Made by a program: the position numbers and the translations under genes
Notes under the pieces: model-generated
Seen by the model: only the letters and a program-made list of their open reading frames with translations
Databases searched by the model: none
Told to the model about the DNA's origin: nothing
DNA from: Phoronis australis
Taxonomy: Eukaryota > Animalia > Phoronida
Reading direction: 5' to 3'
Assembly: GCA_002633005.1 (NCBI GenBank)
Contig: NMRA01001060.1
Location: 1-62,218 of the forward strand
Length of the DNA stretch: 62,218 bases
In this document: piece by piece, positions 1 through 62,218 of the stretch
Numbering within the stretch: the first letter of the stretch is position 1
Layout: every line of letters begins with the position of its first letter

Positions 1-293
1 TGATTATTCCGGCGCCGATTTCTTCAACAGTGCGGCCATCCTCGGTCTCGTGGATCAAGCCGTCAACATTAAACTCATCAATGATTCCCAAAGACTTCAT
101 CTTTTCACACCAGAAGCGGTTCACTTCGGTCTTGTGAAGTATCACGCAAAGCTTGTTTAGCCCCATTCTCTTTATTTTAGCCCAGAAAGAGGTTTGTATC
201 TCTTCATCAGTAGTTACCAAAAGTCGGCTTCGAATACACAGAAGCGTTTTCTCAGCGAGAGGCCCAAACGGTTTGTACTCAGTGGCTGGATTC
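1..293 (-). CDS. Internal exon of an unidentified gene running off the left edge
   Basis: Acceptor ttaatttcAG ending at 294 (minus), then 97 stop-free codons NPATEYKPFGPLAEKTLLCIRSRLLVTTDEEIQTSFWAKIKRMGLNKLCVILHKTEVNRFWCEKMKSLGIIDEFNVDGLIHETEDGRTVEEIGAGII. No family recognised. Confidence 0.6.
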
Positions 294-1491
294 CTGAAAT
301 TAATCAGATTTTACTTACGGTAACACCAAAAATTAAAAAAAAATAATGATGCATTTATTTGAGCTTAAATCCATATAAAATATTTCAGTGGATCTAGGTA
401 TAAGTGCACTGGTTAACGATCGTGAACACTAATACAGGCTTAGGTTACAAATTCCATTCGCCACCTTAAAGGCCGACCAAAGCTCTTCAAGTCACATGAT
501 CATGGTGTAATCACTGTTAGTACGATAATTGCCCAACAAATGAAGATTAGGCGAACAACGGAACCAAATTTCTTTAAAAAAACGCATTTATGACCAAGAG
601 CTTAATTGTCATGTAACTTCCGTCGATACCAATTACGCATTTGAGTATTCCAAGTTTATGTGTAATTCTTGAGCAGCATCATATCAAGGCAATTCTATGT
701 GGCTGTGCCAATTTCACGTATGCATTTTATTTAAGGTGAAGTGATGAAGTGTTCAGTCAGACTACCAGAATCAACAATTTTAAGCTTGCAAAGGCATGCT
801 CGAAAGTTAGGATGGGCGGTGGTTGCAAGCTGAAATATGCACCGTTGCCATTGTAACCAAGAAACCTTTCTAAAAGTACTTGGGTTGACTCATTGTTGAG
901 GTTTGAAGCTGAATTGAGTGTCGTTACCATGGTGACCAGGTATTTTCACAAACAGGATCATCAATTTTTAAACTTGATGGCAGTCATGGTAAGACAGGCA
1001 ACCACGATCAAATACTTTTAGTGACCCCAGGGCAGTTTCTAAGCTTGAACGTACACTGTTGCCGTCGATGGTATCTAGGAATTGCAACAGTATAGTAAGC
1101 TACGCGCGTCACAAACTTACCAACGAACCTTCAAAGAATATAAATAGCCTATAGCAAAAATTATTGTTCTACCAAGTATATACCAGAACACTTATGTCAA
1201 AGCAACCCCCGTATCCAAACTTGGAAATACTGTCGTTAAAAATCATAAAAACTGCCTAATGCAGATATTCATTAGCTAACCTAAAACTAAAGACTAGTAT
1301 GTCAAAACCACTAAATAGGTTTTGAAAGTAGAAAAATAGTTGCCATGATCACCACTGCAATTAATACTAGAAAGTGCTTTTTCAGCACACTGCATCAAAC
1401 CCATTCAATAGAATGAAACGTATAAAGCAAATACTGGTACCTGTAGCATAATTTTTCAAATTCAATAAAGAATAATCATGACAGTGGATGT

Positions 1492-1680
1492 GCATATTGG
1501 TCGCAAGCATTCAAGGCAGGGCCGGTGGCATGGTTATATTGTTCACAGTGATTGTGTGCAGAGACGCACGTGGTTTCCTTTAGATTAGCATATTGGTCAC
1601 AAGCATTCAAGGCAAGGCCGGTGGCATTGTAAAATTGTCCAAAGTGCTTGCGTGCAGAGAAGCACGTCACTCCCATTAGA
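1492..1680. repeat. Two diverged tandem copies of a ~96-bp unit
   Basis: gcatattggtc(g/a)caagcattcaaggca(g/a)ggccggtggcat at 1492 and 1588. Confidence 0.8.
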
Positions 1681-1960
1681 TTAGTTTTTTACTCAAAACT
1701 TGCATTTTTCTCAGATATTTTGTATTCTGTTATAAAAAAGAGTTCATAATTTGTTTATGTGTGTTACAATTGCAAACAACATTTTCTGCTTCAAAATTCC
1801 TGGATTATCTTGCTCTTGTTTCATCGCATATTCAGTTTAGCTACTACTAATAGCAGTCAATTTCCAATACTAGTATGAAGTAATACTTTTACAGCGCAAA
1901 TTGCAAATCATTAAAATTTTGAGAAAAATGTATAAATAATTTGGCATCAAAATCCCTTTT

Positions 1961-2138
1961 CCGTCTTTCCAAAATATTCATATCGCCTAAACCTATTTCC
2001 AAACGCCTGTTCTATTATTCTGTCTTCCCAAAATCTTCATATCGCCAATACCTATTTCCAAACGCCTGTTCTATTATTCCGTCTTCCCAAAATATTCATA
2101 TCGCCAATACCTATTTCCAAACGCCTGTTCTGTTATTC
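1961..2138. repeat. 59-bp minisatellite, 3 copies
   Basis: Unit c(c/t)gtcttcccaaaatattcatatcgccaatacctatttccaaacgcctgttctattatt starting at 1961, 2020 and 2079. Confidence 0.9.
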
Positions 2139-2559
2139 TTAAACATGATTAGATACATCACAATACTACTGTCTTTCTTTGTTTTTCGGGATTTGGTAAT
2201 AGTGCTGTACGTGAGAATAATTTCTTTTTCAGTTCAAGAGATGGTTATATGTGCCTCTAATGTAAAAAATCCTAACTCACAAATGGCTAATGTCCTCGTA
2301 AGAGTAAGTGAATAATTTTTTGAAAACAAGCCTAGTGTTTAGTCCTGGTGATGTAACTTCTGATGTCTGTCGTACACAACACATTCAAGAACTTCGAACT
2401 TGTCAGTGCATATCATAAATTGCGACCGATAAGGCTTATATCTTTAGAATAAAAGGCCATCCGATTTCAAATTCATTGGGAAACATTATTTCGACCTATG
2501 CAATCTATTTAATTTTAAAAAAGGAATTGCAGGCGGTCTCATACACGTTGTACCAGACG

Positions 2560-2763
2560 TGCGCAGGTCGCGCATGTTGGTTCATTGCACTGATCACCTG
2601 GAACCATTTTTGTGCTTAATTAATATATGTGGTTAAAACCGAGCTAAGGAGCTAGAAACCTGACTCAAGGGCTTAGCAGTGTGACCTAATGGGATTGGAA
2701 CCCACGACCTCGGGTAAAGAATCCGGGCACCCGGCCTATCACACTAGGCTACACTGCCTCCCC
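2560..2763 (-). mobile_element. tRNA-derived SINE (degenerate Pol III head)
   Basis: Minus strand reads ggcagtgTAGCCTAGTGtg...gaggtcgtggGTTCCAATCCcatt, i.e. A-box and B-box-like motifs at tRNA spacing. The 3' boundary is approximate. Confidence 0.6.
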
Positions 2764-3647
2764 TAACTTTAGCTACATCTGCTGTCAGTTTTGTTTTATT
2801 TAATCCGATATTTTCATGGAATGCAAGGGTTTTAGTCAGTCCATACTTTATTAACTGTGAAGGTACAATCACGGATAATTGGCAGAAAACACAAGGAAAA
2901 TATCAATTGGCCTAATATCCGAGGAAATGATGTGGCCTTTTTAAAGTCCAATGAAGGCTTAATTATAGCCGTTGAATGTATAGTCCGGATCGTCGCATTT
3001 CTCAGTATTCCCAGAAAATGCATTATTTCGCCTGAACGGGCAAATTTTGCTTTTACTTCAGCTGTTGTTTTCTCAGCGAATTCTAGCTTTTGGAGTTGTG
3101 AATGCACAAGCCCTTTCCAGCCTCGTCTTGCAGTCGACCAAATAAGTATAAGCGTAGCGCGAGTTGAGGTTTCATAAGCAAATTCTTAGCACACCAACAG
3201 ATGATTATTTGAAGGTCATCCGAGTCACGAGACTAAATAATAATTTGTGAATGCAGTGAGGTAAGAAAGCACAAGTTTATTGACAAATCCCAACGTGAAT
3301 CCTTCTGAATCGTGTGAATGGGGTGTGAAAGTCGGATACTGCCTAGACTTGGCCTAGGGATAAGTCTGAGTTGAGTAATTTATAAAAAATATAGACACAC
3401 CGTTCTGTATTTACCACAGCAAGGTTGAATTATAACCAGGGTTTATATATTTTAACAGACTTTGCATGTAATTAAGTATACCAGTTTAAATCATGACCAA
3501 TTTGAGCAATTAACCTTATCAACCACAAGTGGCTTCCGTGGAAGCTGACATAAAGTTGTTCTCTGTGTGTGAACCTACATTTTTTGCCTAATGTAAACTA
3601 TATTAGCCAGACATTAACCAATGAGAGCAGTGCTTACTTGCCACCTG

Positions 3648-6424
3648 TAGTCAGGTTCACTATGTTCAAATTTTGACATTCGTTGGAATTTTTGGGAAAG
3701 TGGAAACTATACGTTTTTGGAAACCTCATGGAATGACGAATCAGAAAATAATTGATTCCATTTTGTTCGGTGGTCATCTTGGCGGCCATCTTGAATTTTC
3801 AAAAATAGCGCCAGCAAAATGGATTTTGCGCAATATATCCGCCCTTGGGTCACTGAGAATGTTAGTTTTTATGGCTACACCTGCAGTTCTGAAGTCAATG
3901 AACTGGAAATTTTAATTTTACTGGCGGCCATCTTGGTGGCCATCTTGAAATTTCACAAATAGCGCCCGCAAAATACATTTTGCTCAGTATTTCTGCTCTT
4001 TGGTCTCTTAGAACGTTAGTTTTAATGGCTGCACCCACATTTTGTGGTGTAAGGAATTGAAAAACACTATTTCTAAAATGATACATATAATCTAAGTGAT
4101 TTTAATAACAGATACGAACCCCCAGAATATTTAAAGGAATCACAGAAACGCAGGTTAACCTACATGTATATTTACAGTATACATCTATATCTTTTTGAAA
4201 AGACATTTGAGACATATCTTTTGTTGATTTATTATTCCCACTGTTCACTTTGGAATCCAGTTCTCCTCTACTCAGTGGAAATGCATTTTGCCTTTGACAG
4301 TCGGGTGGCAGATAAGCTTGACAGTAACCAGGCTGAGGATCAATGACGAGAACAACAGGAGTTGTAGCCTGCTGAGCTAATCGACCAGAAACATGTTATC
4401 AGCCACCATGAATTCACCTTAACACCAAGAGCAATCTTTGCTACCAGTATGGCAATGCTGTCATGCACAGATAAATCGAATCGAATACACCTTCTGCAGA
4501 AACTTTCCGAAGCAGACGTCTTAAAACAGGAGAGTCCTCAAGCTGCAAGAGAGGTTTTAGACCCAGAAAACATGTAAACAAGTAACAACATCCAATGAGT
4601 GTGTTCACCCAAGCCACAGAACTGCACGTGTGGATAGTATGGAAGTGATTTTCTTAACTAGATAATTATGACGATATCATTCTGGTTTTTGACACCTACA
4701 AAGACAACTCAGTTTGAAACAAACCACAAGAGAAAAAAGGAGGCAGAGAAAGGTTCAAGTACAGTACCACGTAAGAGATGAGACTTACATAAAGAACTGG
4801 CCCAATGAGCCGTTTCCTCTCCCATGACCAAAAAAGGCTCCACGTACTGAATATCTGTCTGAAAAGGCACTTGAATATAACCAAGAATCTGCCAAAATAG
4901 CCATTACTTCAGCTTCAGGATGCACAAAGAGCAACCGACGTGATCTACGCTTAGAAGAAAACGATCACGAAAAAGCAGATCTATTTCTAGTACACTGTAC
5001 ATAATGCAGTTCTGGCATCACATTAAAAGGTCCCTGATTATCAGCTGATGTTTTTTCACCTGACATAGATTTACTGGTATTCGTCACTGCCTATTATGAC
5101 AGGCCTCTCACAAATACTTCTGTCCCCATGGCATCTGGGATTGCCTGGACGTGAATCCAATATGGACAATATTAGGTGCTGTCCGGGCAAAGGCTCTTCC
5201 TGCTTTCCATGTTTGTACATGGACAGACAACACCGGTCCATTCTGTTGGTTGAATATTGAAGGCAAAAACCGATGATATCAATGCACAGCAGACATTATG
5301 TACTGCTTATTAAGTAACACGTCAACCTCTTCTCACATTAGCCCCTTTTACATGTGCATACTCACCATTGGACATAGACAAAAATAACATCCCAGAGCTG
5401 AGATTGTACCTCTTCTGTAAAGATATGGCTGACAGCGACAAAGGTCTACCAACCATGGGTGCTTTGAATCAGCATGTGCTGAGGGTGTTTATTCAAGCCA
5501 GAGTGTGGGGTCAGGCAGTCATTGCTCGACAGGAGTTCCTTGACCAAATGCAGAATGAATTTACAAGGACAAAGATGACCAGCTGAAACACTCACAACTG
5601 AGGGGCTTCCGACGCCAGAGGCTATCATTGAGATGGTTAGATGCCAATGCAAAAACAATTCCTCTTCCTAAAGATGCTCTTGCTGGTCAAAGGACCTATC
5701 TTACACAGATCTATGTCAGTACATTGCAGAATATCAGGATGATGATGATGTGATTCCTGGTAACAGTGATGGCTATACTAATAATATATAAACTGATTTC
5801 AAACTTTTGAAAGACTATTGACACTACAAAAACATACTTTTGTGTTCTTTAAACATAAATAAGTTGTTGTTAAGGTTCTGTTTTAGTTTTAAGTGTCTTG
5901 AAGGAAACAAGCTCTGCACAAAATATACAAGAAAGGTAGTGATCATGTGTCGGGTTATATGAAGAATGCATTTAGAAAATGACGCTGTTCATAAATGGGG
6001 TTTTGATCACGTTTCTAATTTAATAACTTGCATTTTCAGATCTCTTGACCACAAAAATGTGAGTACAGCCATTAAAACTAACATTCTAAGTGACCCAAGA
6101 GCAAAGATATTGAGGAAAATGTATTTTACGGGCGCCATTTTTAAAAATCCAAATGGCCGCCAAGATGGCGCCCAAAAAAATTAAAATTTCCAATTCCTTG
6201 ACCTGAGAAATGCAGGTGTAACCATAAAGACAACATTCTAAGTGACCCATAAGCGGAGATATCGGGCAAAATCCATTTTACCGGCGTCATTTTTGAAAAT
6301 CCAAGATGGCCGCCAAAAATGGAATCAATTATTTTCTGATTTGTCATTCCTTGAGGTTTCCAAAAATGTATAGTTTCCAATTTCCCAAAAAAATTCCAAC
6401 AAAATTACACAACAAACCCGACTA
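3648..6424 (+). mobile_element. Internally deleted Academ DNA transposon
   Basis: Termini TAGTCAGG...CCCGACTA; ~440-bp imperfect TIRs (3648-~4090 and ~5965-6424) with internal sub-repeats; exact 3-bp TSD CTG (3645-47 and 6425-27). Broken coding remnants VFDTY, HEKAD, SPDID, ALPAFH, LPTMGALNQHVLR..QARVW and CQCK..RCSC..DLCQ match the XPG-like nuclease plus Cys-rich tail of Academ proteins. Confidence 0.85.
4620..5760 (+). pseudogene. Frameshifted XPG/PIN-like nuclease and Cys-rich zinc-finger remnant of the Academ ORF
   Basis: ORF 5368-5586 IPELRLYLFCK...GLPTMGALNQHVLRVFIQARVWGQA, plus upstream and downstream motifs in other frames with stops and frameshifts. Confidence 0.75.
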
Positions 6425-7380
6425 CTGAGTTGACCTACTGAGTCACTACATTACCATTTGTCTACAGGCAAGCTTCGAAGATTCTAAAAACCTCAAACAC
6501 TTTGTTAATTCGCAATTTTGAGCTTGAAAACCCCTAAATATTGATCAGTGATCGATAAGTGGTTGTGGTATGTGTTGTTTGCTTCAAACATCAGCCTTCT
6601 TTGCGTTCAAAATTTTTTTTAAGACTTATAAGTTTAGGTCGGCGTACTTGTTGCTTTCGCGACCCCGGAAAGGTTATTTGCATGCGATTATATAGTTCTG
6701 CACTCACATTTTAGTACTTCCCTCTGGTGGGGACCGGACTACAAAGGTTTTCTGACAGGTGGACTACATTCTTTGGAGAATTGTCTTAGGAAATTAGAAT
6801 TGATGGTTGTCCATTGCAGCGGTGTTTAAATCATTCTAATTTCAATAAGTTCCATATAATTATTCTAGTAGCGACATGCCCGAGGCTATATGTAAAAAGT
6901 CTACAAAAAGATGCTCCAAGCTACTCAATAGAAAGATTTGTTTAGTTTTCGCACTCCGAAAAAATACAAGGAAAAAAATACTTTATGCCGCTTAGCTCCT
7001 ATCGTCTTCCTTACTTATGCTGCCAGTCGGTCCCTTTTGCCGCCCTCACAGTCTATACACTACAGCAACCTTGTGGCGGTGACACCAGGGACGGAGCTCC
7101 CCAGGATATGGCACCGCATCAACATGACGTAGTTTTGCTTCGCGGTACACTAGCGCGACTGTCGCTACTCCTTCCGTCGAAACTGAGATGAGCAAACAAA
7201 AAAGTCCCGAATGAGGTGGGCTTTCGTTTTTTGAAAAAGTGCGCCACTAAACAAATGCCTAAAAATTTCAGAGCCATCTACGCCTTTATGCCTGAACACA
7301 GCGATGTACACGATTCTACGTTTTCAGTATTTTAACCAACATTTTCCACTAACAGTTTAATCGAGAGAAAAAAAGATATA

Positions 7381-8998
7381 CATGGGCGCTGTAGCGCTGA
7401 AATTAAGTTGAGGGCTGTAGTCCCCCAGCCCCCCTGTGGTGCACCGCCCACAGACCATGGCGGCACAGCACTGAAAATGACTTACATTTTATGATATAGT
7501 GTCCGTGCGATTTACTCCGACTGCAAGTTTTCCCCCGCAGCTACATGTAAGAACTAACTAGACGTGTTAACTGTAGAGCAACCAAAGTACTGTATAGCTC
7601 AACGTCTCGTTTAAAGTAGTGATAGATAATGAATATTGTCATAAGGGCGATGAGTTAATGAACAACAGTGCTAAAGAGCAATTCATTTATAATAATCACT
7701 TTCCTAGAAGCATGGTGGTAACAATGTGGCACTGAGATAACTTGCTTTTGATCACAATGAAGTCCTTTGTCTATCACATTGATATCCCTTGCTATTTACA
7801 GCGGAGACATCCCTTACTTGTCACGCTAGGACCACAGGCTCGTCTTACTTGAATCCCTTGTTTGGCACCCTGGGATCCCTTGCTTGTCACCCTGGACTGG
7901 TATCTCTTGCTTGTCGCACTGGGATCCCTTGCTCAGAAACATTGACAGCCCTTGCTTCTCACACAAAGACCATTGGTTTTTCATACGTGGATCCCTTGCT
8001 TGTCACTGGGATCCTTTGTTCGTCACTATGGGATCCATTTCTTGTCACTCTGAAATTTCTTGCTTGTAACACTGGGACTCATTGCTGGTCACTCTAGGAT
8101 ATCCCTTGTTTGTCACACTAAGACCCCTTGCTCGACACTCAGGGATCCCTTGGTTGTCACACTGGGGTACCTTGCTTGGCACGCTGAAATCTCTTGCTTG
8201 TCACTCCGAGATCCATCGCTTGTCACACCGAAACCTCTTGCTTGTCACTCTGGGATCACTTGGAATGGTTGTCATACTGGGATCCCTTGCCTGTCACACT
8301 GGGCTCCCTTGCGTGTTACTCTGGTATCCCTGCTTGTCACACATGAAATTTTCCCCCAAGTTTTGACATCTTACTTAATTGGCATAGTTCGGAGTTTCTT
8401 CAAAATTGGACGAGCTCGTTTTTAGAAGAACGGTAAAAAAAGAATTTTCACTGTCCGAAATTGATGAGATTTTAGCGTTCACACGTGGGCATACTAAAAG
8501 TAGTCACGGCTGGTGACAATAACTACAAAACACCAGTAGTCATAAACAAACACGATTTATTAAACCTTTACCAGAAGATAACAGGATACGTCTACATTTT
8601 TAAAAGGCAGTAGTTACATCATCTAGGCCATATCTTAGACTTAGCCAGACTTATTCAGTAGCACCGCACTATTTCTTTCACACGCCGAGCTGAGGAACCA
8701 AAGAAAGTTTTTAATTTGATCTGCAAGCACACGCCAGGCACGGTAGATTTGACGATGTCAAGATTGTCCGAAACCAAAAGTCAGTAAGACAATAAAACAA
8801 GTGCCCAGATTCTAGAAGGTAACTAATTTACTATGCAGTGGTAAATGAGTTTAAAATTAACATGGGCGGCGCACCATAGGGGTTTGGTAATAGCCCCCAA
8901 CTTATTCCGGTACTGCGCCGCCAATGGTGTATGGGCGGTGCACCACAGGGTGGCTGGGGGCTATAGCCCCCACTTATTTCTGTGCTGCATCGCTCATG
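7381..8998. mobile_element. Non-autonomous TIR element (or inverted pair of short MITEs) with CATG termini and TA(TA) flanks
   Basis: 7381-7476 is the diverged reverse complement of ~8900-8998; tata flanks at 7377-80 and 8999-9002; no ORF. Confidence 0.55.
7725..8345. repeat. Degenerate ~21-bp minisatellite (cttgtcacactgggatccctt-like), roughly 25-30 copies
   Basis: Recurring (g)cttgtcac..gggatccctt; the overlapping ORFs 7789-8425 are artefacts of this period. Confidence 0.85.
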
Positions 8999-11900
8999 TA
9001 TAACTATTTAAAAAAGTTCATGAACAATGAAATACCTAAATGTATTCAGCTCAAATTACAAGTTACCCAATAAATGTAGGTATTTGATCTCGCTGGTTCC
9101 CAGCGTGCTAGCGTGCCGGCTACCACCTAGCGGCGCGCAGGGAACCAGCAAGGGTATTTGGTATGGATACATGTATTACCACACAAATAAATGCATGATG
9201 TATTCTCACAACGACCACCACACGAAAACGCACCAGTTAGTGCAAGAGCTAATAAGGGCTCATAATTGCATTCGTATATTTATTATGCTCTGCACATTTA
9301 AAAATAATGTTCAGTGACTTTGAAAATTCAAAATGAAGCAGGCATGGAATGTTTAATCATCACACGCATTCTGCAGATATTTTAAAACAGAAACCAATAC
9401 ACCCTAGCTGAGCTGCAGGAGGGTGCTGGAGAAGCGGGCATGTAGCAAAGAAATGTACACCAAGAATTAGTGAACAGGGTTTTACAGTTATCCAAAATGG
9501 CCTATGTAGAATACACGGGATCTCTCCCTTTTATAAGGCATACTTATTTGTAATGCACTATTCTTGTATATATTGACAGATAGTACGAGAAACAAGGTGG
9601 AATTCTACAATAAACAACAAACAGTTTTCTTTTTGTGGAATATACAATAACCACTGGTTCACCTCCAAAATTGTAAAAAATACATTAAAGCTAGACTTCT
9701 TCGACACAAGAATGAATACCCAATACCATAAAATCAAGCAATATCACTTAGCAGTATTGCAAATAATTCCTTTTATCTCACCTCTGTATCAATTTAGGAA
9801 GGCAACCGTCCTTAAAAGGAAAACCAATCGTTTTTTTATGTTACCTACAGTCTAAACGAGAAAGCAACAGCTTTTAACGTTATAACCAGTAAAATGCATA
9901 TGCTTAGTTACCTTGGAAATACAAATTCCCCTATTAACTACTGTTCCCCTGGTGTGCGTTCACAGTGCATGGAACAATAGGAAGTCATATAAACACAAAG
10001 GACCCACATCGTGGTTCAGCATTCACCTTTAATAAGAAAATAATGTCCTACTCCATATTCAACACAATCTGCTTAGGTCATTTGCGTTTTGCTAAATGCA
10101 AATGAGTGCAGAACCAAGATGCAGTCACTTTGTTGGACCAGTTACGTCACTTTCTCTTTCTTCATTGACAGTACAGTAATTAACATGGAAAATGTCTACA
10201 AGATAAACAGAATCTGAATTTTTAGTAAAGGTAACATCAAAACCGATTGCTTTGCCCTGTGTTTAAGTTTTATCCGATGCTATTAAAAGCTGAAGAAGCA
10301 GGGAGTTACTTATAAAAACAAATACCTTATCTTTGGTAACACGGAAGAAGTGAATAATAAGCTTTATCTATTTTAGCTTCAGCTACAAGACCATAGGACT
10401 CAGTTTCTAGATGAATAATCTGAGTGTGTTGGTACACAAGAACCCGTATCTTATCGAGTTTTGTTCTCCGTGGCTTTCATGTGGAACGTAGATTTCAAGT
10501 TTGAATCATCTGACTTAGTTCTACATTCTGCTTATTCCCAACACCTTATTTCAGAGTTTACAAAGTTTAACACAATACCGTACACAGTAGGCTAATGTGA
10601 TCACTGGTATGTCCTTCACTGCCCTTGCACAAACGGGGTGAATGGAAATTGGAGAAATTCGTTTGGCGACTACCCAACTCCACTATTGCTGGAAGGCTAC
10701 CACACTTAATTAGCACAAGAAAAGTATGTCTCCTAAAGTTAACAGCGGAAATACACCCACAACTTCTATCACTGAAAACCAACATTTGCTTTGGGCGAAC
10801 CCCATACAGATCCTTGCTCTGATTAGAAATGATCTCTAGGATTGAGAATAACTGAGCGTTGATTATTGCTTCAGTCCATTGCTCTCAATTTGTTTGTCAC
10901 AGGGGGTTAATGTCAATCACCAACACAGAGAGGCTTTCAGGGGAAAGCCAAATGATTTATTGTAATCCATTTCAATTCAAAAGTTGTTGATTAAGGACAA
11001 GACGTTACCAAAGAAATCTGTGTGGAATACACAGCAACAAATCTTGCCAATTTTGAAACTGACATTTTTGTTATGCTCTTTTAGGTGAAAGACAACATGT
11101 AAATATTTGGTCCAACAAAACCGTGTTAATAATTATTTCCAGCCCAAATTGTGGATAGCTGAATATCATGGCACCAGATACATGGGCAACGTTCTATGCA
11201 TTCGATCACAATCCAGCTATACGAACGGAAAAAATGCTGTAACATTCTTTGTAACATTCTTTGCTGATATATCGATGTAGTCTCAAAATCATCATCAGCA
11301 GAACTGTCCATAAGCTCAGAAAATAATCTAAATATAATGTACAATCAGTTAATGTCATAATGCAGGTCTAGTAATCCCTCAAGTAAAAGCCTTAAGTGAG
11401 CAAGCACACTAAGAGTCTGAAGAGCTCAGAAACTTTTGCCTTTCTTTTTCTATTTTTTTTTTTGTTTCTGGGATACGGAATACACGATTGTGATAAGCAG
11501 TGCTATAAAGGAAGGTTTAATGATGCTGGCTAAGTAATCACTTGTCGAATAAAGGTAAGTTGTGCTTTTAAGCACTTAAAATTAAATCCTAACAATGAAT
11601 ATTTGTCGTTGGTCCTCAAACCATGGCTGAAAATTAACGCGATTCAATCTCTGCCATTAACATAGCTCATACGAGTCAGCTGTATACACAAGACAGGTCA
11701 CAGGACCACTTGTCCTAAAACTTGCCAAATGTCAACACTGAGCGCTTTAGAGCGCCGACAATCCTAGTCTATAATGGCGTTCACATACCGCCCAAACAGA
11801 AAGTGGATCAGACATTTGATTGGCTGTCTGGTAAAATTATTTCAGATATGAACACAGGTCGGATGTCAGATCTCCCTTCTTCTTGTCTGCCATCAGATCT

Positions 11901-12471
11901 GTCATCCATCAAAAGGCGACATTCCAATGACAAGTTGTAGTCGAGCTCTGCTTGCCAGTGGTGATCCCACAAGATTTGGCGAATATTCGCATTTTGCACT
12001 GAATGCAACTTTAGTACCCGGGAACATCCCATTCCACACAATGCAGAGTGTCGAACATTTTCATTTCACTTCGCGCTCATAACAAAAATGGAGATATAAA
12101 ACAATGATAGTTAATGTTTTTCCCCTTGAAGTAGCTTTCAATACAATTTTGATGACACTGCTAATTCCTTGTAAGACAAAGAACAAGGTGTCGTTCTGAA
12201 CGCTTGTTTTAAGCAACTGACCTGGATGTAGACCAGACATCTTCTCTGGGCTCATCATAAAAGTTCCACATCGGGACGCAGTTTATGCCTCCCTGAGCAC
12301 TTCACACCACAGATTATACTAGTCTAAGCAGACACTACAAGGCCGACTAAGCAGAGAGCTAACGCTAGCATTTCCATAACAAACTGACCATCATACAAAG
12401 AAGGCACGTCACGGAAAAAATGGCCGCCATACGCCAATACCATCACAGATAATCCTTTGTACCTCTAGAGA

Positions 12472-15400
12472 TCAGCTGAATAACATCCACATTGCCAATA
12501 CAATGTTCATTCCAATTAGAATAGTGCCAAACAATAGCACTATGTTATAGATGAGAGCCCTGGATTCCGGGTTGGGGATGGTGGATCGGAACATCATCTC
12601 AATGAAGGCAAGCAGTATCCACTGGCCATCCAAAGCGTAACACGGTACCACATTAAGAAGTGCCAGTGCCCCAGACAATGAGACAAGGTATCTACAACGA
12701 GCTAAGGAAATTCAAGAAAACCGTACAGCTTGAAATAAGCAAATGACATGTATTTCATATTCAACTTTTAACAATGGGGCATTTTTCTGTTGTGGAGTCT
12801 GGGCTGGGTGTCATGTGAATATTGTCTTCTAGACAAGACCACTATATATAAAATTCAAATTTTAGCAAAACATTTAGCGAAATACTTTTAAATTTAATTT
12901 AATTTAAAGAACACAAAAGTTACAACACTAAATGATGACATGAAATTTAATGACCATTTCTGTGATCAGATAATCTACAGCAAATAAGAGTATTTGATTT
13001 TTGAAATGAAGTTGCAAGTGAAATTGAGCTATTTTTAAAGAACAGAGTCACACTAGACTGGGAGACTCCACAATTAGGTTATAACTGCAGAAGACTGCTT
13101 TGAAAACACTGTCAGTCAAAAAATAACTTATCCTTAAGATGACACAATGTTATAGAATTGGTCTCAAATTAACTCTCAATTAGCTCAGATGTCATTTCTG
13201 GGCTGCTCAAGAACGAGATCAATATGCTCGCATGAACCACTCAGTTATTTTACATAAGCCAGAAGTATCTTCACAGAAGACAGGTTCAGAATAGTTTTAA
13301 GCATCTTGCTTGTTGCACGACCATGATGCAACCATAAAAAGGATACTTGCAGAATGTTTCAATCACGTAGGGAAGGTTGAGAGGAACAAGCCTGTTGCTG
13401 GGCACATAACCACTGATAGACACTGAAAATGAAATCCACCCATGATACATCATCAAATATTACTGAAAAGTGATGATGAACGGATATAAAACAGGTTCCC
13501 ATGGCCAGCAAAAGAAATAAAAACATCCGTTTTCCGCTGTCATTTCGGATTGCATTTTGTCAAAAACGAACCAAGCCATTTGCTGTTAAAATGATTTCAA
13601 CTGGTTCCCTTCTCAAATCAGTAATGATTCTGGGCTAAGGAACACCTGAGAGTTGGTTATTGCTGGAGACGATGCTTGGCACATAAAATGACCAGCTTAG
13701 TCAAGCCGACTGAGCAGTCACAAGCAGAGAAAGAGAGACCAGGCTCAAGAGGTCGACAGCATTCACTGCATCCATCATGGTTCGACCAATAACATGATGC
13801 ACCCATCATGAGTAAGAAACAAGTTGAAAGCAGTTTTTTATACGTTAAGAAACAAAAGGCAGGTATAAAACATCTACTGAAATGAGTGTGAAGTGCCTTA
13901 TTTAGAAACAAGCAAAACAGTAAAAACAGCAAAACCATAATGCCGTATTTGCCGTAATAACAGCCCATGTCCCTATAAGAGCCCCCCCCCCCAATGCGTT
14001 TTCAGACTTTAGTAAAATAAGCGTCCAGTCCATGAACGTGTATGTGCGAAAAATGCCTTACCTGCAGTCCTAAAATTCTACAGTAACATCTTCAAGTTAT
14101 CAATAATATCCGACAGTCCTGAAAAAAATCATTGTGCGCAGAATTTGTAGACCACGAGCCTCGCCGTTATGTCGGTATTTAGCCATGACTATACACTTCA
14201 AACTTCCACCATGCCTCAAAACGAACACAGAAGTTCTGCTGATTGCGAGGACCAATGGTCTGGCCTTTCNTGGTAAAATAAGCGCCCAGTCCATGAACAT
14301 GAACGTGCGAAAAATGCCTTACCTACAGTCCTAAAATTCTACAGTAACGTCTTCAAGTTATCAATAATATCTGACAGTCCTAAAAAAATCATTGTGCGCA
14401 GAATTTGTAGACCACGAGCCTCGCCATATGTCGGTATTTAACCATGACTATACACTTCAAACTTCTGCCATGCCTCAAAACGAACACAGAAGTTCTGCTG
14501 ATTGCGAGGACCAATGGTCTGGCCTTTCAGAACAGAAGTAGTGTACTTGTCTACGGGATTGCTTTGTAGATATTTCCCACTTTCAATAGGAATCCAAATT
14601 TTTTTGTAGACCTACACGTGAAAACCGCGAATCGAAGAATAACAAACAGCTTGGCCAGAGTTAAAAGCACGTGGCCAGGAAGCGCGCACTATATACATGA
14701 ACCTGTCATCAAAGGCATTAGTCGGGAACTATCCATTCATGAAACGGGTAGCATAGTATCGGCAAGAAATGAATATTGGCACTAATTTCCGACAGTTTCT
14801 AATACTATAAAAATGTTTGTGTTATTATTAAAATGAATTGTTTGATATACCATAATTGGTGTTTTTAAGCCGAATATTGGATAAAATAACCACTGACAGT
14901 GAATGCTTACACACCCTTACACTGAAAAATAACTGTCAGATAGTCACGTACACATCCAGCCGCACGGCGACTAATATGGCCTCTTACCGAGACAAGCAAA
15001 CGTTTTTAGCACATGAGACTGGCAAGTGCTGATTGAAACACGCCCTGGTTTAGGCCTACTGCTTGTGCAAATTTCTTTAGATACAATGCCCATCTAGTTC
15101 GTTAGATTGCGTGGCTCTGGCCAAAAGACGGTCTGTGCTCTGCCAAATGAACTCTGGTGGCACGCACGCGTTCGCTTACCCACAAACGCAGACAACTTCA
15201 AAACTAACATCAAGTGACAACAACATGTGTGTTCGTCCCGACATTTTTCTCATGTAGATGGCACGATATCAGCACAGATTTGTACTTAAACCTACCGTGA
15301 TCCTGACTCCACGGGAACTTAAAAATCTTAGGGACGCCAAACTTGGAAAAATTAAGGAGGATTTCAGGTAATTTGCTCGAGTTGAAACTGTATTTTTATT

Positions 15401-18400
15401 GAAACATTCAAGTTGCCGTATCGACGATTGCAAAGCAGGCAGTCGGCGAGTTTTCGCCCTAGGATTTCAGCACAAGTTTCTGTAAAATGATCGTAATTTA
15501 GCAGCAAAGTTTGATAGCAATGCACCACGGTTTTGTAGAAAGTCTTTCATAGATTACAGATACGTCACACAGCGTAAATATAATGAATCTTAGCCAGGGC
15601 TTGGAATGGCGAATGACAAAAAAAGCGGAAATTTTTACGGCCCAAAACATGCACACACCCAGCCTTGAAATAGTCGATGTGGACCTTTTGCCGACAAAAA
15701 TCAGGACAAAAAAAATGTGGACCTTTTGCCGACAAAAATCGGGAGGACAAAAAAAACAGTACCACCTCCACAAGCGTGCGTCTGCGTCTTTTTAGCTTCC
15801 TTGTCCACTCCCACCTCCACACATTTTTGGCTGCGGAGTCTTTGTATTTGTCGCCGCGGTTTACAATCACATGAGACGCCATTGAAGAAATCCACCACGC
15901 TATCCCAGATGGCCCGACAATGATGACAGTTTACATTCCTCCAAAACATAAAGAGCTTTTTGAGGTGAAAGTTGTTGGCAACGCCGCGGTAATAAAGAAA
16001 TTTGCAGTGGAAATTTTATATTAAATCCTGATTCTTTTACGCGGAAATGTAATAAAATACGCGGACAGAACATTTGAAAAAAGCGGAAATTTGCGTTTCC
16101 GCGGAAAATTCCAAGCCTTGCTTAGTTTCCGATTTCACCCGTTTCGGGAACCGGGTTTCAATGGCCTTGGGTTATAATAAGCGCCACCCACTGAAACGAA
16201 CTTTTTTAAGCGCCCTGGGTGGTTATTACGGCGAATACGGCAAGTGTGAAACAATTGCAGAAAGAACCGGGAACTTACTTTCATTGCAAAACAAGATTTC
16301 CAGCTGAGTGCAGATAAGGCTAAGTTCATGAAAGGTAGCAGGTCCAGTTATAACCAAGGGCATTGCATGTTTCAATTTTTATCCAAAATTCAGTTTCCAA
16401 AGATGGACACCAAGTGGGAATGTGAACTAGGACTGAATTTGTGCCAGCAGCAATCACGTGCTAACAAACATCCTCTGTATGACTGGGCATTATTCACAAG
16501 CCCCTGAACTGCAGTGCATAAAACAAAAGACAAGATGACTCACTCACCAGAATAATGTAGATCTGGAGGATAACCTAGAAACAGCAGTGGTGGTCGTCCA
16601 TCATGGCTGACTCTAAGCAGTTTGGTGTGGTTGTCCAAGGAGGGGTACACACAGACACTTTCTACATTTGGCGTGAAGCAGTCGCTCTGTAGACGGCACG
16701 GCTGCCGATCAGCCGTACTTCGGGCTGGTAGACATGCGTATTTCTGAAATAATTTCATACCCAACAATACTGATTTGCATCAAAATTGATACGCTCGAGG
16801 AAAGTCGAAAAGAAATTGGGGGTAGTTAGAGAGATGTGGAATGTGGCATTGCAGTTTTTGAACTTTTAAAGTGCGGCTTGATCAGAATACTTGAAAATGT
16901 TTTAAGCAACCATGTACCTTTACTACACAAGTACACAATTCCAGTGCATCCAAATGAATAAGCATTATGTGTAATGCAGAAAAGAAATGATTAGCGTGCC
17001 GCAGATTGTCTTTTATTAAATGATGTGTTTGCAGTAAAATATGCAAGGATTTCAAATAAATTCCATTTTATGTATTAGATAGTTGTTGTTCTCTAGTGAA
17101 AATCAATGCTTTTTAAACGGCCATTACAAACACGTTGGTTTATGTAAAACCTTTCAATCAAATCAAAAAAAGTCACGCCTATTTAGGACGGAATATTACT
17201 CACGACAGTGCACATTTCACGAATTACCAATATTCTCATATTAATTAGTTTTATCTTTTAAAAACTGGTTTCATAGTTCAATTCCATCAAAGACAGTGAA
17301 AGTGCAGACATGAAGTCACTAAAAAACAACAAACCAAGTTTGGGTTAGCTTTGGTGTGGTACGCAAAACAAAGGTGTGTGTTGGATATGTTGCAACACTC
17401 CATATTTCCTGTCAATGTCTGGTAACCTGAAAACAAGAAAAACAAGATTACAACAGTTTCACCCAGTTTGCTAACACAGTTGTTTGCACTGCTTCTTATT
17501 AACAATTATTTTAGACAAACATGCATATTTTCAAGAACAGAACACCCAAGACCTTGACCGAATGGAAAGTAGGGAGAGAACTTTGGGCAAAAATGGCTCG
17601 AGTGCACACCATTCATAAGGTTGTTACACAGGTAATAACAAATGAATGAAATGTTTATTAGGTTTTACTCAGTTGCACCCCATTCGATTTTCCAAGAACA
17701 TATCTCGATGTGATGGGTGTGTAATCAATTCAGTGCAACGCCAACATAGGTTGTAATAGACAGTTAACTTTTTGTACATTTTAGTATCAAAACAAAAAAA
17801 CGTGTCATTAAACAAGTTATCAAAATAGCATGACAAAACCTAATACAGTATGAAATGCAAAGGGTTAAATAATGGAATTTATTTCACTGTCTACAACTGA
17901 GCACACAAACATGCAAATTCTATCAATGAATATTTTGTCAAAAATTACCCTCTTCCTCACTCACACTAAATACCCGACGCTCACGCTCAACGATTCCAAG
18001 ACTTACTGTGTGTGGCTGCATCCTGTATTTTGATTTGTTCCACAGCCATACAGTAACCAGTGTTGGGCGACTTCATACTGTTCTGTACACAGGCCGTCCA
18101 GTCAGCCACAGATGTCACTCTACATCCACTAATGGATGTCACGCGGTCGCCTGGGTAGAGGCCACGGGGACCAGACACAGGTGAACCCTGCGGAAGGATC
18201 AGACTTCAATAAATGTAAGAGGAAGACTTTTTTAAATAAACTGAAATCACGTCTGCATGCTTAAAGACGTATTTGCATGCTCCTAACTATGTTTAATGTA
18301 TAGCAGGAACTAAACGACAATGCTATTTGAACATCATCTACGCTAAACTAAGTGCAGTTCTATTCATTGACAACTTGTAAATGTGACAACAAAAAAATCT

Positions 18401-21400
18401 GAAAATAGGTGACCTTTGCACTAATGACATACCCTGGGGGCTCACATAGCCTGCATCATGCAGTGTAATTCTTCAACACCACATCATGACACTACTAGAC
18501 ACAGTCGAGTGATATACGGTGGATCGTTTTTGCCACCAAACTTATTCTTAAAAACATTTGGCAATTTTCAACATACTTTATATTCACATCGTCGCTAAAT
18601 GCTGTGTTTCCAATTAATTTGACCAAACAGTCATAGAGATACGGAATTAGCGTAAGTTCCATTTTTGATGCATGAAAATAAAGTTGTGACAAGAACTCTA
18701 CACCTCAGTTTATGTCTGTGGCCATCTCATGGACAGCATGTTAAAGTCCTTGGAGTAATGAGTTGTGCTAAGTTAGCAAGGGTATCGTTACAACTAACTG
18801 ATGTGAGAAGATGGAAATGGCTTCTGACATGTAATATTATAGTTGATTCAAGGTCAGAACAAATTTTAACCTCACAAGCAGAATTTTGCTTCTAACATTT
18901 GGAACTTGAAACAAAACCAACGGAGTTTGAAGCTGTTCCTTATGTTTAAAACAAGCTAAACAGGTACGAGCAGCCATGCAATTCTCATTTTTAAGTCAAC
19001 AAGCAAAATCGGGATAACCAGGTGCATTTTGCACTCTCACTTGCACTAAAGTCAAACATTGTGATTGCAGTGCAAGTAATCTCTAGTTGGCTACAGGGAC
19101 CTGAAGAAAAAGTACAGAATAAGGGGTACACGCTGCTTCCCAGTTTCAACAGGCAATTTAATAACATAAATCACTGCTCTAGGATATGCAAAACCACTTC
19201 TCAGAGATTTGTAAAAGCGCTCGTGAGAATTTAAAAAGTCAACGTAATAGGCAACCCACCTCGACGACGTCGGTGATGACAACTGAATAGCCGGTGTTGT
19301 AGAACAGTGTCATTAAGCCAGGCATAGAGAACCAAACAGCAAGTGCCAACAGGACAATAATGAAGTTGTGCCAGACACCAGCACAGAAGATGCGTAGTTG
19401 ACGTATAGGGGAGATGATCTGCAGATGCTCGGTACAAAGGTCCACGTAGGCGCCTGGGTAGATGGCCATGACGAACAGACCAAAGCCATTCACGCGCACT
19501 TGCTCTCTAAACAATATAAGGAGCTGTTAATGTTGGCCACAATAGTAGGGAACAGTACTATAAAAAATCACTAGTAAGTCCAATATGCAATAATAGTTTG
19601 TTCGAGAAAATGGCAATTTTCCTTGAGAAACATTTTCATAATTGAAGTTTCAATTAATTTTTAGAAATCATTTAGTTTCAGATACCATTAGCTTTTAAGC
19701 ACAGGAATTAACTGGCTAGGATGTACCATCACCAGTCCATTTTCAAAATGGACTGAGGTACCCTTTGTTGACCATTTAAGTTTTCAGCAATACGTTGCCT
19801 TACGGATATTTTCAAAAGTTGACACAGCATCAGACTAATTTCACACAGATTGGATTGTAGTAACACACCCTATTGGCCATTTTGATTTCTTTCCTGTGTC
19901 CGTTGATTATTGTAGCTTCTCAGATATTGATGAAACTCAACACAAGGGATGTGCCAGCACTATTTGATTATTACAAAAGCTGCAAAATTGTAGATGATTT
20001 CAGGGCTTCTCATTACTGCTTGAGATTGGGCCTGCTAGCTGGCATGTCATGGTGTGCCATTTTATTCGCCGAGCACGATCTCGAGGAATAATAGACTGTT
20101 AGGTCTTTGCAATGTACAGAAATTGCTTGTCACCTAAGTAAAGAACAAATCAAGATCAATTTTATAGTGACGAGTGGTCTAAATGATAAGTTCGCTTCTT
20201 GAACGAAATGCAGGACAAAAGCCCATGAAAACAAAAATATGCTTAAAATAGAGAAATGCCTAACTGACAATAGATGTCGCTACCTGACAGCCGCTACTGC
20301 ATGCCCAACTTCATGAAGAATGCCACAGATAAGAAGTGTGAGAAGGTAGTAGGCTATTTGGCTCATTGGCAGATTCACTCCGGGCATCTGAAACGTGAAG
20401 AAAGACCACTTAATAATTTCAAAAATATACCGAACGTAAAGCAATTGACCTTGTCCTGAAAAACATCAACGACTTAAAAGTCACAATAATCAGCATATGC
20501 CATTGCTCCTAACCAAGAACACTTCATAATTCTCAGTGTACATCACGTATCAAATCATTAAATGTATTTGTATCATGGAAACACACACTGGTGCTCATGT
20601 TAGTTTCCTGCTGAAATGAAGAAACTGTCACGCAAGTACTTAAGGAAATCATCTTAAGAGGCAGAGAAAAATAAATTTGATATGTTACTCCAAAAAAGCA
20701 TTGTTTAGATGTAGCAGTCCCTGATTTTGAGAACCAGACAATTACTGAATAATGTGTCCCCTTATTCAGTGGATGAAACTGGTTCCCAAAATCAGGAACC
20801 GCTAAATCCAACCAGAGCCCTAAAAAACAACAAGCTCCTACAAAATTGAAAAAATAAGATTTTACAAAAACCTTACCACAGGTGTCAGCACTTGTTGTTC
20901 CACCTTTTGTCGCCCAAGGGTATTAATGACCAGCAACGACAGAATAAAGATTGCAAACACCATGGCAACGAGGCCGAAACACACTCCTACAGTGAACCAT
21001 ATTCTCCAGAATTTGGGGTGCCAGTGTCCAATACGACAGAACACGCGATTGACACATGTTGTGTACCACCTTAGCTGCAGCACTGAGATGCTTAAACCAA
21101 ATCTATTCAGCAGCTGCGTATATATCCTGGATGACCATTTCTGGTGCTGAAATAAAAACAAATTCTTAGCACATTTTGAAACAAACAAAAAAAGAATCAA
21201 GTTAGAAGAATCATGGACCGTGAACTTGGAATTGCATATTCATTAGGGCAATCAGGTGAAATTTTTTGTTCAGTGTAAAGAATTTTTGGCCTCACGATCA
21301 CCCATTTTCTAATTTACCGTAACTTGTGTCAAAGAATCAGAAGAATGTGCGATAGTTGAAAAGGGTTGGTTAAAATTTACTTTATTTTATTCACATGTAA

Positions 21401-21790
21401 TTTGATTTAATGCAGTGCAAATTTTTATCAACGTGAACGTGATTGTTTGACTGACCTTGTTAAGTTTTCTTGTGTACTCCAAGTCCAAGTTCATGCATAT
21501 GCCATCCGAGACATAAGCAGGATTTTCAAGTTCACGCACTGCAATTGAAGCAGTTCAACTTGCCAAGATTCTCTGACTGCTTAGAACCGCTAGACAATTT
21601 TGAACTTTTCCAACAATTTTAAGCACCAAAACATTCGTTTTCACAATCTCCACATGGCTAGAGGTGACAAAATGTGCTTTTATTACTATTTGATGTATTT
21701 CCTGGTAAACTATACCTTGAGAAAAGCATCCACTAAGTACAGAGATGCCCAAATCCCCAACAACAGAGCGGCCCATGTCACTTGCGTCAT
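12472..21790 (-). CDS. MBTPS2: Membrane-bound transcription factor site-2 protease (M50 metalloprotease), 486 aa
   Basis: Exons (minus) 21716-21790, 20877-21146, 20284-20387, 19260-19506, 18007-18187, 17335-17426, 16548-16743, 13347-13422, 12472-12691. All GT-AG, phases consistent, total 1461 nt. Motifs ILHEVGHAVAA (HExxH), CAGVWHN, PDZ-like/Cys-rich region and NVVPCYALDG. Confidence 0.96.
13943..16240. mobile_element. pogo/Tc1-mariner-type non-autonomous element in MBTPS2 intron 7
   Basis: TIR CCGTATTTGCCGTAATAAC ... GTTATTACGGCGAATACGG (CCGTA...TACGG ends). Flanks are TG/CA rather than TA. Confidence 0.7.
15595..16120 (-). mobile_element. Deleted hAT element nested in the pogo-like element
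   Basis: TIR CAGGGCTTGGAAT ... ATTCCAAGCCTTG; repeated gcggaaat subterminal motifs; flanks cttagc/cttagt; remnant MASHVIVNRGDKYKDSAAKNVWRWEW resembles hAT transposase N-termini. Confidence 0.65.
20712..20806. mobile_element. Palindromic MITE, family copy 1 (others at 40581-40725 and 59993-60112)
   Basis: ccctgattttgagaaccag ... ctggttcccaaaatcagg inverted arms. Confidence 0.6.
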
Positions 21791-22386
21791 CGTCTTCTCT
21801 TCATGGTGACATCTTTCACAACCAGCAAGGTTCCAATGATAAAACCGCACATCCAACACCAATCATCTTTTTAATTTTGTACACACCACTCGACCACAAG
21901 TGAAAATGTTAAAAAATTGTCTGGAAATTAAACTAAAAACATCACTTCGTTCATCGACTCAGAATCAAACTTCAGCGTTTCATGGTATCTATCTAACTAC
22001 ATTCAGACATAAGGCACTGGAATCAAATCTCACAATTAAGGATCAATGAAAGAAAAGAATGATACTGTTTACAAAATCCCTTAGGCCTCATGCTTAGCTT
22101 CTTTGTTGAAAAATAGGTCACCGGAAGTACACGTCATTCCTACCTTTAATATCACTCGACCACGAAAGGCATAGAACAGACAAGTGAAATAAGAAATACT
22201 CTACTTAGGGAGGAGATATAAGTCTTTTATGTCTTCCATGGTATCTTTTTGACTATTTTTGCTCTTTTTGTGCAGTACTGGTATTGAAAAGGAACAGAGC
22301 CCTTTTAAATTCGTTCGATTTTCATTTGTAGAAGTGATGAAAACGACACCAATGGTAGAAAGGAGAACTATCTTTCGTCATCCAAA
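21791..22386. promoter_or_regulatory. Probable bidirectional promoter shared by MBTPS2 and EIF2S3
   Basis: Divergent ATGs only 596 bp apart; ETS/GABP-type CCGGAAGT at 22121-22128 followed by acgtca (CRE half-site); repeated cactcgaccac motif near 21888 and 22153. Confidence 0.7.
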
Positions 22387-25300
22387 ATGCCGGATACGCA
22401 AAGTTTACAGCCACATCTGTCGAAACAAGATCTTTCAACCCTTGTAAGTTGATCATTGCTTGTCGTCCTCGTGCGATAAAGTCATAGTCTAATACTTCTT
22501 CAATATTTTTACAGATTTCATTGTCTGCAGAACGATTATTTGTGCCGGACTTGTACATAACTCTTACTGGCACGTGATTTTCAGAACCCGAATCCTTCCA
22601 AACCATCCATCTGACTGTCGATCTGACTGATAAACAGTTGGAACACAGTGTTAATCACGTGTGTTGGAATGTTCTGGTCTACCTTTTTGTTCCAAAACAC
22701 GACGTTATGTCATCACCCCCCCGGGGCTCAGCTCTGTTTTGTGTTGACTACATTTAGGTTTCCAATTCCTTCAGTAGGGTGGTCTAACAATATGGCCAAA
22801 ACTCAGCAAGAGTGAAACTGCCATTTTTCATGATTTTCACAAGCTCTTGTCTGTTTGCATGCCAAATGAAAAGTATGCCAGGGAAATATTTAAACTTTCC
22901 CTTTGTATTAACTGCAGGTTCACGTGCAGCTTTCCTTTACTCATAAGTCTTCTTAAACACAAGCTGGAGATTGGAGCACCTAATGCACACGTCCTGCATG
23001 TAGCAGGACCAGACAAAGGGAGCCAATTCCCATGATGCCCCAGTCATGTGACAACACTAGAATTCACAACATCCGGCCACTAACGGAAACTCACGGACGA
23101 ACACACGAGACAACACGAAAGAGGAGACCACACAAACCAACATTCAGAACAATACCCATTACAACAATGGGGGCATTAATGAAAATTTTTCAAAATTGAA
23201 GTAATGCGAGTACTTCACACATTTTTCACTCACCGGTAAATTCTTGTGATTTACAGTAGGGATCAAACTTTCAGCTGCTAAATGGCTGTTGCTGAACTGA
23301 TTTTAATGATACTGATATCAAAGCTTATATGCTTACAAAGGCTTCATAAGAATTCTCAATCTAATATTAAAAATCTGACGTTAAAAAAACAACTTAATCT
23401 GTTTCTGCTTCTGCCACATAACCCTCACAGACTACTCTCATTTCCAAATGGCATTCAATTGAAAACTACAGTCAGTCGACCTACAATCAACCTAAAACAT
23501 TTTGGCACACTTTCCATAATATTTCACTGGAAGTATTACTCATTGTTGTAAATTCTTTACTGAAATAAAGACTTACCATCATGGAATTGTTATGTTATCA
23601 ATTGTTGTTACTGCAAGCCGTATCGATCTTTAAGAGCACAACCAGTAAACCCTTGGAAAACCTACATTGGAACCATAGTACACATACGTCACATGGACTG
23701 ATGGAGGTCAACTGAATAACCATGTAATGGCAGGAGACATGTTGTGGCCAAATTGCTGCTTATTTGCTCATAGATCATAGCTCCGTTTGCAACAAAAAAT
23801 TCCCGAAAGATTCTTGATCACAATCCCTGCAAGTGCAATATCACTGCATTTTTAAGTATCTCTGCATTAACACGATAAATGCATATGCGCTTCCAGGTTT
23901 TGACAATTTTATTTTACTTTGTATGTGTTGGTTGGCACCCGGTGCTACTAGTTTGGTTCATTTAGGCCTTTCCACTACCACATGTGGTGTTTTGAATTTG
24001 CGAAGTTTAGTCAAACTTGTGTTCCCATAGGTAACTACCTTCTTCCGTGTGTAAATTGTTATTTACAGTCAGAGCATGACACTCAATGAAATCGTAAGCA
24101 TAACGTTGGTCGCGAACATGAAGTAGAAAAAGGAATGTACTCTAAAGGGTGCAGCTGTGGCAGTATTTTTTTAACCAATTTTGCATTAAGAGATAGCTGC
24201 AGGCAAGTGGGCAAACAAGCGTCCAATGATTCTTTTTTGGAGAGAGAACCCTTGCTCACCTTGAGAGGAAGGTGACTCTGCCTTCTTAATTAGGCATTTT
24301 CTCTCCTTCCTTGCTACCTGACAGATATATAGATTATCTGATATGGTTGTACACTATGCAGATCCTGGAAGTCGTAACTTAACATTACTAGTATAAATCT
24401 GTCACCGTGGTGTTTTTAAGACTTTGAATTTCTTTTAGCTATGTTTTGTTTCCATTTTGCAGGATGTTACTAAGTTGACTCCAGAGACTCCAGATGTAAT
24501 TAGCAGGCAAGCAACTATAAATATTGGTGAGTGTATTGAGAAATCACTTGTGACTGATGCTCATGCATAGCTGCCATCTTAAGTCGTAAGGTCTGTGTGT
24601 GATCTGAGTCCAGGATATTTGAGATTTTGTAGGTGTAAAAGAGTTGGTTAGCCAAAACTGAATATGAAATAGGTAAAGTTATGTGAACGTAAAATCCCAC
24701 TGTAGCCAGGTCTACTATTACCTGTTAAATTTCATGTTAGTTGCATCTAAGTTGTTAGAATCAGTGTCGTTTTTGAAACGCATCTGAATTAACTGACCTC
24801 AATGTTGTCTTTCTCTGTACATCGAGGACCTGAAATGAAATTCTTGTGGCCTTTTTCAGGCAGTTACTTATATCAAAATAACAGTTTATTCTTAAAAGAT
24901 GACCTGTTAGCAAGCTTAGCAAGACTGGTCAAAATTCATTTATATTAAACAATAGACTGCCATTTCTGCAAAGTGAGTTAAAAAAAGTGAAATGATCTTT
25001 GTTGCTCTGTAGGATGCTTGTTACCCTATGTTCGTTTGTTTTCCAGGTACTATCGGTCATGTAGCTCACGGCAAGTCCACAGTGGTCAAAGCTATATCTG
25101 GTGTGCAGACAGTTAGATTTAAGAATGAACTTGAGAGGAATATCACCATTAAGCTAGGCTATGCTAATGCTAAAGTGAGTCTTGCTCGTGATATGTGCAG
25201 CTGAATAATGTTCATATCAACAGTAAAATACATATGGTACTTCTTCACTTAACTGTTGCAAAAGTAATTTATCAACATTGAAACCAGACATTGTCTTTGC

Positions 25301-28300
25301 TTTATGGATTGGTCATTTTGCATACTACATTAATGTGTTTATCTCCCTTGTAGATCTATAAATGTGACAACCCCCAGTGCCCTCGACCTGCCTGTTACCG
25401 CTCGTTTGGCAGCAATAAGGAAGATAACTTCCCCTGTGATCGGGCCGCCTGCTCTGGCAGGTTCAGACTGCAGAGGTAAGGATAACTCTTGTATTTCTAT
25501 TAGTTTTTTGATAGTGGTTCCTTACAAAATGCTTGACAACATTGTTTCACGTGTTACAGAGGTGTTTGCACATATTTTATGCTTTGGGATGTGCCTGGAA
25601 AGCTTTTCTAAACTGGTCAGTTCTGCTCAAATGTATTGTGAGCATGTTTGGGAATGCCGCTATCGGTAAAACTTAATTGTGATTTAGGCCAAGGGTCCAA
25701 AGTAGACTTACAAAACTGGTGTAAATTCTAATACCAAAAACTTTGTTTTACGTGTTGTTTTATGTGTGTTTTGCCAGTTTAACAGTGCAGTCAGTCTTTG
25801 GTGTTCCTTGGCCCATTGATCGATTCATTCATTCACTTATTCGTTGTGGGAAACCTTGCGGTTGTCTATCTTAATCACGAATTCAGGCTAAAAGAACGCC
25901 AATCATTCAATTTAGAATTTCACAGTTTTTACCATTCTTGTTAGAATTCAATGGCAGATCCAACACATGCCTAGTTTTTGCTTAAACTTAATTTGTCCTT
26001 ATCTTTGCAGGCACGTGTCATTTGTCGATTGCCCCGGTCACGACATTCTTATGGCCACCATGTTGAATGGTGCGGCTGTCATGGACGCAGCATTGTTGCT
26101 AATAGGTGCGTGGGTTGTCGCCTCACTTTCTGAAAAGAAATTGGTTCCGCTCTTACCTCCTGTACTGCTTAAGTAAATAAAATTCAGCCTTTGGCCATAG
26201 TTTTAGTAATGAAGAAATTCACTGTAAACCGTGCCATTGTACTTTATGGGCTAAAAATCATCTTCAAGTGAGTACAGGTAAAATGCCAAGGGTTCAGGTA
26301 GAAAGTTGGTGAATACTTAATAGTTAGCATTCTGTTGCGCCACGGAAATGATGAAATTGAGTGGTCACAATTTCTTTCAGCATCAGGTATTTGAATAGTT
26401 CCGGACTCAGATTCTGGTTGTTCCTGAGGCAAGAAAGCATGATCTGCTTGTCTGTGCAATCTTTTAAATTTTCCTTTACTTGATGTTTTTAATTGAAATT
26501 GAAGTTTGTTATTCAAATGTTGGTCATTCCAGTTATAACGAACACACTGATCACTCATTTAGTGCCACCTGTAGCATTTTTTCTTACAGCAAATTTTAAT
26601 ATGAGCAATATGGTAATGTTTCCTCATTCAAGCAAGAATAAAAGCCAAAATCGAATTTTAGTATTTTTAAGACGCTCACTGTATTGCCAAAATTGTTCAA
26701 AATTCCGTCATGTGTTGATGACACCCCTATTATATAAAGTTTTCAAATAATCGAGTAAGTTTGTCTTTTTGTTAGTCTTCTTGAAAATTTTGACGAAACA
26801 AAATTTCACTGAAGCTAAGGAGCAAGCTACTGGATGGCACTATTACATGCCTTCAACATATATTACATGTCAACAAATTGAAAAGTCTGTCCATTTTTTA
26901 AAAGGAGTTTTGGCACAGGTAGTTCGTGCATTGGCTCAATCGTGAGGCCTGCATATGTCTGATACACTGCAAAACGTCAGATCGCCTGCACTCTTTTTTA
27001 TCTTGTATTCTAATTTGAAGAAACCTTACCATACACTATCTGAGTGCGCACTGCTTCCAGTGTTTGTTACTGCTGTGTCACTATTGACGGTCTGTTTGAC
27101 TGCATCCTGTTCTGTCTGCAGCTGGCAATGAGTCGTGCCCTCAGCCGCAGACCTCGGAGCATCTGGCCGCTATCGAGATAATGAAGTTGAAACACATTCT
27201 GATCCTGCAGAATAAAATCGATCTCGTCAAGGAGAGTCAGGCTAAAGATCAGTATGAGCAGATCCTCAAGTTTGTACAGGGTGAGTTGAAGTGTTGAGAC
27301 TTTGATTTTAATTTGGACATGGTTCATGAATACGGTGGTGAAGACTATTATTTAGTCTTACTAAGAAAAATTAACAACTTTACATCAGTTGCAACATTTT
27401 CGCTCTTCTAAATAATGCAGCGTCACATTTGCAACAAGAGGACTGGACATGCGGCTTTTGATAAAATGGACGTCTGCATTTGAGATAAGTGAAGATAAAG
27501 TTCCTTTCTGACTGATGTCTTCAGCACATCTTGATTTGTACCCAACTTCCATAAAATTGTTTTCCAGGCACGGTGGCAGAGGGCGCCCCGGTCATACCCA
27601 TCTCTGCACAGCTAAAGTATAATATTGAAGTCATCTGTGAATACATATGCAAGAAGATTCCCATACCCATACGTGATTTCACATCCGAACCACGCCTCAT
27701 TGGTAAGATAACGGCAAAACTCTTATCACGTTTTAAGCTGTGTTTGTGATGGCTCTGGTTAAAGTTTCCCAGAGCTTGTAGAGAGGGAAAATAAGAAAAA
27801 GGGTGGCTCTATGCAAGAAGTGTGCTTTTACAAACCTTAGTGTATATAAGCCTGCTGTCATGATCAGTGATTAAGTGGTTGCAGTCATTGCTCTTCAACT
27901 GTTGAAGAGTTCTCTCCTGGGTACAAGCAGCGTACTGAAGCCGTCTTTGCTTATCGTTACGTCACATGTAGTTGGTATTTAAATTTTGTTGTTGAAGACA
28001 GTGCAAACGTTATGTCAAATGGGATTCCGAAATTGCTGTTAATGTATTTGCAATAATATCTGTATCATTTACAATTTAGTTTTTATTTGCCCTTTGTTTT
28101 GTGCGGCAGTTCGATTAGGATGATGATATTGTTTAATTTGATTTTCTTGTTAGTCTATTTTTTCGCCCTCTTCCATTGAGTTTCTATGCTTCTATTTACT
28201 CGACCTTTTCCATCACTGATTTTACCAACCTTGTAGTAAGCCATCTCTGTTTTCTTATCACCCTAAAGTAATCCGATCATTTGATGTCAACAAGCCTGGT

Positions 28301-31300
28301 GCTGAAGTGGAAGACTTGAAAGGAGGTGTTGCCGGTGGTAGCATCCTTAAAGGTGTCCTTAAGGTAACAATGACGTTCTCTATGTTTATGGCACATCAGA
28401 TTGGTCGTTATGAGATAAGGGTACCTGAATGACAAGCTTTGAATCATCTGTATGAAGCACTGAATTATGCACACAATATCTTGTTCGTATGAACCACATT
28501 TTCACAAGTATTAAATGATTCGCACTGATTCCTCGTGATTATATATAGTTTGTATAGTTGGTTATTGTGTTTGGTGTTCATACGTACGAGTATGTGTGTT
28601 ATTTTATGTTTTTTGGTTAGATGTTATAATTTTCCATGATAGAACAGAAAATGGACGGTATTCAGACAATCTGTCAGACTTTTTTCGTGGAATTGGAAGT
28701 TTTGAACAAAATTCACATATTTCAGTCAAATAGTTTTATGGTAACTATTCTATGTGTTTAGTTTACAAGCATGTAATCCATAAAACTTCACAATTCTGTC
28801 CATAAATCGATCGACAATCAGTTCTATGTTCAAATAGTTGTTCATTCTTTTTGAATGTAGTGCCGTTTTTTCCAGATTTGTATAAAAATAAATAGGTAAG
28901 CGTGTGTCATGTTATAGATCTGCAAAAGTAGAAAAATATTATTTATCTCAGTCTTTTAAATAACAAAACGACATTTGCTTATGTTTCCGTCTTTTATCGG
29001 TGAGAGTAGAAACAAGACACTGTTTTTCACAGATTGGTCAGGAAATTGAAGTGAGACCAGGCATTGTATCCAAAGATCAGGAAGGCAAGCTTAGTTGCCG
29101 ACCCATCTACTCGAGAATTGTTTCACTCTTTGCCGAGCAGAATGACCTACAGTATGCTGTGCCAGGAGGCCTCATTGGTATGTTTGTTTTTGCTGTCTTT
29201 TAAGCCACCTTTTGTGACTGTGGACATGAAAGTTGCTTTAGGGGGAAACGAAGCGTGTTAAACTCATAAGCATTTTGTAAGTTTCTGGTGTTGGTGTTAT
29301 GGTAAAAAAATTCAAGATTGATGAAAAATTTGTATGATGGATTGAGCAAAGAATTTTGGAGTTTATGCTGTCGAAGTGCACGGGCTCTTATACTTTCGTG
29401 GAAACGCCCACTATTCGAATATATGACCACCTGACTGATCTTAGGTTTTTTACCACTTATTAAATACTCACTCACCTTCCCAACATGTTTTTCAAGAAAT
29501 GCCGAAAGTGTAACATTTCGAAAACATTTAGCAAAATTTGCTTTGGAATAACTCCTAAAATCGCATGGTCTCATGGATGTTCAGTGAAATTTTTTCAAAA
29601 GTTAGGGGTGGGTGTAATTTACACGAAGACTTGTGTGCTCTTTACAAGTTTACTCAAAAGTTGGGTTGGCATTAAAATGAGCAGTGGTCATTTTCATGGC
29701 AGAATACGATAATACATAAATTATATTTCAAAATTTCTATAACTGAAATATTTCTTCTGCCATTACAGTTTATTATAATTGACATATTTACTACTTCACG
29801 TGGATCAATGAAAATGCCCATCCAATAATTTCTTTGCTAAGCAGTGTATTTGTCAACCTGCTTAAAGTGAGAGCTCATGAATAACTGAAAGAAGGCTGTT
29901 ATGCAGCATCGTCTAGTGTTTGCTAATATACAGACTCGGTTGTTTCAGGTGTGGGCACTAAGATCGACCCGACCCTGTGCCGAGCTGACCGTCTAGTGGG
30001 CCAAGTTCTGGGCGCCGTTGGTTACCTGCCAGACATCTACACGGAGCTGGAGGTGTCGTACTTCTTGCTGAGGCGACTGCTGGGAGTGAGGACTGAGGGC
30101 GACAAGAAGGGAGCAAAGGTGAGAATGCAACCACTGTAATTGTACGCAACAAAAATAACCAAAAAATTCTGTTTCCCTGCCATGACTGACTAATTTCAAC
30201 TGATCTGATGGCGAATTCTACTTGCAATGGGCCGTCATGACAGGATATTTCACTTGTGTGTAGTTGCCAGGATAAGAAATTTTGGGTCTTTTTGCCAGCT
30301 GTTTTTGGTGAAACACATTAGTGGGTTGGATGCACAAAAGTTTGAGTCTTTGAAAAGACAGATCACGTTCTGTACAACAGTTGTTCTATTTGTGTGCTTC
30401 GCCAAATTTTAGTGGCTTTACAATTTCCAGCCTCCGATACTTGAACTCTTCCCCTTTTTGCACTTTTTAGTAATTTACAATGTATTACAAATGAAAATTT
30501 TTGTTCTGTTAGGGACTTCCAATGATTGTTTAAAATGATATTTCTCATAGCATGAAAGGCTCTTATTAAACAAGCAGAAAATAGTCCTGGTTAGCTCGAC
30601 GTTCTTTGTGTAGATCTTCTAATAGGCGGGCCAAAAGGTTGAACCGGTTGTACAAAATAACTTTAGTGACACTTAAATCTTGTTAGTCTCCAGGATCTTC
30701 GTGAGTTAAATTTTCAAATCACCAAGTTTCTTTTAAATGTATGGGCATACTTGTTCAAATAATAAAGATTATGACTCATAAAACCTCACCCCTTAATAAT
30801 AGATGTCTCACTGTACTGACAGTGCAAATTCCTCGTCCGCCAGAAGTACCTTCATGACGAGTTGGGCTTTGTGTTTAGGTTCAGAAATTGTCCAAGAATG
30901 AAGTTTTGATGGTGAACATCGGCTCCCTGTCCAGCGGTGGCCGCGTGCTGGCAGTCAAAGGAGATTTGGCCAAAATCGGTCTAACCAGTCCCGTGTGCAC
31001 CGAGATTGGTGAAAAAATTGCTCTCAGTCGACGAGTTGAGAAGCACTGGAGGTAAATGTGATGTGCTTACATTGAATGTCTGCCCTATGAGTTATGTCCG
31101 TTGTTCTCCAAGAGAAAATTTCTATAATGGTCTCGTATTCCTTAGATTATGAGGAAATAGAGGTATTCGTGGTTGTCAATGATTTGCATATCTGTTGATT
31201 ATTAGACAAATTGCTACCGTAGGTTTTAAAAATAGTGGGACAGTTAGTTTTGTCCCCCGCCCGCATAACAGTGGATTATTTCAGGTGCCACTTCGGTGTT

Positions 31301-31780
31301 ATTTAGGGTTATTTTGGCCATTTACTGAGTGAAGGGGGTTCATAAAACTTGAAAACTAATGCATTGGTAATTTTGTTGTTGCTTGATGTCAACAATATTA
31401 TTCAACTGGGTGGCAATTGAATGTTTTTAATTGTTGCAAGACGTCAAAACATTGTAAAGTAATGATACTGCGATAAGAAATTGTGTTGTTTTCTAGCGCA
31501 TAATGTTCACTACTGGATTTTGATTATTAAGTAAACTATCCATTGTTTCTTACCACCCCATGTCTATTGGGAACATGGATAAACAGAATGTGAATTGGTC
31601 TCCACAACTGGTTCAACAAGACACCTCTTCAATACGAGATTACATCGTGTGTACAACAGTCCTGAATATCTTCAACAAGATGCTATTGGTAAAGCTATTC
31701 TGTCTCTGTGTTACAGATTGATTGGTTGGGGTCAAATTCGAAGAGGAATTTCAGTGAAACCTGCGGGCAGTGAAGACTAG
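22387..31780 (+). CDS. EIF2S3: Eukaryotic translation initiation factor 2 subunit gamma, 468 aa
   Basis: Exons 22387-22443, 24463-24526, 25047-25174, 25354-25475, 26011-26105, 27122-27280, 27568-27702, 28269-28363, 29033-29177, 29949-30118, 30879-31051, 31717-31780; total 1407 nt, phases consistent. Motifs [36 protein letters not shown] and [15 protein letters not shown]. Confidence 0.98.
22775..23325. mobile_element. Partial copy of the TAGGGTG-ended element at 60161, in EIF2S3 intron 1
   Basis: Colinear similarity to 60161-60485 (gccatttttcatgattttcacaagctc; ttcactcaccggtaaattcttgtga), interrupted by ~250 bp of unrelated sequence. Confidence 0.7.
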
Positions 31781-31974
31781 TGCCAGCAACAGCCCATCTA
31801 TCATACATGATTGTACACCGACATATGTATGCTGTGCCAGTGCAGAATATGTATATAATACGACAGCAGGGCAGGCATCTTAATACAGCACTGGTTGTAT
31901 TTGGTAATTGCCAGCCCGTTACATTCAAGTCCTTTGTCATTTTTGTTTACAAAGATGCCATCCTTGTGATGCGG

Positions 31975-32006
31975 AATAAACATATTTCAACACAATTATG
32001 TTTATT
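31975..32006. terminator. Convergent candidate poly(A) signals of EIF2S3 and the SFT2 gene
   Basis: AATAAA (+) at 31975-80 and AATAAA (-) at 32001-06. Confidence 0.5.
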
Positions 32007-32913
32007 GCAAGAAAATTTACAAGCAGCGAAGTGATTATACAGCACTATAATCATGGTTGATGCAGAAAATTAACATATAATGTACGTGCACTAACATCAG
32101 AGTCACTTTATGGTTGTGAATGCATTTGGCAACTTTCATACAAAATGAATGTTCAGTCATAGCACCAAATGATAACAGAATTGGAAAGCACAATGCATAC
32201 AACAAAAAATATCCAATTGTTTAGCATGACATTTTAACCTTTTTGACCTTCTAAGCACAAGTAGACCTTTTTGGGTTAATCCTTCATGTGGTTTCTTCTT
32301 CCCCTCACCATGAAAATATAGTCAACTTACATGTACTTTATACAAAGTATTAAAAACCTTTTTTACACCTGTACAAGTGCGGCAACTAAATATTTGAACA
32401 CTTAAACAGCATGTATGAACTTAAGTCGTCCATAAACCTGGGTTCCCTCCCAGAAGCAAACTTTTGATTCAGGCCACTTACCACTACAAAATTTGTTTTT
32501 GACTTGGAAGAGAAATGACTGAGTTGGCACAAAAACTAAAGGTTAGTCATTTCTTGAGACCTTGCTCGACACACAAAATGACATTGTAATAAGCCATTTT
32601 GAAGAGCCCAGTCCCCCACAATAACAAAATATCATTCTACTGTAGCCCTGAAATTCTTCCTCGGAACCGGTAAACGCACACAAAATTCACGAGTTTCTTA
32701 ATTAATTTAGTGAAATAGGTTACAACACGACTTCAATCCTAGAAATAACCATCTATAATCCTCCTTGCATGTAATCCCTCACCACTGTCGTAATTTGAAA
32801 ATAAATAGGCTGTACACTGCCTTCAGCTCTAATATTCGAACAAATGGCAGACAACAATAGAAGTCTGTTAATTCTCCGTGGGAATCGTTTATGACTACCG
32901 CGACACAACGTGC

Positions 32914-42790
<9,877 letters not shown>

Positions 42791-44619
42791 TTTGACAAAA
42801 TGGTCGCGTCTTCAACTGAACTGGAGTCTTGGTGACTCAGGATCTTAAGACAACTTCATGAACAGATTTTGCAATTCCACTTTTGTTACGGAAGTTTCGG
42901 CAGAATGTTCTTCCGGAAATATCTTGCATTCGATCTTTTCGTTCATGTTGCGCCCTCTGTAGGACTTTGGGATGGCATTCAAAATCCTACAAGTTGCAGG
43001 CCAGAGCACGTGCATTCTTTTGGTAGTCGTGATGAATTGCTAAACATTTTTCCAACCATGACATTTCTTCTTTCAGTTGTGATTGTGTTTAATTTTGATT
43101 TTGATTTAATAGCGTCGCCCAGACCACCGCCGGCTTGGACATTTTTGCCGTACGAAAATCGACTTCAACTGACGAAAGAATCACTCTCCCTCGATCGTCC
43201 ACTCATGTGTTTTATAGGAAATCCCGAGTGGTAATTTACCAGGACTATCCAGGGCGAAACTGAGTAGAATTTTCAATGGTGTATCAAAATGTCTGACAGA
43301 GTTTCAGTCAACCCGGCCTTTTCTTATGTCTGCACTAACGGCGCTGAACAAAGACGCCGGCGAAGGCATGGCCCGGCGGGTGAAATCAGTAAAGCACGGC
43401 AACATGGATCGAAAATTTTCATCGAAAAAATACGGACGATCAAAATTTTCGTCGGAGCTCACCTCTTTTTCCACACTGGCAAACTGACCCCGACTGCGCC
43501 GGGACAGACATGACACATGTAAAAATCTCCTTCGCGCCGGCTCACTGCCGGGAACTCAGTGACCTTGCACTGAGGCCACACACGTACATAGCAATTTTTT
43601 CTACCTTCGCAAATCATCAAACGAAGCAGACCTTGTAATGATTTCGAAATCGTGAAATTGGCTGGAAAAAGGACCTCACAGTTAATTCAATATTGACGAA
43701 GCACCCGGCGACCCATTCTAACAGGCCCGGCATTACTAGTGCGATCAATCATGCACCTTAGGTTGTACCTCGGCTTACGTTTTTACACGTTAAAGTTATT
43801 CATAGTGATCAGTCGAAGTCATTTCGGTTGCAACAGTTCGTTTTATAAAAGTGCATGGTATTGTGCGTTCAACGTCACGTAACTACGCCGCTTACAATAA
43901 CAAACAACTTGAAGCGACTATGATAAAACTGGTAGTTTCGTCTGCTACTGAATTGAATTTTAATAGAGAAACTATTTTCATGTGTTTTGACGGAGACGTA
44001 AACTGAGGACCAACGTTGTCGGGTGCCAGTACATTCCACTTGGCCCGAAAGTGTCGCAAGGGCCAAGACTCCGCAATAGACATATCCGCCTGGCGAACGA
44101 CACTCGGGAATGTGCCAGGTAAAGGCCATCCATGTCGGAAATTACTTTGTTAAATTTCGTTAAATGCAGTGACACATTTTGCGACTTTCGGAGCACGTAG
44201 GCTACATACACACACTGCATTGTGCCGTTTTTTACTCTCCCACTTGTAGTTAAAAAAGAGAAAGTGGTAAACGCAGTTTATCTAAAAACAGAATTAGGCC
44301 TACACTCTCTTAATTGTTCATCAGGATGTTCGATACCAGAGTAAATACTTCTCATGCTTTGCATCCACTGATAAATTGAAAAAATTACTAGAAATTTTCG
44401 AGCTGGTATTTTTTCAGTTTACCTGTGGATGCAACGCTTGAAAGGTATTCACACATACTTCCTTTTCACTAACAGAATTACACGATCAGGTCGGTGGTCA
44501 CCAAAAGCTTAGACCTCTAGTACTTGACCGCCGATAAAGTAAAATATTAATGACAATTAGTGTCGAGCCGAATAAAATTAGACAATAAATAGACAGGTAA
44601 AACACTTTAAAATCCGCTA

Positions 44620-44666
44620 AACACAAGCTTTTGAGACTTAACGAGTGTAGCTCTTCATCAGGTATG
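44620..44666 (-). ncRNA. Degenerate minimal type-I hammerhead ribozyme (Penelope-associated type)
   Basis: Minus strand auac-CUGAUGA-a-GAG..CUC-AAAA-GC-UU-gugu: stem I auac/gugu, stem II GAG/CUC, palindromic AAGCUU stem III. The core GAAA reads AAAA. Confidence 0.5.
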
Positions 44667-47600
44667 AAGACAAGTTTGGCGCGAAAATTTACCGGATTTT
44701 AAAGTGTTTTGCCTGTCTCGATATTTAAGGCAGTAAAACAAATATTGTGTACTCATGCGCGAAATACCACAAAGTATGTGTTCTACTCAAAATATTCTAC
44801 TTTTCGGAAACCGGCAGCGACAATAGACAAAGGACACACATACGCACACATACACACAACGCTCAAACGGGCACATTTCGAGAACTACCAACACAATGAG
44901 AACCAGTGCGTTCTCAAAAAGAGAGAGACAAAGAGGGTCATCCATTGTTAATTTTTCCACAGTTTCTGAACTACTGAAAAATGGATATTTTCTCATTTGA
45001 GTGTACTTAAACACGTTCCTGGACATTTCCATTGAGGGAGAAACATTTCTGTCTATTAGGCAGTACATGTCATATTTTCACCGACAGACGAGTAAGTTAA
45101 TTGTATCTGAGTTGCGCCATTTAACATAGAAAGCGTGTGTAGACGAGAGATTATGTAAAGTTTATGTTTTAGCAGAGAACTAATTAGGTTACTCATTGCA
45201 GACAAGAAATTCATTGGTAGCAATACATGTCCAGTAAAGATGGGTAATATATTTTGCCCTTTTGCACAAAATGTACAGAGATCTGAATGTTTGACAGCGA
45301 TTTGACAAGAAATGCTTTGGTTGTCAAAAATCTATACCGGGACCTTACCTGGAATCATTTTGATCTCGTATCGCAAGTAAATTTTAGGGAACAGGCATAC
45401 ACTTCTCTCCATCATGAGTGAGTCAGTAACGTCGACCTGCGATTCCCGCTTCAGTTCGTAGGCTGTGTTTTTTCGTAAAAGAATTCAATTAAGCGGGAAT
45501 TTACACTTTCGTTCGCAAAGGATTCTTACACTTACGGAATTTTGGAAGCCTTATCGTAAATTTCCCATGTCTGGAATCTTATTTGTCTGGGCGGCGATGT
45601 CAAAGTAAGAAACTAGTGATATAGGCCTAGTATCTTCTGAGCGAAGGGCCGTCTTAATTATTCGGGCCACACCGTACTTGGGGATCCTTGACATATGACA
45701 AGTTCAGTAAAACTTGAACATCCCCAAGTTGAAGCTTACTAGATTGCTTATTTCCCACTTCAGTCTACCACCGTTATGTTTTCACAAAGTAAAATGTAAA
45801 GTAAGGCATTTTCACGAAAGACGTCGCTCTAGTCGGTTAGGTGATGATGCTCTCGCTTTTCTGACTCCGACATTTCGATGCAGCTAAGCCGTGCAACGAA
45901 TAAAGTTCATCATCGGGTTCACTTGGATCACGTAGCAGAGAATGAAAACCGCAATTCAAGTTACCTGTACAAGTTTGACATACATCAGTGACATCTAGCG
46001 GCATACATAAGAGCCCCATGGCACGGCCTGGGAATCCGTCAGGTGTCTTTGAGGAAAGCATATCTTATTCAAAGCACCCGGCCAGCGCCACTAACATGAA
46101 ATCTTCAGGTACCGAAGTGGCGTTATTTTGTTTGTAAAAAACTCAACATTGAACTACAATTCTTGCCTAGATGACAACTTATATACCGCTCGTTTCATAG
46201 TCACATCACCCGTGTGCCAAATTTTGCTCGGCGGGCTTGCTTGTGTACAAGTTACACTAGGCCGGGTCATTTTACCACGTACGATTATTATTTTTAATAT
46301 GCCAAAGGTAATCCAGTAACCCCTGAGCTTGTGTTTGGTAAACTTTTGACTGAACATGAAGTATCGACCAAACTTGGGATACCAAAAACGCGGAGAACGT
46401 CCTGTCCCCTGCTAATACATACGGTTGATTTGAGTGATAAATTAGGATTCAAAAAAGCACACAAGACTGCTCGATCGCCATGTCATAGAATTGATATTAT
46501 GGCTCTTGGTGCGTGGCGTTTCCCCTCAGCTAAGTGGGCGACAACCGATCGCTTTGCCCTTTGAATAACACTTCCAACACGCTCTCACCAACTTCACCCG
46601 TCCTGGTCCCACCAATTTCCGGCAGCACCAATTTCACCCGCCCCACTTGAAACCCGCGTTCTTATATATCTTTTCCGTAGTCTATCACGTACTGGATCCT
46701 CCGATGCCCACGTTTCCTTGTTTTTATTATTAATATTTGTCCGGCGTATCTGCATAATACGTACGCCGCCAATCATTTCCGGCACTAGAACTGTACTATA
46801 TTAGGAATTGTTGTTGAGGATTTTGAAGGAGAATAATTCGAAATAATAATAATTGAAACCATGCAGCGTGAGTTCAACATATTTGGCCGGGTGCGTACAT
46901 GGTTTATGTCTCGTATTATTCACCAGTGGCGGATCTACGGGGGGGATCAGGGGGTTTAAACCCCCCCTCGGGCCAGGACCCAAAAATAAAAAAACAAAAA
47001 AAACAAAAACGTCTCCAGTAAAATAAAAACGGCACCGCCAGCGTGTGTAAACCCCAAGTAAACCAACTTGGAANACGCTCTCATCAACTTCACCCGTCCT
47101 GGTCCCTCCAATTTCCGGCAGCACCAATTTCACCCGCCCCACTTGAAACCCGCGTTCTTATATATCTTTTCCGTAGTCTATCACGTACTGGATCTTCCGA
47201 TGCCCATGTTTCCTTGTTTTTATTATTAGATTTGTCCGGCGTATCTGCATAATACGTACGCCGCATAGCTTGACTCGTGGCCTCAGCCCAGTCTCGGTCT
47301 TGTCTGCCGCCATCCGGCTCCAGCTTATTGTTTTCCTGTCTGCATGGTCATAAACTTACGCAATAGCTCATTTGCCATTATAACCATAGCGGCGTGCGCA
47401 GACTCGTAACTGCAGTCCCGCGCCCAGGCCGGCAAACATGCAATGGAAGTCGGCCTGATCAACTGCGGCCGCATCAGGCCAGTCTGCATGGCCTCACAGG
47501 TGGATTCCGTGTTGATCGCCTCCGACAGCATATGTGAAATGATAAACTATTGAACTGGCAGACGTTCAAAACTGTCCCGACTTAACTCAGTGCATCATAT

Positions 47601-47996
47601 GTAAACCACAAACCGTAGCTACAAGGCTGAGCGGCTATGATCATCTGCTGTGGAACTATACCAGGAAGATCTCTTCCCTGCTATAGTATTGAAACTCAGG
47701 CAGTAAGAAAGTTGCTTAGTGTGTTTTAGTTATTTAAAAGCAAAGATCATCATGATCTTTAAATGATTTAAAGGTAATGTTACTTGCACCAGTGCCAATT
47801 GTACTGACGTTTGTAAACTGAGTTCATTTTTTTACTGAAATAGGATTGTGTCATTGCCCCCGTTGCCGTGACTGACTTCGAGCCAGTCCTCTAAACTGGT
47901 AGTTAGCGCACCACTTGACACCACTTGACCGCTAAGAACGTGTTGATGAACTTGGTCCAACCGATATGACTTCGGATCTTTGTTCCACGAAACCAG

Positions 47997-48490
47997 TTAA
48001 ACTGACCCTGCAAATGACTCACTAGCTAATTTCGAGAGCTTTTTACACCCTGGCTCCGAGCGTGAAATGCCATACACCGCATTTGATTTTTTCTCTTTCG
48101 TGGTCTTATCTTTCACATTCACCAGTTGACTCCTTATGGTGTTAATTGGTTTGAACGCAACACAAATATCGTGACCCCTCATATGAGATTTAACCTGGTC
48201 TGAGATTCCTGGCACAAAAGGGTAATGTTATCCTGAAGTTTCTCCGTTGTCAGGCTGCGTGTTCTGAGACCTGTCTCCGCAATGGTTTGCCTCATGCTTG
48301 TGGAATGGCCACTCAGGATAGCCACATCTCTTTAATACTGTTCTGTTGTAATCCAATTCAAAATCAATGCCCTCCTCCGTGTTGGGGATGGTTTTTGCAC
48401 GATAGTCCAACGTTCGAATCACGCCCATTTTGTGTATCAAAGGGTGATTGGAGTCAAACGGAAGATAGTAGTCCGTGTGAGTGGGCATAG
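47997..48490 (-). mobile_element. Penelope-like retroelement fragment (RT C-terminus/linker to GIY-YIG start), frameshifted
   Basis: PTHTDYYLPFDSNHPLIHKMGVIRTL..RCGYPEW and (LPF)VPGISDQVKSHMR...FKPINTIRSQLVNVKDK...SNAVYGI. Confidence 0.85.
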
Positions 48491-48895
48491 GAAGCCCACT
48501 CACAGGACCAGGTTGCTTGTATTTTCAAAGTACAATTACCCCGCTGTGTTGCAAAGTGAGTTTATTGATATCGTTTTGTAGAAAGAGCTTTAATCTTTCT
48601 GATGAAATCATCTATTTTTTTAATGAAACTTAACCCTGAAATTAGTCTGGGGAAGTAGACCAAAAACCGCGGTTTGGGTAGTTGTCCCTTCCTGGTTATC
48701 TCTTCCTGATAGTACTACTTTGTAAGTATCTAATAATATAACATAGTACTACTTTGTAAGTATCTAATAATATAACATAGTACTACTTTGTAAGTATCTA
48801 ATAATATAACATAGTCTTTGTAAATATTGTAAATGTCTAAATACAACTAATGCTTCCCATCTACTAACCACAAGCTAATGTTCAATGTTGATTTG
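48460..48895. repeat. Direct repeat copy 1, containing a 34-bp VNTR x3
   Basis: Near-identical to 50945-51489; VNTR unit atagtactactttgtaagtatctaataatataac at 48709, 48743 and 48777. Confidence 0.9.
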
Positions 48896-50944
48896 CTAAG
48901 TTATTCGCCAGCTCCAGGCAATAACTGTCGCTTGGTAAGTCATTTATGACGATTGCCAACACTGCTCCGAAGGAAGCCTTAGTATAAGCTTCAACTGATA
49001 AAAACATAGGGGCCAATGAATGTTGAAACTGAAGGTTTGAGTACGAGTCCAATCTAAGAAGTCTATCTGCGTTCATTTCTCGCTGTTTACGTCTACGTTT
49101 TTCATGTTTAAAGGTTTAGGTGACAATTTTTGAACTCCGCCTCATGTACGACAAAACTTTCTCAATAGGGGACTTTTCATACCGACGCTGTAAGCGAGAA
49201 AGCGACATCTGACGGATCCAGGCTCAGATTTGGTGGAAAATTCGCCGCTGCATATGGTGGCTCATTAATTAAAAAAGAGGAAAAGATACCATCGTCAACA
49301 GCCCACCCCCCAACCTCTCTGTTTAAGTTTCACTAATTTACTTTTATTAGCTTTTTGACAAAGACAGAGATCGAAATTCTACCACTTTTATCAGTTGAAG
49401 CCAACGACCACGCAGCCACATTTTATCCATCGCAGTAGGAAATTTATAGAGATGACGTCCTTCACCTGTAGATATTTCAAGAGGTCCACAGATATTGTAA
49501 GCAAGCGGACTTCATAAACTTGGTTCGTTGAAATGACTGCACTTGCAAAAACATCTCACATTTTAAAATTCTGGGCTCAACGTATTTCAAAGATTTAAAG
49601 TTGGGTCATTAACCCAAATTGACGGTTTCCTGTGCCTTAGATGGGTTGAATTGTTATTCAGGCAATGGTCATTCACTGGCAATTCGCATTTTGAAAACCA
49701 GTTTTATGAAAAACACTGGTTACCAACGGGACCCTTACTACATGTTTTGCTCAGCGTTTTGAGCAACATGCTAGTGTTTCATTCTTGTAGTAATGATCTA
49801 CGTAATACAGCAGTGATTTTAGTCAGCATTTTTGGTCTTTTCGAACAGTTTTTCCAAAACAACAAATTTGACTCTTTTTGAGGGGCCATTCTCCTAGTGG
49901 CAAGAGTTGGGCAGTGTGAAATGCTTCAGAACATTAGCCGGACGAACACGTTCACGTTGACTCAAAATTAAAAACAGTGACACCGTACGTGTTTCTAGAG
50001 ATATTACATTCATATGTTACAAAACACACAACATGCCAAGAAATTTGTCTAACCATTGACAACTTTATTTTTCTGATTTGGCTAAAAATATGGTTTAGTT
50101 TGTGGATAGGCTGAAGTATTTGGGCTGGGCATTAACATAGTCGTGGGGCGCACAACAGGGCTACCCCGTGGCATTGCAGAACCTTGCGCTGGTAGAAACT
50201 CGTTTCAGTTTTGTGCTTGCCCAGCTGCTCTCTCCCTATCCACTCTTCATGCACTGCATCCAGGTTGCCTCTCATTACAATCACAATCATTGGTCGCCAA
50301 AAATTTCCGCACGTTTGGCAACCTCTTGAATAATTCTGGCTACACCAGTGATGTTAGAGGATTCCGAATATTTGTTGTTAAAGACCCGACTGCCACTCAA
50401 GTTGCACATTCACTGCCTTGTGGAAGCATAGACCATTATGAAAGTAACAACTGGGCCCTGGGTCTCATCTTTTTACTCAAGATTATTTTTGTCATTTTCT
50501 ATTCTGCTTTTGTTTGAACTCAAGATAAGTACCTTTTATTCTATATTCGAGTATTTAATGATGACAGTTAATGATCCCAGCATTACAGGCTAGAATCCGT
50601 TTAGCCCAAAAAGCATTTCAATACAATGTGGAGAATAAGAAAACATCTGTACTAAACTGTTTTGAAAAAATGAACCCTTTTTAGTTTCTTATCCACAAAC
50701 TGAAATATTTCTTTCGGCTGCTATTAGAACCGTCATGTACCATTATAGGGTTAGTGTTGCAGTAACAATGTTGTTTTTGGCATAGTAGCCAGAGTCTAAC
50801 CACAAGCGCTCGCATGAAGATTGGCATCTCCAGCCGTTAGATTTGGATACAAGTGTCCGGCGTCAATCTTCACGCCTTAACTGTGTGCTCGTGATTAGAC
50901 TCTTGATCTCATACTGTTCCTTACTGAGATTACATGTGGCATAT

Positions 50945-51489
50945 GGATGATAGCAGTCCGTGTGAGTGGGCATACATGTAGGAAGCCCACTCACAGGACC
51001 AGGTTACTTGTATTTTCAAAGTACAATTACCCCGCTGTTTAATGTTGCAAAGTGAGTTTATTGATATCATTTTGTAGAAAAAGCTTTACTCTTTCTGATG
51101 AAATCATCTATATTTTTAATGAAACCTAACCCCTGAAATTAGTCTGGGAAGTAGACCAAAAACCGCGGTTTGGCTAGTTGTCCCTTCCTGATTATCTCTT
51201 CCTGATAGCACTACTTTGTAAGTATCCAATAATATAACATAGTTACTTTGTAAGTATCTAATAATACAGCATAGTACTACTTTGTAAGTATCTAATAATA
51301 TAGCATAGTACTACTTTGTAAGTATCTAATAATATAGCATAGTACTACTTTGTAAGTATCTAATAATATAACATAGTTACTTTGTAAGTATCTAATAATA
51401 TAACATAGTCTTTGTAAATATTGTAAATATCTAAATACAACTAATGCTTCCCATCTACTAACCACAAGCTAATGTTCAATGTTTATTTG
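50945..51489. repeat. Direct repeat copy 2, with the 34-bp VNTR expanded to ~6 units
   Basis: Same sequence as 48460-48895 with small indels; VNTR at ~51205-51405. Confidence 0.9.
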
Positions 51490-51728
51490 AGTATACATAA
51501 ACACAATCAACAACATTGCTATCACACGCTCAATGATGGCGTGGTACGTTATTTCCAGTATTGAGATTATTACCTTCATTAATCAAGACCCATCTCTATT
51601 CTAGCTTCGAATCAAAAAGTTGATTACAATCACCATAAACAAACCCTGGCACTACCAAATTGTAATACAACAATTTTGTGTCATATTTGTGGCTTTAGTA
51701 TATAGAATGCTACCACTGACTAAATGAG

Positions 51729-51989
51729 TCAAAGCCGTGATCTGGCCAAAAACTTCAGTCCGTCACTAAGAATGCGTTCCAGATCTGACAAAGAAAAAGA
51801 AGGCAAGAATTGTTCAACAAAAGTCATCAGTTCAGCAACAGAATTCACATTACGTTTTTTGTAGGCTGTTTCTCCCATAGCTTCATACAATATTATTCCC
51901 TTGCTGGTTTCTTTAAGTACGTAAGACAATCCCGGAGGATGAATGGCTGCTAACGCTGAGGTGTGCGCTGAACTACAACTTCTGTACAA
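51729..51989 (-). pseudogene. Detached C-terminal third of the arylamine N-acetyltransferase gene
   Basis: 86 stop-free codons LYRSCSSAHTSALAAIHP...VNSVAELMTFVEQFLPSFSLSDLERILSDGLKFLARSRL* starting exactly at the piggyBac TIR; the length complements the 5' half to ~294 aa. Confidence 0.7.
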
Positions 51990-54900
51990 CCCCAGAAGGC
52001 CCAGATATTCAAAAATTTTCTTAAAAATTTTTTTGAGTTCAATAATACTTGAAGATAGATCACTAGATGATGAGAAAAGCGTTAAAAGAAATTTTGCACT
52101 CAATGACCTCGTTTTATACAATGTTGCAATTTTGCAACAGTGGGAGCTGATGGTAGCAAATGTCCTATATTTAGCTAGACATTTGTTTGTGAAAATCACT
52201 ACAAAACAACATCAGATGGAACACTTTATTTATGACAATTACCCTAATTATCAGCAAAAACTAAGTTTGGTGTATTAGTAAACATTTTGTTTGGTGCATA
52301 TGAAATTTCACCCTTGTCTCATTTCTGTAATGCAGTCAACACGTGTTCCAAGACCTCAGTCCTCGGTTGCCCCTACGGGCCAGTAATTCACATTGCTGCA
52401 TCTAAACATACAGTTTAGTTGTGGTAACTAAATATGATAGAGACGGAAACAGTTTTTTTGTGAAGTAAAGCACAGATGAAGTTCACATTTCTCGCATGCG
52501 ATTCCAGTAAAGCCGTCAGCACAGTACTTGCAACGACCTCTTTTCGCAACTTTTATGGGCCAGTGACCAACACCATCGCATCTAACCTCACGTGGAAGTG
52601 CTGCCTTTCTTGCCTTCTTTGGTAGTGCAGGTTTTGGCAATTTAACCTCATCCAACGATGGCCGGCCTCGCTTGGGAGCTTTGCACATGATCAGTGAAGT
52701 TGCAATCTGGGCCTGGAACATTCTCAGCTTCATGAGGTCCCCTTCGGGCTTTTGAAGAGCACGAAATTCCTTTTGGTACAATAGCCAAGCATTTACGACA
52801 GCAACGGATATAGTGTGCCAAAATAGGTACAGGTACCACCTTCTGGACGTGATGCCGTACTTGTACTTTGCTGACAGAGCATCCAACAGGTCGACACCAC
52901 CCATAAATTTATTGTACTGACTGACACAAAATGGCCTTGGGATTTGGACATGTGACTTAGAGCTCTTGTCCCATCTTCTGACAATATCAGTAGGATTAGC
53001 ACCAACAAAAGATGAAATGACAGTTACTGGCTTGTTGTCATACCAGTGCACAACGCAGATGTTTTCGTTGACCTCGACTTTTTCTTCATAGGAACCTCTT
53101 CCTTGTTTTTTCATTTCCTTTTCACTTTTGAGGCTGCACCCTTGGATACGATTGGTTCGTATAGTACCCAGGTACTGTATTCCACGTTCATGTAGCTTGT
53201 TAACCAGCTCGATACCAGAAAAGAAGTTGTCCGCAATTATTTTGTAGTTCTTGTGAGATGGCAAAGTTGCTGACAAATTCAAAACAACATCCGCACACAG
53301 GCCCAGCTCAGATTTAAACGTGCGCTGACTGCCTTGGTAAACTTCAAAATCATACAGAAGTCCACTGACTGATGTTCTAGCCCAGATTTTGAAGCCCCAA
53401 GGATGTGGTTTGCCACGGACATATTGTTTTATACCACTAAACTTCCCATTAAATTTCACCATCATCTCATCTATTGAATTGTGCTCGTCAGGAGTAAGTT
53501 TGAGGCAGTTTTCGCGAAACCTGTCCAACCACGGTTTCACCTTCCACAACTTGTTTTTCTTTTCTTCATCAGTTACTAACAGGTTATTTGCAAAATGGAT
53601 TGACGAAAGAATGTCCTGGAACTTGTTCCGTGACATTACATCAGCAACGGGTGGATATCTGTTTTCTGTCTCCCAATAGGTTCGATTGCCTGGCATTTTA
53701 ACAATTCCCATGCGTAAATACATCCCTATAGCCTGTTCCATCTCTTTTGTAGATATATTACTAGGAACACCCTTTTTCTGCATGGAGTAAATGTTGCTAC
53801 TTTCTGTCAAAGCATCAATCATTTCAACAGTTATGAACTGTTGGAAGTATCTATACGGCGATAGAACCTCTCCATCAAGGGGTGCATCATGACTTGAACC
53901 TGAGAATGTAACATCACCAGGTTCGAACGTCTTGTTCCGCCACTTGAAAAGCTGCTTTTTGGTTGGTTGTTCACTAGTGCTGGGAGCAGGCTGGTTAATA
54001 AAATGGGCTAGTGGTTCATCGTCACTATCAGAAGTTTCATCATCGCCACCAAGTTGCTGGGGAATGAAGTCATCTTCATCATCATCATCATCACTAACTA
54101 AGCCCTCCAATTCACTCTCATCTCCATCTAACAAATGTAACACATCTCCCAACTCGAGGTTTTTCCTTGTCATTTTGAATCTGAAAATAAACCAGGAAAT
54201 CGATTAGTGTTGCATTACGTGCATTTCAAAAGAAAAATCTTCAGGAGTAGCGAGTAATAAACAATTATATTTGCTCGTAAAGACGCTGATTGAATGTGAT
54301 ATCACAGAGACAACGTACGTGACTTGGCAACAAAAAAAAAACAAAAGGTCTACACAAAAATTAAAATCTGCTAAGTCAAACTTACATACAAGTCGATGGA
54401 AAGCAGCATAAAAACTAACACAGTCGTTGAGTTTCTACTGACACACAAAGTTTATTAACTCTAGCTACAATATATATAGTGAACAGAAATTTGTGTGGGT
54501 TGTGACTGCAAAACAAAAACAATGTTGAAATATCCGGTGATCTCATCTACATCATAAACATGAATGAAGTCTGGACAGCTGCTTGCTGTATACACTTTCA
54601 CTATGAGTGGACATTGGTTACTGACATAGTAAACAAAAACACAAGGATGTCCTGGAATAGTTATATAATAGAAATTGTTTTGCTGGGACAGTTGTACGTC
54701 AGAGGAAATGATTAAACTTGCACTTAATTAACTACACCAAAATTCAAGGCATTTAACTGGGCATGAACCCAACAGTGTCAGACAGAAGATTAAACACAAG
54801 TCTGTTGTCATGGTGATGACAGAGCCCGGTGTTGCAATTATGCAACATGGCTTTTCATGACTAAGGCACTTAGAAAACAAAACATTATTCAACATAAAGT

Positions 54901-55212
54901 TCATACCATCAAATAATATAGTCTTTAATGGTTTGAATACATTACATTGAAAAATTAAATTTACCTGGACTGTGTAGTGAATGACTTTGCCTTTTGTCCA
55001 TATGACAGCTTGCAACATGGCGGCAGACATCTTGAATTTCTAATTCAAATAGTTTGTTCATTTGTCAAGAGAGGTCCCTCATACTGTAGCATTACTGCAA
55101 CAATGGGCCTTGGAGGGTACACAATCAATTATATGAACACAGAATAATTGGGGGGTTAACTATAGATTATCAAAAGTGGTGTTGCAATATTACAACAAGG
55201 GGCCTTCCAGGG
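51990..55212 (-). mobile_element. Full-length piggyBac transposon (3223 bp)
   Basis: 13-bp TIRs CCCCAGAAGGCCC (51990-52002) and GGGCCTTCCAGGG (55200-55212), 11/13 match; subterminal palindromes; intact transposase. Confidence 0.8.
52428..54173 (-). CDS. piggyBac transposase (PGBD2/PGBD3-like), 581 aa, intact
   Basis: Acidic N-terminus, MSRNKF, catalytic SIDEMM / IIADNFF / MGGVDLLD, KPHPWGFKIW, WYDNKPV, and C-terminal Cys-rich RCKYC..CEKCELHLC..CFRLYH. Confidence 0.95.
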   Translation of the reverse strand: MTRKNLELGDVLHLLDGDESELEGLVSDDDDDEDDFIPQQLGGDDETSDSDDEPLAHFINQPAPSTSEQPTKKQLFKWRNKTFEPGDVTFSGSSHDAPLDGEVLSPYRYFQQFITVEMIDALTESSNIYSMQKKGVPSNISTKEMEQAIGMYLRMGIVKMPGNRTYWETENRYPPVADVMSRNKFQDILSSIHFANNLLVTDEEKKNKLWKVKPWLDRFRENCLKLTPDEHNSIDEMMVKFNGKFSGIKQYVRGKPHPWGFKIWARTSVSGLLYDFEVYQGSQRTFKSELGLCADVVLNLSATLPSHKNYKIIADNFFSGIELVNKLHERGIQYLGTIRTNRIQGCSLKSEKEMKKQGRGSYEEKVEVNENICVVHWYDNKPVTVISSFVGANPTDIVRRWDKSSKSHVQIPRPFCVSQYNKFMGGVDLLDALSAKYKYGITSRRWYLYLFWHTISVAVVNAWLLYQKEFRALQKPEGDLMKLRMFQAQIATSLIMCKAPKRGRPSLDEVKLPKPALPKKARKAALPREVRCDGVGHWPIKVAKRGRCKYCADGFTGIACEKCELHLCFTSQKNCFRLYHI

Positions 55213-55840
55213 CATTAAGCCGTGGAACTATCTCATCAAGTGAAACTGCATCTAGATTGAAAGTATAAAAATCTATCCACTGGGCCTTTTCAACTGTAAT
55301 AAATGGATCCGTTTCACTTATGAACTGTCGTCGAACATAATGATCACCCGCTTTGGCAAATTTGCACAACATATTTTTATGCTGAAAACATAGGGATTCC
55401 ACCTCAAAATCCAAAGGGAATGCATCAAGAGCTGGATGTGCAATTCCTGCATCCACCAAAAAGGTGTCTCCCTCCTCATGTAGATCCTTAACAATAACAA
55501 TCACATGTAGTGGATACGTGTTGATTATTAAGCGCGCTAAACTCAAGTAGGTATGGAAACCTAAACCTGCCAGCAGCGCAGACATGAAGGTATGCAGCTC
55601 ATAACAAAAACCGCCTCGTCGGCTCATAAGTTTCTCTTTGATATCATCCCAACTTGGAGTACGTCTCAGATCCTTAGGAATCATTAAAAGATTAAAACTG
55701 GTATACGGGATGTGGTGACTAAATGCTGTAATAATACGTTTCAAAAAAGCAGCCTTGTGCAGTTTCTTGCAGTCCTCAAGATTAACATCAATAACCTCTA
55801 GGAAACATCCGATTTCCTCTGGAGACAGCTGCATCGCCAT
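55190..55840 (-). CDS. Arylamine N-acetyltransferase, intronless, truncated after codon 209 by the piggyBac insertion
   Basis: HIPYTSFNL, RRGGFCYELH (catalytic Cys), LHVIVIV (His), FLVDAG (Asp). The last residues ALEGPLL* are encoded by the transposon end. Confidence 0.85.
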   Translation of the reverse strand: MAMQLSPEEIGCFLEVIDVNLEDCKKLHKAAFLKRIITAFSHHIPYTSFNLLMIPKDLRRTPSWDDIKEKLMSRRGGFCYELHTFMSALLAGLGFHTYLSLARLIINTYPLHVIVIVKDLHEEGDTFLVDAGIAHPALDAFPLDFEVESLCFQHKNMLCKFAKAGDHYVRRQFISETDPFITVEKAQWIDFYTFNLDAVSLDEIVPRLNALEGPLL

Positions 55841-57050
55841 TTTGAAGTTGTCTTAGTGTAGTGGGCAAGTGCGCACAAAGCTGAATAGACCTAGCTGCGA
55901 AGCCAGATGACACAAATGATCTCACATAAACCGTTTCTGTGTGACCATTGGGTCTTACTTTTGTAACAGGGGAGCCCTGAATACGGTTATATAATTGAGT
56001 TACATAAGGTCTCTGGTGGACAAGCTGTACATTACTAGTGGATTATTTTGGTGTCAATGCTATCGATGCCACTGGCTTTACTACAGTTCAGATTTTTTAT
56101 TTGTTCTCGGACGTCGACTTGAATGTCTTGAAACTTAAATGATATTCCCTCGTGTATCTTGGGCGGGAGCTCAATAGTTGACATACTGAATTTTCAGCAA
56201 GTTTTTGGCCAATGCCAGCTGAGTAAAAAAGTCATTAAATGCATTTGATATTTTATTTTTGTCCGAAACAACATCGTTAAAAATTAGAAATTCATTTGCT
56301 ACAGACTTGCCCTTGTTAGGTAAAATTGATTTTATGATTCTCCAGAGTTTTTCCGTTAGATATGTTTTAATTAATAACTTAATTGGTCGTAATACTCAGC
56401 CTTGGTCCGTTTAAGAGCATTGTTTACCTTATTTCTAGCTTTCTTAACGATACCCCTGTCAGATGAATTTCGAGTACGCTGAGCTATTCCCTTCATGTAG
56501 TCTCTCTAGCGAGAGAGAGCTATGAGGTTATCATTAAAGACAAGCAAGGATTAGCATGACAGCTGTTGCCATTAAGCCGGGTTCATGAGAGTCAAACTGC
56601 CCCGACGGGGAAGCACTAAGACAACCCGGAACAACATCGAACCTAGTTGTTGCTTACCCTAGAAGTCAATGACGCTGTTGCCATCCAGCCAGCGTCTCAT
56701 CTCCGAGTCCACAAGAAGAAGAACACCTGCAGCTTCCAACCAGGTCCTGCCGCTCGATCCACGCCCACACCAACCCAGTGGCGGATCTAGGATATCACAA
56801 GGGGGGGCCAACATGTTGTCTGAAAAAATTTGTGCAAAGCACAATTAAATGCTCATGGCACCGAATGGAGGGAGGTAGGGAGGGGGGTTCGCCCCCCTCC
56901 AGCGCAGGAAATTTTTTCTGTTTTTTCCTCTAAAAGCAAACATTTTCCTTGATTCTTGAAGTATTATCCAAGAAAAAAGGCAAAGAAAAAGAAAAGTAAA
57001 AAGAAAAAAAAAACACGGCGAACGTGTCAAACATGAAAAACTATACTTTT

Positions 57051-57110
57051 CGCAGACTCGAACTCACGACCTGGCGGATTGAGCAAAAGTACTTTACCAC
57101 TACACCACCA
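57051..57110 (-). other. tRNA-derived Pol III A/B-box segment inside the element
   Basis: Minus strand ggTGGTGTAGTGGtaaag...gtgaGTTCGAGTCtg; no complete cloverleaf. Confidence 0.55.
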
Positions 57111-57750
57111 CGACTTCACCCAAAATTTGATGATAAGAGACCTACTTGTCCACAGCGTTTGCGCGAGAAACCTACTTCTTTTTGTAATGCTTATTACACT
57201 TTTTATACTTTGTGCAACCAGTTCGTAACAAATTTGTTGTATTTAGAATAGTCTTCAATTGCCCAAAAGACCAAATCCGTTTTTTGTGTTGGCACTAATG
57301 AGGCGATTGCTTTGGAAATCGTCTTCACAGAGATAATTACGAGTTTCTGAGTGATTCACTAAGGCTTCGATTGAAATTCACATCTTACCAGCAGCTTCTG
57401 TTTTTTCATCGTCACTCAGATTCCGTTTTCTTTAAAAAAATGAAGTAATTTTCTTCATTGCAGAGTGAAGCAGACGACGGAAACGGAGTCGTAGTGCGCA
57501 GCGCCACTGCAGGTCGCCTGGGATATCGCGGGAGAGCCTATACTTAGCCAGTTTTGTTACGATTGAGCCGTGTTCCGAATTTGACACTTGAAATTGGATC
57601 TGAGCCCCCTCCCCCCCAAACACACTAAAACTGCACACATTAAAATCTTGTTTCCGCCGTATAATGTTAATTACCGGGGTCAATTAATTAACTCAACATT
57701 TCCCTACGCTCTTGCTGTTTTATTTTTTTCCGGCAGCCAAGGGGGGGGGG

Positions 57751-58363
57751 NNNNNNNNNNNNNNNNNNNNNNNNNNNNNNNNNNNNNNNNNNNNNNNNNN
57801 NNNNNNNNNNNNNNNNNNNNNNNNNNNNNNNNNNNNNNNNNNNNNNNNNNNNNNNNNNNNNNNNNNNNNNNNNNNNNNNNNNNNNNNNNNNNNNNNNNNN
57901 NNNNNNNNNNNNNNNNNNNNNNNNNNNNNNNNNNNNNNNNNNNNNNNNNNNNNNNNNNNNNNNNNNNNNNNNNNNNNNNNNNNNNNNNNNNNNNNNNNNN
58001 NNNNNNNNNNNNNNNNNNNNNNNNNNNNNNNNNNNNNNNNNNNNNNNNNNNNNNNNNNNNNNNNNNNNNNNNNNNNNNNNNNNNNNNNNNNNNNNNNNNN
58101 NNNNNNNNNNNNNNNNNNNNNNNNNNNNNNNNNNNNNNNNNNNNNNNNNNNNNNNNNNNNNNNNNNNNNNNNNNNNNNNNNNNNNNNNNNNNNNNNNNNN
58201 NNNNNNNNNNNNNNNNNNNNNNNNNNNNNNNNNNNNNNNNNNNNNNNNNNNNNNNNNNNNNNNNNNNNNNNNNNNNNNNNNNNNNNNNNNNNNNNNNNNN
58301 NNNNNNNNNNNNNNNNNNNNNNNNNNNNNNNNNNNNNNNNNNNNNNNNNNNNNNNNNNNNNNN
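57751..58363. other. Assembly gap (N run)
   Basis: Run of n; ORFs spanning it are artefacts. Confidence 1.
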
Positions 58364-58879
58364 CAACCTCAGCAAGGACAGAAGGCGAGATCAACCGATC
58401 TAGCGAAGCTGTCCGAGGGCTTCGCCCTCATCTGCTCTACTACGCCACGAGAGTTCAGTTGAAGAGTTCAAGAAATTAACACCTCCACTCTGTCACACCA
58501 AATACCAACTATTCGTGCAGTTTTCGTGCTCCTCTCCGTTCAGTCCTCCCTAGCTTGGTTGTTGCTCACATTTCGGCCCCTATACAGCTACATTGTCCCC
58601 GTTTCTACACATTTAACTTAGTAGCAAACGGCCTGCTCGCGTTTCAAAACTGTATAAAATCACAACGGTGCGAAATACTAACGATGGATTGCTTGAAGGT
58701 GTGAATTAATGGGCTTATATATTCTTATTGAATAAACCTCTGTATTATTCACCAATTTTAGTTTTCAATACCACCCTCTGTCCGCACCGGGCTCGTAAAA
58801 TCAGAGCGCCTTGGTCGTAGATATCGCTCCCGTTACACTTTTCTCGCAAGTGAACTAGGTCTACGAAACATTCTCTCTA

Positions 58880-58962
58880 ACTCGCCAGCTACCGGCAATA
58901 ACTGTCGCTTGGCAAGTTATTTATGACGATTGCCAACACTGCTCCGAAGGAAGCCTTAGTAT
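58880..58962. repeat. Dispersed repeat shared with ~48905-48985
   Basis: ggcaataactgtcgcttgg..atttatgacgattgccaacactgctccgaaggaagccttagtat in both places. Confidence 0.8.
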
Positions 58963-59992
58963 GTGTTTCATGACCACAAGCAGGGGCGGATCCGGGATTT
59001 TGAGTTAGGGGGGCCAGGGAGAGTATTAGCCAGGATTTTGCCCGTCAGACATTCGCGCCCCTGAACTGCCAAATGAATCTGGGTAGGGGGGCCATATGGC
59101 CCCCTTATTCCCCCTCTAAATCCGCATCTGATTAGTTTCCATGGATATGCAACTTCACTGTCCTGTATCCAGGAAGGGCAAACGCTGTTAACGTTCTATA
59201 ATGAGGTAAAACTTTTTTTAACAGATCACGCGGATTTGTGCCAGAGACTGGATCAAAGACTCCTGGCCAGCACAGCTTTTGGACTGATTGTTACGTCAAC
59301 AGATGGCAGCGTAATTCATGACCAGTTTTCTACGTCATGACTATGTTAACCAATCACGCGTCTTGAAAATCAAAAGTGCGTCATTAGCATAGTCAACCAG
59401 GGAAGCTATTGGAAAAATAATACAAGGATATTTCGCAATTATTCATTCCTATCTTGTTGGTGTTTTAGTTTCTTTCGCCTGGCACTAGACTCATAAGTGT
59501 GTGCGATTACATAGGCTGGATACTAGTTGTATAGTAAAGCCTATAAACACACACAAAGTCCTGTTAGTGAGAACTTCCGGCAGGTTGGCAGGTAAGCCAC
59601 TCTTCTTAAGTCGAGATCCTGTTTTTGATCGTTAATCATTATCAAACCCAAACATAATATCGTACCTTATCGTGGTTGAGGTGGAATTCTAAGTTTTATG
59701 TTGTTATTATTCTTCGTTTAGTTTTTGCAACACACCATTTATATTTAAGTGCATTTTCTGTCCTTTTTCTTTGAGTTATTCCACTGAGACTAGAGTCACT
59801 AGACAAACTCTTCACAATTTACATACGTGATACACAGTATGTTTGGTCTAGTACCGAGTCTCAGGCTGACTACTGCCCGCTGTTAAAACTGGCTTGATTA
59901 GCTAATACTAATATCAGGTTGGTTTAATGACTATGAACTGATGTGTGGTCGACATTTTACATGAAAATTCAAATTATCTGTGACAGTCATTT

Positions 59993-60112
59993 TAGTGGTC
60001 TCTGATTCTGAGAACCAGGTAATCACTAACCATGTGCATGCTGTTCATTTATCTGTGTGAGTAACACCTGTTATGCAGTGGGTGAAACTGGTTCTCAAAA
60101 TCAAGGACTACT
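59993..60112. mobile_element. Palindromic MITE, family copy 3
   Basis: ctgattctgagaaccagg ... ctggttctcaaaatcaagg. Confidence 0.55.
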
Positions 60113-60160
60113 ACTGACTAAGGTGCGAACTGCGTCAATGTTCTGACTGCTGGGCAATAG

Positions 60161-61917
60161 TAGGGTGAGCAAACCAATATGGCGGAAATTCAGCAAGAGC
60201 GAAATTTTGCCATTTTTCATGATTTTCACAAGCTCATATCTATTAGCATACTAAGTGGTGGAAAATGAAAAGTATGCCAGTAAAATATTTATTTTTTCTT
60301 CTTTCTAATGATATCCATTACAAATAAATTGGACATTAATGAGTATTTTTAAAAATTGAAGTAAAGCGAGCACTTCACAATTTTTTCACTCACCGGTAAA
60401 TTCTTGTGACTTTCAGTAGGGGTCAAACTTTCAGCTGTTAAATGGCCGTTACTGAACCGATTTTAATGATATTTATATCAAACTGTTTGCTACAAAATTC
60501 TGCTTTCAACCCTGAGTGTACACTTTTTATTTTTTTGACAAAAATATGAGAAAATGTACTTTTTTTAATTTACTGCCTCGCCACTCTCTCACCTGGAAAA
60601 ATCCTGAAAGTGTACACTCAATGTCATAATCACTTATCATGTCCTAATCCATTCCTGATCAAATTTTTTCACTTCATCTCACCATTTCCATTTAGGAACA
60701 CTTCTAAAAAGGTAACTTCAGTCATTTTTCAAGAACCATGTTGACCTTTCCAGGGTTCAACCTAAACTCGAACCTGATTGGTCAAATGTATTCAACAGAA
60801 CCAGTCAAAACTTCTCTAAATTACAAAAAGTGGCCCAAACCTGGTAAAATATTTTCATTAAAATAATATAGAATAGTTTTAAAATTTAATTTACTTCAAT
60901 TTTGGGGATAGAGTCATTTTTTCCTATTTTCTTCAAAAATATTTTTTGTTACACTTTTACTACCTCGTGGGGGCGCTGTGATCAGTTTCATTTTTAGAAA
61001 ATTACATATTTCACCAAAATAAATGTTCAGTCAACGCTGCAGTGCATCAACACATTTTAGAATACAAATATGCTCTTTTTGGATAGTCACCAACACAACA
61101 CCTCTCAGTTTCTATATTATTTGATAGGAATGAAATGGATTTAAAATTTGTTGAAATTTTAGGGTCCAATTTAATTTTGTTTAATTAAAAATGCATATTA
61201 TCATTTTTTTGTCATTTTGTGTGCAATTTAAGATTGTGAAAACATTGATCTTACTTGGTAAAAAAGATTAATTAACATAACCTCACAGGTTTTTAAATAA
61301 ATAACGAAATACTCTGAAAAAGACTAGTTTTCTGGTTTTTGTTAATTTTGAATTCATTTGTTATGCAAATTTCATTTTTTAGAATTATTTCAAAATGTTT
61401 TGGAGCATAAGAAACATGTTCACTAAACCATAGTAATTCTTGAAGGGTTTTGTCATTTTCAAGGTAATAAGTTGCTGTCTTTTTAAAACATCACTTGTTC
61501 AACTTGGCTTCAGGGGCTAAAATGTCCGGTCACAAGCCGAAAAAAAACTAAGTCGATGGTGAATTTTTCAATTTTTGTTGTTCTTGTTCGTGCAAAATAT
61601 AATAATTTGTGGTTTGGTGTCTATGCCATCTTGTTAACCTACTTGCAAAGGACTCTCCATCTTGTTTTAAGAGCACTGTGAGCTATGGATTCCCAAATAT
61701 AGTTGTCTAAACTTGCCATTTTCTGTGGCCTGAAATTTCTGGGTGTCGTTTGCTGAAAAAAAGGCCATTTTTGAGGCTCTAAAATTCAAATAACTCGAGA
61801 ACCACCGAACCGATTTGAAAAATTCAAAAAGTTTTATAAACGGCATGTCTAAAGCTATCATTTAACACTCTTTTCAAGTGTTTCTGATGAAATTTGTATT
61901 TGGGTTTGCTCACCCTA
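60161..61917. mobile_element. Non-autonomous DNA transposon with TAG...CTA termini (possibly Academ-class)
   Basis: TIR TAGGGTGAGCAAACC ... GGTTTGCTCACCCTA (15/15); AT-rich, no ORF; no matching TSD visible. Confidence 0.7.
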
Positions 61918-62204
61918 CCTACGACGTCCGTCGGGTCCTCGTCGGACAGGCGTTTCACCGATTACACGCCGGTAGGCGTTTTCGTTCTCGCCTTCTCTCC
62001 TTCAATTCAGCACTTAAATCCCTCCTATCCCGCGAGCCCCACATTCATTTTTGGACTCACAAGGGAGGTTTCTGGGCTAACCCCAACCACCTCTACCGCC
62101 CCGACGTCATCCACTTTAACCACTCTGGCCTTCACAAACACGCCTTCAGCATTCGCGTGGCCATCGGTCACCACCTTCGTGAACTTGGCCTTCTCACCCT
62201 CTAG
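61918..62204 (+). pseudogene. C-terminal SGNH/GDSL-hydrolase-like fragment, probably retrotransposon-derived
   Basis: VRRVLVGQAFHR...FNSALKSLL..HIHFWTH..LYRPDVIHFNHSGLHKHAFSIR; DxxH(F/L)NxxG block V. GC-rich, abrupt start at the transposon end. Confidence 0.55.
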
Positions 62205-62218
62205 TCCCGCCCCNACTG

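Follow-up and report, generated by a model that had tools for sequence, protein, structure and literature searches.

A full-length piggyBac-like transposon appears to have replaced 12 bp of the coding sequence of an arylamine N-acetyltransferase (NAT) gene without duplicating its target, likely through aberrant integration beside a TTAA, leaving a null allele beyond repair by excision; we give this reading a probability of roughly 0.7. The gene and the element lie in Phoronis australis (Phoronida) assembly GCA_002633005.1, contig NMRA01001060.1, of which we analyzed positions 1 to 62,218 of the forward strand (here, the window). Neither a second NAT nor a second transposase was found in these 62,218 nt. 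The public DNA contigs used for comparison came from four runs of one sample in one study.

From its sequence, the split gene is an intronless member of the arylamine N-acetyltransferase family. Its 5′ part (55213-55840, minus strand; 628 nt, or 209 codons plus 1 nt) carries the catalytic triad C79, H112, and D130, as originally predicted, at columns that hold C in 97, H in 97, and D in 75 of 99 homologues. The 3′ part (51729-51988, minus strand; 2 nt, 85 codons, and the stop) encodes the C-terminal domain. Against the Pfam model Acetyltransf_2 (PF00797), the 5′ half scored 52.5 bits, above the cut-off of 22.8, whereas the 3′ half by itself had no Pfam match at E values up to 10. The 3′ peptide nevertheless aligned, as anticipated, with the C-terminal region of a NAT profile at 7.4 bits, a score that none of 500 shuffled sequences reached (best shuffle, 6.6 bits). 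The original prediction had this frame starting exactly at the terminal inverted repeat (TIR); the stretch between 51989 and its stop at 51729 (261 nt) is indeed open, but the open frame spans 160 codons in all, 74 of which fall within the element. In the other direction, the NAT frame of the window enters the element for 7 codons before a stop at 55190, which predicts a truncated protein of 216 aa. An exhaustive search recovered 328 NAT relatives at E values up to 0.001, and a word-index search with the NAT half returned 252 candidates, none of them significant. The best homologues are only 33-37% identical, and the closest named ones are uncharacterised proteins of a crinoid, a starfish, and a horseshoe crab.

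The element itself occupies 51990-55212 on the minus strand (3,223 bp), in the same orientation as the NAT gene. Its ends at 55212 and 51990 are formed by the 13-bp TIRs that had been proposed, although these are imperfect: the 5′ TIR (55200-55212, minus strand) and the 3′ TIR (51990-52002, plus strand) match at 11 of 13 positions. Both start with CCC and agree with the definition of piggyBac-like elements given in the accessible part of PMC5381638 (two TIRs, two UTRs, and a transposase, with TIRs of 12-19 bp starting C[C/A/T][C/A/T]). A direct copy of the 5′ TIR with a palindrome unit lies subterminally at 55085-55117 (minus strand), and related palindromes are found at 55180-55197, 54830-54847, and 52122-52139. 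A consensus scan predicted an intron in the 5′ noncoding region of the element (54181-54964, minus strand), with a donor consensus at 54964 and an acceptor consensus whose end, at 54181, is 7 nt upstream of the transposase ATG. The element has a poly(A) signal at 52230. In the other sample, its sequence showed no differences over 224 nt and 352 nt and four over 538 nt.

The transposase open reading frame (52428-54173, minus strand) is open, as are both NAT halves, in line with the original prediction. It encodes a 581-aa protein that matches PF13843 (E value, 2e-74), has its DDD motifs in SIDEMM, IADNFF, and GGVDLLD, and keeps 126 of the 131 columns conserved among 25 homologues. At residue 171 the window copy has N, where 24 of the 25 homologues and the copy in the other sample have T. 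The C-terminal Cys-rich domain is present at residues 548-580 (CxxC, CxxC, HLC, and CF..YH) and scored 19.6 bits against zf-Tnp_2, below the cut-off of 24. The best relative is 55% identical across 89% of the protein. Judged by these sequence features, the protein is an intact candidate transposase.

Both termini coincide with the ends of related elements and of diverged copies in the public contigs, the latter also stopping at 55212. The related elements (43-53% protein identity) are about 3.0-3.5 kb long and have the same 13-bp CCC TIRs, 11-13 of 13 positions being alike. Five distinct related insertions could be located at both ends; TTAA was present at the 3′ end in all five and at both ends in three. 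Since the CCC TIRs of these relatives directly abut TTAA, the TIR register assigned here is correct and the window copy is the exception. Its flanks on the gene strand, AATG and TTGT, are alike at none of four positions and neither is TTAA; comparison of both flanks thus revealed no target-site duplication, which refutes the 4-nt target copy proposed earlier. With such flanks, we file the element as piggyBac-like and the insertion as noncanonical. A TTAA does occur in the NAT coding sequence at 55215-55218, 2 nt beyond the 5′ end of the element, but it is not duplicated. At the other junction a single base, 51989 (T on the gene strand, which is the minus strand), differs from both the TIR and the empty allele; it may be left over from a TTAA overhang or reflect a synonymous difference between alleles.

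Public contigs join the two flanks, as the original prediction had suggested an empty allele would. In contigs from two of the four runs, 55213 is joined to 51988, with 3,224 nt skipped and 12 letters in between. With these 12 bases, which the window lacks, the frame is continuous over 900 nt and encodes 299 aa, the complete length of a three-domain NAT, compared with a median of 300 aa in the homologues, and the protein covers positions 1-286 of the 299 in the profile. The intact gene is therefore not the predicted 885 nt and 294 aa. When the joined protein was aligned with the profile, a five-residue spacer fitted at the break free of gaps. The anchor distance with this spacer is 35 (34-36 in 68 of 99 homologues) versus 30 for the 885-nt join, a value found in 4 of 99, and the missing stretch includes a column occupied by Y or F in 85 of 99. 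With zero to eight X as spacer, the joined protein scored 196 to 203 bits, with the best at two; these scores did not discriminate spacer length, for which we relied on the anchor distance and on the empty allele. Two other accounts of the scar, a 2-bp TG duplication as the target site and a separate 12-bp indel unrelated to the insertion, were rejected since the ends of the deletion fall on the ends of the element.

Because no target was duplicated and 12 bp were replaced, excision cannot restore the gene, and the reversion by precise excision envisaged in the original prediction is not supported. If the element is cut out at its TIRs, the remaining 889 nt are frameshifted and terminate after 214 aa; repair to 885 or 888 nt keeps the frame, but with 4-5 residues missing. 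Seamless piggyBac repair relies on a duplicated TTAA (PMC7351741, accessible part), and reported non-TTAA targets retain a central TA (PMC3849761, accessible part). AATG has no central TA, so that strand transfer at this 5′ end, if clean, would not be of the usual kind, a point against the main reading. We propose that integration began with the transposase acting at the TTAA of 55215-55218, that the 5′ end of the element was then joined 2 nt off register, and that joining of its 3′ end did not keep pace (uncoupled integration). Host repair would have taken out 11-13 bp of target, so that no more than 1-2 nt of the overhang from the TTAA survived.

A different order of events, which we consider unlikely, is a first insertion with a short duplication, followed by a failed excision at the 3′ end in which end joining removed the duplicate and adjoining NAT bases. 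The 3′ junction retains 1-2 TTAA letters and can be derived from a TTAA and its flank by a deletion at a 1-nt microhomology, two of the five related insertions have non-TTAA flanks on one side, and deletions adjoining inserted piggyBac have been observed in fission yeast (PMC3064801, accessible part). Moreover, the private change at conserved residue 171 means that the copy may have been in place for a while. This history nevertheless leaves the 5′ junction, with its two target bases between TTAA and TIR, unexplained, and still requires that the element initially inserted at a non-TTAA site. Its outcome would be the same unrepairable null.

It is distinctly improbable that the joined contig, instead of being an allele, stems from a closely similar paralogue or from a sibling species that carries the same label, in which case the insertion may be fixed at its locus. 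NAT paralogues are present in the public sample, the contigs of that sample differ from the window at 5-6 sites in the NAT 3′ half, and at position 51946 every contig listed has a letter other than that of the window. However, those paralogues are 86-91% alike to the window, whereas the contigs at the empty joint are ∼98% alike to it, with near-identical noncoding DNA flanking both sides. The seven NAT coding differences listed between the window and the public sample (40 of 757 rows) all change an amino acid; the commoner residue is in the window at four and in the sample at two, with one tie. We dropped these differences as a signal of decay or insertion age, given their mixed polarity and the 40 of 757 rows behind them.

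We give still less credence to a piggyBac lineage whose transposase no longer targets TTAA strictly and whose insertions, as a rule, delete a short piece of target rather than duplicate it and would thereby cause irreversible knock-outs. The five departures of the transposase from the 131 conserved columns would fit such a lineage; its relatives at 43-53% identity, which use TTAA, count against it. An assembly or gap-filling error in the position of the element is highly improbable. The element-NAT junctions are bridged by none of the 32 contig pieces listed (out of 1,992) and are known from the window alone, a scaffold with a gap of 613 N at 57751-58363, but they sit exactly at the independently defined termini, no N lies within or near the element, and the element ends share no sequence with the gene that could mislead an assembler. 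Finally, a canonical insertion with a 4-nt duplication and precise excision to a 294-aa enzyme is hardly tenable: although 885 nt keeps the frame and piggyBac can excise from non-TTAA flanks (PMC7351741, accessible part), making a 294-295-aa in-frame repair product possible, the duplicated 4-mer is absent, the natural empty allele of 900 nt refutes the model as stated, and a product that lacks five residues, at a conserved column, would count as a deletion mutant rather than a revertant.

Under aberrant integration beside the TTAA, the filled allele would yield the 216-aa protein without the inter-domain helix and the C-terminal domain, and its transcripts would terminate at the element poly(A) signal. 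The NAT gene is likely dead for good. The insertion is likely young and polymorphic, as originally suggested, because the empty allele exists under one species label; it would still be segregating in the species, and the paralogues probably buffer the loss of the broken copy.

The element resembles structural group 4 of the piggyBac-like elements (TIRs plus direct and subterminal repeats, as described in the accessible part of PMC5381638) and the elements of the "PGBD3-like" transposases of fish and marine invertebrates in its 13-bp CCC TIRs, its palindromic subterminal repeats, its length near 3 kb, and its single open reading frame (about 590 aa) that encodes the DDD triad and a Cys-rich tail, but differs in that the window copy has neither TTAA nor any duplication and has replaced target bases. 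The same source attributes non-TTAA flanks in 5 of 157 elements to mutation; its supplement S2 gives element flanks and may bear on how rare such insertions are. With Trichoplusia ni piggyBac (accessible parts of PMC7351741 and PMC3064801), the element shares its predicted chemistry, hairpin ends and a DDD active site, but seamless reversion there requires matching 4-nt overhangs, whereas those of the window copy would be unrelated, with 12 bp lost. Pokey of Daphnia also has imperfect TIRs, nonautonomous relatives, and about 10% non-TTAA sites, yet those keep the central TA and are duplicated, neither of which holds here (PMC3849761, accessible part). As in the CSB-PGBD3 exon trap, the element lies in host-gene orientation with a predicted splice acceptor just ahead of the transposase ATG; unlike CSB-PGBD3, it lies within a coding exon, and the NAT frame ends 22 nt into the element, upstream of the first donor consensus. 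No fusion protein of the CSB-PGBD3 type is thus predicted for NAT and transposase from a donor scan that covered the element. The gene shares with the PF00797 family the Cys-His-Asp triad, a single coding exon, a length of about 300 aa, and several paralogues, and differs in that the allele in the window is broken by a DNA transposon. Vertebrate NATs show birth-and-death evolution with pseudogenes (PMC3601968, accessible part).

A literature search at listing level, with most subscription papers outside its scope, returned no report of piggyBac within a NAT gene and no natural piggyBac insertion with a target deletion. The textbook rule for piggyBac is "TTAA in, no scar out." Taken together, this is mostly an ordinary insertion with an unusual scar, and transposon knock-outs are expected in redundant gene families of the detoxification type. 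The scar runs contrary to that rule, as a natural piggyBac insertion with a known empty site in which target was deleted and none duplicated. The candidate transposase, at most 55% identical to the relatives within the set searched, could serve in trials as a tool. A lack of duplication, if it were the rule in this family, would be important to models of how piggyBac recognizes its target.

Frame reading and repeat comparison bore out the coordinates on which the original prediction of a piggyBac insertion in an intronless arylamine N-acetyltransferase (NAT) gene was based. On the minus strand, the NAT frame opens at 55840 and runs up to a terminal inverted repeat (TIR) that starts with CCC at 55212, the transposase frame of 581 aa spans 54173 to 52428 (minus), the second repeat (3′ TIR) occupies 51990-52002, and the 3′ NAT frame is open for 261 nt on the minus strand from 51989 to a stop at 51729. 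The two repeats are identical at 11 of 13 positions. The 4-nt target copy that had also been proposed is absent, because the four bases beyond each repeat on the gene strand (AATG and TTGT) do not repeat one another, nor is TTAA present in either place; close to the element ends, TTAA is found only once, at 55215-55218, separated from the 5′ end by 2 nt.

The 5′ half of the host gene scored 52.5 bits against Acetyltransf_2 (cut-off 22.8) and matched solved bacterial NATs (5 sequences, E up to 0.01). An exhaustive search with NAT returned 328 relatives, the best 33-37% identical; three of the nine top matches were named clusters, uncharacterised proteins of a crinoid, a starfish and a horseshoe crab. 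Together with spliced exons at other places in the window, these names indicate animal DNA, probably that of a marine invertebrate. A NAT profile was built from 99 of the 150 listed matches (270-335 aa; 51 were left out for length), in which the columns of the C79-H112-D130 triad hold C in 97, H in 97 and D in 75 homologues. The alignment of 51729-51989 to the C-terminal part of NAT, on which the split-gene reading depended, was found at profile positions 223-287 with 7.4 bits, a score that none of 500 shuffles reached (the highest gave 6.6), and scores below zero were obtained for the four further frames reported; the match is weak yet specific. The species' DNA contains two or more paralogues of NAT that are 86-91% alike (contig records on 55240-55844), none of them inside the window; they differ from the window NAT by 24 in 269 nt and 65 in 468 nt.

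We compared the window from 51000 to 56700 with public DNA contigs of one sample (four runs, a single study), in which 53-63% of the sampled 5′-half words were present. An empty allele joining both flanks was found in contigs from two of the four runs, which connect 51988 to 55213, leaving out 3,224 nt and carrying 12 letters at the joint, GGAAGAATTTCT (plus strand); the joint's shorter side measured 57 and 83 letters. Read in the direction of the gene, the 12 bases keep the frame and encode residues E-K-F-F-L across the break, so that the intact gene is 628 + 12 + 260 = 900 nt and 299 aa (homologue median 300), and not the 885 nt and 294 aa expected earlier. The five-residue spacer aligns to the NAT profile without a gap, and the third of the lost positions is a column where 85 of 99 homologues have Y or F. 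With the spacer, the distance between two anchors flanking the break is 35 (34-36 in 68 of 99 homologues), compared to 30 with the earlier join (4 of 99). Since the empty allele, the spacer alignment and this distance agree, we conclude that the element replaces 12 bp of NAT rather than merely parting the gene; a range of 11-13 bp allows for different ways of assigning the T at 51989 and a 1-nt microhomology. Every contig listed at 51946 differs from the window, which suggests that the sample contigs come from another individual. No contig bridging a filled junction was seen among 32 pieces listed of 1,992 from the one sample, and contigs lose rare variants, so that the sample may or may not carry the filled allele.

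The transposase belongs to the piggyBac family (PF13843, E 2e-74) and has the full set of three catalytic motifs as well as the Cys-rich tail; its closest relatives are at most 55% identical and annotated PGBD3-like. The element would work like a piggyBac and, by the working definition in PMC5381638, is piggyBac-like; in that source, flanks other than TTAA were found in 5 of 157 elements. Unlike canonical piggyBac, the insertion shows no TTAA duplication and was therefore filed as non-canonical. We fetched 52 related loci and scanned 37 (15 short or weak ones were excluded); both ends were found in eight, which by their flanks represent five distinct insertions of 2.2-3.5 kb with 13-bp CCC TIRs alike at 11-13 of 13 positions. 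TTAA lies directly at the 3′ end in 5/5 and at both ends in 3/5. Judged by these TIRs and flanks, imperfect TIRs are normal for such elements, the register of the copy in the window is right, and having no TTAA at either end is exceptional. In the related loci L008 and L005/L006, the non-TTAA flank is on the 5′ side only; L008 has a TTAA 2 nt outside its 5′ TIR, a geometry matching that of the window.

At its 5′ side the element joins the target cleanly, although 2 nt away from a TTAA; at the 3′ side 1-2 TTAA letters are retained, with the target resuming 12 bp further on. According to PMC7351741, Trichoplusia ni piggyBac carries a 4-nt overhang at each end and integrates at TTAA; matching overhangs give seamless repair, and TTAA flanks are not required for excision. 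The simplest account of both junctions would be one aberrant, uncoupled event beside the TTAA, in which the two element ends were joined out of step and host repair then trimmed the NAT target. Li et al. 2013 are reported to have found that repair resolves mismatched overhangs at non-TTAA sites. The main rival is that a later failed excision made the scar, and from one copy it cannot be told apart from aberrant insertion. The site is not a non-TTAA miss of the common type, since known examples retain the central TA (PMC3849761). A literature search, judged from listings, found no matching report.

Whether the scar arose by aberrant insertion or by failed excision, excision cannot restore NAT, contrary to the reversion originally envisaged, because removal at the TIRs is computed to give 889 nt with a stop after 214 aa, and products of 885 or 888 nt, although in frame, lack 4-5 residues. 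NAT could be restored only through recombination with an intact allele. The filled allele is likely null, as its predicted 216-aa product lacks the C-terminal domain, a part of NATs that gives the active-site pocket its shape (PMC3601968). No CSB-PGBD3-type fusion is predicted, because the NAT frame ends ahead of the first of the donor consensus sites in the element.

An open transposase frame, element sequence that is nearly identical in the sample and an empty allele carried under one species label all suggest that the insertion is young. Stretches of 224 and 352 nt in the sample match the element without a difference, one of 287 nt has 1 difference and one of 538 nt has 4; the sample also holds element versions 85-97% alike, one terminating exactly at 55212. 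Of 131 columns that are conserved in 90% or more of 25 homologues, the transposase retains 126. Among its five departures, N171 occurs in the window's copy alone (the sample's near-identical sequence encodes T), and with this change at a conserved residue the "very recent" and "active" of the original prediction are no more than tentative. Within the predicted intron of the element, 54250-54630 has a contig depth ~10-fold that of the remainder of the element, and a diverged copy carries 399 other letters in place of 54206-54886; this part probably hosts, or shares sequence with, a high-copy repeat.

Around the gene, a 34-bp unit is common to two arrays 2.4 kb apart downstream of NAT (48709-48815 and 51205-51409), contig depth is very high at 51000-51381, and a high-copy repeat at 55966-56350 begins ~125 nt upstream of the NAT start codon. 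A scan of 150 of 205 frames identified spliced exons belonging to neighbouring genes for a peptidase M50, which we take to be site-2 protease-like, a translation-factor GTPase, presumably eIF2-gamma-like, and a Got1/Sft2 protein, at 12475-12711 (minus), 19242-19526 (minus), 25916-26173 (plus) and 35617-35916 (minus).

All seven listed NAT coding differences between window and sample (from 40 of 757 rows) change a residue, with mixed polarity; selection on this redundant gene may be relaxed or diversifying. A transposon knock-out in a small, fast-evolving enzyme family is ordinary, and the scar is a modest curiosity.
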